NCBI GenBank assembly: GCA_965214465.1
Contig: CBDCBX010000021.1
Span: forward strand, 835,843-899,842
Direction: 5' to 3'
Origin: Acidobacteriota bacterium
Lineage (GTDB): Bacteria; Acidobacteriota; UBA6911; RPQK01; CBDAPI01
DNA length: 64,000 nucleotides
This document shows, piece after piece, positions 1 to 64,000 of the stretch. The position numbers were made by a program, and so were the translations under genes. Under the pieces are notes generated by a model. The model was not told the origin of the DNA, ran no database searches, and saw nothing but the letters and a program-made list of their open reading frames with translations. Within the stretch, counting starts at the first letter, position 1; each line of letters begins with the position of its first letter.

Positions 1-453
1 GTTCCAATAGACCGGCCGGTTACTTTTCCACAAAATCAGTCCGATCACAACCGGCGTCACAAAATGGGAAACGTAAAGGAGATTGGAGACCGGATCGATC
101 AGCCAGGTCGCAATGGGCCCACCCAGGTGACGCTGAAGAACTGCCGCCGGAATCATGCCGGCCGACAACATCCTCTCCCATTCGATCAGATCGACAATAT
201 GGATAGCACTCACGTCCAGGCCCCGTGAAAATACGCTGAGGCTCTGATAGCAGAGGAGCAGGATCAAGAACGGGACCAGGGCCACCCACTGGCCATTTCT
301 TCCAGGAGGAGCTATCAGCCACACCAGCATGGGTACCGGCAGAAGCGTCCAGGGCAACCAGCCGACGCCAAGTACGTAATAGAGACCGGCGCCCACCGTG
401 AAGACTACGGGGAGTCCCAGCACCGCCGCCCTGCCGGTCAAACGGCTGATCAC
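1..453 (-). CDS. integral membrane protein, partial (about 150 N-terminal residues; gene continues past window start)
   Basis: A stop-free frame runs on the minus strand from the window edge to a GTG at 451-453. That GTG overlaps the gpmI TGA stop (GTGA arrangement). The translation ...VISRLTGRAAVLGLPVVFTVGAGLYYVLGVGWLPWTLLPVPMLVWLIAPPG...WLIDPVSNLLYVSHFVTPVVIGLILW contains several hydrophobic helices. The ORF-track entry 20..322(-) is in another frame and is low-complexity. Confidence 0.4.
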   Translation of the reverse strand, partial: MISRLTGRAAVLGLPVVFTVGAGLYYVLGVGWLPWTLLPVPMLVWLIAPPGRNGQWVALVPFLILLLCYQSLSVFSRGLDVSAIHIVDLIEWERMLSAGMIPAAVLQRHLGGPIATWLIDPVSNLLYVSHFVTPVVIGLILWKSNRPVYWN

Positions 454-2123
454 GGCTTCTCCGGATGCCCGCGCCCGACCAGGTTCTCCCCTTCCATCTC
501 GTCGGGATGATTCAGCTCCAGGAGGGAAAGGAGGGTCGGAGCTACGTCTGCGAGCCGACCGTCGGACAGGGAGGCGTGTTCAAGTCTCTCGGATACGAGG
601 ATACAGGGGACCGGGTTCGTCGTGTGGGCGGTGTGAGGGCCACCGCTTTTCTCGTCCCACATCTGTTCGCAATTCCCGTGATCCGCCGTGATCAGGGCTT
701 CCCCACCCACCTCAAGAAGAGCCTCCACGACCCTCCCAATGCTGGTGTCCACAACCTCGACAGCTCGAATGGCTGCTTCCAGCACTCCGCTGTGTCCCAC
801 CATATCTCCATTGGCATAGTTGATGATCACGAAACCATAGCGGCCCGAACGGATCGCCTCGACCACGTGCTCGGTCACCTCCAGAGCGCTCATCTCGGGC
901 TTGAGGTCGTAGGTAGCCACGTCCGGAGAAATGGCCATGTAGCGTTCTTCTCCCGGGAACGGAGCTTCTCTTCCTCCGTTGAAGAAAAAAGTAACGTGGG
1001 GGTACTTCTCTGTCTCCGCAGTGTGTAACTGGAGCAGCCCCGACTGGCTGACCGCCTCTGCGATCGTACCGGTCAGAGGGCCGGTGTTGAAGGCAACAGG
1101 GCAGTCAAAACCGGCTCGGTAATCGGTCATCGTCACCAGGTGAATCCGAGGCTGACTCTGAGGAGTGAAGCCTCGGTGCGGATCGCCCCGGGTGCTCTCT
1201 GCAAAGTCCCCGTCAGTGAGTGCGCGGATGATCTGGCGAGGACGGTCCCCGCGGTGGTTGAAACTGATCATCACATCACCATCCAGGACTCTTCCAATCG
1301 GACCGCTTGAATCGGCAATGACGGTGGGCCGGATAAACTCGTCACTTTCGGCCGGATAGAGGGCTGGGTCGGAATGGGTGGCCGCTCTCTGGTATGCCGA
1401 CTCGACTGCTTCCAGGCCCGATCCGGACTGAAACTCGGCTTCTCCCAGCACCATCGCCTCATAGGCGAGCCGGGTTCGGGGCCACCGCCTGTCACGACCC
1501 ATCGAATAGTAGCGTCCAATCACGGTGCCGATGCGGCCACCGTGACGCTTCAGATGCGCATCCAGTCGTTGAACGGCTTGCCGTCCGGAGTGGGGAGGGC
1601 TGTCCCGTCCATCGGTGAAAGCGTGAAAGAGAACCTGGTCCGACCCGATGCCGTTCTCAGCCGCCATCTCAATCAGCTCCAGGTAATGCTGCTCCGAGGA
1701 GTGAACCGAGGCTTCGCTGATCAGTCCGAACAGGTGGAGACGCGATCCACGGGACCGGGCCAGTTGCATGGACTCCACAAGTGCCGGGTTGTGGCGAAAG
1801 GCGCCTTCCTCGATGGCCTTGTGAATCTGCATGAGTTGCTGCTGGACCACGCGCCCCGCACCCAGGTTGAGGTGCCCGACTTCGCTGTTGCCCATGGTTC
1901 CTTCGGGAAGACCCACGTCCCTGCCGCTGGTGTCGAGGCGGGAGGTGGGAAAGCGGCGGCTCAAGGCGTCGTACTCCGGCGTCGCGGCCAGGGCGACCGC
2001 ATTGTGCTCTGTTTGCTCTCTTAACCCCCAACCATCCATCACAACCAGGACAACCGGGCCTCTCTGCTGCTTCTCTGGCAAGTCGTTTCCTAGTTGTGAA
2101 CTCTCAACAGGTTGTTCAGTCAA
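450..2123 (-). CDS. gpmI: 2,3-bisphosphoglycerate-independent phosphoglycerate mutase
   Basis: The 557-aa product carries iPGM hallmarks (VVLVVMDGWG..., HLNLGAGR, metal-binding and phosphotransferase motifs) along its full length. A ~20-aa N-terminal extension relative to typical iPGM suggests the true start is internal or altered. Confidence 0.9.
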   Translation of the reverse strand: MTEQPVESSQLGNDLPEKQQRGPVVLVVMDGWGLREQTEHNAVALAATPEYDALSRRFPTSRLDTSGRDVGLPEGTMGNSEVGHLNLGAGRVVQQQLMQIHKAIEEGAFRHNPALVESMQLARSRGSRLHLFGLISEASVHSSEQHYLELIEMAAENGIGSDQVLFHAFTDGRDSPPHSGRQAVQRLDAHLKRHGGRIGTVIGRYYSMGRDRRWPRTRLAYEAMVLGEAEFQSGSGLEAVESAYQRAATHSDPALYPAESDEFIRPTVIADSSGPIGRVLDGDVMISFNHRGDRPRQIIRALTDGDFAESTRGDPHRGFTPQSQPRIHLVTMTDYRAGFDCPVAFNTGPLTGTIAEAVSQSGLLQLHTAETEKYPHVTFFFNGGREAPFPGEERYMAISPDVATYDLKPEMSALEVTEHVVEAIRSGRYGFVIINYANGDMVGHSGVLEAAIRAVEVVDTSIGRVVEALLEVGGEALITADHGNCEQMWDEKSGGPHTAHTTNPVPCILVSERLEHASLSDGRLADVAPTLLSLLELNHPDEMEGENLVGRGHPEKP

Positions 2124-3160
2124 AGGGGTTGTCCATCCGAGCTTCTTCGGGAATGCTGATTGGAAGTTAAACCTTCAGCAGCCAAAGGAGACAACGGATG
2201 GACATTCATCACAATGCACGAAGTTGCCCGCACAGTCGAGCCCTGATGGTGGATCGTGTGCAGAGGGGCGATCCGGTGGTCCGGGTAGCAGCTGATCTGG
2301 GAGTCAGCGAGCGGACCGTCTACAAGTGGTTGGCCCGCTATCGCCGGCAAGGTCTTGAGGGACTGAGGGATCGTTCCTCCCGGCCTCATTGCAGTCCCAG
2401 ACAAGCAGCAGCCGCTGTGGTCGATCAGATTGTGCAACTCAGACACAGACGGATGGTCTCGGCTGAGATCGCCGCCCGTCTGGATCTGGCTCGCTCGACT
2501 GTGGCCCGGACCCTCTCCCGACGGGGTCTCGGTCGGCTCAAAGCTCTGGATCCTGCCCAGCCACCTCGACGCTACGAGAAAGAACATCCCGGAGAGCTCT
2601 TGCACCTGGACATCAAGAAACTGGGCCGTATCGACGGCATCGGCCACCGCATCACCGGAATCCGCCGCCGCCGCCGCCCTCGTCCGGGCTGGGAGTTTGT
2701 CCATGTCTGCGTCGATGACGCCTCCCGCCTGGCCTACCTGGAAGTTCTGCCCGATGAGCGAAAGGAATCCGCCATAGCCTTCCTCCAGCGCGCCCTCTCC
2801 TTCTTCCATCAGCGCGGTGTTCAACCGCTCTCCATCCTCACCGACAATGGATCTTGTTACCGCGCTCATGCCTTCAACAACTGCTGCCACCGCCACGGCC
2901 TGCGCCATCTGTACACCAGACCCTACCGCCCTCAGACCAACGGCAAAGCAGAGCGCTTCATCCAGACCATGCTCAGAGAGTGGGCCTACCGCATCCCTTA
3001 CCGCAGCTCACGAGAACGCTCCCGCTGGCTTCCTCGCTGGCTCCACTTCTATAATCACCACCGTATGCACCAGAGCCTGGCCAATCTCCCTCCCATCAGC
3101 AGACTACCTCTTTTGAACAACGTCATGAGAATGCACACCTAGTGTACTGTCCGGAAAGTC
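2124..3160 (+). mobile_element. IS481-family insertion sequence (boundaries approximate; left inverted repeat not identified)
   Basis: It contains an IS481-type transposase gene. The sequence CTAG-TGTACTGTCCGGAAAGTC overlaps the tnp stop codon. That motif recurs as inverted terminal repeats of a 160-bp MITE at 37409-37573. Only 74 bp separate the tnp start from the gpmI start. Confidence 0.45.
2198..3142 (+). CDS. IS481-family DDE transposase
   Basis: The 314-aa product has an N-terminal HTH (HHNARSCPHSRALMVDRV...VSERTVYKWLARYR) followed by an integrase-core DDE domain (LHLDIKK...DD...TDNGSCYR...RPYRPQTNGKAERF). Confidence 0.9.
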   Translation: MDIHHNARSCPHSRALMVDRVQRGDPVVRVAADLGVSERTVYKWLARYRRQGLEGLRDRSSRPHCSPRQAAAAVVDQIVQLRHRRMVSAEIAARLDLARSTVARTLSRRGLGRLKALDPAQPPRRYEKEHPGELLHLDIKKLGRIDGIGHRITGIRRRRRPRPGWEFVHVCVDDASRLAYLEVLPDERKESAIAFLQRALSFFHQRGVQPLSILTDNGSCYRAHAFNNCCHRHGLRHLYTRPYRPQTNGKAERFIQTMLREWAYRIPYRSSRERSRWLPRWLHFYNHHRMHQSLANLPPISRLPLLNNVMRMHT

Positions 3161-3172
3161 GGGTTGCGGCCC

Positions 3173-3481
3173 TCAGCTTCGTCGATGCCGGGTCAGATAA
3201 GAAAGCAATTGATCTTCGAATTCACTGTGGTCCTCAACCAGAGAACTGATTTCCCGGGACGAGAATCGCAGCCGCATCGGGGTCACGCGCTGGTGCTGCA
3301 CCTTGACTTCAAGACCATCGGCAGTGGTGCTGATCGTCACTTCTGCGTCCGAGCCAAGGTGAAACAGAACAAACTGTCTCAACCGGTCCAGGAATCGGCC
3401 CCGAGTCTGTCCGGCATCCATTTCGCTCCACAGTATCGCCGCAGCAAGCGCTGAAGTACAACTCCACTTTGTTGGTGACAC
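3173..3481 (-). CDS. hypothetical protein (102 aa)
   Basis: ORF only, with no recognisable motif. It lies between the IS481 copy and a MITE-like element. Confidence 0.25.
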   Translation of the reverse strand: MSPTKWSCTSALAAAILWSEMDAGQTRGRFLDRLRQFVLFHLGSDAEVTISTTADGLEVKVQHQRVTPMRLRFSSREISSLVEDHSEFEDQLLSYLTRHRRS

Positions 3482-3503
3482 CTCTCAGTTGGTATCTTAG
3501 CCC

Positions 3504-3671
3504 TGATGATTCACAAATTTTCTAGCGCAGCGTGAGAATCTCCCGCCCTGACTGCGTTACGCTCGGTCGACCTCCTCGGCGTACTGCACGAGTACGCCTG
3601 CGGGGGCCTCGGTCGCAAGCCTTGCCGGAACGGGTCTTCCCCCGCTTCGCTACGAAAACTTGTGAATCATC
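3504..3671. mobile_element. MITE-like element (~168 bp) with 24-bp terminal inverted repeats
   Basis: GATGATTCACAAATTTTCTAGCG at 3504-3527 and its reverse complement CGCTACGAAAACTTGTGAATCATC at 3648-3671 bracket a 120-bp GC-rich core. The element is intergenic, upstream of lptD. Confidence 0.45.
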
Positions 3672-3749
3672 CGAGCTAGTACTCACTTTCGTAAATACGA
3701 TGACGTTTGTTCGATCCGCGGAGTCGGCTGGCCCACGAGGCTAATCCCA

Positions 3750-6056
3750 TTGATAGAAACGATGACGAAGCCTCGCTTCCGTCTCTTTTTGCTGTCTGGC
3801 CTTGCGGGACTCATCCGCCGGGCTTGGGGCACTCCCACGGGTGGATCCTCGGAGGCCCGGCGGAAGAGTCCCACGCGTCACGGTTTTCACTACCAAATAG
3901 TGGTAGTGGGCCTGGCCTTAGCGGCTCCCGTGCTGGGCCAGGATCGAGCCCGCCTCGAAGTCTCCTATCGAGGTGAGCTTCTCGTCATTGAAGCCGACAG
4001 GATCATCTCTGCTGATCCCACCATTGCTGAAGGGGATGTGGTTGTTACCTATGAAGATATGACTCTGAAGACCGGACGGCTGATCTACCATCGACAACGC
4101 GAGCTGGTGGTCGCTGAGGACGGGATCGAGATGATTCAGGGAATCCAATGGCTGAAGGGTACCAACGGTGAGTTCAAGCTGGGGGACAAGACCGGGTTTA
4201 TTGACAACGCCGAGGGTTTTACAGATGATGAGCTCTTTGTAAAGGCACGACGTCTTCTCAAGACTGGGCCCAACACCTACAAGGCCCAGGATGGCTTCCT
4301 GACGGCCTGTCAAGAAGCGGTTCCGAAATGGAGCTTTTCGGTCAGCAATGCCACGCTGAAAGTCGCATCCAGTGCCTCTGCAGCTCACGCCATCCTCAGA
4401 ATCAAGAATGTTCCAGTCTTCTACCTGCCCTACCTTCGTGTTCCGGTGCGACAAGATCAGCGCTCCACGGGCTTTCTGCTTCCTTCAACCGGGACTTCCA
4501 GCAACAAGGGCCGCCGCATCACACAAGGCTTCTACGTCGTGCTGGGACGAAGTGCGGATCTGCTGATTGAAGAGGACTATTTCTCGGAGCGGGGTTTTGG
4601 CCACAGCTTCACCTTCCGGACACGGCCCAACCAGAACAGCTATCTGTACCTGAACGGCTATATGATCGATGATCGGAAGGATCAGGGAGGCGCAAGTTTC
4701 ACAGGCACCGGCGAAACCAGCTTCGGAGATGGTTATCGTCTGGTCGCCGACTTCAACCTGGTCAGTAACTTTGTGTTTCGCAGGGTCTTTGCTGACAGCT
4801 TCTACCTGGCAACCAGGCCGAGCGAAGCTTCCCAGCTGTTCCTGACTCGAAACGCCGGACCCAGCTCTCTGAATGTCCGCCTCGCGCGCGAGGAAACCGT
4901 TTTTCCCAGGCGCAATGCCGTGACCGCGGCTGTTCCGAGCTTTCAATTCAACGTCAACGGGATGCAAATCTCCGATCTACCGATCTACTTCGCGTTGGAC
5001 GCCCTGGCAGAGGGAGTCAGTCGAACTGACAGCCAGATCGAGACTCCGACTCTCACTCAGCGCCTGGATCTTTATCCCAAGTTCTATTTCTCAGTCGATC
5101 TTCCGCAGGGACTCAAGCTGACTCCCCGGATCGGGGTGCGAGAGACCTTTTACAGCGACAGCCTCGAACAGACTGAAGAGGGGAGAAGGCTCACGCCGGA
5201 CAGCCTGCATCGAGACTACTTTGATTTCACGCTGACGCTGGATGGATGGGGCCTGTCCAAAATCTACCGTCAGGGGAGCAGCGGAGCCTTCAAGCACCTG
5301 ATTGAGCCCCTCTTTAGATACCGTTATACCAGCGGTATCGACAACTTCACGGAAACGATTCTTTTCGACGAGAATGATGCGATTGCCAACACCAACGAAA
5401 TTGAGTTCGGTCTGGTGAATCGGTTTTTTGTGCACCAGCGAACCAGAAGCGGCTCCAGCACACGGGAATGGCTCTCTATCAAAGTAGCCCAGAAGTATTT
5501 CGGCGATCCGGACTTCGGGGGGGCCTTCCAGTCTGGCAGAGTGAACCAGTTTTTCCCCCTCTATACGCAGACCGGCTTCCATTACGGCGCGATCCGGCGA
5601 CGGTTTTCGCCTCTGACCACCGTGGCCAGGGTGACTCCGAGCCGACGTTTGAGTTTCGACGTGCACAGTGACTACGACGTCAATTTCAACAGGGTTCGTA
5701 ACCTGGCCGTGACCGGCTTTCTGAACAAGGGCCGCCTGGGCCTGGCAACCACTTTTTTCTTGACCGAGGAACTGGAGGCCGGAACCCGGAAAAACAACCA
5801 GCTCCAGGGATCGGTTCGCTGGGGGAACTTCAGAAGAGGGCTCTCCTTCAGCAACATCTTCAGTTACGACGCCCGCTCCAAATCCCTGCTGAATCTGAGG
5901 GCAAGAACGAACTACTTCTGGGACTGCTGCGGAGTTGCCGTCGAGTACCACAGGCTCAACCTGGGATTGAGGCAGGAACGAGAGATCCGGTTCTCTTTCT
6001 TTCTCAAAGGGATCGGGTCCTTCGGGACCATCCGGCGACCGGATACGCTTTTCTAG
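3750..6056 (+). CDS. lptD: LPS-assembly outer-membrane protein LptD (OstA)
   Basis: The 768-aa product has the LptD signature region ...ATLKVASSASAAHAILRIKNVPVFYLPYLRVPV... and a C-terminal beta-barrel-like region. The real start is probably downstream of the first ATG. Confidence 0.8.
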   Translation: MIETMTKPRFRLFLLSGLAGLIRRAWGTPTGGSSEARRKSPTRHGFHYQIVVVGLALAAPVLGQDRARLEVSYRGELLVIEADRIISADPTIAEGDVVVTYEDMTLKTGRLIYHRQRELVVAEDGIEMIQGIQWLKGTNGEFKLGDKTGFIDNAEGFTDDELFVKARRLLKTGPNTYKAQDGFLTACQEAVPKWSFSVSNATLKVASSASAAHAILRIKNVPVFYLPYLRVPVRQDQRSTGFLLPSTGTSSNKGRRITQGFYVVLGRSADLLIEEDYFSERGFGHSFTFRTRPNQNSYLYLNGYMIDDRKDQGGASFTGTGETSFGDGYRLVADFNLVSNFVFRRVFADSFYLATRPSEASQLFLTRNAGPSSLNVRLAREETVFPRRNAVTAAVPSFQFNVNGMQISDLPIYFALDALAEGVSRTDSQIETPTLTQRLDLYPKFYFSVDLPQGLKLTPRIGVRETFYSDSLEQTEEGRRLTPDSLHRDYFDFTLTLDGWGLSKIYRQGSSGAFKHLIEPLFRYRYTSGIDNFTETILFDENDAIANTNEIEFGLVNRFFVHQRTRSGSSTREWLSIKVAQKYFGDPDFGGAFQSGRVNQFFPLYTQTGFHYGAIRRRFSPLTTVARVTPSRRLSFDVHSDYDVNFNRVRNLAVTGFLNKGRLGLATTFFLTEELEAGTRKNNQLQGSVRWGNFRRGLSFSNIFSYDARSKSLLNLRARTNYFWDCCGVAVEYHRLNLGLRQEREIRFSFFLKGIGSFGTIRRPDTLF

Positions 6057-6104
6057 TGCCTCCTTGCTGGCATACGATGACATCTACCAGATGATCTTGA
6101 TCAG

Positions 6105-6602
6105 ATGACCACGATTCTTCTCAGCCTGGGTTCCAACCTGGGCGACCGGCTCAACCACCTTCGGTCCGCCATCGAGCTCCTGAGGGCGTCGAGGATGAGA
6201 ATTCTCCGGTGTTCGGCTGTCTACGAGACCGAACCCGTTGACCTGGAGGAGCAGCCTGACTTCCTCAACATGGCTCTCGCCGCTCGAACTCCACTGGGGC
6301 CCCAGGCGGTACTGGCAGCCTGTCGGGAAGTCGAGCAAAGACTGGGACGCCGAAGACCGGAAGAGGCCAGGACGATCGACATCGACCTGCTTTACTATGG
6401 AACCGTCGAACTCTCGACGGAGATTCTCGAATTGCCACACCCAAGGTTGTACGAAAGACGCTTTGTTCTCGTTCCTCTCCAGGAGATTGCTTCAGATTTC
6501 CTGGATCCGGTGCGGGATCAAACGATCGAGTCACTCCTGAAGCGCTGCCCGGATCAATCGCGCGTCACCGAGTTTTCATCGGGAAGTCTCGAACCATGCT
6601 GA
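6105..6602 (+). CDS. folK: 2-amino-4-hydroxy-6-hydroxymethyldihydropteridine pyrophosphokinase (HPPK)
   Basis: LGSNLGDR...YETEPVD...PDFLN...RTIDIDLL...LPHPRLYERRFVLVPLQEIA is the canonical HPPK motif set. Confidence 0.9.
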   Translation: MTTILLSLGSNLGDRLNHLRSAIELLRASRMRILRCSAVYETEPVDLEEQPDFLNMALAARTPLGPQAVLAACREVEQRLGRRRPEEARTIDIDLLYYGTVELSTEILELPHPRLYERRFVLVPLQEIASDFLDPVRDQTIESLLKRCPDQSRVTEFSSGSLEPC

Positions 6603-8461
6603 AGGCCCACGTCCGAATCCTCTCTCTCTCGATCCTGAGCCTGTTTAGCTACGGATTCCTGGAATGGCTCTTTTTCATTACCAAGCCATCTTTTCTTTCA
6701 GTCCTCAACTGGTGGGAGAAGGCTCAGGTGCTGTTCGCAGTGCTGGCGTTTCCTCTAGGCTGTGTCCTCTGCCTCCACTTGCTGATAATGATCCTGGCCG
6801 GCCTTTTCCCCTGGGCTCTCTGGAAGAGGGCTGCAGCCCTGGTTCCGGCTGCCATTGTGGCGGTGACCGCCCTGATGATGGTCGACAACTTCACCTATAC
6901 GCTTCTCGACGTGGGTGTGAAGACAATCGACGGGTGGCGGCGAGCCCTCTACCCGGCCTTTATGGCGGCGATCGCTGTCGCTGTTTTCCGCCGTGCCCTG
7001 GTGATTCCATCCCGACTCCGGCTCTGGTCCGCTCTCCCGGCTGGACTGATTGTCGTGCTGTCCGCCCAGGCGCTTCTCAGCTACTGGGGCAGCGACCCGG
7101 GTATCCTGCTCAGCGAGAGCCAGGGGGAGATCGGGAAGAAAGTGCTTCCCAACATCGTCCTTCTTTCAAGCGACGGCCTGAATGCTTCTCACATGTCGGT
7201 GTATGGCTATGAGAAACCCACCACACCTTTCCTCGAGAAACTGGCCGACAGTTCCCTGCTCGCTGAAAACGCCTTTGCCAACGCCGGAGTCACCTCCGGC
7301 TCGATCACTTCCCGTCTGACCGGGAAATGGCCCACCCAGACGCGCCTGCTCTATCCCCCCGATATCCTGCGGGGAAAAAACTCATACCAGCACCTGCCCG
7401 GGCTACTGCGCAGGATGGGCTATACGGGGCTTGATGTCAGCATCCGCCACTACGCCGATACAGTCGACCTGAATTTTCGCGAAGCCTTCGACAGAGCGAA
7501 CTTTCGGACAGTGAAGAGAAAGGCGGGCCTGGGATCCGTCTGGCTGGAGCTCGACGCTTCCCACTTCCTCTATCAGTTGCAGGATCGTCTCTTTTCGAGA
7601 ATGAGGAAGATTTTCCGGGGCATTCCCATGGACGAGGCCTTCGAAGAGGTCACAGAAGGAGACCGCTCGTTCAAACGCGACCCAGTACGCATGAAGGAAC
7701 TTCTTGACTTCGCTGGAGCACAGCCAGAACCGTTTTTCTGCCACGTTCACCTGATGGGCACCCATGGATCCCGCTTTCGAACTCATAACCAGGTTTTTTC
7801 GAAAGGACTGGAACAGGACCAGCCTTGGATGACCGAGTTCTACGACGACGCGATTCTCGACTTTGATGACTATGTTCGCCAGCTGGTGGACTTCCTGGAA
7901 GAGCGCAATCTCCTGGACCGAACGGTTCTGGTCCTCGGCTCCGATCACGGACAGCTGTTTCGAACAGCTGAGCGGATTCCCCTGCTCATCCGTTTCCCAG
8001 AGGGAGACCATGCCGGCAGAATCTCGGCCAATGTTCAGAATCTGGACATCGCACCAACCCTGCTTGACTACCTGGGCAGCAGAATTCCGGAGTGGATGGT
8101 CGGACGCTCACTCCTGACCGATTCGCTCGACCCCAACTATCCCGTCCTGGCTGCCAGCCTTGGAGGCACCTCGACGACCGTGACTCCAGAGGGAAGGCAG
8201 CTCAATGCGAGCGAGCTCCGGGCCCCCTTCTATTCGCTCGGCCAGATCAGCGCGATCTTCTGCTCAGAGGCCTACCGACTGTACCTTGGAAACGGCATCA
8301 TTTCGCACTACACCATTCCCGGGCACACTTCTCCGTGCGCATCGCCCCCGGAGCTATCCCACGTCGAGAAGCTCTTTCTCGATCATCTCAAGGCCCAAGG
8401 ATACCCCACCGGGAGCCTTCCGCAGCCGATGAAAGTGATGGAAACCTCGCACGGCTTTTGA
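6596..8461 (+). CDS. membrane-anchored sulfatase-family (alkaline-phosphatase superfamily) protein, LTA-synthase/phosphoethanolamine-transferase-like
   Basis: It has N-terminal multi-TM helices followed by a sulfatase N-domain (NIVLLSSDGLNASHMSVYGYEKPTTPFLEKLA...GVTSGSITSRLTGKWP). Confidence 0.75.
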   Translation: MLKAHVRILSLSILSLFSYGFLEWLFFITKPSFLSVLNWWEKAQVLFAVLAFPLGCVLCLHLLIMILAGLFPWALWKRAAALVPAAIVAVTALMMVDNFTYTLLDVGVKTIDGWRRALYPAFMAAIAVAVFRRALVIPSRLRLWSALPAGLIVVLSAQALLSYWGSDPGILLSESQGEIGKKVLPNIVLLSSDGLNASHMSVYGYEKPTTPFLEKLADSSLLAENAFANAGVTSGSITSRLTGKWPTQTRLLYPPDILRGKNSYQHLPGLLRRMGYTGLDVSIRHYADTVDLNFREAFDRANFRTVKRKAGLGSVWLELDASHFLYQLQDRLFSRMRKIFRGIPMDEAFEEVTEGDRSFKRDPVRMKELLDFAGAQPEPFFCHVHLMGTHGSRFRTHNQVFSKGLEQDQPWMTEFYDDAILDFDDYVRQLVDFLEERNLLDRTVLVLGSDHGQLFRTAERIPLLIRFPEGDHAGRISANVQNLDIAPTLLDYLGSRIPEWMVGRSLLTDSLDPNYPVLAASLGGTSTTVTPEGRQLNASELRAPFYSLGQISAIFCSEAYRLYLGNGIISHYTIPGHTSPCASPPELSHVEKLFLDHLKAQGYPTGSLPQPMKVMETSHGF

Positions 8462-8500
8462 CAGGCCACGGATGCGTGCTCCGGCAAATACTGAGCTATA

Positions 8501-9244
8501 ATGGGCGGGCCGATTATGAAGAAAAAGAAAGAAGAGCAGGACCAGCAGCAGGAACCCAGGCAAAGTACCCTCCGCGAGTACTTCCTTACCACCGTCGTGT
8601 GTACGATCTTTGCCCTCTTCGTTACCACCTACGTTGTCCACCCGATGACGGTACCCACACCTTCCATGGAACCCACAATCATGGTAGGCGATCGCCTCCT
8701 CATTGATAAGTTCACGGTCCGCAACGGATTCCTGGATGGCACCCTCCCGGTTGCCCCCGAACATCCGGTCCAGCGTGGAGACATTCTGGTTTTCAAATTT
8801 CCGGAGGAGCCCGAAGTACTTTACGTGAAGCGTTTGATCGGTTTGCCGGGCGAGACCATCGACATCCATGACAAACAGGTCTATATCGATGGCGAGCGTC
8901 TCGAGGAACCCTACAAGCACCACAGTGACTCGATGACCTATCGGCGCAGGCCCATGCCCCACGGTTTTGTCGGTGACTTCCAAAGAGACAACTACGGACC
9001 CGTGAAGGTTCCGGAAGATCACTACTTCATGATGGGTGACAACAGAGACAACAGCGCTGACAGCCGATACTGGAACTTCCTGCCCAGCACTTTCGTAGTG
9101 GGACGTCCTCTCCTGGTATTCTGGTCCTATCAGGACGATCCTACCGCTCACACGCGCACCGACTACCTCAAACTCTACTCGGAGCGCGTCCTCAATTTCT
9201 TTCACAAGACCCGCTGGAGCCGGACTTTTCAATTCATCCGGTAG
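8501..9244 (+). CDS. lepB: signal peptidase I
   Basis: It has the SPase I catalytic boxes PSMEPTI, VKRLIGLPGE and GDNRDNSADSRYW plus an N-terminal TM anchor. A likely start is the ATGAAG ~15 nt after a TATAAT box. Confidence 0.9.
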   Translation: MGGPIMKKKKEEQDQQQEPRQSTLREYFLTTVVCTIFALFVTTYVVHPMTVPTPSMEPTIMVGDRLLIDKFTVRNGFLDGTLPVAPEHPVQRGDILVFKFPEEPEVLYVKRLIGLPGETIDIHDKQVYIDGERLEEPYKHHSDSMTYRRRPMPHGFVGDFQRDNYGPVKVPEDHYFMMGDNRDNSADSRYWNFLPSTFVVGRPLLVFWSYQDDPTAHTRTDYLKLYSERVLNFFHKTRWSRTFQFIR

Positions 9245-9349
9245 GTTGGTTCTAGGTTCTGGGCTTTGGATTCTCACTGGAGAATGGATTCGTAGGGGGG
9301 ACCCTTGTGGTCGCCCGTCAAACGGGCCGGCACAAGACCGGCCCCTACG
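9245..9349 (+). repeat. REP-like composite repeat, copy A (GGTTCTG-type heptad tract + 58-bp imperfect palindrome)
   Basis: CGTAGGGGGGACCCTTGTGGTCGCCCGTCAAACGGGCCGGCACAAGACCGGCCCCTACG is preceded by ggttctaggttctgggctttgg. It sits between the convergent lepB and pgi stops and overlaps the pgi stop codon. Confidence 0.8.
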
Positions 9350-10973
9350 AGCGCCCGCGCAAAGCGCGGACGCGCTGAATCAACTGATTCGTGGATGAGT
9401 CGTGGGCCAGTTCGGGCAGAGATTCGGCGGTGACCTCGGCCAGGATCCGGCTGGCGAGTGTCTTCCCCAGTTCGACTCCCCATTGGTCAAAGGAGTAAAT
9501 GTTCCATAGGAATCCCTGGGTAAAGACCTGGTGTTCGTAAAGGGCGACCAGCTGGCCCAGCACTCCAGGCGTCAGGCGGGGGGCCAGAATCACATTGGTG
9601 GGCCGATTCCCCGGGAAGACGCGGAATGGTATCTGACTCGGATCCATGCCCTCCTGCTGGGCCTCGACTGCAGTTCGTCCAAAGGCCAGCGCTTCGGCCT
9701 GAGCCAGAGCGTTGGCAATCAGACTCTCCTGCTGGTCTCCGATCTCGTTGTGAGACTCGGCAAACGCAATCAGATCCACAGGTACCAGCCTGGTCCCCTG
9801 GTGAAGCAGTTGGAAAAACGCGTGCTGGCCGTTGGTCCCGGGTTCGCCCCAGACCAGCGGTCCGGTTTGCCAGGAAACGGGTTCGCCCTGCTGGCTGACC
9901 GACTTGCCATTGCTCTCCATATCCGTTTGCTGCAGGTAGGCAGGGAGCCCGCTCAAGCGGTGATCGTAGGGGATGATTGCTTTGCTCTGACACCCGAAGA
10001 AGTTGTTGTACCAGAGCCCCAGCAGCCCCAGGATGACAGGGGCGTTTCGCTCAAACGGAGTTTCCAGAAAATGGCGGTCCATCTGGTGAAAGCCGTCCAG
10101 AAGCTCTCGAAAACGGGTGGACCCTATGGCCAGCATGATGGAGAGTCCGATGGCGGAGGTGAGAGAATACCGTCCGCCCACCCAGTCCCAGAACTCGAAC
10201 ATGTTCTCCCTGGCGATCCCGAACTCCGTGACTTCCGCCTGGTTTGAGGAGACGGCGACAAAATGCTCCGAAACCGATGCCGGATCTCCCAGACGGTCGA
10301 GCACCCAGCTTCGAGCACTGCGTGCATTCTTCAGGGTCTCCTCAGTGCGAAAGCTCTTGGAACAGACCACGAACAGCGTCTCTTCAGGGGACAGATTGTG
10401 GAGGACGTCGGTCAGATTGGAGGGGTCGATGTTCGATACGAAACGAAACTCGATACCGGGCAGGTGATAGGGCTTGAGGGCTTGCACCGCCATTCTGGGT
10501 CCCAGATCTGATCCCCCGATGCCAATGTTCACAACGGCCTGGAACCGTTTACCGGTAAAGCCTCTTTTATCTCCCGAGTGGATCTGCCTACAAAAGTCGC
10601 TCATGCGCTGCAGAACCCGGTGCACACCCGGCATGACATCCACGCCATCGAAGTAGACTGGCGGCTCCAGCGGGTGGCGCAAGGCAGTGTGCAGGACCGC
10701 ACGATCCTCCGTCCGGTTGATTCGTTCCCCTCTGAACATGTCTTTTCTGAACCGGGACAGGCCGGAAGTAACTGCCAGGTCAAGAAGCAGGCGCATCGTC
10801 TCCCGCGTTACTCTGTTCTTGGAAAGATCCAGCCAGAGGTCGCCCACCTCCCAGGTCATCCTCTCGACCCGGTCCGGCTCCTCTTCGAAGAGTTCCCTGA
10901 GGCTTCGGGTACGGACCTTTTCAAAGTGTGCCGCCAGGGCCTTCCATTCTTGAGTCTTCGGGGGTCGATTCAT
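9345..10973 (-). CDS. pgi: glucose-6-phosphate isomerase
   Basis: The 542-aa product has PGI motifs (IGIGGSDLGP, GGRYSLTSAIG, DQWGVELGK). Confidence 0.95.
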   Translation of the reverse strand: MNRPPKTQEWKALAAHFEKVRTRSLRELFEEEPDRVERMTWEVGDLWLDLSKNRVTRETMRLLLDLAVTSGLSRFRKDMFRGERINRTEDRAVLHTALRHPLEPPVYFDGVDVMPGVHRVLQRMSDFCRQIHSGDKRGFTGKRFQAVVNIGIGGSDLGPRMAVQALKPYHLPGIEFRFVSNIDPSNLTDVLHNLSPEETLFVVCSKSFRTEETLKNARSARSWVLDRLGDPASVSEHFVAVSSNQAEVTEFGIARENMFEFWDWVGGRYSLTSAIGLSIMLAIGSTRFRELLDGFHQMDRHFLETPFERNAPVILGLLGLWYNNFFGCQSKAIIPYDHRLSGLPAYLQQTDMESNGKSVSQQGEPVSWQTGPLVWGEPGTNGQHAFFQLLHQGTRLVPVDLIAFAESHNEIGDQQESLIANALAQAEALAFGRTAVEAQQEGMDPSQIPFRVFPGNRPTNVILAPRLTPGVLGQLVALYEHQVFTQGFLWNIYSFDQWGVELGKTLASRILAEVTAESLPELAHDSSTNQLIQRVRALRGRS

Positions 10974-11797
10974 GGCTGCAGACTACTGGCTCGAGGTTGA
11001 AAGTTACCTGGTTCACCGGCCCGGGAGTCGATCCGCAGATACTTCGAGAGAACCGCGACCGCCAGGTAAGCGGGGCCCGTGTCCAAAAGAGCTGCTGTCA
11101 ACTTGAAGAAGTAGCCCGACCAGATGAAGATCAAGAGCTGATTGAATACCGGCTCGCCGGCCTCGATCGGAAGCGCTCCCGCCCAGTAGTGGGTGATCAG
11201 AATGACGGCCACCGTGTCGACCAACTGGCTGGTCAAGGTCGATCCGTTATTCCGCAACCACAAGTGTCTTCCCCTGGTAAGATCCTTGATCCAGTGAAAG
11301 ATGTAGACGTCACAAAACTGGGCAGTCAGGTACGCGATCATTGAAGCCGAGACGGCTCCGAAGGTCAGTGCGCGAATCTCGAAGAATGCAGACAACCGCC
11401 CGGCTTCGTCATGCAGAATCTGGCCCGTCACCGGATCGGTCTTCTCGAATCCGGGAAGAATTCCTCCCAGCCAGATGAACAGCACCAGCCAGACATTGAG
11501 CAGCAGGCCCATCCAGACCACCCAGGACGCACGGCGCCTTCCGTACAGCTCGCTGATCAGATCCGTGCATAGAAACGTGATGGGGTAGGGCAAGACACCC
11601 ACTGCGACTGCCACGGGTATCTCCCACCCAAAGACAGTGAAAGACAGATCTACAAAGCGGGAAATACCCAGGATGTTGAGCATCGCCAACGTTCCCAGAA
11701 AAATCCCGGAGAGGACCAGGAACACCTTTTCCCGTCGAAGCTGAAGAACTTCCGGGGAGGGTTCAGCCTGCTGTTCAGTTTGATCTCGCGGAACCAT
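10970..11797 (-). CDS. yhhQ: queuosine-precursor transporter (YhhQ / DUF165 family)
   Basis: It is a polytopic membrane protein with YhhQ-family motifs (VFLVLSGIFLGTLAMLNILG...YPITFLCTDLISELYG). It overlaps pgi by 4 nt (ATGA). Confidence 0.8.
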   Translation of the reverse strand: MVPRDQTEQQAEPSPEVLQLRREKVFLVLSGIFLGTLAMLNILGISRFVDLSFTVFGWEIPVAVAVGVLPYPITFLCTDLISELYGRRRASWVVWMGLLLNVWLVLFIWLGGILPGFEKTDPVTGQILHDEAGRLSAFFEIRALTFGAVSASMIAYLTAQFCDVYIFHWIKDLTRGRHLWLRNNGSTLTSQLVDTVAVILITHYWAGALPIEAGEPVFNQLLIFIWSGYFFKLTAALLDTGPAYLAVAVLSKYLRIDSRAGEPGNFQPRASSLQP

Positions 11798-11805
11798 TTC
11801 GCTTG

Positions 11806-13491
11806 CTACTTTGATCTTCGGGCTTCGCGCTCAGCCAGCTTCTGAGCCTCCTCTTCCAGGAGCACGCGCTTCAAAATCTTACCCACTCCACTCTTGGGAA
11901 GCTCGGAACGAAATTCGATCTGCTTGGGGATCTTGTACTTGGAGAGTAGGTCGACACAAAAGTCAATGATGTCCGTTTTGGCCACATGTCTTCCCTCCGC
12001 GGTAACGATGAAGGCCTTAACCACTTCTTCCCGGACACGGCTGGGAACTCCTACCACGGCCACCTCGACAACATCCGGATGGGTCAAGAGCAACTCTTCG
12101 ATCTCGCGAGGATAGACATTCATGCCGGCGCTGATAATGACGTCCTTCTTGCGATCGACAATTGTGATGAAGCCCTCTTCGTCTTGAGAGGCCAGATCAC
12201 CAGTGTAAAGCCACCCGTCCTTGAGAACCTCCCGAGTTTCCTCCGGCATGCGCCAGTACTCTTTCATCACCTGGGGGCCTTTGATTGCCAGTTCTCCAAC
12301 CTCACCAGGAGCCAGCGATGTCCGCGTCTGAGGATCCACCACCCGGGCCATCGTGTCCGGGATCGGAACACCAATGGTCCCGCTTTTCCGATGGCCGAAG
12401 ACCGGGTTCACAATCGCCACGGGAGAGGTCTCGGACAGTCCATATCCTTCCACCAGTTTCCCCCCGGTCAACTTCTCGAACCTACTTTGAACTTCGGCGG
12501 GGAGCGCGGCGCCACCACTGACACAGAGCCGAATCGAATTGACGTCCTCGGGTTGGACCTTGGGAGAGCGATTGATGGCATTGTACATGGACGGCACGCC
12601 GCAGAAAATAGTGGGCCTGTGCTTCTTGATTTGTTTCAGGGCGTCAGCCAAGTCGAATCGGGGGAGCAGGAGCAGCGTGGCCTGGGCCTGGATCCCCAGA
12701 TGCAGGGAGGTTGTCATCCCATAACTGTGGAAGAAAGGCAGAACCGCCAGAATGGTCTCGGTTCGATCTCTAAAACCCGCCAGCCAGGTTCGGGTCTGCA
12801 GGACGTTGGCCACGAGATTCCGGTGCGTGAGTACCGCCCCTTTCGAGACACCCGTGGTCCCACCCGTGTAGAGAAAAATGGCGGTGTCGCCGGGCCGGGA
12901 TCGATGCGGCTCAACTCCGGGGAACCGTTTTTTCAGCAGTCTTTTGTAAAAATAGGTGTTGGGGGCCGGCTCGACCGGAGTCTCATGTCGATTCTTGATT
13001 CTATAACCTAAGTTCAAGGGAAACGGAAGAAAATCCTGTACTCCAGCATAGATAACGCGTTTCACCGAGGTGGACGACAACACAGCGGAGATACGTTGAT
13101 GCAGTTTGTCCAGGGCAACAATCGTCTCAGCGCCCGAATCGTTCAACTGGTACTCCAGTTCCCTCTCCACGTAGAGCGGATTCGTGGGAACCAGAATGGC
13201 GCCCAGTTTCATGGCAGCGAAATGGGCAACCGGGTAAACCGGCAGGTTGGGCAAGATCAAGGCGACACGATCCCCCCGCTTGACGCCAAGCGACGACAGA
13301 GCGGCCGCAAATTGATCCACCAGTTGGCCCAGTTTTCGATAACTGGTCCGAGCTCCGAAAAAGAGAGTTGCGGTTCTTCCCGGACTCCCCTGCACTGCCT
13401 TCTCAAAAAGCTGGTAGAGGGTCGTCTCCGGATAGTCCAGCGACGACCTCACGTCGGGGTCATAAAACTGGTGCCATACCTGCTGCTCCAT
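11806..13491 (-). CDS. fadD: long-chain-fatty-acid--CoA ligase (AMP-dependent synthetase/ligase)
   Basis: It has the AMP-binding motifs YTGGTTGVSKGAVLTH, GYGLSETSP and DGWLYTGDLA and the C-terminal lid (DRKKDVIISAGMNVYP). Confidence 0.9.
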   Translation of the reverse strand: MEQQVWHQFYDPDVRSSLDYPETTLYQLFEKAVQGSPGRTATLFFGARTSYRKLGQLVDQFAAALSSLGVKRGDRVALILPNLPVYPVAHFAAMKLGAILVPTNPLYVERELEYQLNDSGAETIVALDKLHQRISAVLSSTSVKRVIYAGVQDFLPFPLNLGYRIKNRHETPVEPAPNTYFYKRLLKKRFPGVEPHRSRPGDTAIFLYTGGTTGVSKGAVLTHRNLVANVLQTRTWLAGFRDRTETILAVLPFFHSYGMTTSLHLGIQAQATLLLLPRFDLADALKQIKKHRPTIFCGVPSMYNAINRSPKVQPEDVNSIRLCVSGGAALPAEVQSRFEKLTGGKLVEGYGLSETSPVAIVNPVFGHRKSGTIGVPIPDTMARVVDPQTRTSLAPGEVGELAIKGPQVMKEYWRMPEETREVLKDGWLYTGDLASQDEEGFITIVDRKKDVIISAGMNVYPREIEELLLTHPDVVEVAVVGVPSRVREEVVKAFIVTAEGRHVAKTDIIDFCVDLLSKYKIPKQIEFRSELPKSGVGKILKRVLLEEEAQKLAEREARRSK

Positions 13492-13763
13492 GGGAGCCTC
13501 CGTATCTTGAAAAGTTTGACGCGAACTTTAGCAGGTTCTGGGCTCCAGGTTCCAGGTTCAAGGAGGTTCATGCACTTGCTTATCACGCGCGCCACTGATG
13601 TCTTCCACCGCCGCGATCAGCGTTCGGTCAGTTTCGGTGGTGCGCACGACAGTAAGCGCGTGCCCGCGGTTTGTGTGCGTCTGACAGGAATCAGCTAACC
13701 TACCATTTCTGTACAATCATTCACGGAGTCGAACTACTCATGCCATCTCGTCGGGGAGCCAAT

Positions 13764-16024
13764 ATGAAACTCATCCTGTCACTCCTCTCAACGGCAATTC
13801 TCCTGGCGGCCTGTGCTGGGCCGGCGGCTGATCAGACCGTCCTTAACTACCCGTCCACCAGGAAGGTCGAGGTAGTGGAGACCCTGCACGGGGTCGAGGT
13901 TGCAGACCCCTACCGGTGGCTCGAGGATCTGTACCGGTGGCTCATCTGGATTCTCCTGAGACCAAAGAATGGGTTCGGGCTCAGAACGAGGTAACGTTTC
14001 CCTACCTCAAGGCCCTGCCTGACCGTGAAAAACTCAAGAACGAACTCGCTCTGCTCTGGGACTATGAGCGCTATGGTCTGGATTCTCCTGAGACCAAAGA
14101 ATGGGTTCGGGCTCAGAACGAGGTAACGTTTCCCTACCTCAAGGCCCTGCCTGACCGTGAAAAACTCAAGAACGAACTCGCTCTGCTCTGGGACTATGAG
14201 CGCTATGGTCTTCCCGAGAAAGAGGGCACCTTCTATTTCTTCACGCGCAACACAGGACTTCAAAACCAGAGCGTTCTTTACGTTTCTGAAGGTCTCGACG
14301 GAAAGCCGCGAGTCCTGCTCGACCCCAACACGCTCTCTGCAGACGGAACGGTTTCTCTGGCCGGCACGGCCGTGAGCCCGGACGGCAAGTACCTTGCCTA
14401 CGGCATCTCCAGTGGCGGTTCCGACTGGCGAGAGTGGTGGGTGCGCGACGTGGCCTCTGCACGGGATCTGGAAGACAAAGTGGAGTGGGTAAAGTTTTCG
14501 GGTGCGTCCTGGACAGGAGACAGCAAAGGCTTCTTTTACAGTCGCTACGACGAACCCGAAGGGGACGTTCTCGAAGAGGCCAACTACTTCCAGAAGATCT
14601 ACTACCATCAGATTGGCGAGCCTCAAGAAAAAGACCGGCTGGTCTATGAACGCAGAGACCGGAAGAACTGGGGTCTGACGGGAGCCGTAACCGACGATGG
14701 GCGCTACCTGATCATTCATGTCAGCCAGGGAACAGATCAAAGAAACCGGGTCTATTACCAGGACTTGAACGGCTCAGGAGAAGTCATTGAGTTACTCGAC
14801 GACTTTGATGCCAGCTACTCCTTCGTGGGAAACCAGGGTCCTCTATTCTGGTTTCGTACCAATCTCGACGCTCCACGGGGGCGGCTCATCCAGATCGACA
14901 CACGCCACCCGCAGAAAGAGCACTGGCTCGAGCTCGTGCCCCAGGTTGCCCACACGCTTCGCGAGGCCTCCGTTCTCAATCACAGCTTTGTTCTCTCCTA
15001 TTTGAGGGATGCCCATGCCTACGTTGAGATCCGTGAGCTGAGTGGGAAAAAGATACGAGAGCTCGAACTTCCCGGCATTGGTGCAGTTTCCGGCTTCGGC
15101 GGGAAGATCGACGACCGGACCACCTTCTATCGCTTTTCCAGCTATGTTGATCCGGGCACGATCTACCACTACGACCTGGAAACCGGAGAGAGCACAATCC
15201 ATCGTGGATCGACGATCAAGTTCGATTCGTCCGCCTACGAAACAGCACAGGTCTTTTACCCGAGCAAGGATGGAACTCGCATTCCCATGTTCATCACCTA
15301 CCGCAAGGGCCTCGAGCTGGATGGGAGGAACCCGACGCTCCTGTATGGCTATGGGGGGTTCAACATCCCCCAGACTCCCAGGTTTTCGGTCTCGAACGCA
15401 GTGTGGATCCGAAACGGGGGCGTTTATGCGGTAGCCAACCTCCGTGGGGGTGGCGAGTTCGGCGAGGAGTGGCACCAGTCAGGGATGAAAGGCAACAAAC
15501 AAAACGTCTTCGATGATTTCATCGCCGCCGCAGAGTGGCTGATTGAAACGAAGTATACGTCTACCGAACATCTCGGAATCGCCGGAGGAAGCAATGGGGG
15601 GCTCCTGGTTGGGGCCTGTCTGATCCAGCGTCCGGATCTGTTCGGCGCAACCCTTCCCGCCGTCGGGGTCATGGACATGTTGCGCTTTCACAAGTTCACA
15701 ATCGGGTGGGCCTGGGTGTCCGACTACGGTTCGCCGGATGACCCCGCAGACTTTCCATATATTTACGCCTACTCTCCGTACCACAACATTCGAGACGGGG
15801 TGGACTACCCGCCCACGCTGGTGACGACTGCAGACCACGATGATCGGGTGGTGCCGAGTCACAGCTTCAAGTTCACTGCCCGGCTGCAAGAGGCCCAGCG
15901 AGGCTCCAGTCCCGTGCTGATTCGAGTGGGCACGCGTGCCGGTCACGGCTCCGGGAAACCAACCTCGATGCAGATTGAGGAGGCTGCAGACCGTCTGGCC
16001 TTCCTGGCCGCTCACCTGCGGTGA
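13764..16024 (+). pseudogene. prolyl oligopeptidase (S9A), lipoprotein-type signal; reading frame broken by a 17-bp imperfect local duplication and carrying a perfect 132-bp in-frame tandem duplication
   Basis: The N-terminal fragment is [19 protein letters not shown]...[10 protein letters not shown]. The frame switches at 13932-13948, where TACCGGTGGCTCATCTG partly repeats the preceding TACCGGTGGCTCGAGGATCTG. It continues from GTG 13916 as DSPETKEWV...GGSNGGLLVGA...DHDDRVVPSHSFKF (S9 catalytic Ser/Asp/His region). Without the 17-bp insert the two ORFs join as [18 protein letters not shown]. Confidence 0.6.
13946..14209 (+). repeat. perfect tandem duplication, 2 x 132 bp, inside the prolyl oligopeptidase gene
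   Basis: Units 13946-14077 and 14078-14209 are identical. They encode [44 protein letters not shown] twice. Confidence 0.85.
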
Positions 16025-16025
16025 T

Positions 16026-16145
16026 TGCTGGGTTCTGGGTGCTGGGTTCTGGGTTCTGGGTGCTGGGGTTATGGGTTTATGGGTTCCGTAGGGGCGACCC
16101 TGGTGGTCGCCCGCCAAACAGGCCGGCACAAGACCGGCCCCTACG
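16026..16145 (+). repeat. REP-like composite repeat, copy B
   Basis: A GGGTTCTGGGTGCTGGGTTCTGGGTTCTGGGTGCTGGGGTTATGGGTTTATGGGTTC heptad tract is followed by CGTAGGGGCGACCCTGGTGGTCGCCCGCCAAACAGGCCGGCACAAGACCGGCCCCTACG. It lies between convergent gene ends. Confidence 0.8.
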
Positions 16146-16149
16146 CGGT

Positions 16150-17313
16150 TCATCGGCCAGAGTCTCCAGTCCAGGGGCTGAGGTGCTCCAGGCCCACCTT
16201 TGCAAAGAACTCCTGCCAGGACTGTCGAAAATTCGAGCGCGAGAATCTTTGCACGCTCTGCCGCAGTCCATCCGGTCGAAAGGGAATCGACTCAAACCTT
16301 TCCAGGGCCTCCAGCAGGCTGGCAACCGTCTGCTCTGGAAAAAGGATCCCGGTAGCACCATCCTCGACAACTTCCGTGACACCCCCCTCTCCGAAGGCGA
16401 TCACCGGGCAACCACAGGCGAGGGCCTCCACGGGGACCAGGCCAAAGTCTTCCAGGCCTGGGAAAATCAGAGCTCGAGCCTCACGATAGAGATCGCGAAT
16501 GGCCTCATCACTCTGCCAGCCCAAAAACTCGATATTTGAACCGGCCCTTTTCTGAAGAACACGCGACAGCGGGCCGCTTCCCACTACCAGCAGGCGTTCT
16601 CCTCGCTGGTTCATGGCCTGTATGGCCAGATCGAGACGCTTTTGCGGCACCAGACCCGACACGACCAGGAAAAACTCCTTTCTCTGGTCCCAAGAGGGTG
16701 TGTAGAAGTCCAGATCGGTGCAGGGGTAAATCAGGGCCGAACCGCGACCGTAGACCCGCTTGATTCTTTGCTGAACGGTCTTCGAGATAGCGACGAAGTA
16801 ATCCACGGAGCCGCTCGTCTCCCGATCCCAGGCCTTGAGTGAACGGGCCCAGTAGGAGAGGGCCAGACCCCGCAAAGAAGCGTTCAGCTCTCTTCCATAC
16901 AGGTGGGGCTCCCAGAGATATCGCATGGGAGTCAGGCAGTAGCAGACATGGGGGATCCCCGGGCCGTGGGAAAACGCCTTGGCCACCGAGTGGCTGATGC
17001 TCACAACCAGATCGGCCTTCCGGACGGGTAACGAGCGCGCGGCCCGACGGAAAAACGGCAAGGTGTACCGGTAGTAGCGGGTGATGCCGGGAAGGCGGTT
17101 CAGCGTCGAAACAAAAACCGTTCGCTCCCGCAAGGAGGGATGGAGGTTGGCGGGATCCAAGAAGAGTGTATTGATTTCGAGGCAATCCCACCCCGAAGCC
17201 AGTTCCACCAGGACCCGCTCAGCCCCCCTCGGATCAACAATCCAGTCGTGATGAATCGCAACCTGGTTCATAGCCCTGAATTTACTCTGCTCGCCTGCCT
17301 TCATGCAGTCCAC
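16150..17313 (-). CDS. glycosyltransferase family 4 (GT-B)
   Basis: The C-terminal GT4 signature is EDFGLVPVEALACGCPVIAFGEGGVTEVVEDGATGILF, and the protein is RfaG-like overall. Confidence 0.8.
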   Translation of the reverse strand: MDCMKAGEQSKFRAMNQVAIHHDWIVDPRGAERVLVELASGWDCLEINTLFLDPANLHPSLRERTVFVSTLNRLPGITRYYRYTLPFFRRAARSLPVRKADLVVSISHSVAKAFSHGPGIPHVCYCLTPMRYLWEPHLYGRELNASLRGLALSYWARSLKAWDRETSGSVDYFVAISKTVQQRIKRVYGRGSALIYPCTDLDFYTPSWDQRKEFFLVVSGLVPQKRLDLAIQAMNQRGERLLVVGSGPLSRVLQKRAGSNIEFLGWQSDEAIRDLYREARALIFPGLEDFGLVPVEALACGCPVIAFGEGGVTEVVEDGATGILFPEQTVASLLEALERFESIPFRPDGLRQSVQRFSRSNFRQSWQEFFAKVGLEHLSPWTGDSGR

Positions 17314-17425
17314 CAGAATACCCGGTTTCGGGTTCCGAGCGCAGGCTGGAGGTCATGGTTCCGACAGCTATGCGCTTCCGGACCGGCACGGCGTTGCAGT
17401 TGACAGGGCTTTGGTTTATTTTTAA

Positions 17426-18559
17426 ATGATGAGAATTTGTTCTTTTCTCCTATTTGTGCTTCTCCTCACTGCACCCGCCGTCCAGGCCCAGGAAGTCTCC
17501 TACCTGCCCCAGGTGGGAGATGGTCAGTTCGGCGATTTCATCCGGCTGATCACGGAATTTATCTTCGTGAACAGTGGAGCAAGCACGCAGGTCACCCTTG
17601 CGTTCAAGCTTCCCGACGGCGCTCCGATGACCCTCGATCTGGTGGGAATCGGTCCCACGACCGAGCATACATTCGCACTGGGAAGGGGGGAATCCGCCAA
17701 ATTTTCGACCATGGGAGAAGGCGCCCCCAATGTGGGATACGCGATCGTCACCGCTGGAGGCCCTCTCGCCGGAGGGAGCAGCGGTAGTGGCGTGGGAGGG
17801 ACCGGGGTCTTCATTCAGATAGACGTACCCTCCGGCACCATCCTGAGTGAGACCGGCGTGCCGCTTGTGAAAGGACTGTCCGCTTTCAGCCTTTTCGTGG
17901 ACACCACCGGAACTCGCGACACGGCGCTGGCTATCGTCAATCCCGCCGGGCCAGGTGTACTGGGCGGAGGTGGAGGACCGACAACGGCTGCGCGTCTGAG
18001 TTTGTTTGACAAGTCTTTCTCGCTTATCGCCACCACCGACAGGGAGCTTGCACCGGGCGAGCGAGTCAGCGAATTCATGAATGACATTTTCGGTCCTAAG
18101 GTGGCGGTTCCAGAGGAGGGAAGCTTGACGGTGACCTCAGTCACCCCGCAGGGAGGAGGGGGCAGCGCTACGCCGCTGGCCGCCCTCACGGTGAGAACCA
18201 ACAACCTGGCAGCTATTTTCCCGGAGGGCGTTCCCACCTTCACCGCCTTCCCTGTGGTCCCTGGAGCTGCCGCGCTTCTTTCTACGGGCGTGATGGGAAC
18301 CGTAACACAGGAATCCCCCGCGACCGTGAACGTCACGCTCGATCTGAGCCAGGCGGCACGCCCGGTTAAGGGCGCGATCTTCTACATTCTTGACCATGGT
18401 GAGCTGATCGGTGAGGAGGTTCGATCCGTGGACACGCTCGACTTCGCCAGCTTCGCCTTCGAACTCCCGGGACGTTCGGGATCCGCAGGTGTGGAAGACG
18501 TCGAGGTTCGCTTGATTTATGAAGGGGGAGAGATCACTCCTCGGATGCCGGTCCAGTAA
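17426..18559 (+). CDS. secreted Gly/Thr/Ser-rich protein with two beta-sandwich-like domains (paralogous N-domain shared with 39283..39663 and 43821..45866)
   Basis: It has a signal peptide MMRICSFLLFVLLLTAPAVQA. The domain signature YLPQVGDGQFG...FVNSG...LAFKLPDGAPM matches QYFSQVGLNGG...INNPS...LYLPDGTPL of the fibre protein. Confidence 0.65.
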   Translation: MMRICSFLLFVLLLTAPAVQAQEVSYLPQVGDGQFGDFIRLITEFIFVNSGASTQVTLAFKLPDGAPMTLDLVGIGPTTEHTFALGRGESAKFSTMGEGAPNVGYAIVTAGGPLAGGSSGSGVGGTGVFIQIDVPSGTILSETGVPLVKGLSAFSLFVDTTGTRDTALAIVNPAGPGVLGGGGGPTTAARLSLFDKSFSLIATTDRELAPGERVSEFMNDIFGPKVAVPEEGSLTVTSVTPQGGGGSATPLAALTVRTNNLAAIFPEGVPTFTAFPVVPGAAALLSTGVMGTVTQESPATVNVTLDLSQAARPVKGAIFYILDHGELIGEEVRSVDTLDFASFAFELPGRSGSAGVEDVEVRLIYEGGEITPRMPVQ

Positions 18560-18592
18560 ATCAGTCTTTTCTGCCGGAACGGTACAGTCAGC

Positions 18593-20467
18593 ATGAGGTC
18601 AGCAGGCACCCGCAAATACCTGTTGGCCCTGGGACTTGGCCTGATCGTTACTTCCCTGTACTGGCCGAGTCTTCACTATCCCTTTCAATTCGACGACCAG
18701 CTCTTTCTGCGCGACGACAACGTCCGTTTGACTCGCTGGTCTGCCTTTCTGTGGCCACCCGCCCCACGTCCCTTGACCTGGCTCTCCTTTACGGCCCAGT
18801 TTGCCATATGGGGCGAGAACCCGGCACCGCTCCGACTCTTCAACGTCCTGTTTCATGCCCTCAACTCGGCGCTGGTTCTGCTGCTGGTTTTCAAGCTGCA
18901 GAACCTGCTTCCTCTACCCGGAAGCCGCGGCAGGTGGAGAGTACCCGTACTGGCCGGCCTGCTCTTTGCTCTCCACCCTCTACAAACCGAAAGCGTGGTG
19001 TATATCTATCAGCGATCGACTCTGCTGGCTGCACTGTTCAGCCTGCTGGCGCTGTTGCTGTGGGTGTCCCGCTCCAGTTCCGACCGACCGGGTGTTTTGT
19101 CGGTCGCGAGTCTGATCTGTTTTCTCCTGGCCGCTCTCTCCAAAGAGTATGCCCTGGTGCTCCCTGCTGTGCTGTGGGCCTTCGACCTGTACCAGACGGG
19201 TCGGATCCGGCCCGCCCCGTTACTGACCCTGAAACTCGCGCTGTCGGTGGTTCTGGGAGGAGTCCTTCTGTGGTGGACCGGCTTCTCAGACGAGCCCACG
19301 ATCGGCATTGCCAGCCAGAGCCTGACCTATGCCCGTACTCAGGTCGCGGTAATCGGACGCTATCTGCAGCTCTTCCTGCTGCCCCTGGGGCAGACAGTCG
19401 ATCCTCAGGTCGAGGCTGTGGTCACCTGGATGAGTTTCGGCTGGTGGATTCATCTGATCATCCTGTGCCTTCTGCTGGGGGCCATCCCCTGGGCATTTCG
19501 GAGCCGGCGGCAGCTCTCCTTCTGGCTGCTCTTCTCTTTTCTCTGGCTACTCCCCACCTCGAGCTTGATCCCCAGTCAGGACTTCATGTTTGAGCACAGG
19601 ACCTACCTTCCCCTGCTGGGATTCTCCGCCGCGTTTTCGGTGGTGGTGGCGGGAACCGGTCTTCGAGCCTGGCGATTCGGGGGCCTGGCGGCGCTGCTCT
19701 CGTTGACTCTGGGGATGCTGACCTGGCACAGAATCCAGGTGTGGGAGTCACCTGCTTCGCTGTGGGCAGACGCGGCTCGAAAGTCTCCGGGAAAGTATCG
19801 CCCGGTGTTCAACTATGGCGTAACGCTAATGGAGGCTTCTCCACATCTTGCCGAGGAGAACTTTCTCAAAGCGATCCAGTTGCGGCCGGATCTTCCCCTG
19901 GCCTACCGAAGCCTGGCCCAGGCCAGGTGGACCCAGGGCGACGTGGAGAAAGCCGAAGAGTTGTGGCGGGTGGCGCTGGGGATTGCGTCCAACCATCACG
20001 AAACTCTCCTGGCCCTGGGGCGACTGCACCTGGAGAAGAGGGAGTTCTTTCAGGCACAAGGGTACCTTCAGAGAGCCGCGACCCGGCTTCCCACTGACTG
20101 GCTGGCCCACTATCTCCTGGGAGAACTCTATTATGAGTTCGGACTCACGCAAAAGGCCCTTGATCAAGCGGAACAGGGACTCCGGATGCACCCGCTGCAA
20201 GTCTCACTTCGGGTTCTCCTGGCGGACTGCGTTCGCCGCCAGGACAATTGGGACCGGGCCATTGAGCTGTACCGGGAATCGCTCCTGCAGTCCCCTGAAA
20301 ACAGCCGGGCTCACCTGGGCCTGGCCGAGACCTACTCCCGTATCGGCCAGCCGAAAATGGCTGTGCGCGCGGCCCGGGAGGCAATTCGAAGTGCCTCCGA
20401 TCCCTCCGACCGCGCCCGGGCGCTGGGGGTGCTGACGATCCTCGAGAGCTCCAGAGTTCCAGAGTAG
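18593..20467 (+). CDS. TMTC-like polytopic membrane protein with C-terminal TPR repeats (putative GT-C protein O-glycosyltransferase)
   Basis: It has ~10 TM helices and a first-loop FDDQLFLRDDN motif, followed by multiple TPR-like repeats (AYRSLAQARWTQGDVEKAEELWRVAL...). Confidence 0.6.
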   Translation: MRSAGTRKYLLALGLGLIVTSLYWPSLHYPFQFDDQLFLRDDNVRLTRWSAFLWPPAPRPLTWLSFTAQFAIWGENPAPLRLFNVLFHALNSALVLLLVFKLQNLLPLPGSRGRWRVPVLAGLLFALHPLQTESVVYIYQRSTLLAALFSLLALLLWVSRSSSDRPGVLSVASLICFLLAALSKEYALVLPAVLWAFDLYQTGRIRPAPLLTLKLALSVVLGGVLLWWTGFSDEPTIGIASQSLTYARTQVAVIGRYLQLFLLPLGQTVDPQVEAVVTWMSFGWWIHLIILCLLLGAIPWAFRSRRQLSFWLLFSFLWLLPTSSLIPSQDFMFEHRTYLPLLGFSAAFSVVVAGTGLRAWRFGGLAALLSLTLGMLTWHRIQVWESPASLWADAARKSPGKYRPVFNYGVTLMEASPHLAEENFLKAIQLRPDLPLAYRSLAQARWTQGDVEKAEELWRVALGIASNHHETLLALGRLHLEKREFFQAQGYLQRAATRLPTDWLAHYLLGELYYEFGLTQKALDQAEQGLRMHPLQVSLRVLLADCVRRQDNWDRAIELYRESLLQSPENSRAHLGLAETYSRIGQPKMAVRAAREAIRSASDPSDRARALGVLTILESSRVPE

Positions 20468-20472
20468 GAGCC

Positions 20473-20512
20473 TCTTCCATGCGGCGATCGGATCGGACCA
20501 CGGAGGGTCCTC
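20473..20512. repeat. short stop-codon-abutting hairpin repeat (copy 1 of 2; copy 2 at 26165-26210)
   Basis: CTTCCATGCGGCGA..GATCGGACCACGGAGGGTCCTCCT is shared at the 3' ends of two minus-strand genes. It contains the GGACC-N6-GGTCC and GGAGG/CCTCC hairpins. Confidence 0.6.
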
Positions 20513-21943
20513 CTATCGTTCGCAAACCATGGCCGGGTCCATAGAGTCAAAGTCAGGCTGGGCGTTGCAGGCAAAACCCGGGCCTCCCAGACTGCGCAGA
20601 TCGAGACATCCCTCTCGGATCTGGAGGCAAACGGTGTCGCCGACCTTCCCGTAAAGACCGGGGTGGGCTTCCAGAAACTCTTCCCCTTCTCGCGAAGAGA
20701 CTCCTGCGAAACCCTTCACGTAGTGGTGTCCATTCCGTTCGACGTGGTCCAGCCCCAGCAGGGCGGCCAGGGCCAGATCCTGCTGCACAGAAACTCCGGC
20801 CTGCGTGGTCAGATCTTCACCCGACATGAAAAAATGCTCCCGCCCCCTTTCCCGGTTCCAGAGATGGCACCTGGCACGGTTCACGATCGACTTGTAAATG
20901 CCCTTGCAGGATTTCGAAGAAATGCCTCGATAGCCCAGTTCCCTGGCTCGCACAAACGCATTCAGCATTCCGTCCGATTCATCGGCAATGACGGCCTGAC
21001 CGAGATTGGCATCCTGGAGAGGGCAGTCCCAGGCGATCTCTCGATCCAGTGGCTGCTCCAGAAACAGAACCGAACGCCAGAAGCGTTGCAGGGGCAGGTG
21101 TCCCTGAAGTCGATCGGTGAAGTCCAGAAGTTGCTCGATGGATTTGAACTGTTCGTTTCCATCAAGGGTAATACGGTATTCCCCGAGACGGTCCAGGACC
21201 GCGGCAATTGACTCCAGCCTGTCCAGGTCCTCTTCCAGGCTGCCACTCACCTTGACCTTAAAGTAGCGGTGCCCGTAGGTGTCCACGACTTCATCGAGAG
21301 TCTCAGGAAGACCATCCGCAACCCGTTCCTCGGAAGTCTGATCCCGGGTCGTGATGGGATCCACCAGCCCCACGGTATGCCGGGCATGAACACTCTGCAG
21401 CGGATGCAACATCGACAGGTAGCCATTCCAATCCAGGTCGCTAAGATCTTCGATTTCTGAATGCCGGCTCAACCCCGGAAGATTGTCTCTAATCGCCTCC
21501 CAGAACGAGATTCCCTCCAGGCGGCAGGCCGCGTCCAGGATGGCTCGATCCAGGAGGGCGGGTCCAAAAGAGGCTACCAGAGGATTCAGCCCGGCCTCAT
21601 CTCCCTCCCGCAGTTGGGAACGATACCATTTCATTGAGAGCTCAAACGGCATCAGCGGGCGCGGGCTTTCGAGATAAAGCTGAGTCGCGATTCTGATCGA
21701 GTCACGAAGTTGATCGAAGTTCTGCTCGTTGCTGAGCTCGGGGTTTTTGTCAAACCATTTCGGAGCCAGCATTTCCGCCGCAATTCCCTGCCCCGATCTC
21801 CCGCTGGCGTCGCTGATTCTGACGCGAACCAGAACCTGCGGTGCTTCCCGCAAAACGATGATTCCGAAACGAAACGGAAGTCGCAGGCGAACCGGCCTCT
21901 CGAACGACTCCGCTGTCTCAAGTCTGACCTGCATCAAGAGCAC
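20513..21943 (-). CDS. enolase-superfamily enzyme (mandelate racemase/muconate-lactonizing-enzyme-like dehydratase)
   Basis: It has the KxK (YFKVKVSG) motif and metal ligands D (ITLDGNEQF), E (EQPLDRE) and D (ADESD). Confidence 0.75.
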   Translation of the reverse strand: MLLMQVRLETAESFERPVRLRLPFRFGIIVLREAPQVLVRVRISDASGRSGQGIAAEMLAPKWFDKNPELSNEQNFDQLRDSIRIATQLYLESPRPLMPFELSMKWYRSQLREGDEAGLNPLVASFGPALLDRAILDAACRLEGISFWEAIRDNLPGLSRHSEIEDLSDLDWNGYLSMLHPLQSVHARHTVGLVDPITTRDQTSEERVADGLPETLDEVVDTYGHRYFKVKVSGSLEEDLDRLESIAAVLDRLGEYRITLDGNEQFKSIEQLLDFTDRLQGHLPLQRFWRSVLFLEQPLDREIAWDCPLQDANLGQAVIADESDGMLNAFVRARELGYRGISSKSCKGIYKSIVNRARCHLWNRERGREHFFMSGEDLTTQAGVSVQQDLALAALLGLDHVERNGHHYVKGFAGVSSREGEEFLEAHPGLYGKVGDTVCLQIREGCLDLRSLGGPGFACNAQPDFDSMDPAMVCER

Positions 21944-22866
21944 CCCTCAAAGAGGGCCTGAAGACGCCGTACGTGGCGAGGAATCTCTATTCTTGGGTTG
22001 GCCCGTGCCTCATACTCCAGAGCCACCCAGCCCCGATACCCGCTCCTGACGACAATCTCTCGAACGCGCTCGAAATCCGCCGGCACAAGGCTCCCGCCTG
22101 GCCCGCGAACTTCCACTTTGAACTGCACGTTGACGGCCCGGGGAACGGCCAGTTCCAGTTGGCGGTAGGGACTCGCGTGGTAGTTACCCGTGTCGAGATT
22201 GACACCAAACCAGGGGTGCTCGCCCACCCGATCACAGATGGCAAGATGATCCTCGGCCCGGGCGGTGATGCCACCATGGTTCTCCAGGCCCACTACGACT
22301 CCCCTCTTCTCGGCCCGTTCCAGCACGGTGTGGATGGCGTCAGCAACCCATCCGATGGCTTTTTCTCGAGCGATACCGGCTGGAGGCTTGCCGGCAAAGA
22401 CACGAATGTGCGGTGCAAACATCTCGGCGGCGTAGTCGATCCACTGCTTTACATGCCGGATATATCCCTGCCGCTCCGACCCGGGTGGCAGGCAGAAATT
22501 ATTACGAACAGCCGTCCCGGTCACCGTGACACCACTGTCGAATGCTCGCTTGCGCAGCTTTCGGAGATAGGCCAGATCGAACATCTCCGGGAAGTAGTAG
22601 GACGTCAATTCGGCACCACTAAGCCCGATCTGAGCACACCAGTCGATAAAGCCGAACAGATCCAGGCCCCCGGCCGTCAGTTCCTCACGCATGGAGTAGG
22701 CGGCCAGCGAGACTCGTATCGGACCCTCCCTCTGATTCCCCCCCGGCTGGCCGGCAACCTGGCGAGAGTACCAGAAGGGTGCAGTCAGCGTTGTGCCAAG
22801 AAGTTCGCGTCTGGACAGACCTGTCTTCATGGAACCATGTTGGCACTGGCCGGGGATCCCTGGCAA
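21934..22866 (-). CDS. sugar-phosphate isomerase/epimerase (xylose-isomerase-like TIM barrel), Tat-secreted
   Basis: It has a twin-arginine signal (SRRELLGTTLTA) and a TIM-barrel AP-endonuclease/xylose-isomerase-like fold (GLENHGG..., H/D/E metal ligands). Confidence 0.75.
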   Translation of the reverse strand: MPGIPGQCQHGSMKTGLSRRELLGTTLTAPFWYSRQVAGQPGGNQREGPIRVSLAAYSMREELTAGGLDLFGFIDWCAQIGLSGAELTSYYFPEMFDLAYLRKLRKRAFDSGVTVTGTAVRNNFCLPPGSERQGYIRHVKQWIDYAAEMFAPHIRVFAGKPPAGIAREKAIGWVADAIHTVLERAEKRGVVVGLENHGGITARAEDHLAICDRVGEHPWFGVNLDTGNYHASPYRQLELAVPRAVNVQFKVEVRGPGGSLVPADFERVREIVVRSGYRGWVALEYEARANPRIEIPRHVRRLQALFEGCS

Positions 22867-22897
22867 CTAGTACTTCAGGGCAGAAATACGGTAACGT

Positions 22898-23782
22898 TTG
22901 GGAGATGGGTCTTGCGAGTTGAAGTTGCCAAGAAAAGAGATGCAGGTGAAAATCGTCCTTTGCAATGAGGTTGTGCGCGAACTTTCCTTCCGGGAGCAGT
23001 GCCGGTTCGCTGCAGCCGTGGGCTACGATGGCCTGGAACTGGCACCATTCACACTCGCTGACGAACCTCATCGCCTCCCCGCCGCGGAGATCCGGCGGCT
23101 CCGTCGCACTGCACAGGAGGAAGGAGTGGCCATCACCGGACTGCACTGGCTGCTGGTGGCTCCACCAGGCCTCTCGATTACCTCCTCTGACACGACGGTT
23201 CTGCGGGAAACGAAACAGGTTCTACTGCGCCTGATCGATCTCTGCGCAGAGCTGGGAGGAAGCGTCCTCATCCACGGTTCGCCGGAACAGAGGATGATTG
23301 GTGCCGATCAGGATCTAGGTCGAGTTTTTGAGCGGGCCCTGGAAATCTTCCAGGAGGTCGCCCGTCACGCCGGCGATCGCGGCCTGGTTTACTGCATCGA
23401 GCCTCTTCCCCGAGTACAGACCAACTTCATCAACAACTTGCAGGAAGCCCGTGCCCTGGTACGGGCGGTGGACAACCCTTCCTTCAAGACTATGCTGGAC
23501 AGCCGCTCGGCCCGTCTCTCAGAACCCGTCGCGCCCGATCTGCTGCTGGAACAATGGCTTCCCACCGGACAAATCGCTCATATTCATCTGAACGATTCGA
23601 ACTCGCGGGGACCGGGAGAGGGGAAAGATTCCTTCAGCGAGATTCTGCGGACCCTCTTCCAGCACGGGTACCAGGGCACCCTGGCGATCGAACCCTTCCT
23701 CTATGAACCGGATGGCAAGGCCTGCGCGGCCCGGGCAATCGGGTACATTCGCGGGCTCATCGAAGCTCTCCGCAGTTCGTGA
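22898..23782 (+). CDS. sugar-phosphate isomerase/epimerase (xylose-isomerase-like TIM barrel), cytoplasmic
   Basis: The fold is similar, with motifs (CIEPLP..., HIHLND). A likely start is MQVKIVLCNE at ~22940. Confidence 0.75.
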   Translation: MGDGSCELKLPRKEMQVKIVLCNEVVRELSFREQCRFAAAVGYDGLELAPFTLADEPHRLPAAEIRRLRRTAQEEGVAITGLHWLLVAPPGLSITSSDTTVLRETKQVLLRLIDLCAELGGSVLIHGSPEQRMIGADQDLGRVFERALEIFQEVARHAGDRGLVYCIEPLPRVQTNFINNLQEARALVRAVDNPSFKTMLDSRSARLSEPVAPDLLLEQWLPTGQIAHIHLNDSNSRGPGEGKDSFSEILRTLFQHGYQGTLAIEPFLYEPDGKACAARAIGYIRGLIEALRSS

Positions 23783-23802
23783 CCGGTGGTCCAAATCCAC
23801 GC

Positions 23803-24747
23803 TCAACGGATGTAGCTCTGATACTCTGAATCGAGCCGCGCTTTCTCGACTTCTGCCGAGTAAGTGGAGAGCCGATATCGGAAGCGAAGTCTCTCTCCCG
23901 GGCGAATCTCAAAGCCGACGGGAACGGAACCCTCTACGAAGTCCTTTCTTCCTAGAGGATTGGCGGCAAAAAGACCGTAAGCTCGTGCATGCCAGTAGGA
24001 AGGGTGATTGAACGTGCTGGGATGATCGAAGATGGCTATCGTGAGCGGCTCTCCGGAGAGTTCTCCCTGCAGCGCCAGCCAGGGCGCACGAGTGCCCCAG
24101 ATGGACTCCTCTCTCCTGCGCCCAAAAGCATCCAGGTAAACCGATTGACCGCGGTCTTCCCGAAAAGCCGCTGCCACCCGAATGGCAAACATCCCTTCCT
24201 TGCTCTCCCCAATTTTCACGGACCTCTCGCGGGCCACAAGATCACTGGTGTGATCCAGCCAGAATGAGTCCTTCCCGGAGCCGAACTCGAGCCGGCGGAT
24301 CTCCTGGAGGACAGCACGGCCTTCCGAGTCGACCCAGTCGAGCAGAACCTCGAGAACCCCGGTCTCGCCACTCTGTATCTTTAGAATGGAGCGCTGTCGG
24401 ATGCGGACTCCGTCGCGGCCACTCCAGAAATCCAACCCTTCAATGTCCCCATAGGTAAACCACAGGGATTCCTGATGAGGATGATCCGTCTCCTCATCCG
24501 CCCTCGTCTCCTGGACCGGAAACTGCCGGTTCACGATCCTTCCGCCGGGAGCTCTCACTGGGAAGAAGACCGGTTTACTGCGCGCCGACCCAAAATGGTA
24601 GCTGGTGAACGGTTGTCCACCCACCAGGATATCAACCCTGGATTCATCGGCATGAAGGACCAGATCAGCCTGGGCTATCAGTCGACCGCGGGAGGCGAAG
24701 AGAGCGACGCCCGCCAGGCTCCACGCCAGGAGAGATCCCCTGCTCAT
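23803..24747 (-). CDS. DUF6807 (PmoA-like) family secreted protein
   Basis: It has a signal peptide. The HPHQESLWFTYGDIEGLDFW-type motif is characteristic of proteins found beside Gfo/Idh/MocA oxidoreductases. Confidence 0.6.
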   Translation of the reverse strand: MSRGSLLAWSLAGVALFASRGRLIAQADLVLHADESRVDILVGGQPFTSYHFGSARSKPVFFPVRAPGGRIVNRQFPVQETRADEETDHPHQESLWFTYGDIEGLDFWSGRDGVRIRQRSILKIQSGETGVLEVLLDWVDSEGRAVLQEIRRLEFGSGKDSFWLDHTSDLVARERSVKIGESKEGMFAIRVAAAFREDRGQSVYLDAFGRRREESIWGTRAPWLALQGELSGEPLTIAIFDHPSTFNHPSYWHARAYGLFAANPLGRKDFVEGSVPVGFEIRPGERLRFRYRLSTYSAEVEKARLDSEYQSYIR

Positions 24748-26057
24748 ACCTGCTCGGGGAGGATGTAGGGAGCTCGATAGTCGCGGGTCAGCATGCTATC
24801 GGCCTCGGCGTCGTGCCGAAACGCTTCCCTGGTTGGATCGAAGTCCAGGGACCGGCCAAGCCGGTAGGAAATATTGGCCAGGTGAGTCAGGCTGGCGCTG
24901 ACGTGGCCTTCCTCGACGTCACAGTTCAGCAGGTCGGGATTCTCGGCCCGGATCGCTGCGATGAAGTTGGCATAGTGGTCGCCGCCGGCCTGGGCGTGAG
25001 GACCCGGCTCTCGTTGTTCCCCCAGATAGGCTCTCCAACTGCTGTAACCGTCAACGACCAGGTAGCCTTCCGAGCCATAGAAAATCACACCGACCGTGTC
25101 TCTCCTCTCAGGTTGGATGGCTGCCTCCTTGTTGCTGATCCAGTGGCGAATCTCAAAATGCAGTAACAGGGGTGCCCGGTCTTCCCGCTCGTAGGTGTAG
25201 GAAGCGTGGAGAAGGTTGGGGGTTTCCTGGTCATCGTCAAACATGACATGGGCGCCAGTGGCACTGACTCGGTTGGGATGCCCTGTAACACCCAGGCCCC
25301 AGCGGGCCAGGTCTAACTGGTGGACTCCCTGATTTCCGAGGTCCCCGCTTCCGTAGTCCCAGTGCCAGTGCCAGTTGTAATGGAAGCGATTGCGCGAAAA
25401 GGGGCGCCGCGGGGCCGGTCCCAGCCAAAGGTCGTAGTCGACACCGGGCGGAACAGGCTGGTCGGGGATCCTGGAGATTGTGTTTCTCCACCTGTAGCAG
25501 AGCCCCTTTGCCATGTAGACCTCACCCAACTGGCCCGAGTGGAGAAAATCGACTGCGGCCCTGGCGGCGATGGAACTGCGGATCTGATGACCCACCTGTA
25601 CAACACGCTCGTACTTGCGGGCCGCCTCTACGATCCGACGTCCCTCGCGAAGATTGTGACTGGCCGGCTTCTCAACATAAACATGCTTTCCTGCCTGGCA
25701 GGCCCAGATCGCGCCCAGAGCGTGCCAGTGGTTTGGAGTGGCGAAGGACACGGCATCCACATCGTTGTCCTCGAGAAGATGGCGCATGTCCTTGAAGATC
25801 CTGGGCCGCTTCCAGCCCTCTTTTTGGAAACGATCGCCTGCGCCGGCAATGACCTCGTCATCCACATCGCAAATCGCGATGACCTCCACGCCGGGAAGAG
25901 CCTGAAATCCAGCCAGGTGGTCCAGACCCCGCCCCCGCAGGCCCACCACACCCACACGAACTGTGTCGGTTCTAGAGTCTCCTCGAGGAAAAACGTAGGA
26001 TGCCGAAGTGGCTGCCGCCGACGTCTTCACAAACTCTCTGCGATTCATAGGCTCCAT
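24744..26057 (-). CDS. Gfo/Idh/MocA-family NAD(P)-dependent oxidoreductase, Tat-secreted
   Basis: It has a Tat signal (NRREFVKTSAAATSA) and a Rossmann motif (VGVVGLRGRG). It overlaps the DUF6807 gene by 4 nt. Confidence 0.9.
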   Translation of the reverse strand: MEPMNRREFVKTSAAATSASYVFPRGDSRTDTVRVGVVGLRGRGLDHLAGFQALPGVEVIAICDVDDEVIAGAGDRFQKEGWKRPRIFKDMRHLLEDNDVDAVSFATPNHWHALGAIWACQAGKHVYVEKPASHNLREGRRIVEAARKYERVVQVGHQIRSSIAARAAVDFLHSGQLGEVYMAKGLCYRWRNTISRIPDQPVPPGVDYDLWLGPAPRRPFSRNRFHYNWHWHWDYGSGDLGNQGVHQLDLARWGLGVTGHPNRVSATGAHVMFDDDQETPNLLHASYTYEREDRAPLLLHFEIRHWISNKEAAIQPERRDTVGVIFYGSEGYLVVDGYSSWRAYLGEQREPGPHAQAGGDHYANFIAAIRAENPDLLNCDVEEGHVSASLTHLANISYRLGRSLDFDPTREAFRHDAEADSMLTRDYRAPYILPEQV

Positions 26058-26164
26058 GGCCGGGTCCTCCTGGAAAAGCCTCCTTCAAGTTGAATTCAGT
26101 GTACCGCCGGTAAATGGCAGATTCCAGTTGGACAGAGAGACCGACAGGCTAAGCGTGGGAGCCG

Positions 26165-26210
26165 CTTCCATGCGGCGACGAGTTCAGATCGGACCACGGA
26201 GGGTCCTCCT
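26165..26210. repeat. short stop-codon-abutting hairpin repeat (copy 2)
   Basis: It has the same ~45-bp motif as 20473-20512, immediately 3' of the SSF transporter stop. Confidence 0.6.
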
Positions 26211-26211
26211 G

Positions 26212-28098
26212 CTAGTCCTGAAACCCAAGCCTGGGGAAAACCTTGACGATGCCACCCGAGCAGACAACAGCGACGACTGCCAGAAGCAAGCCTGGAAGCA
26301 TCCTGCCGTAGATGAAGTAGCCGGTCGAGAAGATCGTTCCGTAGACAGCCCCAACTCCCAGAAACCAGCAAAGGATGCCTGCACTGATGCCCGTCTGGCC
26401 CTCACCGGCATCCGTGTTCACCACCTTCTTCCACCCCCGACCAAAAGGCCGAATCTTGTCGTAGTAGCGCTGCAGGGTGGCTCGATCTGTGGGGGGAGTA
26501 GCCCAGGTGACGATCAACCAGGCGGCGGTGGTGACGGCAACAGCGGTGACGAGCTGGTGCGCCGCGTGAAACGGTTCAAAGCCAAGGTTGGTGTGGAGAA
26601 ACTGAAAATAGATCGCACCTCCGAAGGAGACGACCATGCCCGTGATTTCAGTCCAGGCATTGATCCTCCACCAGAACCAGCGAAGCAGGAAAATCAATCC
26701 GGTCCCGGCCCCGATCTGGAGCATGATCTGAAATCCCTGGAGAGAATTCTCCAGCCAGAGAGAGAGGATAGAGGCCATCACGATCAGTCCGACCGTGGTC
26801 AGCCGCGCCACCAGAATGTAGTGACGGCCGTCGGCTTCGGGGCGCACAAAACGGCGATACACGTCGTCCACCACGTAAGAAGCTCCCCAGTTCAGGTGAG
26901 TACTGATGGTCGACATATAAGCGGCTGCCAGCGATGCAACCACCAGGCCCAGAAGTCCAGTGGGCAGAAAAATGAGCATGGCCGGATAGGCCAGATCGTG
27001 GCGGACGATGGAGGGATCCATATGGGGAAACGCTCTCTGTAGAGATTCCAGGTCGGGATAGACCAGAAGAGAACAGAGCGCGACAATGATCCAGGGCCAG
27101 GGGCGCAATCCGTAGTGGGCCAGGTTGAACCAAAGAGTAGCCAGCAAGGAGTGGCGTTCATCCTTGGCCGCCAGCATTCTCTGAGCTACGTACCCTCCTC
27201 CACCCGGTTCGGCCCCCGGGTACCAGGTACTCCACCACTGAACGGCAAGAGGGATAATCATGACTGTGACTGCCAGTTCCCAGTTTGAGAAGTCGGGAAA
27301 GAAGCTGAGGCGTCCCTCCAGAGCCTCACTTCCCAGCAGTCCCGCCAAACCGCCGACCTCAGGGCGGGCCAGGGCATAGTAGGCGGCTGAAACCGACCCG
27401 ATCATAGCGATCACAAACAACAGAAGATCAGTTACAACTACCCCCCAGAGCCCGGAAAGGGCGGAGTAAGAGGTGGTCACCACGGCGCAGACAATCACTG
27501 TCGTGAATTTGTCAAGGCCCAGCAGGATGCCACCAATCTTGATTGCGGCCAGGGTGACCGTGGCCATGATGATCATATTGAAGAAAACGCCCAGATAGAT
27601 GGCCCGGAATCCGCGCAGAAAAGCAGCCGGTTTCCCCGAGTAGCGCAGCTCGTAAAAGCCCATGTCGGTGAGGGTTCCCGAGCGTCTCCACAGCTTCGCG
27701 TAGATGAACACGGCGCACATTCCGGTAATCACGTACGCCCACCAGATCCAGTTCCCTGACACGCCCTGGGTCCGCACAATGTCGGTAACCAGATTGGGAG
27801 TGTCAGTGGAAAAGGTAGTGGCTACCATCGAAGTGCCGAGTAACCACCACGGCATGCTCCGGTCAGATACGAAAAACGACTCGATGCCCCTGGCAGCACG
27901 ACGTGCAAAATAGAGACCCACCAGTAGCGCCACCAGAAAGTAGCCGCCAACGATCATCCAGTCGAGAAGAGCTAACTGCATCTGTAACACCTGCCGTTTA
28001 TTTTCAACAACAATATGCGCGACGATTAACTCGGACCCGAGTAACGGGTCTCCAGGGCCCTGAATTGAATCACACTTTTCAGGGTTACACCAAACCAT
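26212..28098 (-). CDS. sodium:solute symporter family transporter
   Basis: The 628-aa product has ~13-15 TM helices and a typical SSF/SLC5 topology and motifs. Confidence 0.85.
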   Translation of the reverse strand: MVWCNPEKCDSIQGPGDPLLGSELIVAHIVVENKRQVLQMQLALLDWMIVGGYFLVALLVGLYFARRAARGIESFFVSDRSMPWWLLGTSMVATTFSTDTPNLVTDIVRTQGVSGNWIWWAYVITGMCAVFIYAKLWRRSGTLTDMGFYELRYSGKPAAFLRGFRAIYLGVFFNMIIMATVTLAAIKIGGILLGLDKFTTVIVCAVVTTSYSALSGLWGVVVTDLLLFVIAMIGSVSAAYYALARPEVGGLAGLLGSEALEGRLSFFPDFSNWELAVTVMIIPLAVQWWSTWYPGAEPGGGGYVAQRMLAAKDERHSLLATLWFNLAHYGLRPWPWIIVALCSLLVYPDLESLQRAFPHMDPSIVRHDLAYPAMLIFLPTGLLGLVVASLAAAYMSTISTHLNWGASYVVDDVYRRFVRPEADGRHYILVARLTTVGLIVMASILSLWLENSLQGFQIMLQIGAGTGLIFLLRWFWWRINAWTEITGMVVSFGGAIYFQFLHTNLGFEPFHAAHQLVTAVAVTTAAWLIVTWATPPTDRATLQRYYDKIRPFGRGWKKVVNTDAGEGQTGISAGILCWFLGVGAVYGTIFSTGYFIYGRMLPGLLLAVVAVVCSGGIVKVFPRLGFQD

Positions 28099-28151
28099 GA
28101 AATCGGTAGAATGGGGCCGAATTCACCAGGAATAAGGCTCTTCCGGACAGC

Positions 28152-30266
28152 ATGGAAGAAACTCAAATCGGTCGCTACGTCATTTTGAAAGAGATTGGCC
28201 GTGGAGGCCAGAGTCGTGCCTATCTGGCCCGAGATCCCGCCATCGAACGCACGGTCGCGATCAAGCAGATCAGAGCGGTGACTGAGCTTCCAGAAGAGTC
28301 TCGTGCTGAGTTTGTCACCCGATTCCTTCAAGAGGCTCGAGTGGCCGGAACTCTCTCCCACCCGAATATTGTCTCCATCTACGACATGGGAGAAGGCGAA
28401 GCCGGACCCTACATCGTGATGGAGTTCGTCGACGGAGACACCCTCGACGGGATCATCGATCGATCAGATCGGACCGACCTACAGGCTGTCATCCCCATTT
28501 TCCTGCAGATCTGCAGCGGACTGAGTTTCGCCCATCAGCACGGAGTTGTGCATCGTGATGTGAAGCCTGCCAATATCATGCTGACCAGCGGCGGACTCGT
28601 GAAACTGGTCGACTTCGGGATCGCGCGAGTGGCCTCCACCAACCTGACTCAAACAGGCACGCTGCTGGGGACTCCCAGCTATATGTCACCCGAGCAGATT
28701 CAGGGTGAGAAGGTGGACCAGCGAGCTGACATCTTTTCCCTTGGAATCGTGCTCTATGAGGTGCTCACGGGCCGACTTCCCTTCGAGGGCGAGAATCCCA
28801 CGACTATGATCTTTCGGATTGTGAATGATCCCCACTCACCGCTGGCAGAAATCGACGCTTCACTGGCCGGCGATTTTGGGCCCATCATCGACCGGTGTCT
28901 GGAAAAGTCAGCTGCTGATCGCTACCAGGACTGCCGCGAGTTGGCCGAGGATCTGAGCCGCCTGCTTCCCGACAACGGGGCTGGTGGGGACTTGTTCGAC
29001 AAGACCATGGGAACGGCTGCAGCTATCTCCAGAACCCGGTCGGCGGCGTCTTCCGAAACGGATTCGACAGCCACCTGGGTGGGCTCCGAGGAAACCCTGC
29101 TGGCAGAAACGGCCGGGGCAGGTGCTGAGGGTGAGACCGGATGGAGCCTTCCGGTCAGCCGCAAGACCCTGGGCATCCTTGGGGGAGCAGCTGCAGCTGT
29201 CTTGATACTGCTAGCTCTTCTGGTCGCTGCCATGCTTGGCCCGGAGGATCCGGAAGGCCCGATGATGGCTGGCTCCGAGACTGAGTCAGGCGAAACCGGT
29301 TCTTCGCCGCAGGAGTTTCTTCGCCAGGCCCGGGCCGCGCTGGACGCTGGAAAACTGGTCGGTGAGGCGCAGGATGACGCCCTGTATCTGGCTGAGAACG
29401 CACTGTCACTGGGCGAGACGACAGCCCAGGAGGTCATCGATCAGGTTCAAGACCGCCTTCGTAAAATGACTCTGCGGGAGGCCCGGAATGCGACTCCTCA
29501 AGCTGCAGTAACCGCTTATGAGGGTTTCCTGATCCACTTTCCAGACGATGAGCAGATCAACACTCTCAAGCAACAGATGCAGGGCCGAATCGCACAGGCG
29601 AATCAACTCAGGCGGGTTGAGGACTTGGCCGTCCGCGGTCAATCGGCTCTGGCCGACGGCAACTTTGAAGAAGCCGAACGTCATTTCGAGAGGATTCTGA
29701 GAGCCGCTCCCAATGACTCTTATGCATCCCAGATGCCGGGAAAGACGCACGGCGCAAAAGGGGATCTGGCTGAAGCACAACGCTACCTGGAACGGGCAGC
29801 TTCACTCTCACCGCTCGACGCGACTGTGCAGATGGATCTGGCCGAGGTGCTGGAGCGCCTTGGCGATTATGAAGCCGCGGCAGCAGCCATCCACCGGGCG
29901 ATCGGACTAGGGGCCGCCAATGCGGCGGGATCCGGGATTCGCGAAGCTCGGCTGGTAAAACTCAGAGTCAGGGAAGAATTGAGCTCGCTCCTTCCCATCC
30001 AGGCAGACAGCAAGCACAGCCATTTTCTGATGCGGTCCTGCAAGGGAAGACTCGAGGTGACTACTGATTCCATCGAGTACGTGCCGGATCGGAATCAGGG
30101 GCACGCTTTCCAGTTCCAACTGGAAGACCTGCAATCCTTCAAAGTGGAGAAAGGGACTCTGGCCATCTCCGGACCAGACGGGAAAAAGTACGATTTCAAT
30201 GAGCTTGCTGAGGAGGTGTCTCAGACTCTAGCCAAGCTTCAGCAGTTGATGGATGCAGCCGAGTAG
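28152..30266 (+). CDS. Ser/Thr protein kinase with TM segment and C-terminal TPR-like region
   Basis: Hanks kinase subdomains are present (GRGGQSRAY, AIK, HRDVKPANIM, DFGIA, GTPSYMSPE), followed by a TM helix and repeats. Confidence 0.9.
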   Translation: MEETQIGRYVILKEIGRGGQSRAYLARDPAIERTVAIKQIRAVTELPEESRAEFVTRFLQEARVAGTLSHPNIVSIYDMGEGEAGPYIVMEFVDGDTLDGIIDRSDRTDLQAVIPIFLQICSGLSFAHQHGVVHRDVKPANIMLTSGGLVKLVDFGIARVASTNLTQTGTLLGTPSYMSPEQIQGEKVDQRADIFSLGIVLYEVLTGRLPFEGENPTTMIFRIVNDPHSPLAEIDASLAGDFGPIIDRCLEKSAADRYQDCRELAEDLSRLLPDNGAGGDLFDKTMGTAAAISRTRSAASSETDSTATWVGSEETLLAETAGAGAEGETGWSLPVSRKTLGILGGAAAAVLILLALLVAAMLGPEDPEGPMMAGSETESGETGSSPQEFLRQARAALDAGKLVGEAQDDALYLAENALSLGETTAQEVIDQVQDRLRKMTLREARNATPQAAVTAYEGFLIHFPDDEQINTLKQQMQGRIAQANQLRRVEDLAVRGQSALADGNFEEAERHFERILRAAPNDSYASQMPGKTHGAKGDLAEAQRYLERAASLSPLDATVQMDLAEVLERLGDYEAAAAAIHRAIGLGAANAAGSGIREARLVKLRVREELSSLLPIQADSKHSHFLMRSCKGRLEVTTDSIEYVPDRNQGHAFQFQLEDLQSFKVEKGTLAISGPDGKKYDFNELAEEVSQTLAKLQQLMDAAE

Positions 30267-30370
30267 CTGCTCTTTCCTCGTTGGACTCTTGTCTTGCAAG
30301 TCGATCGGGACCAACAACTCGCTCAATGGCGATAAGGATCCGTGCTGAAAATTCCTTCCTCCATGCCCAT

Positions 30371-31183
30371 TCATCGGCCCCTCCTATTAAATTCAAGTTC
30401 TGTATACTTAACGCGCTGGACACCTTCAAGATTTACTACGTCAGCATAAAACACCCTGACGCTAACATCTCTCCCGAGCTGCCGTGAAACGGTTCGGCCG
30501 GATTTTTGAAGATGATCAAGTTGAAGTTCACGTACTGATCTGTGAGAGAATCTGCGACTAACTGTCTGGACAATATTTGTCCTTCCGGCTCTGTAACCTC
30601 CACAATCCTCGTGTCCTATGCAGATAACCGTTTTAACTTCGGTGAGTTCAATTGCTTTTTTAAGCAACAGTTGCATACCCTTATGCAAAAAACCAGAGAC
30701 GGCGACGAGTGCTGTAAATACCGCCAGGCCACTTGGAATCTGAATGAAGTGTGGCTGACTAAAGCCAAGGGTCTGAACAAAATTTTCATTCTGCTTCTCA
30801 AACCGCGGATCTGAGCAGCAGATAACAACACAGTCTGCCGAAGTATTTTCCCAGTTAACAGAGCTTACAAAACCTTTTCTCCCAAGTTCTTCTTCTGAAA
30901 TTCTCCCAGTAAGTCGAACAGATTGCTCCTCCGACTCCTTTACTTCAGAAGAGTCATCTTCATCAGTCATTGGGGCTTCCATTTCTTCGAGTACTTCTTC
31001 TTCGAGTACTTCTTCTTCGAGACCTTGAACATCGACGAGAGCACCCTTTAGAGATGGGTCCCCGGGTTCTTCTGGGTGTGTATTGTCATCTAACCCCATC
31101 GTTATTTCTCCTTTTGCTGTTGTAATTGAAGGATCAGGAAGCGTCATCCATATCGCCCTGATGAGATGATTCTTCCGTATCAC
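30371..31183 (-). CDS. beta-carbonic-anhydrase-like Cys/His/Cys protein with acidic repeat-containing N-terminus (paralogue of 33624..34271)
   Basis: CSDPRF ... ICIGHEDCGGY resembles the beta-CA zinc-site motifs (CSDSR / HxxCGG). A 15-bp tandem DNA repeat encodes LEEEVLEEEVLEE. The gene sits in a low-GC island. Confidence 0.45.
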   Translation of the reverse strand: MIRKNHLIRAIWMTLPDPSITTAKGEITMGLDDNTHPEEPGDPSLKGALVDVQGLEEEVLEEEVLEEMEAPMTDEDDSSEVKESEEQSVRLTGRISEEELGRKGFVSSVNWENTSADCVVICCSDPRFEKQNENFVQTLGFSQPHFIQIPSGLAVFTALVAVSGFLHKGMQLLLKKAIELTEVKTVICIGHEDCGGYRAGRTNIVQTVSRRFSHRSVRELQLDHLQKSGRTVSRQLGRDVSVRVFYADVVNLEGVQRVKYTELEFNRRGR

Positions 31184-32924
31184 TCACCATAGACATAAGA
31201 CCTGTTGCATCCAGACCCAAAAAATTCAAGGCCTTGCTAGGGTCAAGTCCTAGCGGCTTCAACGAAGCCAGCAGTTGAACCAGGGCCTGGGGCGCCACTC
31301 CCGTGATTTTTGAAAGTGGGCTGTTGGCGTTTTCGCCACCATTACCCAGATCGAGGATCTGGATTCTGTCAACGGCTGCCAACCCTTGACCAATAGGCTC
31401 CATAGCAGAGCCAAGAGCACTCTCAGCGGCTTGGCCAGCCTTTTCGATGATCTGCGGCAGCAACTCGAGCGTCAGAACACGAAGAGCCTCCGCTGACATT
31501 TGCGCCATGGCCTCTTTCTTCCTGAGAAAGCCTTCTGCCTCAGCCAGAAGTTTGGCCTCAACGGCTCGGCCTTCGGCAAGTCCCTTTGCAGAAATAGCCG
31601 CACCATCGGCATCACCCTGAGCTTTTGTACCATCTGCTGCTGCCAGAAACTGAGCACGCTCACCGTTGGCTCTGGCTTCCATCTCAGCCTGGTCCGCCTC
31701 GGCGGCGGCCTTACGACCTTCCGCTTTTGCTGTCAAGAAAGCTTGCTCACCTTGCCCCTTCTTTTCCTGCTCCACACGAAATGCCTCACCGCGCATGACA
31801 GCTGCTTCCTGATCAGCAGAAGCCTTAATCAGTGTGGCATCCTTCTGGCGTTCAGCAGTGACAATGACGCTAGCTTTAAGCTCGGCATCTTTGCGTGCAT
31901 GCTCTTTCAGTTGAAGTTTCGTTCTTGCCTCAACCTCGGCCTCCTTAGCCGCGATTATGGCAATATTGAGCTTTCTTTCCTCTTCGGCCTTAGCGGTTTG
32001 AGCAGCAACCTCGATTCTGGCTTGCTCGGACTGAACCCTGGCTGCGTTCTGAGCGACGACCGTATCTCTCTGTCGATTGGCGTCAGAAATTGCTCTTTCG
32101 GCTTCCGCTTCTGCTGTCTCAGCTTGCTGTTTGGCCAGTGCCGCCGCGGTGCGGGCCTCACGATCAGCCAAAGCAGTTCGGACAGTAGCATCCCTGTCCG
32201 CTTCAGCCTCACCGATAGCCGCATCGCGCTTCACCTCAGCCGTGGCTTTTTTACCAAGAGCGTCAATGTAGCCGTGATTGTCGGCGATCTTCTGGATAAC
32301 GAAGATATCGACCTCAAGTCCTAGCTTGTTCAGCTCGTCCTTGGCAACATTGAGTACCGAACCGGCGATTTTTTCCCGCTCCTTGATGATCTCCTCGATC
32401 TTGAGCGTGCCCACAATCATTCTCAGCTGACCTTCAAGAGTTGATCTGCTAATCTGTATCAACCGGCTCAGATCGTTACCCACTTCAAGCAGCCTCTCGA
32501 CGGCATTTGCAAGCAGCCTGGGATCGGAACTGATTTTGAGATTAGCCAGCGCATCTACAGTCACAGGTACGCCATCGATGTTTGGCGAATCAGTGATCTG
32601 AAACTCAACCTGAAAGGTGTCCAGGCTAATCCGCTCGTATGATTCAAAGATAGGCCACACGAATGTCGCTCCTCCGGTAATAAGACGATAACCCTTCTCC
32701 GATTTAGTGCCGTCGGGAAGGGTTATCGTCTTCTTTTTACCGAAGACGACAAGGACTTCGTTTGGCGCGCACTTGACATAGTTGCGTGCAAAGGTAATCA
32801 AGACACTAAGCACCGTGACGGCAAGCCCGACAATCACTACCGGAATCAATAATCCTGCTAGATCCATTCTTTTCTCCTTTTTGAATTGGATTGGCTGTTT
32901 TAGTTTCGATGTAACCGTGGTCAC
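31134..32924 (-). CDS. flotillin-like SPFH-domain protein (YqiK/FloT type)
   Basis: It has an N-terminal TM helix, an SPFH/band-7 domain and a long Ala/Glu-rich coiled coil (EAEAERAISDANRQRD...). Confidence 0.9.
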   Translation of the reverse strand: MTTVTSKLKQPIQFKKEKRMDLAGLLIPVVIVGLAVTVLSVLITFARNYVKCAPNEVLVVFGKKKTITLPDGTKSEKGYRLITGGATFVWPIFESYERISLDTFQVEFQITDSPNIDGVPVTVDALANLKISSDPRLLANAVERLLEVGNDLSRLIQISRSTLEGQLRMIVGTLKIEEIIKEREKIAGSVLNVAKDELNKLGLEVDIFVIQKIADNHGYIDALGKKATAEVKRDAAIGEAEADRDATVRTALADREARTAAALAKQQAETAEAEAERAISDANRQRDTVVAQNAARVQSEQARIEVAAQTAKAEEERKLNIAIIAAKEAEVEARTKLQLKEHARKDAELKASVIVTAERQKDATLIKASADQEAAVMRGEAFRVEQEKKGQGEQAFLTAKAEGRKAAAEADQAEMEARANGERAQFLAAADGTKAQGDADGAAISAKGLAEGRAVEAKLLAEAEGFLRKKEAMAQMSAEALRVLTLELLPQIIEKAGQAAESALGSAMEPIGQGLAAVDRIQILDLGNGGENANSPLSKITGVAPQALVQLLASLKPLGLDPSKALNFLGLDATGLMSMVSDTEESSHQGDMDDAS

Positions 32925-32984
32925 TCCACTCGTGGGAGTCCGTGTTCCTAAACAGATTAAGATCTGAAAACTGTCAGACCTGGT

Positions 32985-33602
32985 TCACTTATCTACTTTC
33001 TCCACAGCAACTCTGTCACCGAGGTAATCAACTACTCGGACAGGAGTGCCCGACTTCAAAGAGATGTTGCCAATTGTAACCGCAGTTCTTGTAACAATAC
33101 GTCCAGCCACTGATAAATCAACTTCTCCTATTCCTTCCTCAGGAATAGATATCTTCACAGTTCCTCTGGCTCCATTGTAATCAGATACCTGAATCATGGA
33201 ACTAGCTTGTTGCTTTAGAAACACCTTGTACAACAACAAACAGACGACTGCAAACGGTGTCCCACCAGCTAATCCAGCAAGAGATGAGACGAATACTTTT
33301 TCTGTGAAGTACATTACAACGAATGCAAATCCGCCAAATCCAGTCAATAGAAACGAAATACCTCTTATGGACAGTAATCCGGGACCATGACCATCTCCGC
33401 CAGCGTCATGATCTCCATCAAAGTCACCATGATCGGCTCCAACATCTGCCTGTAAATCACCGTCGAAGTCGCCATGTTCTGCATCACCTCCAAATATCAG
33501 GCCGAAAAGTGTAAACACCATTCCTGCCGCAAAAAGCGAAAAGAAAATTAACGACTCCATCGAATTACCAAACATCGCTATGATCCATGCGCCAATATTC
33601 AT
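32985..33602 (-). CDS. NfeD-like (YqiJ-type) membrane protein, flotillin partner
   Basis: It has a TM N-terminus, a His/Asp-rich linker (GDAEHGDFDGDLQADVGADHGDFDGDHD) and a C-terminal OB-fold-like region. It lies directly upstream of flotillin. Confidence 0.75.
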   Translation of the reverse strand: MNIGAWIIAMFGNSMESLIFFSLFAAGMVFTLFGLIFGGDAEHGDFDGDLQADVGADHGDFDGDHDAGGDGHGPGLLSIRGISFLLTGFGGFAFVVMYFTEKVFVSSLAGLAGGTPFAVVCLLLYKVFLKQQASSMIQVSDYNGARGTVKISIPEEGIGEVDLSVAGRIVTRTAVTIGNISLKSGTPVRVVDYLGDRVAVEKVDK

Positions 33603-33623
33603 GATGTGTTTCTCCTTTTGGCT

Positions 33624-34271
33624 TTACCGACCAGGGTCTGTATCACTCCGTTCAGATAAACCGATTATTTCCTGAGGAAGCTTTCCCGATATACGATAGA
33701 AAGTAAGTTCTTCACCTTTCATCTCTGCATAGTAAAGATAAACTTCGCTATCAGGAAACCACTCTCTAATGACATTGCGAGCCATTACCAGGTGCTTATG
33801 TTGCACCATTTGTACCTCCTCAAGATTATCGCGCCAGGCGGAGATTGTGTCGTAAAGCAGACAATCACTATGGGCAACAAGAACAACCTTCTCAGGAGCG
33901 TGCCTTCTTAAATACTCAACAGCAGCATTTTTAGCCGGAATAAGATTATCTGGAAGCAATTCATCAGCAAGAGCCACGACCATAGGTCCACCGGGGACCT
34001 TGAGCGGCGGGTAACTGTCATCAATTTCAAGAGTTTTCTTGAAGGCTTCGAAGGCCTCCTGAAACTTCTCCTCGTCGCAGTGTAGAATTAGATCATATCT
34101 GTCTTGCTCCCTGAGTCTTACGACAAAATTGCCATGTTCGTCTGCACCAAGAACATCGGTGCGAATAGGCTCTCGAGCCTCCTCGAGTTCCCATGCCAAC
34201 CAGATCAGGCAACCAAATATTAGAATCGAAGCCACACAAATAACGACGTATCTCATATTCGGGCTGAACAT
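33624..34271 (-). CDS. membrane-anchored beta-carbonic-anhydrase-like Cys/His/Cys protein (divergent paralogue of 30371..31183)
   Basis: It has an N-terminal TM helix. HCDEEKF ... VVLVAHSDC aligns with CSDPRF ... ICIGHEDC of the paralogue. Confidence 0.4.
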   Translation of the reverse strand: MFSPNMRYVVICVASILIFGCLIWLAWELEEAREPIRTDVLGADEHGNFVVRLREQDRYDLILHCDEEKFQEAFEAFKKTLEIDDSYPPLKVPGGPMVVALADELLPDNLIPAKNAAVEYLRRHAPEKVVLVAHSDCLLYDTISAWRDNLEEVQMVQHKHLVMARNVIREWFPDSEVYLYYAEMKGEELTFYRISGKLPQEIIGLSERSDTDPGR

Positions 34272-34473
34272 CAGGTTGCTCCTCTTTTTTAAACTACGAC
34301 TTTAATCGTATCAATATTCCTTTTCTGGGAGATGTTGTGACGCTGGTCGAGTAGATCAGCCATTCCTTTCGCACCACTTGTTTTCATTGGTTTAGCACGG
34401 TGTGGCTTGATTCCGGTTGTGAACTTCTCGTCTTGTTCTTGCTGCGAGTCTTGCTGCCTGGGCCAAAGCTACA

Positions 34474-34623
34474 ATGGCCGGAGATCAACCGGGTAGAGTG
34501 GTCTGCTATTTTCCGCGCACAGACCCGATCAGGCTCGAGGACAAGGAAGTGGAGTTTCAGCTCGAGTGGGGCCGCGTGAAGATCAAGAGCAAATTCAAGC
34601 TCAAGAAAATGGTCTACGACTGA
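34474..34623 (+). CDS. small hypothetical protein (49 aa)
   Basis: The ORF MAGDQPGRVVCYFPRTDPIRLEDKEVEFQLEWGRVKIKSKFKLKKMVYD is below the ORF-track cutoff. It has protein-like composition and lies in the low-GC island. Confidence 0.2.
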   Translation: MAGDQPGRVVCYFPRTDPIRLEDKEVEFQLEWGRVKIKSKFKLKKMVYD

Positions 34624-34752
34624 AAGCTGGAGCTGTAGCCAGCAATGAGGCCAGGCTGGACCACCACACCAGCTCCTAAGTGTGAAGAAGAACTGTCCAG
34701 ACGAATGACTGTATGACGTCATCTACAGGCTTCTTCTATAACATTCTTGAGG

Positions 34753-34783
34753 TAACACAGAATATGCTGGTCAGCATCGTATC
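34753..34783. promoter_or_regulatory. 31-bp palindromic motif, copy 1 (copy 2 at 37229-37259)
   Basis: AACACAGAATATGCTGGTCAGCATCGTATCC is compared with AACACTGAATATGCTGGTCAGTATAGTATTC (27/31 identical). The core ATGCTG-GT-CAGCAT is an inverted repeat. Copy 2 sits 20 bp upstream of the start codon of the 36472..37209 gene. Confidence 0.5.
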
Positions 34784-34793
34784 CCGGCTGTTT

Positions 34794-36197
34794 TCAGCTT
34801 GACTTCGTTCCTTCGACAAGGATTGCCATCTCTACAACCGCCGCACCAATGGAATCACCAAAGACATTTGCTGCTGTTCGGAACCTGTCAAGCAGCCAGT
34901 CCACGGAAAGGATCAACCCCACATACTCTATCGGCAGTCCGACCGCGTTCAAGACGATCAACATCGTAACTAAACCGGCTTCTGGAATTCCCGCTGCACC
35001 AATAGCGGCCAAGGTCGCTGTAACAGCGATGATTACCTGTTGCGCGAGTGTGAGATGAAAACCGATTGCCTGGGCAATGAAGATCGCGGCGGCAGCTTCA
35101 TACAACGCCGTGCCGTCCATGTTAATCGTCGCACCCAATGGCAAAACAAAATCCGTTGATTTTTTCGACACCCCAGCTTTCTGTGCCGTCTCCATCGTCA
35201 CCGGCAACGTAGCGGACGAACTCGCCGTCGAGAACGCCGTCAAAAGAGCCTGGGACATTTGATACATGAACTTGTAGGGATTCTTCTTAGTGAACATCCA
35301 GTAGATGGCTGGGAGTGTCACGAGCACGTGGAACCCTAAGCCAGCAAGCACCGTTGCGAAATACCAACCGACTTGCGACAACTCTTGCACAAACCTGCCT
35401 TCGGCCCTTGCTTCACCAAAGCGTGCCGTCACCAAACAGAAAATACCAATGGGTGCCAACTTCATCAGGAGCATGATGAAGTTCATGAGGGCGGTATTGG
35501 CTTGTGTGACCAGATCGTTGATCAACCCCACCTTTTGGCCCAGTGTCGTGAGCATTCCCGCAAAGATGATGGAGAACACGATCAGCGGGAGCAGATTGGT
35601 CTCGGACGCACTGACGAAGAGATTGTCCGTCACCAGCATCAAGACAAGATTCTCCAGGATCTTCGCTACACTTGGCGTTTCCGGTTCACCGCTGGGAAGT
35701 TCCTTGAAAACACTGCCGACTTCATCCTCGGTCATGCCCGTCACGTCGGACAGCTTTTTCAGCATTCGCGACTTGGGAGAATTTGCACTGTTTCCTCCCT
35801 GAAACTTCTCAAGAGTAGCCTTATCTACCGTCCCTTCACCCGGTCTGATTACATTAACGACCACCAGGCCCACAACCACAGCGAGGATAGTTGTTGAGAC
35901 GTAGTATAAAATGGCAGCTGCACCGGGCTTCCCCAATTTGCGAACGTCTCCGAGGCCCAAGATGCCGCTCATCACGCTGGTCATCACCAGCGGAACCACC
36001 ATCATTTTGAGACACCGCAGGAAAACTTCACCACCGACACGGAATTTTGTCGCCAAGAGCGGGGCGACCAAAGCTAGTGCAATAGCCGCGGCAATTGCGA
36101 TGCAAATGTAGAGTGTGAGATGACTCTTCTTTTCGTTCATAGAATTTTCTCGGTGGAAAGCTCGCCATTCATCACGACAAACGCGGTTAGAACCCAA
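34794..36197 (-). CDS. dicarboxylate/amino-acid:cation symporter (DAACS / GltP-DctA family)
   Basis: It has 8 TM helices plus re-entrant loops and the family motifs (AAIGAAGIPEAGLVTM, NMDGTALY). The probable start is MNEKKSHL at ~36141. Confidence 0.85.
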   Translation of the reverse strand: MGSNRVCRDEWRAFHRENSMNEKKSHLTLYICIAIAAAIALALVAPLLATKFRVGGEVFLRCLKMMVVPLVMTSVMSGILGLGDVRKLGKPGAAAILYYVSTTILAVVVGLVVVNVIRPGEGTVDKATLEKFQGGNSANSPKSRMLKKLSDVTGMTEDEVGSVFKELPSGEPETPSVAKILENLVLMLVTDNLFVSASETNLLPLIVFSIIFAGMLTTLGQKVGLINDLVTQANTALMNFIMLLMKLAPIGIFCLVTARFGEARAEGRFVQELSQVGWYFATVLAGLGFHVLVTLPAIYWMFTKKNPYKFMYQMSQALLTAFSTASSSATLPVTMETAQKAGVSKKSTDFVLPLGATINMDGTALYEAAAAIFIAQAIGFHLTLAQQVIIAVTATLAAIGAAGIPEAGLVTMLIVLNAVGLPIEYVGLILSVDWLLDRFRTAANVFGDSIGAAVVEMAILVEGTKSS

Positions 36198-36471
36198 CGC
36201 CGCTGCTTGCCTTCAGTCATGTCAGTTCCCTTCTGAAGACGGAATTCGCTTCACTCAGCTAAAGACAGCCGCCTCGATTCATGTGGGAATCCTCCTTCTG
36301 TTCACAGGGGCACTCCTGTGCCCGGTAAACCGGGAACAACTTTTTGAGACCGGGTTTCAGTAGAGATTATGGGAAGAGGCCCGGGCAGTCAATCGGCCGC
36401 GCCTCACCCCGGAAATCACCGATCAAGAGCAGGAGCACTTTGTCAGTACAACGCTTGGCTCTGCGGCGGGG

Positions 36472-37209
36472 TCAGCCGTCCGAAGCAGCCGTCTGTTCGG
36501 CCGTTGCCTCCTGAGCTACCTGGACCTCGCACGCGCGCTCCTCGGTTGTTTCCTGCCAATGAGAAATCTCCCGCTTCCCTCTAGGAGATAATTCGTACAC
36601 GCCACGAGACACTCGGTCAAACCAGCCGTACACGTCTCTGTAAAGGATATCTCTGGCTTTCGGCTCCCGGAGAGTCTCGGCTATGCATGAAGCCTTTGTC
36701 GGTCCGTGCTTGTCGAGGAACCGGCCAATTGCCAATGCTCTCTGTCGGTAGGCGGTCATGATGCCCTTTCTCTTCTCTGTCCCGCCGAGGTTCGGATCGC
36801 CTACCCGTCTCATGAACTCACCAAGCAAACGCTCCTGGCGGCGCTTTGACTTGCGAGGCTTATACTCACCGGGATCGAGAAGCACTTCTACACTCCCGGT
36901 CTCCAGATCCGGATCGACCGCCACCAGACCCAAGCCAAGCATCCTGAGCAGCTTGATGATCTGCCTCCGTCGTCTGTTGAGAATTCCACATCGTCTAGGG
37001 ATGCCGATGTACACTTTCGGAGTCAGGGAGAGTCTTTCAACAGCCTGAAGGACCACGTTGAGATTGAAAGAGAGTTTGAGTTCAACGACGACTGGAACTT
37101 CCTCACCGCGCACTGCCAGGACATCACAGTCCTGCACCTCCCCCTTCACCTCATAATTCTGAGACTCCAGGAACCGTTTTAGGGGAAGGTAGAGATCCGA
37201 TTCCTTCAT
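36472..37209 (-). CDS. PD-(D/E)xK-nuclease-like N-domain protein with C-terminal winged-helix-like region
   Basis: QDCDVLAVRGEEVPVVVELKLS is a D...E-x-K nuclease-like core. The C-terminal region is basic and helical (GIMTAYRQRALAIGRFLDKHG). A palindromic motif lies upstream. Confidence 0.45.
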   Translation of the reverse strand: MKESDLYLPLKRFLESQNYEVKGEVQDCDVLAVRGEEVPVVVELKLSFNLNVVLQAVERLSLTPKVYIGIPRRCGILNRRRRQIIKLLRMLGLGLVAVDPDLETGSVEVLLDPGEYKPRKSKRRQERLLGEFMRRVGDPNLGGTEKRKGIMTAYRQRALAIGRFLDKHGPTKASCIAETLREPKARDILYRDVYGWFDRVSRGVYELSPRGKREISHWQETTEERACEVQVAQEATAEQTAASDG

Positions 37210-37408
37210 GCCTATTCCTCATATGCCGAACACTGAATATGCTGGTCAGTATAGTATTCAGGTCGTACACATGGGACGCTGGAAGGCGCCCCATAATTAG
37301 CCTACTGGCAACGAGTTCCGCTGAACATGCCAGCTCGAAGCAGTACGCCGATACGGATCCGCTACCCCCAATTCAGATCAGATGATTATCACGGGGCCAG
37401 ATTGCACG

Positions 37409-37573
37409 CTAGTGTACTGTCCGGGAAGTTCGCGGCGTTAATTCGGGATGGATTTTCGTCGTCAGTGAGGCGCGCGACGCAGGCAGGCCGGGAGTCTTTC
37501 GAGGTAGCGCAACAAAGCTGTCGGCGAGAAGACGCCCGAAGTAGCGGCGTGAACTTTCCGGACAGTGCACTAG
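37409..37573. mobile_element. MITE-like element derived from IS481-family ends, flanked by CTAG
   Basis: CTAG-TGTACTGTCCGGGAAGTTCGCG ...120 bp... CGTGAACTTTCCGGACAGTGCA-CTAG. The inverted repeats are ~85% identical to the sequence abutting the IS481 tnp stop at 3139-3165. The flanking CTAG matches the NCTAGN target preference of IS481-family elements. Confidence 0.6.
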
Positions 37574-37578
37574 ATCGG

Positions 37579-38016
37579 TCAGGAATCGCGGCCGCCATGT
37601 CGAAAAGCCTGGTCGACCTCTATCTGGAAACCATTGGCCAGCGAATTGGTCTGGTTGGCCATTCCGACAACAGCCATCAATTCGGACAGCATCTCGTCGC
37701 TCATACCCTTTTTTCGTGCCGCAGCGGTATGGCTGTTGATGCAATACTTGCACCCATTGGTGACGCTCACAGCCACGTAAATCATCTCTTTGGTGAGGGG
37801 ATCGATTGCTCCCGGCGCCATCACCTCTTTGACACTATTCCAGGTCCGCTGCAAAAGCTCCGGCTGCACCGCCAGCACTTTCCAGAAGTTGTTGATCCAG
37901 TCAACTTCCCGGGTCGCCATGATGTCATCGTAAACTCGACGCACTGCTGGGATTGCATCCTCGTACTCGATCATGTTCACGGTAGCCATTGGGTTACTCC
38001 TTTCGTATTGAGGCAA
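37579..38016 (-). CDS. carboxymuconolactone-decarboxylase/AhpD-family protein
   Basis: It has the CxxxH-type motif (CKYCINSH) in an AhpD-like all-helical domain. Confidence 0.8.
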   Translation of the reverse strand: MPQYERSNPMATVNMIEYEDAIPAVRRVYDDIMATREVDWINNFWKVLAVQPELLQRTWNSVKEVMAPGAIDPLTKEMIYVAVSVTNGCKYCINSHTAAARKKGMSDEMLSELMAVVGMANQTNSLANGFQIEVDQAFRHGGRDS

Positions 38017-38449
38017 GCCGACGCCGCTTAAGACTGATCGTCTGTTTTCCAGATAGGTCCGTTACCTGTACCGCTTCAAACTTCCGAGCTTGCGTTTCAG
38101 CTTCCGATTCTCATCCACTTGCCTCAGTTGACGATCCAGAGGATTGACCGGCTTTGCCTTGCGTCCCCGCTTGCGAGGGGTCAAGGCCTGCATGGCGGCG
38201 CCAGGTCTGCAGATTTTGTTCCAGATGATACGCCCGGAAGATTATGGCGCCTACCCCAGTGTTCGCGAGTCTTGGAACGACCTTGGTGCCCTCACTTCGA
38301 TTTCCTCGTTGTATGACGCAAAGGCATGGTGCATGACACCGTGTATCTCTTCACCTTCCTGGTGACCCTGGACCTCCTGTGGTTTCCGTTTATTCGGTCC
38401 GCCTTGGAAACATTGAACTTGCGCCGATCCCAGGTCAACATGGGCCAGC

Positions 38450-38635
38450 ATGCTTTTGACCCTACTCAAGACCCTCCAGTCGACTCTCACCACCCACCGT
38501 TCACTGGCCCTTGAGAATCTTGCTCTGCGGCAGCAACTCGCGATCCTGCAGCGGAGCTCAAAACGGCCATGCCCCGGCTGCACCCACGGCTTCCTCACAG
38601 GTTGGATGAAGTTTTTCGGGGGGACAGCGGGGTAA
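38450..38635 (+). pseudogene. transposase N-terminal fragment (IS481/integrase-type leader)
   Basis: ...HRSLALENLALRQQLAILQRSSKRP... resembles the conserved N-terminal motif of a widespread transposase family. The ORF terminates after 61 aa, and no DDE domain follows. Confidence 0.35.
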
Positions 38636-38657
38636 ATCATTTGCGGCGCTTTATTTC

Positions 38658-39293
38658 CTATTGCTCGGCGCGCCGACGTTCGAGCTCCGTCAAATCTTCG
38701 AGAGCCCGCTGCGCCAACTCCGCGACATCCGGGTGGACGTCGTCGACCGCCAGTGTCAGGGCTTCGCGGGCTGCCTCTTCGTCGTCAATCCCGTCGGCCA
38801 TGGCACGCCAGATCGACTGGACGGCCTCGTACCGGTTACTCGCTTCCATGTCGAACACGGCAACCTTGGTCAATACCGCCACCGCGTCATCGTCTCGGTG
38901 CAGACCGACCGCATGGATCGCCTCGCCGCGGCGCTGCTCGTCCGGGTCCCAGAGCGCGGTCTCGGCCAATTCCGCGAACCGTTCATCGTTCGCCAACGCG
39001 GTGCGCTCCGGCGCCTCGGTCACGTGGTCGGCCTCCAGCGGATCCCCCTTAGCATCGTCGTCTTCGGGGGAATTCGTCGGCGCCCCGGTTGCGTCGACAG
39101 ACGACGGGGCGCCTTGGTCGCGCCTGGTCGGCTCAATCTTCGTGGCAGGCTCAACCTGCGTGGCAGACGGATTCGATCGCGCCTGCAGGGGCAACGACTC
39201 TCCCGGACTGTCCGCTGGCAGCGGCCGGCCCCGGGGTGACACCGAAACCGCCTTTGCCATCTCGGTTCCGGAAGCCGCGGGCTCAGCCTCCAC
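38658..39293 (-). CDS. hypothetical acidic protein with HEAT/PBS-lyase-like repeats
   Basis: The 211-aa ORF is in a very GC-rich segment. Its C-terminal repeats (AIHAVGLHRDDDAVAVLTKVA...) resemble HEAT-like repeats, and it contains an internal 18-bp direct repeat. This is a weak call. Confidence 0.3.
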   Translation of the reverse strand: MEAEPAASGTEMAKAVSVSPRGRPLPADSPGESLPLQARSNPSATQVEPATKIEPTRRDQGAPSSVDATGAPTNSPEDDDAKGDPLEADHVTEAPERTALANDERFAELAETALWDPDEQRRGEAIHAVGLHRDDDAVAVLTKVAVFDMEASNRYEAVQSIWRAMADGIDDEEAAREALTLAVDDVHPDVAELAQRALEDLTELERRRAEQ

Positions 39294-39663
39294 AAAGAGA
39301 CATGAGCGTGCCAGCTTTCGGGTCTCCGAAAGAGAGGGTCTCGGTGGCTCCCGGTCCTAACTCCACTTGCCCATCGGCCAGCGGCGTTCCATCGGGAAAA
39401 TACAGTTGGGCATCCACGGTAATTGTCTCCGTGGCGCTGGGATTGTTGATGGTAAATGACGTGGTGGACCCCCCGTTGACGCCCACCTGTGAAAAGTACT
39501 GGACATTGCTGCCGAACTGGCCCAGCAGGGAAGGAATACTCACCTCCCAAACCAAGACAATGGCCAGGATGTACGCAGCTCGAATCATGCTCTTTGCAAC
39601 GGTGGCGAGGGTGATGGTGGGAAAACAAGCTCTAAGGCTCATGGAGAATCCTCCTTTAGTCAA
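39283..39663 (-). pseudogene. truncated 5' copy (signal peptide + ~100 aa of N-domain) of the fibre-protein gene at 43821..45866, inverted
   Basis: MSLRACFPTITLATVAKSMIRAAYILAIVLVWEVSIPSLLGQFGSNVQYFSQVGVNGGSTTSFTINNPSATETITVDAQLYFPDGTPLADGQVELGPGATETLSFGDPKA is ~80% identical to residues 1-105 of the fibre protein. DNA identity is ~85-90% over ~340 bp. The ORF ends abruptly after ...GTLMSLCGG. Confidence 0.6.
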
Positions 39664-39680
39664 TAAGGGCGCGTATTGAG

Positions 39681-39725
39681 CCCGGGGACCAACCGCTGGA
39701 TTCGAGATCCAGTGGTCGGTAGAGG
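39681..39725 (+). other. tRNA 3'-half-like fragment (possible att remnant)
   Basis: CTGGA-TTCGAGA-TCCAG forms a T-arm-like stem-loop followed by a 7-nt acceptor-like strand TGGTCGG. No complementary 5' acceptor strand or D/anticodon arms are present upstream. Confidence 0.25.
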
Positions 39726-39973
39726 CTATGGGAGAGCACCACAGCAGTCAATCACACTGGAAGACAATGGGTTCCCGGCCCGGCGATTGTCACATCTGTG
39801 ACACCCCCTCAAAACCAAATTTTATGTGCCCCGAATACCCAAGCCTTTGCATAGACGGACGCCGGAGTACCCCCAAGACTATTTCAGGGCCAATATTCAC
39901 CCGGTGAAGCGGGCCAGCCAGCTGGACAAACAGCTGACCGGCCCTTGCCACCACAACCTTACTGGAGGTTGAG

Positions 39974-40466
39974 ATGACCAATTCAAGTTTACCCCTTAGC
40001 GGGAATCCACCCAACACTTACTCAATCAAGGAATTCCAGCTGCTGGTCCGGGACAAACCCGCGATCCCGGCAGAGATCCTGCCCTTTGTAGGTGCACCCT
40101 TTACTTGCAGTGTGGAGATTTTCAGACGGTTCCAGGGCCTGGCCACTATGCCAGTGGAGGCCTTCCTGGCCCTGCACCTCGACGGCAAAAACAGACTGGT
40201 AGGGCATGACCACCTGCAGCATAGGGTCCATGACGGCCAGCCTGGCCCACCCGCGGGACATATTCAGACCGGCCATTGCCAACCTGACAGCCGGTCTGAT
40301 CTTCGTGCACAAGCACCCCAGTGGTGACCCAGAGCCCAGCCAGTCAGACCTTGATATCACCTGCAGGCTGGGTGAGGTTGGTCGGGTGGTGGGAATCCGA
40401 GTGCTGGATCACGTGATCATAGGTCAGGACCGCTATTTCAGCTTTGCAGATGAGGGCGTGATCTAA
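39974..40466 (+). pseudogene. radC: RadC-like JAB/MPN-domain protein, interrupted by a 1-nt frameshift near 40207
   Basis: The first ORF encodes the RadC N-part (...LDGKNRLVGHD). The second ORF carries CSIGSMTASLAHPRDIFRPA...LIFVHKHPSGDPEPSQSDLDIT...VLDHVIIG, the HxHPSG JAMM motif. The two join as LVGHD|TTCSIG with a +1 frame shift. Confidence 0.75.
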
Positions 40467-40544
40467 CCCAACCTAAAACGAGCCCGCGGCACACAGTTGG
40501 CAAACCCGTCCGCGGGCTCAAGCAACACAGGGAGGTTATCCCCT

Positions 40545-40880
40545 ATGTCTCGTTCATACTATCAAGACTATTCCACCCGGCCGGGTCGCGGGCATCATTT
40601 CCATCTGCTGGCCCGGGGCTCCACTAACCCCAAGCTGAAAAAGCAGGCTGACCAGCTGGGTATCCTGCCCTTTGCCCTGTCCCTGGCACCCGCTACAGCT
40701 TCAGGTGCTGGTAACATCTGCCCACTGGCCAGTCCCGGCTGCAGTGCAGTCCGTCTGAACTATGCAGGTCGGGGGGGATGTCATCTATCCAGAACCGGGC
40801 ACTCACTTTGCCCTGTTCGTTTCCGAGTTGTTCCAAGACGCGGGTGTCATAGCACAGGCCGGGGTACAGAGGGTGTAAGA
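40545..40880 (+). CDS. small Cys/His-rich hypothetical protein whose frame is broken at a G7 homopolymer (~40771-40777); coordinates approximate
   Basis: It has a GGAGG RBS, then MSRSYYQDYSTRPGRGHHFHLLARGSTNPKLKKQADQLGILPFALSLAPATASGAGNICPLASPGCSAV.... After GGGGGGG the called frame becomes Arg/Gly/Cys-rich junk. A -1 shift gives the protein-like DVIYPEPGTHFALFVSELFQDAGVIAQAGVQRV-stop. Confidence 0.3.
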
Positions 40881-40988
40881 TTTGCAGGTCACAGCTGGAA
40901 AGGCCGGAAGGGATTCTACGCCTCAATGCCAATTTATCTCTTCAAGACTGCCAAGAACTGTGTGAACGAATTCCTTCGGTTTGCTGAG

Positions 40989-42041
40989 ATGGCGCTGCCC
41001 GAAGCCTTCCCCAAGGAAGAATGGGGGCGCTCCTGGTTGATTCCTCAGGTTGTCTTCCTTCTGATTCTCTTTTCTTCACCGCCAAACATGCTCCCAGCCC
41101 AAAGTGAAAAGGACGTTGCTACCTTGGAGGGGGCCGAGGCTCTCTGCCGGGCCGGAAGCGTCAGGAAAGCCCAGAAAAGCGAAGCTCCCTTTGTTTCTCC
41201 GCTTGAGAAGTGTCAGAGTCTTGAGTTCACTGAAGTACATCGGCTTGGACCTGGTCAGCCATTGTTCGGACATGTGCAAGGGCTTGAGGTCAACGAACGA
41301 TTCTTTTTTGTTACTTCAACCACCGAGAACAGAGACACGGCCTATCTATACGTCTATTTGCGCGAGGGCGACGAGCTTCGCCCGGCGGTTCAACAATACG
41401 ACCTCTGGAAAATTGCCAAAGATCTTGCACAAGACTGCGGCGCTTTGGAGGATGGACCTATGAACCATCCAAGTGGGATACATCTCGCCGGAGGTCTCCT
41501 TTACGTGGCCCTCGCACGGAGTGAGAACAGGGGGCCATCCTGCATCATGGCGTTGGATTTGACTGATCTCTTAGTTCCCAAAGTAGAACAGGCAATCCGG
41601 GTGGAGGATCACGTTGGAGCGCTGGTCCGACTCCACTACAACGATATCATTGGATTTAACTGGGACTCGGATGACTATTGGTGGCTGGAACTCGGTGCAG
41701 AGGATGTGTACCCTCAGCGCGCTACCGTCAAAGAGATGCTGTGGGGAAAATCCGCAGAGAAGTTGTACCTTCAAGACTGTGACCAAGACATTAACCTTGT
41801 TTTGTGCGGCCAAAACGGAGGTGGTGAGGACGCCCTGGTGAAGATCTACAAAGTGGGTGAGTTTGGACTCGAAGCCGCTACACTCGAACCTCGTGCCATT
41901 CGCATTCCACCTCTTGGCTCGGAGCGAGGTGGGACATACGAAGGACTCGCCTGGTACGATGGGCAGCTTTTTCTCATGCCCGACGACGGTGACCAGACAG
42001 GGGTGAATATCTACGAAGTCGGCTGTGTTCCTAGTTCTTAA
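40989..42041 (+). CDS. hypothetical membrane-anchored/secreted protein (~350 aa), lower-GC
   Basis: This is the C-terminal two-thirds of ORF 40497..42041. It has a start MALPEAFPKEEWGRSWLIPQVVFLLILFSS (TM/signal) and a beta-rich body (...NHPSGIHLAGGLLYVALARSENRG...). There is no confident family assignment. GC is ~50% versus ~60% nearby. Confidence 0.45.
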   Translation: MALPEAFPKEEWGRSWLIPQVVFLLILFSSPPNMLPAQSEKDVATLEGAEALCRAGSVRKAQKSEAPFVSPLEKCQSLEFTEVHRLGPGQPLFGHVQGLEVNERFFFVTSTTENRDTAYLYVYLREGDELRPAVQQYDLWKIAKDLAQDCGALEDGPMNHPSGIHLAGGLLYVALARSENRGPSCIMALDLTDLLVPKVEQAIRVEDHVGALVRLHYNDIIGFNWDSDDYWWLELGAEDVYPQRATVKEMLWGKSAEKLYLQDCDQDINLVLCGQNGGGEDALVKIYKVGEFGLEAATLEPRAIRIPPLGSERGGTYEGLAWYDGQLFLMPDDGDQTGVNIYEVGCVPSS

Positions 42042-42457
42042 CTACACATAGTCCCGAACAGTTTCTGAACCCGGTCCAAACCCGCCTCACTCGCCTGCTC
42101 AAACAGCTCCCGGTAGCTCTCGTCATACCAGCGGAACAGTCCGCCCTTAGCTTGCAGTGTGCCGTCCGTGCGCTCCCAGCCCGGCAGTCCCAGTGCGGTG
42201 CGGCCATCTCCAAGCGTTGCCGCTTGCGAACGCATTTCGGAGACATAGACTGGGGCAAAACCACACTCGTAAGGCTCAGAGATGTTGTATTGAGATCTCC
42301 ACGAGAGTACGATCAGGCTTTCTTTGCTCTGCTTCCGAATATTGCTGGTCCTGAGCGCATTCTCTCCACGTTCATTGGGCGAGTTCCTATCCAATAGAAG
42401 AGGGATCATAAAGATGAAAAGAAAAAAAGCCAGCGACTTCAATCCGAGGCTGCTCAA
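42038..42457 (-). CDS. small hypothetical secreted protein
   Basis: The ORF has an N-terminal hydrophobic segment ([14 protein letters not shown]). Its tail overlaps the dienelactone-hydrolase gene start. This is a weak call. Confidence 0.3.
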
Positions 42458-43301
42458 CCTGTTTGACCGCTACGTTCACGGGCTGATCAGCCGTCGGGAA
42501 TTCTTGAACAAAGCATCCAAATTTGCGGTTGGCGGGGCGTCGGCAGCAGCGATACTGGAGAGTCTCAATCCCAAATATGCTGAGGCACAGCAAGTAGCTG
42601 AGGGCAACTCGAGACTCAAGACCGAGCCCATCGATTATCCGTCCCCGCAGGGCTCCGGAACCATGCGGGGCTACCTGGCGCGGCCGCTGGCCGCCAGCAA
42701 CAAGTTGCCCGGAGTCGTTGTAATCCACGAAAACCGGGGTCTGAATCCCTATATAAAGGATGTTGCGAGGCGGACGGGACTTGCCGGGTTTCTGGCCTTG
42801 GCGCCAGACGCCCTGACGCCTCTGGGCGGTTACCCGGGCAATGATGATGACGGTCGCAAACTTCAGAGCCAGCTTGATCGGCAGACCATGACGGAGGATT
42901 TTGTGGCTGCTGTAGTCTATCTGAAGTCCCATCCCGAGTGCACTGGGAAGGTTGGCGTTGTTGGTTTTTGTTTCGGTGGTGGAATGGCCAACAGGCTGGC
43001 GGTAGGGATCCCTGACCTTGCGGCTGCGGTCCCTTTCTACGGTCGGCAGCCAGCTGCTGAGGACGTGCCCAAGATCAAAGCTCCGCTCTTGATTCACTAC
43101 GCGGGTCTGGATAAGCGTATAAATGCCGGTTGGCCAGATTACGAGGCAGCGTTAAAAGCAAACAGTACTACCTACACCGCCTACATCTATGATGATGTAA
43201 ACCACGGCTTTCATAACGACACGACGCCTCGTTATGATGAGGCCGCCGCGGTCCTTGCCTGGCAACGCACCATCGATTTCTTCAAGCAAACGCTCCGTTG
43301 A
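42411..43301 (+). CDS. dienelactone hydrolase-family (carboxymethylenebutenolidase-like) protein, Tat signal
   Basis: MKRKKASDF...[21 protein letters not shown] is a twin-arginine signal. The DLH fold motifs are present ([33 protein letters not shown], catalytic Cys/Asp/His spacing). Confidence 0.85.
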
Positions 43302-43328
43302 AGAAGCAGATTCGCATGAGCCTGAGGT

Positions 43329-43740
43329 TTGACTGAGAGACTCTGGGAAGGTCCGCTGATCCCGGAAATCCTGGATTCCGTCTCACGCAAAGCGGTGAAG
43401 AAAGTTCTGCCCAAAGCACGAGACGATCTCTACGGGCCGGTATCTGAGTGCTGTCAGTGGCCGGGACGCCAACGGGATCCCTTAAGCGCAATACGGGTTT
43501 CGCGTCAGCGAAGTGTATCGGGGCGCCCCGGCCGCCCCCCTAATGCTCCGTCGTTGGGGGTCTTGGGACGTCCACTTGCGCCATTTTGTTGCCTTGGTAA
43601 CGTAGAAGTGACATATTCGCCAATACGAAAGAGCGCCACTTCAGACGATGAGGTGAATCTGCGAGTTCGCGTCAGCGAGCTGGCCAACCTCCACAAGGAG
43701 GACATCCAATGGCAGGAACGAAGGTTGAGGGCTTGAGCGC
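43329..43740 (+). pseudogene. decayed paralogue of the secreted protein gene at 47499..48134 (in-frame stop, indels)
   Basis: DNA at 43420-43540 aligns with 47600-47720. The homologous frame reads ...STGRYLSAVSGRDANGIP*AQYGFRVSEVYRGAPA... versus FTGQCLSVVSGLDANGLPYTQYSFHVSEMFRGVPAEQ. The called ORF 43329..43736 is in a different, non-homologous frame. Confidence 0.4.
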
Positions 43741-43820
43741 TTCCCGCGTGAGGCGAAGTCGGCAGCTGCGATCGATCATCTGCAGATCAGCCACATCTAA
43801 ACAAGATTGGAGAGATTCAA

Positions 43821-45866
43821 ATGTCCACTACTGAACGTTCCTCAAAAGCATTTACAAAGAGCATGTTTCGAGCCGGGTACATCCTGGCCATCGTCCTGGT
43901 TTGGCAGGCGAGTCTCTCTCCTCTGATGAGCCAGTTTGGTAGTAATATCCAGTACTTTTCGCAAGTGGGCTTAAACGGGGGGTCCACCACGTCATTTACT
44001 ATCAACAATCCCAGCACCACGGAGACGATTACCGTGCAGGCACAACTGTATCTTCCCGATGGAACGCCACTGGCCGATGGGCAAGTGGAGTTAGGGCCGG
44101 GAGGCACCGAGACCCTCTCTTTCGGAGACCCGAAAGCGGCCCTGACCTCAGGATGGGCTGAGCTGAAGTCCGATGACGCGTTTATCTCCACGGAGTTTTT
44201 TCAGTTATCTATTGCGGGCGAGCTCAAACCTCGGATCGGGGTACTGCCCAGTGTGGCAAGCAATGAGATCCGCTTCCTGGGATTCGTCAACCCGCAGTTC
44301 AAGTCTGGTCTGGCGGTCAGCAACCCGAGTTCTACGGAGGCAACTGAAATCACCCTGCGGGTCAAGGACAAGACAGGTCAGGAGCCTGTCGGCGAGATGA
44401 AAGTTGTGCTGGCTCCGCTGGAATGCGTAGCGGGCTTTCTGAACGAAGAGAAGTTTTTTGGAGCGGCGCTTAGTAACTATGAGGGAGTGGTAGAAATCAC
44501 TACCAATTCACCCGGTGTGGCAGCGCTCGCCGTGCTACAGGCGCCGAACGGAGACGTAACCACTGTGTCCGTTCTCACCCAGGATCATATCATCACCACC
44601 GAGACCAACACCGCCCTTGGGATCGGGGCACTCGTCTCCAACACCACCGGCTTTGAGAACACCGCCACGGGAGCCTCTGCGCTCGGCGCCAACACCACCG
44701 GTGAACGGAACACGGCCAGTGGAGACGAGGCGCTCCTCTCTAACATCGAAGGCAGATCTAACACGGCCAGTGGGGCCAGCGCGCTCGGAGACAAGACCAC
44801 CGGCAGCTTTAACACTGCCAGTGGGTCCAGTGCGCTCAGAGAAAACACCACCGGCAGCTCTAACACAGCCAGTGGAGCCCTTGCGCTCTTCTCCAACACC
44901 GAAGGCAGATCTAACACGGCCATTGGGGCCAGTGCCATGGAATCCAATACCACCGGTGAACGGAACACTGCCACTGGGGACAATGCGCTCGCATTCAACA
45001 CCGACGGCATCTTCAACACGGCCAGTGGGTTCGAAGCGCTCACATCCAACACCACCGGCTTCAGGAACACCGCCACGGGAGTCTTTGCGCTCTCCTCCAA
45101 CACAGAAGGCATCTTTAACACGGCCATTGGGGCCAGTGCGCTCACATCCAACACCGAAGGCATCTCTAACACGGCCAGTGGGGACGGTGCGCTCTTCTCC
45201 AACACCACCGGCAGATCCAACACGGCTGGTGGGGTCGTTGCGCTCGCAGACAACAACACCGGCAGCTCTAACACGGCGGTGGGCACGAGCGCGCTTCGTG
45301 GCAACACCACCGGTTCCTCCAACATTGCCCTTGGGTTTTCGGCAGGACAGGACCTAAGAGCTGGAGACAATAACATTTATGTCGGCAACCCTGGCGTGGC
45401 GGCGGAATCGAACACCATCAGAATCGGTGACGGCAGTATCCACACCAGTGCCTTCATCGCCGGTATCCCGGTCGCCGGGGTCTCCTCGAAGCGGTTCAAG
45501 GAAGACATCCGCGACATGGGACAGGCCAGCACCAGCCTGATGCAGCTGCGACCGGTCACCTTTCGTTACAGGAAGGAGTACGACGCCGGTGATCATCGGC
45601 TCCAGTACGGGCTGATTGCAGAGGAAGTCGCCGAGGTATATCCCGAGCTGGTCGTCCACGACGACACGGGCAGGGCTCGGGCGGTGATTTATCAGGAGTT
45701 GAACGTGATGCTGCTCAACGAACTCCAGAAACAGCATCAGGTCATGCAAGAGCAACAGGAACAGATTGAGCAGCAGCAGATGGTGACTGACAACCTGATG
45801 GAGCGGCTATCCCAACTAGAGGGCATCTTGACCCTCCAGGAGTCGCTCACGTCATTGACCGAATAG
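43821..45866 (+). CDS. secreted fibre-like protein: signal peptide + beta-sandwich N-domains + ~16 fifteen-residue Asn/Thr/Gly/Ser repeats + C-terminal peptidase-S74 intramolecular chaperone (autoproteolytic) domain
   Basis: The signal is MFRAGYILAIVLVWQASLSPLMSQ. The repeat pattern is SNTxGxxNTAxGxxAL. The C-terminus ...AGVSSKRFKEDIRDMGQASTSLMQLRPVTFRYRKEYDAGDHRLQYGLIAEEVAEVYPELVVHDDTGRARAVIYQELNVMLLNELQK... matches the conserved S-(D/K)-x-R-x-K-x-x-I ... YG-x-IAQEV-x-x-V-x-PELV ... V-x-Y-x-x-L core of endosialidase/tail-fibre chaperone domains. Confidence 0.85.
   Translation: MSTTERSSKAFTKSMFRAGYILAIVLVWQASLSPLMSQFGSNIQYFSQVGLNGGSTTSFTINNPSTTETITVQAQLYLPDGTPLADGQVELGPGGTETLSFGDPKAALTSGWAELKSDDAFISTEFFQLSIAGELKPRIGVLPSVASNEIRFLGFVNPQFKSGLAVSNPSSTEATEITLRVKDKTGQEPVGEMKVVLAPLECVAGFLNEEKFFGAALSNYEGVVEITTNSPGVAALAVLQAPNGDVTTVSVLTQDHIITTETNTALGIGALVSNTTGFENTATGASALGANTTGERNTASGDEALLSNIEGRSNTASGASALGDKTTGSFNTASGSSALRENTTGSSNTASGALALFSNTEGRSNTAIGASAMESNTTGERNTATGDNALAFNTDGIFNTASGFEALTSNTTGFRNTATGVFALSSNTEGIFNTAIGASALTSNTEGISNTASGDGALFSNTTGRSNTAGGVVALADNNTGSSNTAVGTSALRGNTTGSSNIALGFSAGQDLRAGDNNIYVGNPGVAAESNTIRIGDGSIHTSAFIAGIPVAGVSSKRFKEDIRDMGQASTSLMQLRPVTFRYRKEYDAGDHRLQYGLIAEEVAEVYPELVVHDDTGRARAVIYQELNVMLLNELQKQHQVMQEQQEQIEQQQMVTDNLMERLSQLEGILTLQESLTSLTE
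44590..45330 (+). repeat. in-frame degenerate 45-bp tandem repeats (15-aa units) within the fibre gene
   Basis: The periodicity is visible in DNA (…aacaccaccggc…aacacggccagtgg…gcgctc…). It generates long spurious ORFs on both strands (44585..45376(-), 44617..45357(+)). Confidence 0.8.
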
Positions 45867-46103
45867 TCGGCGAATCACTCCCACTTCGGGATACTTTCAG
45901 GCTGAGGGGAGCCCTCCGACTCCTCCCGGCTCTTCTGCAGGTTGATCTCAGACAGGCACCCTTGATTTCCTCGAACCTTCTCCACCTGGTCCGGGTGAAT
46001 CCTCAGGAAAGCATCGCCGCCACGATCTTGTGTTGGGTACAACTGTGACAGACTCCGCCTCTATTCTAAACCTCGATTCTCGCATTTTCTTAAGGTTCGG
46101 CCA

Positions 46104-47462
46104 CTTCACAATTTAGGGGTGTACCGTTCTTTCTGTAATTTGAGGAAGGTGAGCTAAAAGGATCAGAGGTCTGGGGCAGGATTTCTCCAAAAACTCAAGA
46201 CAAGAGCAAGGAGGATCCGAATGACCCCAGACCCAGAACAGAGGCTACCACGAGAATTGTTGAAAGAACTGATCGAAGAAGGCAGCGACGCGTTTCGAGG
46301 AGTGTTGGAGAAACTGCTCAACACCGCCATGCAGATGGAACGCGAAGAGTTTCTGGGAGCTCGACGCTGGGAGCGGAGCGAGCAGCGTCGAGACCACGCC
46401 AACGGGTACAAGGCCAAGACGCTGTCAACTCGAGTGGGACAGCTTCAAATCCGGATTCCACAAGTACGTCACCTGGACTTCTATCCCCGATCCCTGGAGC
46501 GAGGGTGCCGCTCGGAGAAAGCCCTGAAGCTGGCCATCGCCGAGATGTACGTGATGGGCGTGTCGACGCGCAAGGTCACTGAGATTACCGAGCAGCTGTG
46601 CGGCACCGAGATCTCCGCCAGCCAGGTCTCAAGAATCTCCAAGCTGCTGGACGACGAACTCGAGCAGTTTCGCAACCGCCCTTTGGGCAGCTATCCAGTT
46701 GTGTACCTGGATGCCCACTACGAGAAGGTCCGTCGCCAGGGCAGCATTCAGGATGTGGCCGTCTTGAAAGCGACCGGAGTCAACTGCTGGGGCAAGCGGG
46801 AGGTGATTGGGGTCAGCTGCCGACTCAGCGAGGCGGAGGTCCACTGGCGAGAGTTTCTGCAGCAGCTTCAAAAGCGTGGTCTGGAGGGTGTGCAGCTGAT
46901 TGTCAGCGATGACCACTCAGGACTACGAGCTGCCAGAAGAGCTGTCTTTCCTTCAGTGCCCTGGCAACGCTGTCAGTTTCACCTGAGCCAGAATGCTCAG
47001 CGATACGCCCGCCGATCCGACCAACGTGCCGCCATCGCCACTGACATTCGAGACATCTTCAATGCCCCGTCTGGAGGCGAAGCTGAGGCGATGCTTCGGG
47101 CCAGAGTCGAGCAATACTACGACCGCAACCCGGAGCTGGCCGATTGGATGGAGACCAATCTGCCGGAAGGCTTTACGGTCTTTCGTTTTGCACGTTCTAC
47201 CTGGCGGCGCATTCGCACCAACAACGGGCTGGAGAACCTAAACCGTCAGATTCGCCGGCGTACCCGGGTCGTCGGTATCTTTCCAAACACCGAGTCCGCA
47301 CTACGACTCATCACCGCTGTCGTCGAGGAGATTCACGAAGACTGGCTGATCGGGAAACAGTACCTCAGCCTGGTCGATTTCAAACCACAGGAGAATCCGA
47401 TCTCAGATCACTCTCAGTCAAATTACAGAAAAACAGTTGCTTAGCCCACAATTTTGTGAAGG
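46104..47462 (+). mobile_element. IS256-family insertion sequence (~1.36 kb)
   Basis: The imperfect terminal inverted repeats are CTTCACAATTTAGGGG (left) and CCCACAATTTTGTGAAGG (right; reverse complement CCTTCACAAAATTGTGGG). The element contains a single mutator-type transposase gene. No clear 8-bp target duplication is seen. Confidence 0.7.
46221..47444 (+). CDS. IS256-family (mutator-type) transposase
   Basis: The 407-aa product has an IS256 transposase domain (…YLDAHYEKVRRQG…LIVSDDHSGL…CQFH… DDE with K/R spacing, with the typical C-terminal region). Confidence 0.9.
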   Translation: MTPDPEQRLPRELLKELIEEGSDAFRGVLEKLLNTAMQMEREEFLGARRWERSEQRRDHANGYKAKTLSTRVGQLQIRIPQVRHLDFYPRSLERGCRSEKALKLAIAEMYVMGVSTRKVTEITEQLCGTEISASQVSRISKLLDDELEQFRNRPLGSYPVVYLDAHYEKVRRQGSIQDVAVLKATGVNCWGKREVIGVSCRLSEAEVHWREFLQQLQKRGLEGVQLIVSDDHSGLRAARRAVFPSVPWQRCQFHLSQNAQRYARRSDQRAAIATDIRDIFNAPSGGEAEAMLRARVEQYYDRNPELADWMETNLPEGFTVFRFARSTWRRIRTNNGLENLNRQIRRRTRVVGIFPNTESALRLITAVVEEIHEDWLIGKQYLSLVDFKPQENPISDHSQSNYRKTVA

Positions 47463-47498
47463 CATCGCTCGGGAGGCCCAGCGGCCGGGAGATATTCT

Positions 47499-48134
47499 AT
47501 GCGCATTCGTCGCTTCCTCGGCGTACTGGCTTTCCTGTTTCTCGTGGCACCCTCCCTCACCCGGGCGACCACTCTGGAAGTCGTCAATCTGGAGAACCTG
47601 GTCCTACACTCGGAAACGATCTTTACGGGCCAGTGCCTGAGTGTTGTCAGTGGTCTGGACGCCAACGGGCTCCCTTACACTCAATACTCGTTTCACGTCA
47701 GCGAAATGTTTCGCGGCGTCCCGGCCGAGCAGGTGACCGTAAAGCAGTTTGGGTATTCCTCCAGCCCGGTTCCGGGGGGCCGGGCCGGCGCTGTCACCCG
47801 CATTGCCGGAATGCCGGAGTACCTGCCCGAGCAGACCTATCTGGTCTTCCTGGGCCCCACAAGCTATCTCGGCTTCTCAGCCCCCATCGGCCTGTTTCAG
47901 GGGGCCTTCTGGATCAACGATGCGAAACAGGCGGTCAACGCTCTCGGCAACCGAAATCTGACCTTTGACCGGTCCCGAGGGGCTGAGCCCTCCTCAGTGT
48001 CGGCAGGTGATTCCGAGCTGGTGCGTGGACCGGTGAGCTACGGACGGTTGAGAACTTTGCTCCAGCAACTGCTGCGGGGCGAAAGGATTCCCCTGGCATC
48101 GATGGCTTCCCGTCTAAAGGGAGCCAGCCGCTGA
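47499..48134 (+). CDS. secreted hypothetical protein (211 aa); a decayed paralogue lies at 43329-43740
   Basis: It has a signal peptide MRIRRFLGVLAFLFLVAPSLTRA. No family was recognised. It lies directly upstream of the metalloprotease gene, as its pseudogene copy lies upstream of the fibre gene. Confidence 0.55.
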   Translation: MRIRRFLGVLAFLFLVAPSLTRATTLEVVNLENLVLHSETIFTGQCLSVVSGLDANGLPYTQYSFHVSEMFRGVPAEQVTVKQFGYSSSPVPGGRAGAVTRIAGMPEYLPEQTYLVFLGPTSYLGFSAPIGLFQGAFWINDAKQAVNALGNRNLTFDRSRGAEPSSVSAGDSELVRGPVSYGRLRTLLQQLLRGERIPLASMASRLKGASR

Positions 48135-48178
48135 AACACGCGACCTTCCTCAGACAACTATTTCTACCGGCCATTTTC

Positions 48179-51100
48179 GTGGCGATTGTGCTGGCGCATG
48201 GGTTACAAGCGGGGAACCCGCTGGAACTCTGGGGACATTCTCCAGGTATCCCCTACCAATGGATTGGAGATCCTCCTACAGTTCTCATCCATCCTGATGC
48301 AGGAGCTCTGGGAATCCTGGATTCCGGGACCGCTTTGTCCAACCTGCTGGCTGCTGCCGAGAACTGGGAGGCCGTCCCTTCTTCCTCTCTGAGGTTTCAG
48401 AACGGAGGCTTGATTGAATCGATTCGGGGTCCCGAAGGAGCCGGCGATTTCGCTGTGTCCAATATCTTCGACTTCTTTGGAGTCGACAACGGTGGCGTGA
48501 CACCCATCGTCTTTGACAACGAAGATGTGGACCGGAATGGAAACGGAGATATTTTTGACGCCCTGGGACTTTTCGGCGTGCGTGGCACCGCCGGTCCGGA
48601 GTTCGCCGACGGAACGCGAATTACGGAGGGCTACGTGCTTATCAACAGAGCGGCGGTCAGACCTGGCGACGACGACGGACTGTCCGTTCGGAGGACCCTC
48701 GTCCATGAGCTTGGGCACCTGATCAACCTGGGGCACTCAGTGGTCAACGGGCAGGCCTGGCACTTCGGGGGGGCTGACGCCGTGACGCCCGACGGCATTC
48801 CTTTCATCGTCGGTGCGAAACACGTGGAAATCATGTACCCCTTCACTGTTGCTGCGGGCCGAATCCAGCGAGCCCGCTTCGATTTGTGGGTCCTCATCAT
48901 TCTGGGACCCACTCAAATCCGTCTGGTACTCCTATACCAACACAACCGGTTCACTGCAGCATCTTTCCACAGATACCCAGGGAAGTAACTATGAAACGGT
49001 TCTGCAGGCGTACCGGGGGAGCTGTGAAGAAGCGATTCCTGAAACCTGTAGCCGAGGTTTTAGTGACGGGGCTGCCCGGCTGCCCCTTTCTGCCCAGCCC
49101 GGAGAGACACTTCTCTTCAGAGCCACCACCTGGTCCAGCTTCAACCTCACCGGCGGCGAACTCGTCTTCAACATGGAGACCCTCCGGCCGCCCTCGAACG
49201 ACGACTGTGAGGACGCGATATCGGTGGGGCGCTCGGACCTTCCCTTCATGGATATGGTGGATGCCCGAGGAGCCGGCAATGCACTCTCCGAGCCCGAAAC
49301 GACCTGCGGGTCAACCTCGACACCAGAACAGTCCCACAGTGTCTACTACAGCTTTAAGAACGATTCGACACTTTCCCTGGAAATAGGGCTTTCCACTGCG
49401 GGTAGCCAATACAACACCGTTGTGCAGGTTTACACCGGATCCTGCCTCCTGACGCTTCCCGAAGCCTGCAATTCTAACTTCAGGACTACCGAGGTGACCT
49501 TTTTTGCCCAGCCTGCAGCGACCTATCTGATCAAGGTGAGTTCCTTAGGGACAGCCAATGCCGGCCTCCTGAACTTTTCGGCCCGGGCGGTGGGCGCTGT
49601 CAGGGGCGAGGATGTGGAGCTGCTTGTGTCCAGCCGGCAGCAGAGCGTTCCGGCTCGAAGCAATCTCGATTACATGGTGACAGTCACCAACTTTGGCCTC
49701 GACTCGGCCAGCGGGGTCTCGATCGCCACGACTCTCCCGGAAACGACCCTGCTTTTAGCTGCGGGGGATGGCCCAGTGACGTGCAGCCAGACCACCCCGG
49801 CTTTCATCTGCGAGGTTGGGTCTCTAGACCCGGGTCAAGAGATCCTCTTCCCCGTGTCGGTCTCGCCTCAGGTAGCCGGTCAGACCTCCATTCACGGTGA
49901 GGCCCACTGGGATCAGCGGACCCTCGATCCTCCCAGCACCACCGTGGTCCGGCAAGTTAGTTCTTTCCTCACCATACCAACTTCATTTCCGGTCCAGCCA
50001 GGCCAGGGGATGGCGGCGGACCTTCAGGGAACAGGGTTCCCCTTCGTAGGAGCAGCCCTGGTCAACCTGACAGACCAAGAGGATCACGTGACCCTCGAGG
50101 GATTCGACTCACTGGGAGAGCTCACTTTCCTGGGTGAAGACGCGACGCCTCTGCCGCCAGGAGGTCAGACCACCTTCCTCGTAGAAAACCTGCCCGGGCT
50201 GCCCGACACAACGAGAACGCTACTGGCCCGCGGCGATCAGGGAGAACTGGCCAGCTTTTTCATGATCGGAAACAGTCCCCTCGACCGACTCGACGGCATC
50301 GGTCGTTCTCTTCCCGAAGCTCGGAGACTGTACCTGCCGCTGGCGCGAAGCGGAGCGCACGGCCAGGCCACTCATCTGGACTTCTTTAACCCCTACCCCG
50401 AGGAAAACAACTCCATCTTCAGGCTCTTTGACGGAAGTGGAACCCAGATCGCTGAGGCTCAGCACTCCTTTGCCGCCTGGGGATCGTTGAATATCTCACT
50501 CAAAGAGCTCTTCGATTCTCCCGGTCCGGTCGATGGTTACATCGAGGCAGATGCCCAGCAGATCCTGCGTGGTTTTCAAATCTTCTCCAATCAGGTAGCC
50601 CTTGCCACCGCCGTGGCCTCACCAGTCAACCCGGTCAGCCAACTCTGGTCACCCCACTACTTCCTGGATGACCGAATCGGGGGAGCGACTGAGCTGCGGC
50701 TCATCAACCTGGAATCACGTCGAGTACTCGTCTCTGCCCGGTTTTTCGACGAGCTCGGGAACCCATTGGATCCTATTTCATTCACTATGGAGCCCGGAGA
50801 AGTCTTCTCGGAGGACGTTGCCAGCTTCATGGGCCTCCAGCCGCCAGCTGGTGATCGCCTGACCGGACATCTGCGGCTGGACCTGTCTACTGTGGGTTTC
50901 ATTGGTGAGGGGAGTCCGCGGGTTCGGGTCATCGGCCACATCAATTTCTCGACCAACGACTTCTATTCGTCTCTGCCTCTGATTTCCTTGCCCCGCTCGA
51001 CCACGCGTTTCCTGCAGGTGGCCCAATCGAACACACGGCAACTCTTCACGGGATTGGCTATTCTCAGCGCATCTAACAAGAACCCGAATTCTCCCGACTC

Positions 51101-51338
51101 GCACACGGTGGTCACTCTTCGGGCTGTAGACAACTCCGGCCAGATCAACGCTGAAAGGACTCTCGAGCTGAGGCACGGCGAGAGATTTCTCGGGACGCTG
51201 AGTGAAGATCTCTATTTCGGTGCAGATTTTGAGCAAATAGGTGGACACCTCGAAATCGAGGCTGCCAGCCCGGTCTTCATTTTTGCCTTCCTGGGAGATT
51301 CCGACGCCACCTTTCTCTCCGCTATAGAAGGCCAGTGA
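48179..51338 (+). CDS. large secreted metzincin-type zinc metalloprotease with C-terminal beta-rich (PPC-like) domains; single frameshift near 48885-48900 splits it into ORFs 48179..48988 and 48813..51338
   Basis: HELGHLINLGH (HExxHxxGxxH) plus the Met-turn EIMYP are in the upstream ORF. The downstream ORF continues in the +1 frame with repeated NYETVLQAYRGSC / QYNTVVQVYTGSC pre-peptidase-C-terminal-like domains. Confidence 0.7.
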
Positions 51339-51353
51339 GGCGGGCCCTTTCTT

Positions 51354-52484
51354 CTACTTGAGAGGGTAGCGGGTCAGAACATAGTCCTTGCCAATTGCGT
51401 GACACCCGAAGCACAGGGGTATTCCGTTCCCGATACCGACCGGCGAAGAGCCGTCTGTAGTGCTGGTCACCTCGTACCAGAACCATCCTTTGCCTCCATC
51501 ACTGTCGGCCTGGGTCTTGAGCATGACGGCCCAGCCCTGCAGGTTTCCATCCGCGTTATACATTTCCTTAACGGTCCCGGAGCCGACCGGATGGGAATCA
51601 TTTGCCGCTTTCATTGAGTTGTCCAGAATTCCGTTGACAAAGACTCGGACGGGCCAGCCCTGTTTGGCGTGGGGACCCGTCGTGGGGTGGTTTTTGGACT
51701 CTCGAGCTGAAAACTGTTTGTACCCGCCCGATGTCAAATACTCGAAGAGTTCGTTCTGCCCGGTCGGAATTCCCCCTGCGACACTCCCCGTCTCTACGGT
51801 GGGCTCCAGAGCAGCTCCAAGCCCACCGCTCATCGCTTCAGCCATTTCCTCAAAGGAGTCGTGGCCTGCTGCCATCTGAGCACCACCGTTCGAAGCCCGG
51901 CTCGCCTTGGCCGCGCGCAAAACCGGATAGTACTGCGTAAACACGAAGTCATCTGCCGCGGACGCGTCATGACACGCGTTGCAGGCGGCCGCCGGAAAGG
52001 CTTCGGCGGTCTCTGCCAGCGGGTAGCTGTGTCCAAAGCTGAAATAGGCCCAGTATCCGGGCTCATTCGGAAAGCGCTGGGAGTCCTTAATGGTCGCTTC
52101 CAGGCCGGTAAACTCTCCCATGAAATAGCCGTTTCCACTAACGGCTGCCTTGGAACCCACGGTGACAAGTTCTTTAATGAGAACGGTTCCATCCCGAAAG
52201 GTCCCGTAGGACCTGTAATGATGGTAATCCCCCGGATGAATGTACACATTGTGAAACTCAGGAAAAGCTGCTTCGGGTGGGTTCAATTCGTTCGGAGTCA
52301 GGGGAGTCCCGACGTAGACCCAGGATCGGTAAAGCTCAGGGTCCGGCCTGAGGAGCCGACCGGACGAGTCAAAGCTCAACTTGGGAGATTGTTCCTGGGC
52401 CGAAGTGAGTTGGGGCCGGAATAATAGACCCGAGAGCAGGATCACAGAACACAACGCGACAAAGACGATTCTGACTCTAGGCAT
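51354..52484 (-). CDS. secreted di-haem c-type cytochrome with cytochrome-P460-like domains
   Basis: It has a signal peptide, two CxxCH motifs (CNACH, CFGCH) and a C-terminal GKGWFWYEV...CFGCHAIGKDYVLTRY resembling the cytochrome P460 family. Confidence 0.6.
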   Translation of the reverse strand: MPRVRIVFVALCSVILLSGLLFRPQLTSAQEQSPKLSFDSSGRLLRPDPELYRSWVYVGTPLTPNELNPPEAAFPEFHNVYIHPGDYHHYRSYGTFRDGTVLIKELVTVGSKAAVSGNGYFMGEFTGLEATIKDSQRFPNEPGYWAYFSFGHSYPLAETAEAFPAAACNACHDASAADDFVFTQYYPVLRAAKASRASNGGAQMAAGHDSFEEMAEAMSGGLGAALEPTVETGSVAGGIPTGQNELFEYLTSGGYKQFSARESKNHPTTGPHAKQGWPVRVFVNGILDNSMKAANDSHPVGSGTVKEMYNADGNLQGWAVMLKTQADSDGGKGWFWYEVTSTTDGSSPVGIGNGIPLCFGCHAIGKDYVLTRYPLK

Positions 52485-52858
52485 CTTTCGTTCCTCTCAA
52501 AAGTTCTTCACCTGGGGACAGGGAAAAAAGCAGACTCCAAAAAGAAGCACCAAACAAGCTCGAAGATTCATTTGGAAAGCCTCCTTCAATCTGCGGCACA
52601 GGTTCGCTCTGTGCCATGGGGTCCTGTAGAGACTATGGGAGAGGCGGAAGTTAGTCAATTGATCGACACCACCGGGTCCGGGATGGCAGACCTGATCCCG
52701 GGTGAAACTCTCAGGGAAGATCCAAAAAGAAGCACCAAACAAGCTGCTGCCACCGTGGTGCAAAGCCGGCCGGGACAGTTTGCGACTTGAACGGCGCGCG
52801 ACAGCGAGCCCGGCTGGAGCACCTAACCGGGCCTGCTTGCTATCCACTACCGCGCCCT

Positions 52859-53353
52859 TTAAAGTCTGGCTAATAGAATGATTAGCAGGGCAGATGCCAG
52901 GCTCGCAAAGGCCGTCCTGATTGAGTTCCACAGGTTCCAACGCGGTTCGAAGTCTCTACGGACTGCTGCTTGCGTTGTTGCATCCATAGCGTCGACATCC
53001 AGAGTTTGCAGTTTCTTATTCAGGGGTACGTTAATCGTGAAAGTCGGCAATTGGACGCCGAGAAGATAGACGAGCGCGGCGAAGATTATGAGCAGACGCC
53101 CAGTTGCATCCAATTGCCCCATGCCAAGTACACCCGAAATCACCAAACCCACAACTGAACCGACCCAGACCAGCATGAAAATCGGCTGACTATTCTGGAT
53201 GACGCGATCCATCACCTGAAAAGCTCGGATAAACTCCCGGTCACTTAAACTTCTTATGCCCGGCATCACCACTACCGCAAAAGCAAACACGAAGCCTGCC
53301 ACCAGGGAGCAAAGAAGTGTGGCCAAGACCAATGCAATCTGAAAGATTCCCAT
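52859..53353 (-). CDS. DUF1772-family (anthrone-oxygenase-like) membrane protein
   Basis: It is a 4-TM protein of 164 aa with DUF1772-type conserved residues (DREFIRAFQVMDRVIQ). Confidence 0.7.
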   Translation of the reverse strand: MGIFQIALVLATLLCSLVAGFVFAFAVVVMPGIRSLSDREFIRAFQVMDRVIQNSQPIFMLVWVGSVVGLVISGVLGMGQLDATGRLLIIFAALVYLLGVQLPTFTINVPLNKKLQTLDVDAMDATTQAAVRRDFEPRWNLWNSIRTAFASLASALLIILLARL

Positions 53354-53621
53354 AATTTATGCTCCATCGCGCGAATCGTGTTTCGTGTTCCTTCTGACCG
53401 AGCCGTCTCCCTTGCTGCCTGCCCCGAGCGAACGGCCCGGTCCAACACAATAGCTTCAGCTTGTTTCAGTCGGAGGAGACCGCCGAATCCGAATATACCG
53501 GCTAATGCCGGGCATGAAGCGCGCCGGTCGGATGAAATCTTGTTGCCAACCTTGTAGGGAACACCTGGCGACGTGTCAAGGAGAGACTACAGTTCAATGT
53601 TCGCTTCAGCCCGGAGCCGGT

Positions 53622-54860
53622 CTAACGCTCCGAGGCGTCATACGCCGTTACGAGCCGGCTCAGCCGGGCGGCCACTTCGGGTTTCTCAGCGATCAGATTG
53701 CGCGACTCTCCCGGGTCGGCCACGAGATCAAAGAGCTCATCGGGAGTCTGGGGAGTCGAGCCGGCAGGCCGAATGTGCAGTTTCCAGCGACCGGCGCGAA
53801 CGGCGGCCACACGGCTTTTCAGGAAGAAGAAAATGGGGTCCCCGGGGCGGCGCCCGGGGCTTCCACGCCTTCCTTCCACCCCCAGAGCATCAAGTAAATG
53901 CCGCCCGTCCAGGCCTTTCGGCTGGCTGCCTCCGGCCAGCAGGAGCAGGGTGGGGAAAAGATCACACATCATTGCCGGAGAGGCAATCTTCCGGTTCCCT
54001 TCAATGTGATCGGGATAGGAAATGATCAGGGGGACTCGTACCCCACCTTCATAGACAGATTTCTTTCCCGCCCTGAGTCCCCCGTTGCTTCCACGCCTCC
54101 ACGATCCGTTGTCGCTGGTGAAGACGACAATGGTTTGTCGGGCCAGCTTCAGGTCGTCCAGGCGCTTCAGGATTCTTCCCACATTCCAGTCCATGTACTC
54201 GACCGAATCGATGTAGGCGCTTCGCCCCGGATTTCTCCAGGCATCGGGCAGGGCCAGGGGCACGTGGGGCGTCTTGAGAGGCAGGTAGAGAAAGAAAGGC
54301 CGGTGGGCATTTCGGTTCAGGAACCCAATTGCTTCATCAGTGAATTCCCTGGTCAAGAAGGGCTGAGTTGGATTGGGGTCAACGATCTCCGCGTTGCGGA
54401 AAAGGCGCAGAGGCACCATGTCATTGCTGTAGGGGATCCCGAAGAACTCGTCAAAACCGTGCCTGGTGGGCAGGAATGAAGGGGCATCCCCCAAATGCCA
54501 CTTGCCGATCGCTGCCGTGACGTAGCCCCGGGTGCGAAGGGCCTCCCCCAGGGTCAGATGCTGATCCGGAAGACCGCTCTCGGCGCCGGGCCGAAATACT
54601 CGAAAAACTCCCGTTCGAGGAGGAAGAAGCCCTGTCAGGAGGGACGCGCGCGAAGGGCTGCAGACCGGAGAAACCGCGTAGAACTGGGTAAAGCTGGATC
54701 CGCGTCGGGCCAAATCATCCAGCACCGGAGTGCGGATGTCCTGGGAGCCCCAGGCCGACAGATCTCCCCACCCAAGGTCATCCGCCAGGATCAAGATCAG
54801 GTTGGGCCTCGGATCCGGGGCCCAGGCTGTCACCAGAGTCAAGAAGAGCAGGATCGTCAT
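53622..54860 (-). CDS. arylsulfatase (formylglycine-dependent sulfatase family), secreted
   Basis: It has a signal peptide and the FGly target motif CSPSRASLLTG. Other family motifs are LILADDLGWGD and GKWHLG. Confidence 0.9.
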   Translation of the reverse strand: MTILLFLTLVTAWAPDPRPNLILILADDLGWGDLSAWGSQDIRTPVLDDLARRGSSFTQFYAVSPVCSPSRASLLTGLLPPRTGVFRVFRPGAESGLPDQHLTLGEALRTRGYVTAAIGKWHLGDAPSFLPTRHGFDEFFGIPYSNDMVPLRLFRNAEIVDPNPTQPFLTREFTDEAIGFLNRNAHRPFFLYLPLKTPHVPLALPDAWRNPGRSAYIDSVEYMDWNVGRILKRLDDLKLARQTIVVFTSDNGSWRRGSNGGLRAGKKSVYEGGVRVPLIISYPDHIEGNRKIASPAMMCDLFPTLLLLAGGSQPKGLDGRHLLDALGVEGRRGSPGRRPGDPIFFFLKSRVAAVRAGRWKLHIRPAGSTPQTPDELFDLVADPGESRNLIAEKPEVAARLSRLVTAYDASER

Positions 54861-55131
54861 CGTACTTGTGAAAGTGAGTACTTGAAATGAAACAAAACAG
54901 GCCTTCCGGAGTCTTACTTACCAGGTAAAGGAAATGACGGTTTTGATTCCCTCGTTGATTGTTTTCTGGTTGCTTCTCGCTGCCCTCATGCTCGGCCTTC
55001 GCCTCACACCCTACCCTGTCAGACGCCGACCAGCCATTTCACCTGACCGCAGGGCAGTTCCTCGGCAGGAGGCTCGGTCTCCTGTGGGTCGTTCAACCCA
55101 GAGCCTGCGTTCTCCCCACGTCTGGTAACCC

Positions 55132-56553
55132 CTAACGCATCCTCTGGAGGCGCTTCCTGTGGAGGGGCAGTGCCATCGCCCTCACCAGGTCGGGAAGCTG
55201 CCTGAGCCTGCCCTGTTTCAATTTTTCCAGGGCGCGACGTCCCCGGTACTCGGTGTGTATTGTCCGGTGAAGCTGGCGATAGAAAGCTGTCGAGAAGGGG
55301 CCGCTATAGAGCATGGCCAGGTCGTTGCTGTCGACCCAGTTTTGCAGAACGCCCAACTCCTCACGGACCGTTTCGTAGAAGCCGGTCCCCGGCAGAGGAT
55401 AGGAAACGGAAATTCCAATGTCGTCGAGCCGACAGTCGCGGATCATCTGGAGAGTTCGCTCGATATCCTCCCAATTCTCGCCCGGGTAACCAAACTGTAG
55501 AAAAAACCCAACCTGGATACCGATCTGCTTCAGGATCCGGGCTGCCGAGTAAGTATCCTCGACAGTGGCACCCTTCTCCATTGCATTCAGGACTTTCTGC
55601 GAACCTGACTCGGCACCGACCCAGACTGACTCACAACCCGCCTGCTTGAGGGCTCGCGCCGTTTCGACCTTGACCAGATCGGAACGCAGAAGGCATTTGA
55701 AGGGCACCTGCAGGCCCCGGGCCGTCACCAGTTTAGAAAAGCTGGAGATCCAGCCGGGCTTCAGGCCAAAAATATCGTCGCAGAACCAGATGTGATCCGG
55801 ACGTACCTGTTGATGAAGCCAGGCGAGCTCCTCGACGACATTTTCCGGAGATCGAGAGTGATACTTCTGTCCATAGATTGGTTTTGCACACCAGTTGCAC
55901 TGGTAGGGACAGCCGCGAGTTGAAACCATATTGACGGAGAAACGACCGTGTCTCTTCCGCCAGATACGTCGGTACCTTTCGACTTCGACCAGATCCCAGG
56001 CCGGAAAGGGCAGGAGGTCGAGATCCCGGAGCAATCCTCTGGAAAGGCCTTCAGAGTCCGGAGTCCGAACGCCGGGGATCTGCTCCGGAGTTGCCTGGCT
56101 GCGTCCCATCAGTGAATCCAGCAGCTCTCCCAGCGTGATTTCTCCCTCTCCGATCAGGATGAAGTCGGCTCCCTGCTCAAAAAAGAGGTCGCTGTGGTCA
56201 GTGGCGTCGGATCCGGATACCAGGACCGTGGCACCCGCGCGCCGGGCCACCTGAATCATCTCGAATGCCGCTTCGCGCATTCGCAGCAGACACATCTTGC
56301 TCAGATAGTTAAAGCTGTCCTCGTAGATCACGGCAAAACGAGGGCGATGTTTTTCCACCGCCCGCTGCCATTCGGCAGGAGAATCGGCCAGCATCGCATC
56401 AAACACGGCGGTCGAGATACCCCGCGAGCGAATGTAGCTGGCCGCATAGAGCGAACCCAGAGGAGGGTAGGGCCGCATCGCATCCCACAGTTTGGGATCG
56501 AAACGCAGGTAGTAAGATTGTCCGACCAGAACCTGTGCTGCCACGAAATCCAT
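55132..56553 (-). CDS. B12-binding radical SAM protein
   Basis: An N-terminal cobalamin-binding domain is followed by a radical-SAM CxxxCxxC cluster motif (RGCPYQCNWCAKP). Confidence 0.85.
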   Translation of the reverse strand: MDFVAAQVLVGQSYYLRFDPKLWDAMRPYPPLGSLYAASYIRSRGISTAVFDAMLADSPAEWQRAVEKHRPRFAVIYEDSFNYLSKMCLLRMREAAFEMIQVARRAGATVLVSGSDATDHSDLFFEQGADFILIGEGEITLGELLDSLMGRSQATPEQIPGVRTPDSEGLSRGLLRDLDLLPFPAWDLVEVERYRRIWRKRHGRFSVNMVSTRGCPYQCNWCAKPIYGQKYHSRSPENVVEELAWLHQQVRPDHIWFCDDIFGLKPGWISSFSKLVTARGLQVPFKCLLRSDLVKVETARALKQAGCESVWVGAESGSQKVLNAMEKGATVEDTYSAARILKQIGIQVGFFLQFGYPGENWEDIERTLQMIRDCRLDDIGISVSYPLPGTGFYETVREELGVLQNWVDSNDLAMLYSGPFSTAFYRQLHRTIHTEYRGRRALEKLKQGRLRQLPDLVRAMALPLHRKRLQRMR

Positions 56554-56630
56554 CCTTTTCTAACCCTCTTCAGAGTTTACTAGAAGTAGGCGGAGGAAAC
56601 ATGCGGGCGCGTGTGCTATAAATCTGTGCC

Positions 56631-57566
56631 GTGACGCCGCAGGTTGAAGTGGGGCTGAATGCTGTCATCGTGGCGGTAACCGAGGAGATTCCCCGCATCC
56701 TCACGCTAACTCTAGAAGACGGCCGGGGGTCGCCGCAGGCCGCACTCCCGTACGGCCCTCTGGACGTTGATCGTGACTCGACGTTGGAGCTGGGCCTGCG
56801 GCGCTGGGTGAAGGAGCAGACCGGCATCCGTCCCGGCTACGCCGAACAACTGTACACCTTTGGTGACCGCAACCGCGATCCCGGAGATGCGCGGCTCTTG
56901 TCCGTTGCCTATCTGGCGCTGGTCAGGGAGCAGGCTCCGCCCGTTGCCGCGGCCCGCTGGACGAACTGGTATGCCTTCCTTCCCTGGGAGGACTGGCGTG
57001 AAGGCCGTCCCGTTGTCCTTGACCGAGACATATTGCCGGCCCTGGAAGACTGGACGGATTCCTCTCCTCGAGACCGTTCGCTGCGTCGCGAGCGCATTGA
57101 GGTCTGTTTCGGATGGGGAGGTGCGCCCTGGAATTGGGAGCGCGTTCTGGAACGCTACGAGCTACTCTACGAGGCGAAGCTGGTCCCGGAAGCGTGGCCG
57201 GAAGAGGCCACTCACCACCATTTCGGCGGTCCGAAGCTGGGAAGGACCATGTTTCTGGACCACCGCCGTATCCTTGCCACTTCCCTCGATCGACTGCGTG
57301 GAAAACTGAAGTATCGACCGGTCGTCTTCGAGCTTCTTCCCCCGGAGTTCACGCTTCTCCAGCTTCAGAGACTGGTAGAGGCTCTGGAAGGCCTCCGACT
57401 TCACAAGCAAAACTTCCGACGTCTCGTCGAGCGAGCCGGGCTTGTAGAAGGAACCTCTCACCTCCACACTCAGACGGGCGGGCGACCGGCCGAACTATTC
57501 CGCTTCCGCAAAGAGGTTCTCAAAGAACGGCCGGCTCCCGGCGTGGGACTTCCCGGCGTTTCCTGA
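56631..57566 (+). CDS. nrtR: NrtR-family Nudix-related transcriptional regulator of NAD metabolism
   Basis: It has an N-terminal Nudix-like domain and a C-terminal winged helix with the NrtR signature LLPPEFTLLQLQRLVEALEG...KQNFRRLV (compare NrtR LLPxxFTLxQLQ...NFRRK). It lies immediately upstream of nadA. It has a GTG start. Confidence 0.8.
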   Translation: MTPQVEVGLNAVIVAVTEEIPRILTLTLEDGRGSPQAALPYGPLDVDRDSTLELGLRRWVKEQTGIRPGYAEQLYTFGDRNRDPGDARLLSVAYLALVREQAPPVAAARWTNWYAFLPWEDWREGRPVVLDRDILPALEDWTDSSPRDRSLRRERIEVCFGWGGAPWNWERVLERYELLYEAKLVPEAWPEEATHHHFGGPKLGRTMFLDHRRILATSLDRLRGKLKYRPVVFELLPPEFTLLQLQRLVEALEGLRLHKQNFRRLVERAGLVEGTSHLHTQTGGRPAELFRFRKEVLKERPAPGVGLPGVS

Positions 57567-57581
57567 AGATCTGGTACTAAT

Positions 57582-57665
57582 CGTAGGGGCCGGTCTTGTG
57601 CCGGCCCGTTTGGCGGGCGACCACAAAGGTCGCCCCTACACTGCCCAGAACTCATTTCTCCCTTG
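57582..57665 (-). repeat. REP-like composite repeat, copy C (inverted orientation)
   Basis: CGTAGGGGCCGGTCTTGTGCCGGCCCGTTTGGCGGGCGACCACAAAGGTCGCCCCTAC is the reverse complement of copies A/B/D. The adjacent CCCAGAAC tract is the reverse complement of GTTCTGGG. Confidence 0.8.
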
Positions 57666-57691
57666 ACAACCTATATACTCAATTCTAGTAT
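57663..57691 (+). promoter_or_regulatory. sigma70-type promoter candidate for nadA (TTGACA - 17 bp - TAGTAT)
   Basis: It has a perfect -35 hexamer, a 17-bp spacer and a TAnnAT -10 box, ~80 bp upstream of the nadA ATG. Confidence 0.5.
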
Positions 57692-57740
57692 AAGTAACGG
57701 GGCATCCAGGGCGAACGGCCCTCCTTTTTTGACCCTACAT

Positions 57741-57757
57741 ATGCTCACAGTGAGCAT
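57741..57757 (+). promoter_or_regulatory. perfect 8-1-8 palindrome ATGCTCAC-A-GTGAGCAT, candidate NrtR operator in the nadA leader
   Basis: It is perfect dyad symmetry immediately upstream of the nadA RBS (AAGAGAGG). It is preceded by a GC hairpin+T6 (AGGGCGAACGGCCCT CC TTTTTT) at 57706-57730. Confidence 0.45.
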
Positions 57758-57769
57758 AAGAGAGGCACC

Positions 57770-58786
57770 ATGCTGACCAAGAACACAAGCGATCCCTCCC
57801 TGACTTACACCCCGGAGATTGCCCGGCTGACGGGGCCGATTTACGAGCGGGTTCGCAATGTGATTCCTGAAGTGGAATGGCCTGTCCATGCTCCTTATAT
57901 CGCCGCCATCAACCGACTGAAAGTTGAACGCAATGCGATCGTGATGGCTCACAACTATCAGACCCCGGAGATCTTCCACGGAGTTAGTGACTTCGCCGGG
58001 GACTCGCTGGCCCTGGCTCGGAAGGCCGTCGAGACGGATGCCGAAGTCATCGTGCTGTGCGGGGTTCACTTCATGGCGGAGACGGCCAAGATCTTGAACC
58101 CGGCAAAGAGAGTCCTGATTCCTGACCTCGAGGCAGGTTGTTCTCTCGCCTCCTCGATCAGGGCTGAGGATGTTCGCCTCCTGAAGCAGCGCTATCCGGG
58201 CGTGCCGGTTGTCACCTACGTAAATACGACCGCGGCAGTGAAGGCTGAGTGCGACATCTGCTGCACTTCCAGCAACGCCGTGCAGGTGGTTGAATCCCTC
58301 AACAGCGACACCGTAATCTTTCTTCCCGATGAGTACCTCGCCAACTGGGTGGCGGGGAAGACCGGCGTGAGAATCATCTCCTGGAAGGGTCGCTGCGAAG
58401 TCCATGAACGATTCACGGCGGCAGAGCTCCGGCAGTACCGGAAGAGTGTTCCTGGAGTGACCATTCTGGCCCATCCCGAATGCCCACCGGACGTCCTTGA
58501 AGAAGCCGACTATGTTGGCTCAACGGCTGGAATGATCAAGCACGTCAAGACCGAGCGCCCGGCCCGGGTCGTCATGGTCACGGAATGCTCCATGAGTGAC
58601 AACGTGGCGGTCGAGTGCCCCGACATCGAGTTCATTCGACCCTGCAACCTGTGCCCCCACATGAAGAAGATCACTCTGCCCAAGATCCTGCGCTCACTGC
58701 AGGAAATGGTCTATGAGATCGAGCTGGACCGGGAGCTGGCGGATCGAGCTCGCCTGTCTCTGGAGCGGATGGTCCGGGTCGGCTAA
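57770..58786 (+). CDS. nadA: quinolinate synthase A
   Basis: The 338-aa product carries NadA motifs (VMAHNYQ, HFMAET, the three Fe-S cysteines in CGVHFM / TSSN...C / PCNLCPHM). Confidence 0.95.
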
Positions 58787-58821
58787 CGGAAACTTTCCTC
58801 GTTGTCGCGGCCGACAGGTCG

Positions 58822-59220
58822 CTATTCTTCCGGCTCTACTTTTCCGCGGTGGCAGGTGTAACAGGTCACCCGGTGATCGGTGTCCAGCTTGGAGATGTAC
58901 TTCGTGTTGATCTCCTGCACCATCAACATCATGGAACGCGCCGCCGCTTTGGCGGGCTTCACGTCGGACGCGAAATTGAAGGTTGATAAGTCGTCCCCTT
59001 CCCCATCGTGGCAGTACCAGCACCGGGTTCCCAGGGCGAAAGTGAAGTCCTTCATCGTGTTGATCAGGTCCATCCTGGAGGTGTCCTTGGGAAGAACCTG
59101 GAGATTCTCAAACTTGTCCGGGATTTGCGCGGTGGCCGGCGTCGACCACGTCAGCACAGCGACAGCCACTAGAGCCACCACAGCTACCAAGACACTCAAG
59201 CCACCCTGGGTTCTATTCAT
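58822..59220 (-). CDS. secreted di-haem c-type cytochrome (reaction-centre cytochrome-c-subunit-like family)
   Basis: It has a signal peptide and two CxxCH motifs (CWYCH, CYTCH) with NF.SD.K..K..AR.M spacing typical of the CytoC_RC family. Confidence 0.65.
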   Translation of the reverse strand: MNRTQGGLSVLVAVVALVAVAVLTWSTPATAQIPDKFENLQVLPKDTSRMDLINTMKDFTFALGTRCWYCHDGEGDDLSTFNFASDVKPAKAAARSMMLMVQEINTKYISKLDTDHRVTCYTCHRGKVEPEE

Positions 59221-59358
59221 TCTCTCTCCAATCTTCTGTTTGAACAGCCGTCTATTTTAACAGATACGGAACGGCCTCTCGGGTCTCGCATGGACCACCG
59301 CGGCCTGACGCCCGCGGTTCTGTGGATCACTCCACTGGCCGCTCGACACTTCATGAAT

Positions 59359-60423
59359 CTAAATCCTCGGTCGGCCTCCATTGCCATACCCGGTCAGTTC
59401 CACATAGCCTACACCCGTCACTTCTCTGCCCTGCCATCGACCTTTGATCTCCACGGCTCCCTCCCAGTACACGATGCCCGTTGAAGACCGGGTGTCGAGC
59501 TCCTGCGCCTCCAGCAGAGGGAGAACTTCCAACCTGCAGTCGAAACCGGGGATCTCGATGACCCACTCGACCGGGTAGGAAATGCCGGTATCGGGGCTCG
59601 TCCAAATACGGCTTGACCTCACCTGAAACTGCTTCTGACGAAGGTGTGTTGCCCCCGCTTCGGGGGAAATTACCGTTCCGCTCGAGTTTGGGACAAGCGA
59701 GCCGTCCTTCCGTCTCAGCTGATAGATCATGATCTCAAACTGGTTGTCGAGCTGCAGGCTGAACCAGTCCCACCCAACCTGTTCTGCGGAGAGCTGACTG
59801 GTACCAAACTCGTGGTCCATCCAGGCCTGTCCCCCAACCTTGAAAACCTGATCGTCGAGACGAATGCTCCCCTCGACTTGCAGCCGGGTCAGCGAGTAGT
59901 AGTGAGAGGCTTGACCGAGTTGATCACCCTTCTGACTGACTCCCATCTCTCCGTGAACGACGGGGACCTTCAGCGGGATGAGTTCCAGGTCAATGGCCGC
60001 CTTCGGAGACCCGGCCTCCAGCAGGATCCTGCCCTCTTGCAGCCGGGCCCGCCACTGCTGGTTCCAGACATCCAGCGTCCCGGTTCGCGATCCGGCGACT
60101 CCGGGACTGGTGCGGCTCAGTTTCTGATAGTGAAGGAAGCGCCCGGCCTCGACATCCGAGAGGGCAAAGTGAGCTGGATACAGATCACCCAGGGCCCAGC
60201 TCGACGGGGAAACGGGGTCCCGGCGAATGCCAAGCCTGAAGAACGTCAGCTGAAACCCGAAGCGGCGTCCGTCTTCCGAGGTCAAGTGCCCCGTCCAATA
60301 CCACCACTCCAGCTTGTAGCGGGGATGGTTTCCGTGATCACGCGGAAAGGAGAACTCGTAGCCGGGCAGGGCCAGTTCAAAGACTCCCTGCCACAGCAGC
60401 AGCAGCATCAAGAGAAATGTCAT
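59359..60423 (-). CDS. AttH/CrtC-like (hydroxyneurosporene-synthase-like) lipocalin-fold protein
   Basis: HPRYKLEWWYWTGHL is the family signature. It overlaps the upstream ABC permease gene by 4 nt (attFGH-type arrangement). Confidence 0.8.
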   Translation of the reverse strand: MTFLLMLLLLWQGVFELALPGYEFSFPRDHGNHPRYKLEWWYWTGHLTSEDGRRFGFQLTFFRLGIRRDPVSPSSWALGDLYPAHFALSDVEAGRFLHYQKLSRTSPGVAGSRTGTLDVWNQQWRARLQEGRILLEAGSPKAAIDLELIPLKVPVVHGEMGVSQKGDQLGQASHYYSLTRLQVEGSIRLDDQVFKVGGQAWMDHEFGTSQLSAEQVGWDWFSLQLDNQFEIMIYQLRRKDGSLVPNSSGTVISPEAGATHLRQKQFQVRSSRIWTSPDTGISYPVEWVIEIPGFDCRLEVLPLLEAQELDTRSSTGIVYWEGAVEIKGRWQGREVTGVGYVELTGYGNGGRPRI

Positions 60424-63023
60424 CCCGTCCTCAAGGCACGCAGCGCATCCATTCGACTGACCAGCAGGGCCGGATAGATCCCGGCGACAACCGTCACCAG
60501 GAGTATAAGAGTCAGTCCGGCCGCCACAAGAACAAACGGAAAATCAAATTGAATCGTCCATCCAAACGACTGAAGATTGATGACGTAGACCAGAAGCAGC
60601 GAGAGTACGAGGCCGAGGGCCAACCCCAGCAGACACCCCGCCAGACCCAGCACCATTGCTTCCGCAAGCGTGATCCGCCGAATCTGCTTCTTGAATGCCC
60701 CCAGGAAACGAAGCAGTGAGAACTCACCCCGTCTCTCCAGGATCAAGGTGGCCAGCGTATTGGTCACTCCCAGTGCGGCCACGATCAAAGCGATGATCTC
60801 CAACCCGTATGTAATGCGAAAGGTCCGGTCGAACACTCTGAGAGCTGAAGCCCGGAGCGCCGAACTCGGCTGGATACTCAGGACTTGCCCGGAAAGAGCC
60901 AAGCGAATCCTGTCACTCACGAGATCGCTGTCCTCACCCGGCCCCAGATAGACAGCCAGAGTGTCGGCACTTCGATCCCGGAACAGTTCATCAAAAAGAG
61001 ATCGGTCCATGACGATCACACCCCGGTCACTGGAGTAATCATAGTAGATGGCTTCGACTTTAAGAGACCGGGGCCCGGACGGCGTCCTCAGCGAGATCTC
61101 GTCACCCCGGGCCACCCCGAAGCGCCGACTGAAAGGCTCAGACACAAGAACCCTGTCGCCGGCCCGGGCACGGTGAACAATCTCGGCTGATGATCGTGAG
61201 TCGGCAAAGAGAAGTCGGCCATGTTTCTCGAGGACTCGGAATCCGGCACCTGCCAGGGTGACCGGCACTCCTTCCCAATCAATCGTTGTGCCCCTGAAGG
61301 TCCCCACGGCATCAACACCGGGAATTCCCTCGATACGGGAGATCGTGTCAAACGAAAGGGGACTTGATCCGTTTCTGCCGGAGGTGCCGGCAGCTCGAAG
61401 GAAGAGATCCGCCACGAAGGTTTGCTCGATCCAGGCCTGGACCGTGGTTCGAAAGCTCCCTACCATTGTCGCCACGCCGACAAACATGGAGACAGCGATC
61501 ATCAGCGAAACAACGGCCAGGATCACACGACTGGCATTCCCGTGAAGCTGCCGGAGCGCCAGGCGAGTCTCCACACCCACCCAGGACGGGATCCTATTCC
61601 TGACCAGGTTCAAGACCACATCCATGACCGGAAGGGCCCCCAGGGCGAAGGCGCACAGAAAGAGGAGGCAGGCCAGGTATCCGAACACGGGAACACCGTT
61701 GACCGGCGGCCCAAAACTGAGAAGACAGGCAAGAGCAATGGCAACGGCACTGGTAAGCGCCAGCCCACGCTGATGACTCAACCGGGCCAAGGACCAGGGC
61801 CCCTCGCGAAGGACTTCGACGGGAGACAGCCTGGTGGCTGACCAGGCGGGTCGGATACCGGCTACTATGGCAACCCCCATGCCAACACAGGCCAGCGCGA
61901 TCAGGATGCCGAGTTCGAGCTGATCATGAGCGGGCCCGCCGGTGACTCCCCCGTAAAACTCACCTATCGTACGTCCTACCAGCAACTCGGCGAAAGAGCC
62001 CAGCCAGGGAGCCAATATCACTCCCGCAGCAGCGCCCAGGAAACCGAGAAAGACGGCCTCGGCCAGGAAGAGGGCAAAGATCACACTTCTGGAGGTACCG
62101 AGGGCTCGCAGGGTGGCTACCTCTGAACGGCGGGAAATCGCGGACAGACCAACCGTGCTGTAGATCAGAACAACACCGACGATCAACCCCAGGTAGCTGA
62201 GAACTCTGAGATTGAGCTGGAAACTGCCCAGCATGCGGCTGCTTTGTCTGGAAAGGTCTCCTTTGCGATGCAGGGTCAGACGGCCCGCAATCTGACTCTC
62301 CACTCTGCGCACAGCCGATTCCTGTCTCGAATCGTCCAGTCTGAAATCGATCCGATCGATCAACCCGGCTTTACCGAGAACGTCCTGAGCCGTGGCGATG
62401 TCCATGATGATCAGGTTGCCACCGAAGGCCCCGGCAATCCCAAGGCGGCCCAGGATGGACCCAACCTCGAAGTCCCAGGCCCGTCCGCCGATATACAGCT
62501 TCAGCTGGGAACCGACTTGCAGCCCGTGGCGGCGGGCCAGCGTTTCGGGTACCAGGACCTGGCGATCTTTCTCCAACAGACTCAGGAAAGACCCGGGCCT
62601 CAGCCGGTCTGTCCCAGGGTTTGTCCCCGATGTCTCACCCTGGCTGCGGAAATAGTCACGGACCGCAGTGTCTCCAACCAGGTCTACGCCATAGACTCGG
62701 AGCTGTGTCCCGTCCGAGGTCCCGGCCCGTCCCTCCAGTCGGGGAGTCATCGAGCCGAACTCCCAGAACCAGGCGAATTCCTGCAGCCAGCTCTCCTGGA
62801 GGGGAAAGCCACTCCCCTGGACATGGAAATCGGAACGGCCTTCGACCAGATCCAGGCTCTGGGAAAACGACATGACCGCTCTCTTCGTGGACAGATGCAC
62901 GGCCCCCACAACTGCCAGCCCCAGAGCCACTCCTGCGACGGTCAGAAAGCTCCGGAGGCGGTACTGAAGGATGGGGCGGAGTGTGAATTTCCGGACCAGC
63001 GAGAAGAAGCTTGTCCATCTCAT
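60420..63023 (-). CDS. ABC transporter permease with two FtsX domains (MacB/AttG-like)
   Basis: The 867-aa product has two 4-TM FtsX modules separated by large periplasmic domains. Confidence 0.9.
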   Translation of the reverse strand: MRWTSFFSLVRKFTLRPILQYRLRSFLTVAGVALGLAVVGAVHLSTKRAVMSFSQSLDLVEGRSDFHVQGSGFPLQESWLQEFAWFWEFGSMTPRLEGRAGTSDGTQLRVYGVDLVGDTAVRDYFRSQGETSGTNPGTDRLRPGSFLSLLEKDRQVLVPETLARRHGLQVGSQLKLYIGGRAWDFEVGSILGRLGIAGAFGGNLIIMDIATAQDVLGKAGLIDRIDFRLDDSRQESAVRRVESQIAGRLTLHRKGDLSRQSSRMLGSFQLNLRVLSYLGLIVGVVLIYSTVGLSAISRRSEVATLRALGTSRSVIFALFLAEAVFLGFLGAAAGVILAPWLGSFAELLVGRTIGEFYGGVTGGPAHDQLELGILIALACVGMGVAIVAGIRPAWSATRLSPVEVLREGPWSLARLSHQRGLALTSAVAIALACLLSFGPPVNGVPVFGYLACLLFLCAFALGALPVMDVVLNLVRNRIPSWVGVETRLALRQLHGNASRVILAVVSLMIAVSMFVGVATMVGSFRTTVQAWIEQTFVADLFLRAAGTSGRNGSSPLSFDTISRIEGIPGVDAVGTFRGTTIDWEGVPVTLAGAGFRVLEKHGRLLFADSRSSAEIVHRARAGDRVLVSEPFSRRFGVARGDEISLRTPSGPRSLKVEAIYYDYSSDRGVIVMDRSLFDELFRDRSADTLAVYLGPGEDSDLVSDRIRLALSGQVLSIQPSSALRASALRVFDRTFRITYGLEIIALIVAALGVTNTLATLILERRGEFSLLRFLGAFKKQIRRITLAEAMVLGLAGCLLGLALGLVLSLLLVYVINLQSFGWTIQFDFPFVLVAAGLTLILLVTVVAGIYPALLVSRMDALRALRTG

Positions 63024-63032
63024 GTTGGGCTC

Positions 63033-63707
63033 TCAGTCACTGGGCACCAGTTGTCCGTCTCGCATGCCAATTGTCCTGTCGGCAAAACTGGCGGCTTCTC
63101 GGCTGTGGGTAGCCATGACCACTGCAGTATCCGTCTGGCCTGCCAACTCCTGCATCCTCTCCAGGACGATTTCACCATTGTCGGTGTCCAGGTTCCCCGT
63201 GGGCTCGTCAGCCAGCAGCAGCCGGGGCCCGGTGACCAGAGCTCGGGCGACAGCTGCTCTTTGCATCTCGCCCCCGGACAGCTGTCCAGGGAAACTGGCC
63301 AAGCGATCGGAGAGGCCCACCAGTTCCAGAAGATCAAGGGCTCTTCTCCGGGACCATCTGCCTCCCAACAGTTCCAGAGGCAACTCGACGTTTTCTAAAA
63401 CCGTCAAGGTGGGCAACAGATAGAAGAACTGAAAGACGAACCCGACTTGGCCGCGCCGGAATCGGGTTAATCGTGTTTCACTCAGGCGGTGCAGCGGCAA
63501 GTCCCTGTACCAGATTTCGCCCTCAGTGGGCTGATCCATGCCCCCGAGCAAGTGCAACAGGGTGCTCTTCCCACATCCACTGGAACCTGTGACGGCCAGA
63601 AACTCGCCAGGATAGATCTCCAGGGAAGCCCTCTGGACAGCTTGTACCCTGCCACCCCCGCTTTGGTAGGTCTTGGAAGCTTCAATTGTCCGAACCAGAG
63701 GTTCCAC
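63033..63707 (-). CDS. ABC transporter ATP-binding protein (LolD/MacB-type)
   Basis: It has Walker A (GSSGCGKSTLL), the signature motif (LSGGEMQRAAVARAL), Walker B (LLADEPTGNLD) and the H-loop. Confidence 0.95.
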   Translation of the reverse strand: MEPLVRTIEASKTYQSGGGRVQAVQRASLEIYPGEFLAVTGSSGCGKSTLLHLLGGMDQPTEGEIWYRDLPLHRLSETRLTRFRRGQVGFVFQFFYLLPTLTVLENVELPLELLGGRWSRRRALDLLELVGLSDRLASFPGQLSGGEMQRAAVARALVTGPRLLLADEPTGNLDTDNGEIVLERMQELAGQTDTAVVMATHSREAASFADRTIGMRDGQLVPSD

Positions 63708-63719
63708 GGGCTCATACTA

Positions 63720-63847
63720 GCATTCTCGTTCCTCGTTCCAAGTTCCAACGTCCCACGTTCGAACGTGGGACCCCGGCACGAACAGCGGCGTAGGGGCGAC
63801 CCTTGTGGTAGTCCGCTCAACGGGCCGGCACAAGACCGGCCCCTACG
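63720..63847 (+). repeat. REP-like composite repeat, copy D, with an extra perfect 22-bp palindrome
   Basis: The tract is GTTCCTCGTTCCAAGTTCC. It includes GTCCCACGTTCGAACGTGGGAC (a perfect palindrome, 63750-63771), followed by CGTAGGGGCGACCCTTGTGGTAGTCCGCTCAACGGGCCGGCACAAGACCGGCCCCTACG. Confidence 0.8.
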
Positions 63848-64000
63848 AACAGGCCCCGCACACATGCAGCTGAACAAATCCCCGCTCCCCCCTGTAGGGT
63901 AGAATGGCAAAGCGCGCTGACGCAGCAGCGACGGGTTCGGAATGGTACAGACATCAATCCTGGGCGAAGTCATCAAGATGGCCCTCAACTCCATCTGGGC

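What the first reader, a model, noticed from the sequence alone, without database searches (positions are those of the whole stretch)
30270..34790. Low-GC (~48% vs ~60%) island: flotillin-NfeD operon flanked by two paralogous beta-carbonic-anhydrase-like Cys/His/Cys proteins
Four co-directional genes are transcribed on the minus strand. They are a TM-anchored CDEEKF...AHSDC protein, NfeD with a His/Asp-rich linker, flotillin, and a second CSDPRF...GHEDCGG protein with an acidic repeat N-terminus. Their compositional signature is clearly foreign. The two flanking proteins align with each other and carry the Cys...Asp-x-Arg/Lys and His-x-x-Cys spacing of beta-class carbonic anhydrase zinc sites. 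They are otherwise divergent. SPFH/NfeD pairs are common, but the fixed association with a duplicated putative zinc-enzyme pair is not a described arrangement. It suggests a membrane-microdomain-scaffolded enzyme module acquired horizontally. A 31-bp palindromic motif marks the island's right edge.
Basis: partly seen in the sequence, partly recalled or inferred. Interest (0 to 1): 0.58.

Follow-up and report, generated by a model that had tools for sequence, protein, structure and literature searches.

The report
Flotillin operon with two carbonic-anhydrase-like partners
A horizontally acquired four-gene operon pairs a bacterial flotillin and its NfeD partner with two distantly related zinc-site proteins of the beta-carbonic-anhydrase superfamily. 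This gene linkage recurs across several phyla, is undescribed in the literature searched, and points to a candidate enzyme partner for the poorly understood flotillin scaffold.

Summary
Window 30270-34790 is 48.6% GC against 58.0% elsewhere, and the four genes' GC3 of 0.36-0.52 lies 4-8.7 SD below the window's genes.

It carries one minus-strand operon:
- D (34271-33624): membrane-anchored, with C-x-E and H-x-x-C motifs.
- A YuaF-type NfeD (33602-32985) with an Asp/His-rich loop.
- A flotillin (32867-31134).
- A (31099-30371): soluble, with CSDPR and GHEDCGG motifs.

The order D-NfeD-flotillin-A is kept in every contig long enough to show it, with varying flanks. A simpler NfeD-flotillin-Pro_CA_2 triad occurs in Armatimonadia, in Bipolaricaulota and on two unassigned metagenome contigs.

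The cassette is compositionally foreign in three genomes, in opposite directions, and is IS-disrupted in others, so it is mobile and dispensable. No paper found links flotillin operons to these proteins.

Function is inferred only: a flotillin/NfeD scaffold with a zinc-enzyme partner (A) and a tethered, probably non-catalytic paralogue (D). I rate it a new variant of a known kind, with moderate interest.

The parts
33624..34271 (-). Gene D: 215-aa protein with an N-terminal TM helix (res 9-27), a conserved juxtamembrane WELEE..P.RT motif, and a Pro_CA_2/beta-CA-like domain. Candidate metal ligands are C65 (34077-34079), H134 (33870-33872) and C137 (33861-33863). E67 (34071-34073) replaces the catalytic Asp, and position 69 is not conserved.
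   Evidence: ORF; alignment; Pfam Pro_CA_2 sub-threshold (15.9 bits in the window protein; 12 of 14 relatives hit, best 1.8e-5); hhalign to the A family 96.8%; D profile retrieves bona fide PF20393 proteins; codon positions.
32985..33602 (-). YuaF-type (short) NfeD, 205 aa. It has three hydrophobic segments (about 18-41, 79-99 and 105-129), an Asp/His/Gly-rich loop (res 39-74) between TM1 and TM2, and a C-terminal OB-fold domain.
   Evidence: Family profile against PDB: YuaF 2K14 at E 7.2e-8; 4 of 8 orthologues hit Pfam NfeD, best 7.9e-6; loop conservation; hydropathy.
31134..32867 (-). Flotillin (SPFH2 type), 577 aa. It has an N-terminal TM/hairpin (res 6-24), an SPFH domain, a long Ala/Glu-rich region and a flotillin C-terminal region.
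   Evidence: Pfam Band_7 2.6e-25, Flot 0.004; NCBIfam FloT 6.8e-57, below the equivalog cut-off; 24% identity to E. coli YqiK, E 9e-9; start set by the shared RBS and the lengths of homologues.
30371..31099 (-). Gene A: 242-aa soluble beta-CA-fold protein. It has an acidic disordered N-terminus, a CSDPR motif (C 30815-30817, D 30809-30811, R 30803-30805), a GHEDCGG motif (H 30611-30613, C 30602-30604) and a basic C-terminal tail.
30983..31035 (-). 15-nt tandem repeat encoding (E)EEVL units in A's N-terminal tail. Copy number differs between near-identical relatives.
   Evidence: family D2; P0013 has one unit fewer, P0014 one more.
31105..31116 (-). Shine-Dalgarno motif CAAAAGGAGAAA (minus strand) before gene A. 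Near-identical copies lie before the flotillin gene (32871-32882, 11 of 12 positions) and before NfeD (33609-33620).
   Evidence: family D3, three copies at 100/92/100%.
34272..34793 (-). 522-nt upstream spacer at island GC (0.42-0.53). It is the presumed promoter/leader region. No supported gene, no Rfam family and no promoter excess over chance.
34754..34784 (.). Roughly 29-nt motif with a 14-bp core palindrome, ATGCTG-GT-CAGCAT. A second copy lies at 37229-37257 upstream of the DUF2161 gene. It is probably a regulator-binding site.
   Evidence: (2 matches against 0.14 expected).

Best explanation
SHOWN: The region is a mobile, horizontally acquired four-gene operon. It couples a flotillin and its YuaF-type NfeD partner to two distant paralogues of the Pro_CA_2/beta-carbonic-anhydrase superfamily.

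INFERRED MECHANISM:
- By analogy with solved SPFH-NfeD assemblies, flotillin and NfeD build an oligomeric scaffold on the cytoplasmic face of the inner membrane. Charge distribution places the SPFH domain, the NfeD OB domain and the Asp/His-rich loop in the cytoplasm.
- A is a soluble protein with a Zn(Cys2His)-type site, a beta-CA fold and an intact Asp-Arg dyad. It is the catalytic partner or cargo of this scaffold. Its most likely chemistry is reversible hydration of CO2, or hydrolysis of a similar small linear molecule of the COS/CS2 type.
- D keeps the metal ligands but carries Glu for Asp and no fixed Arg, and it has a single TM anchor. It most likely acts as a non-catalytic or regulatory membrane tether.
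- D possibly heterodimerises with A, because beta-CA-fold proteins are obligate dimers with interface active sites. This step holds only if D's domain faces the cytoplasm, and that is unresolved.
For: CASSETTE CONSERVATION:
- The D-NfeD-flotillin-A order is found in L001, L002=L007, L003, L005, L006, L008, L011/L012, L025, L026 and L022, with unrelated flanks.
- All 6 short metagenome contigs that carry D have NfeD next, and then flotillin and A where the contig length allows.
- The wider triad NfeD-flotillin-Pro_CA_2 occurs in Armatimonadia (L009), on unassigned metagenome contigs (L016/L017, L018) and in Bipolaricaulota (L020). Every distant Pro_CA_2 relative on a contig long enough to show its upstream side sits directly after a flotillin gene.

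PROTEIN A:
- C123, D125, H191, C194 and G195 are invariant and R127 is nearly so in 31 homologues.
- 31 of 31 hit Pfam Pro_CA.
- The family profile hits the beta-CA 1ddz at 2e-5.

PROTEIN D:
- hhalign to A gives 96.8% with the ligands in register.
- About 31 representative clusters at 50% identity share the TM anchor plus C-x-E ... H-x-x-C-L-x-Y-D.

NfeD AND FLOTILLIN: Identities are. SPFH-NfeD cage formation and the SPFH2-YuaF operon are established in the literature (PMC13086221 citing Tan et al. 2024; PMC2636767).

HORIZONTAL TRANSFER:
- GC3 lies 4-8.7 SD below the window's genes.
- The cassette is GC-richer than its flanks in L005 (0.51 against 0.35-0.36) and L008 (0.57 against 0.46-0.51), and matches its flanks in L001, L002, L003, L006 and L009.
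- IS elements disrupt the cassette in L006, and solo or truncated A copies lie beside transposases in L004 and L023.
Against: - No activity, metal content or physical interaction has been tested.
- A scores below Pfam's gathering threshold for Pro_CA (21 against 25.7 bits). Its Foldseek TM-scores are low (0.29-0.49) and mixed with RecA/KaiC folds.
- The D model is unreliable (pLDDT 58) and gave no significant structural match.
- The Asp-Arg dyad is lost in the flotillin-linked Pro_CA_2 proteins of L018 and L020 (CSSNV), although H-E-D-C is kept. Catalysis of the CA type therefore cannot be the universal role of the family.
- D's topology is ambiguous. Its short basic N-flank (net +2.2) against a near-neutral C-flank favours an outward-facing domain, which would preclude an A:D heterodimer.
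- No mobility gene, tRNA or flanking direct repeat marks the island in this window.
Confidence: 0.5

Rival explanations
1. A and D are non-catalytic zinc-binding (structural, redox-sensing or CO2/bicarbonate-sensing) adaptor subunits. They regulate assembly or client choice of the flotillin-NfeD scaffold. The beta-CA fold has been re-used as a metal-dependent switch, not as an enzyme.
For: - The only universally conserved feature across A, D and all flotillin-linked relatives is the Cys/His/Cys triad.
- The Asp-Arg dyad is altered in the whole D family (Glu, with a variable +4 position) and lost in L018 and L020 (CSSNV).
- The strict operon linkage resembles that of structural partners.
- A's N-terminal tail length is highly variable, which fits an adaptor.
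Against: - The A family, L009, L016 and 91 of 148 wider relatives keep the complete C-x-D-x-R plus H-x-x-C catalytic signature. Strict retention of this signature is hard to explain without catalysis.
- No precedent was found in the literature searched.
Confidence: 0.25
2. The pair is a two-sided inorganic-carbon/proton shuttle. D's domain faces the periplasm and A faces the cytoplasm. They interconvert CO2 and bicarbonate on opposite faces of a flotillin-organised membrane patch, for pH homeostasis or carbon trapping.
For: - D's N-flank is short, basic and free of acidic residues, like a signal anchor. Net charge favours an N-in/C-out orientation.
- A has no signal sequence or strong TM segment.
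- Periplasmic plus cytoplasmic CA pairs are known in other bacteria (own knowledge, not tested here).
Against: - D lacks the conserved Arg and has Glu for Asp.
- K+R counts on the two flanks of D's TM are equal.
- Cys-ligated zinc sites are unusual in an oxidising periplasm (own knowledge).
- The widespread three-gene version has only the cytoplasmic-type protein.
Confidence: 0.1
3. The cassette is a metal (zinc) buffering or handling module. The Asp/His-rich NfeD loops and the two Cys2His proteins bind or deliver metal at the membrane.
For: - The Asp/His-rich loop is present in the seven four-gene-cassette NfeDs aligned and in L016.
- A heavy-metal-binding (HMBD) protein is encoded directly upstream in L009.
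- ZIP and MopE genes lie near an A-like gene in L027.
Against: - Metal-related neighbours appear in only 2 of more than 12 contexts, and other flanks are unrelated.
- The loop is weak in L009 and L018.
- No metal transporter or regulator lies inside the cassette.
Confidence: 0.08
4. The cassette is a mobile stress or anti-phage defence island whose effector is membrane-directed. The CA-like proteins act as sensors or toxins.
For: - It shows horizontal mobility, variable genomic context and IS-mediated decay.
- SPFH proteins are stress-linked in the literature (PMC2636767, PMC13086221).
Against: - None of the four proteins hits PADLOC.
- There are no matches on plasmids.
- No nuclease, protease or NTPase effector is present, and no defence genes appear among the neighbours seen.
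Confidence: 0.05

Closest known systems
Bacillus subtilis yuaF-floT(yuaG)-yuaI operon (SPFH2 flotillin with NfeD2 partner; Hinderhofer et al. 2009, PMC2636767)
   Same: - The gene order is a short NfeD followed by a flotillin and then a third, accessory enzyme-like gene.
- The NfeD C-terminal domain is homologous to YuaF (E 7.2e-8).
- The flotillin is FloT-like.
- SPFH2-NfeD pairs are reported to be transferred laterally as a unit.
   Different: - The accessory gene here is a beta-CA-like Pro_CA_2 protein, not a GNAT acetyltransferase.
- A fourth, membrane-anchored paralogue precedes NfeD.
- The flotillin scores below the FloT equivalog cut-off (193.6 against 700 bits).
Cab-type beta-class carbonic anhydrase (M. 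thermoautotrophicum, PDB 1G5C) and beta-CA-fold COS/CS2 hydrolases (3VRK, 3TEN)
   Same: - A has the C-x-D-x-R and H-x-x-C-G motifs.
   Different: - Identity is only 12-22%.
- A falls below Pfam's Pro_CA threshold.
- The segment between the ligand motifs is about 12 residues longer. That estimate uses the known Cab ligand positions from my own knowledge.
- A and D carry the Pro_CA_2-type signatures P-[GS]-G and (F/Y)YA.
- D has Glu for Asp and no Arg.
Pfam PF20393 Pro_CA_2 ('Putative carbonic anhydrase'), uncharacterised
   Same: - The D-family profile retrieves bona fide PF20393 proteins (P0050 at 2.5e-20; P0093, P0120, P0156 and P0175 pass the gathering score).
- The L009 triad member passes the threshold (44 against 30 bits).
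- They share the motifs hC-x-D-x-RF, PGG, H-x-D-C-x-W/L-Y and YYA.
   Different: - Window A has no Pro_CA_2 hit of its own, and window D is sub-threshold (15.9 bits).
- D adds a TM anchor and a D-to-E switch.
- A adds a disordered acidic tail and a basic C-terminus.
LCIB/LCIC of Chlamydomonas and DabA of DAB complexes (beta-CA-like proteins that work as paralogue heteromers or only with a membrane partner; own knowledge)
   Same: - They set a precedent for paralogous beta-CA-like subunits and for membrane-partner dependence.
   Different: - There is no detectable sequence relationship beyond the fold.
- The partners here are flotillin and NfeD, not a cation-translocating subunit.
- No link to carbon fixation is evident.
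E. coli QmcA-YbbJ SPFH-NfeD cage (Tan et al. 2024, as cited in PMC13086221) and yqiJK
   Same: It is an SPFH protein plus an NfeD encoded in one operon, forming a cage-like membrane assembly. The flotillin here is 24% identical to YqiK.
   Different: - No enzyme partner is encoded in those operons.
- The cassette NfeD is not detectably similar to YqiJ (hhalign probability 0.4%).

Membership tests
Beta-class carbonic anhydrase (Pfam PF00484 Pro_CA) | Zinc ligands Cys, His, Cys in C-x-D-x-R ... H-x-x-C, with the Asp-Arg dyad | tested here: met
   Protein A: C123, D125, H191 and C194 are invariant and R127 is at least 90% conserved in 31 homologues.
Beta-class carbonic anhydrase (Pfam PF00484 Pro_CA) | The same motif in protein D | tested here: not met
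   C65, H134 and C137 are kept. However, Asp is replaced by an invariant Glu67, and the Arg position is K/R/M/D/L and other residues.
Beta-class carbonic anhydrase (Pfam PF00484 Pro_CA) | Score at or above Pfam's gathering threshold (25.7 bits) | tested here: not met
   A scores 21 bits, E 4.3e-4. All 31 relatives hit at E <= 0.1 (best 5.6e-6). D has no PF00484 hit.
Beta-class carbonic anhydrase (Pfam PF00484 Pro_CA) | Beta-CA alpha/beta fold | tested here: met
   [not shown]
Beta-class carbonic anhydrase (Pfam PF00484 Pro_CA) | CO2 hydratase activity and bound zinc | not testable with these tools
   Needs purified protein, metal analysis and stopped-flow assays.
Pfam PF20393 Pro_CA_2 | Score at or above the gathering threshold (30 bits) | tested here: not met
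   Window D scores 15.9 bits and window A has no hit. 12 of 14 D relatives and 12 of 31 A relatives hit below threshold.
Pfam PF20393 Pro_CA_2 | Profile-level homology to bona fide members and shared motifs (C-x-D/E-x-x-F, PGG, H-x-x-C, YYA) | tested here: met
   The D profile hits P0050 at 2.5e-20 and P0047 at 7e-11, and many 150-aa proteins that pass the PF20393 threshold. The L009 and L016 members lie in the same gene position as A.
Prokaryotic flotillin (SPFH2; FloT/YqiK) | SPFH/Band_7 domain above threshold, an N-terminal membrane anchor and a long Ala/Glu-rich region | tested here: met
   Band_7 scores 89.9 bits against a threshold of 23.6. A TM segment spans residues 6-24.
Prokaryotic flotillin (SPFH2; FloT/YqiK) | NCBIfam FloT equivalog cut-off (700 bits) and Pfam Flot domain cut-off (27 bits) | tested here: not met
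   193.6 bits and 17.7 bits respectively. The protein is flotillin-like but is not a FloT equivalog.
NfeD, short YuaF type (NfeD2) | C-terminal OB-fold partner-binding domain homologous to YuaF/PF01957 | tested here: met
   The family profile hits YuaF 2K14 at 7.2e-8. 4 of 8 orthologues hit PF01957 (best 7.9e-6). The window protein alone gives no Pfam hit.
NfeD, short YuaF type (NfeD2) | Three N-terminal hydrophobic segments and a position directly upstream of an SPFH2 gene | tested here: met
   The gene order holds in all loci.
Horizontally acquired genomic island | Compositional deviation from the host genome | tested here: met
   GC is 0.486 against 0.580, and GC3 lies 4-8.7 SD below the window's genes.
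Horizontally acquired genomic island | Mobility hallmarks at the site (integrase/transposase, tRNA, flanking direct repeats) | tested here: not met
   The window has no tRNA and no mobility gene next to the cassette. The edge motif recurs in native DNA. IS elements do accompany cassette remnants in other genomes.
Known anti-phage defence systems (PADLOC-DB) | Any component matching a defence-system model | tested here: not met
   0 families for all four proteins at E <= 0.01.

The most novel reading that the evidence does not exclude
Pro_CA_2 proteins are the dedicated enzymatic partner of a widespread class of bacterial flotillin/NfeD assemblies. On this reading the flotillin cage acts as a membrane-attached reaction chamber for a zinc-dependent small-molecule conversion of the CO2/bicarbonate type. 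In the four-gene version, a membrane-anchored pseudo-enzyme (D) docks the catalytic subunit (A), or a periplasmic/cytoplasmic pair makes the reaction vectorial. This would give bacterial flotillins a defined biochemical client for the first time.
Probability: 0.15. Interest if true: 0.8.

Novelty: new variant of a known kind. Interest (0 to 1): 0.55.

Why it matters
Bacterial flotillins and their NfeD partners are widespread, but what they do and which clients they organise is still debated. PMC13086221 describes their roles as diverse and unclear.

A gene linkage that holds across Acidobacteriota, Armatimonadia and Bipolaricaulota, and survives horizontal transfer as a unit, is strong genomic evidence for a physical or functional partnership with a specific protein family. 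That family, Pro_CA_2, is itself uncharacterised and has no solved structure: the profile searches found none.

The finding supplies a small, testable four-protein system for three questions:
- Do flotillin scaffolds house an enzyme?
- What does the Pro_CA_2 family catalyse or sense?
- What does the conserved Asp/His-rich NfeD loop bind?

It also defines a new membrane-anchored C-x-E subfamily (D), with about 31 cluster representatives at 50% identity among 1.84 billion proteins.

Tried and rejected
- RIBOSWITCH OR OTHER RNA: An Rfam search of 30000-36500 at E <= 1 gave no match, so there is no known riboswitch or leader in the 522-nt spacer.
- PROMOTER AND TERMINATOR SCANS: Counts were no higher than in shuffled sequence.
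- PALINDROME AT THE RIGHT EDGE: The inverted-repeat tool and my own ungapped scan found nothing of 20 nt or more. Only a 14-bp core palindrome within a repeated 29-nt motif was found later.
- STRUCTURE OF D: The alignment of 11 sequences gave pLDDT 58, and Foldseek against the PDB gave no hit at E <= 0.001. D's assignment therefore rests on profile comparisons. The D profile against PDB sequences found nothing relevant.
- DEFENCE SYSTEM: No PADLOC hit.
- PLASMID CARRIAGE: No tblastn hit for A or D in PLSDB.
- E. COLI YqiJ AS A COMPARATOR FOR THE ASP/HIS LOOP: No detectable similarity.
- DOMAIN FUSIONS AMONG LONGER PRO_CA_2 RELATIVES: The N-terminal extensions carry no known domain.
- REMNANTS OF DONOR FLANKING GENES IN THE SPACER: tblastx against all loci found nothing.
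- LITERATURE: Six searches, including combinations of flotillin/SPFH/NfeD with carbonic anhydrase and a search for PF20393, found no relevant paper. The 2009 SPFH operon survey does not mention carbonic anhydrase.
- D TOPOLOGY FROM FLANK CHARGES: Ambiguous.
- REJECTED - RECENT TANDEM DUPLICATION OF A AND D: They are only 24% identical, and each is about as close to generic Pro_CA_2 proteins as to the other.
- REJECTED - THE LOW-GC ISLAND EXTENDS INTO THE SYMPORTER GENE: Its GC3 of 0.62 is native.

Full report
1. WHAT IS IN THE SEQUENCE

The interval 30270-34790 has 48.6% GC against 58.0% for the rest of the window. No other 4.5-kb stretch falls below 55.4% (mean 58.0%, SD 1.2%) (profiles).

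The interval contains four co-directional minus-strand ORFs. An identical Shine-Dalgarno motif, CAAAAGGAGAAA on the minus strand, precedes three of them (family D3). This motif fixes the likely starts. In transcription order the genes are:
- D, 34271-33624 (215 aa)
- NfeD-like, 33602-32985 (205 aa)
- flotillin, 32867-31134 (577 aa)
- A, 31099-30371 (242 aa)

The 242-aa A, the 215-aa D and the 205-aa NfeD are present as exactly these sequences in the public protein collection, on contigs of 1.4-5.8 Mb. A 10-kb metagenome contig (L022) carries the same locus at 99.6% nucleotide identity.

Third-codon-position GC is 0.37 (A), 0.52 (flotillin), 0.36 (NfeD) and 0.43 (D). Thirty other ORFs of the window average 0.665 with SD 0.035. 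The four genes are therefore 4.0-8.7 SD low. The adjacent symporter gene (Pfam SDF) has GC3 0.62 and is native.

2. IDENTITY OF THE FOUR PROTEINS

Flotillin. It scores Band_7 2.6e-25 and gives a weak Flot-domain hit. NCBIfam FloT gives 6.8e-57, which is below the equivalog cut-off. It is 24% identical to E. coli YqiK.

NfeD. The window protein on its own hits nothing in Pfam. A profile of eight cassette orthologues hits the solved C-terminal domain of B. subtilis YuaF (2K14) at 7.2e-8, and four of the eight hit Pfam NfeD. The protein has three hydrophobic segments. It also has an Asp/His/Gly-rich loop between the first two segments, present in the seven four-gene-cassette NfeDs aligned and weak in the Armatimonadia one. 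It is therefore a YuaF-type short NfeD, the known operon partner of SPFH2 flotillins (PMC2636767).

Protein A.
- Its acidic, disordered N-terminus includes a 15-nt tandem repeat whose copy number varies between 96-98% identical relatives.
- Its core has C-S-D-P-R and G-H-E-D-C-G-G. The Cys, Asp, His, Cys and Gly are invariant and the Arg is nearly invariant in 31 homologues.
- All 31 homologues hit Pfam Pro_CA below the gathering threshold (best 5.6e-6), and 12 also hit Pro_CA_2.
- The family profile finds the Porphyridium beta-CA 1ddz at 2e-5.
- An AF2 model has overall pLDDT 71. The core is well predicted, with most 10-residue blocks at 80-97 and dips to 56-67 around residues 150-170 and 190-210.
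- Foldseek top hits are beta-CAs but are mixed with RecA/KaiC folds at low TM-scores.

Protein D.
- It has an N-terminal TM helix and a strongly conserved juxtamembrane motif, W-E-L-E-E-x-K-K-P-V-R-T.
- Its domain aligns to A with hhalign probability 96.8% (E 2e-10). C65, E67, H134 and C137 of D are in register with C123, D125, H191 and C194 of A in ORF numbering.
- Twelve of 14 D relatives hit Pfam Pro_CA_2 below threshold.
- The structure prediction for D was poor (pLDDT 58) and gave no significant fold match. Its assignment therefore rests on sequence profiles.

D-family profile search. I searched a D-family profile against 1.84 billion representative proteins. It gave 374 hits at E <= 1e-3 and 31 at E <= 1e-30.
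- The 31 strong hits are D proper. Most have a TM anchor plus C-x-E ... H-x-x-C-L-x-Y-D, with the position equivalent to the catalytic Arg variable.
- The remainder are mostly soluble proteins of about 150 aa. In 91 of the 148 analysed they carry C-x-D-x-R ... H-x-x-C.
- Several of these pass Pfam's Pro_CA_2 threshold.

A and D are thus two distinct subfamilies of the Pro_CA_2/beta-CA superfamily, not recent duplicates.

3. IS THE ASSOCIATION FIXED?

Yes, as far as it could be sampled.

The four-gene order D-NfeD-flotillin-A occurs in:
- JGI contigs L001, L003, L025 and L026
- a 6.78-Mb Thermoanaerobaculia chromosome (L002=L007)
- a Vicinamibacterales contig (L006)
- two contigs labelled Parcubacteria and Saccharibacteria (L005, L008)
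- metagenome contigs L011 and L012

Flanking genes differ between most of these loci; only L003 and L026 share an upstream neighbour. All six short contigs found through D have NfeD next, and flotillin and A where the contig length allows.

A three-gene form, NfeD-flotillin-Pro_CA_2, occurs in an Armatimonadia contig (L009). Its 153-aa member passes the PF20393 threshold at 44 bits and has CSDGR/HEDCG. The same form occurs around more distant relatives:
- P0050 (L016, L017), on unassigned metagenome contigs
- P0052 (L018; the short contig L019 shows only the flotillin 3' end), also unassigned
- P0056 (L020), from a Bipolaricaulota MAG

In each, the gene sits directly after a flotillin gene, and an NfeD-like gene precedes the flotillin wherever the contig reaches that far. 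One further relative (P0054, L024) begins 140 nt from its contig end, so it is uninformative.

In L018 and L020 the Asp-Arg dyad is lost (CSSNV) while H-E-D-C remains.

Exceptions to the linkage are decay products:
- A solo copy of gene A lies beside a DDE transposase in an Acidobacteriota chromosome (L004). It is 93% identical at nucleotide level, exactly over window 30344-31122.
- A truncated copy lies in an IS-rich region (L023).
- In L006 the cassette is interrupted by two IS elements.

4. HORIZONTAL ORIGIN

The evidence goes beyond the GC3 deficit in this window.
- The cassette is GC-richer than its flanks in L005 (0.51 against 0.35-0.36) and L008 (0.57 against 0.46-0.51).
- It matches its flanks in L001, L002, L003, L006 and L009.
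- Mismatches in opposite directions in different hosts argue for transfer of the whole cassette rather than an intrinsic compositional constraint.
- The 2009 survey of SPFH operons also concluded that SPFH2-NfeD pairs move laterally together (PMC2636767).

No integrase, transposase, tRNA or flanking direct repeat marks the site in this window. The mechanism and the exact junctions therefore remain open. Neither A nor D is found on plasmids in PLSDB.

5. THE EDGE MOTIF

What is present is a 14-bp palindrome, ATGCTG-GT-CAGCAT, within a roughly 29-nt motif at 34754-34784. A 26-of-29 copy lies at 37229-37257 in native-GC DNA, upstream of a DUF2161 gene. Two matches were found against 0.14 expected by chance.

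Both copies lie 20-62 nt upstream of a minus-strand ORF start. I read the motif as a probable regulator-binding site, not an island attachment site.

The 522-nt spacer upstream of D has no Rfam match and no supported gene.

6. HOW IT MOST LIKELY WORKS

Shown:
- a conserved, mobile operon
- a YuaF-type NfeD and a flotillin
- a beta-CA-fold protein (A) with a complete catalytic signature
- a TM-anchored paralogue (D) that keeps only the ligand triad

Inferred from established knowledge: SPFH proteins with NfeD partners form oligomeric cage-like membrane assemblies (QmcA-YbbJ, as cited in PMC13086221). Beta-CA-fold proteins are obligate dimers with active sites at the interface (own knowledge).

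Flank charges place the flotillin SPFH domain, the NfeD OB domain and the Asp/His loop on the cytoplasmic side. This rests on my reading of the sequence. A has no signal sequence.

My best reading has three parts:
- Flotillin and NfeD scaffold a zinc enzyme, A.
- A most likely catalyses CO2 hydration or a COS/CS2-type hydrolysis.
- D acts as a tether or regulatory pseudo-enzyme, possibly in a heterodimer with A.

The main uncertainty is D's topology. Its short basic N-flank favours an outward-facing domain, but K+R counts on the two flanks are equal. An outward-facing D would instead suggest a two-sided pair.

The loss of the dyad in D and in the L018/L020 proteins keeps alive the rival that these are metal-dependent adaptors or sensors rather than enzymes. 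The metal-handling and defence readings have little support.

7. COMPARISON WITH THE KNOWN, AND NOVELTY

The core resembles yuaF-floT-yuaI of B. subtilis: NfeD2, then SPFH2, then an accessory gene. Here the accessory is a Pro_CA_2-type protein, and a second, membrane-anchored paralogue is added upstream.

A passes the motif and fold tests for the beta-CA superfamily but fails Pfam's score thresholds for both Pro_CA and Pro_CA_2. D fails the dyad test. Neither should be filed as a carbonic anhydrase.

Six full-text searches found no paper linking flotillin/SPFH/NfeD operons with carbonic-anhydrase-like genes or mentioning PF20393. The 2009 operon survey does not mention them either. The library covers open-access papers and bioRxiv only, so a description elsewhere cannot be excluded.

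I rate this a new variant of a known kind. It has moderate interest because it offers a concrete, testable candidate partner for bacterial flotillin scaffolds.

Noticed in passing
window 34754-34784 and 37229-37257: A motif of about 29 nt, AACACNGAATATGCTGGTCAGYATNGTATYC, occurs twice (26 of 29 positions identical). Each copy lies 20-62 nt upstream of a minus-strand ORF start: the unsupported ORF at 34722 and the DUF2161 gene at 37209. The core is the palindrome ATGCTG-GT-CAGCAT. It is probably a shared operator. Among the fetched loci it is found only in L022, the same locus as the window.
   Followed up: partly
L006:731-2266 and L006:4376-5698: In a Vicinamibacterales MAG the same cassette is broken by two insertion sequences. 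One is a DDE_Tnp_1/DUF772 transposase gene between D and NfeD. The other is an IS3-type (rve) integrase gene inside the flotillin gene.
   Followed up: yes
L004:6002-6766 (Acidobacteriota OZ252114.1) and L023:3038-3345: Gene A alone, with its RBS and 27 nt of downstream sequence, is 93% identical to window 30344-31122. It sits between an amidohydrolase gene and a DDE_Tnp_1_4 transposase gene. A truncated copy, 95% identical over 309 nt, lies in an IS- and integrase-rich region of another contig. The sharp homology boundaries look cassette-like, but no attC-type element was examined.
   Followed up: partly
window 30983-31035: A 15-nt tandem repeat encodes EEEVL units in A's N-terminal tail. Copy number differs among 96-98% identical relatives (P0013 has one unit fewer, P0014 one more). 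The tail is absent from most homologues of 180-195 aa.
   Followed up: partly
window 34272-34793: This 522-nt spacer at island-like GC has no supported gene. The minus-strand 112-aa ORF (34722-34384) shows no codon-position GC bias. A plus-strand 49-codon ORF at about 34474-34622 (MAGDQPGRVVCYFPRTDPIRLEDKEVEFQLEWGRVKIKSKFKLKKMVYD) could be a gene remnant.
   Followed up: partly
L009:3351-3752; L027:1739-5213: Metal-related neighbours appear in two contexts. In the Armatimonadia locus a secreted protein with two HMBD heavy-metal-binding domains lies directly upstream of NfeD. ZIP transporter and MopE copper-binding genes lie near an A-like gene in L027. This may be coincidence.
   Followed up: no
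window 32960-32981 (minus strand): A hairpin followed by a T-rich tract lies directly after the NfeD stop codon, in the unusually long (117-nt) NfeD-flotillin spacer. It could be an attenuator that sets the NfeD:flotillin ratio. Terminator-like sites in the region are no more frequent than chance.
   Followed up: no
protein A residues 118-136 (242-aa numbering); window about 30692-30748: The hydrophobic segment IPSGLAVFTALVAVSGFLH is highly conserved (Kyte-Doolittle 1.68) but poorly predicted in the model (pLDDT 56-65). It has no equivalent in canonical beta-CAs. It might contact the membrane or the flotillin.
   Followed up: no
L005 and L008: Contigs labelled Candidatus Parcubacteria and Saccharibacteria carry the full cassette at a GC far above their flanks. 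Either the cassette was transferred into low-GC hosts or these MAG contigs are mis-binned or chimeric.
   Followed up: no
P0093, P0120 (relatives): Some longer Pro_CA_2 relatives have helical, Ala/Glu/Lys-rich N-terminal extensions that resemble flotillin coiled-coil sequence. No Pfam domain was found in them.
   Followed up: partly
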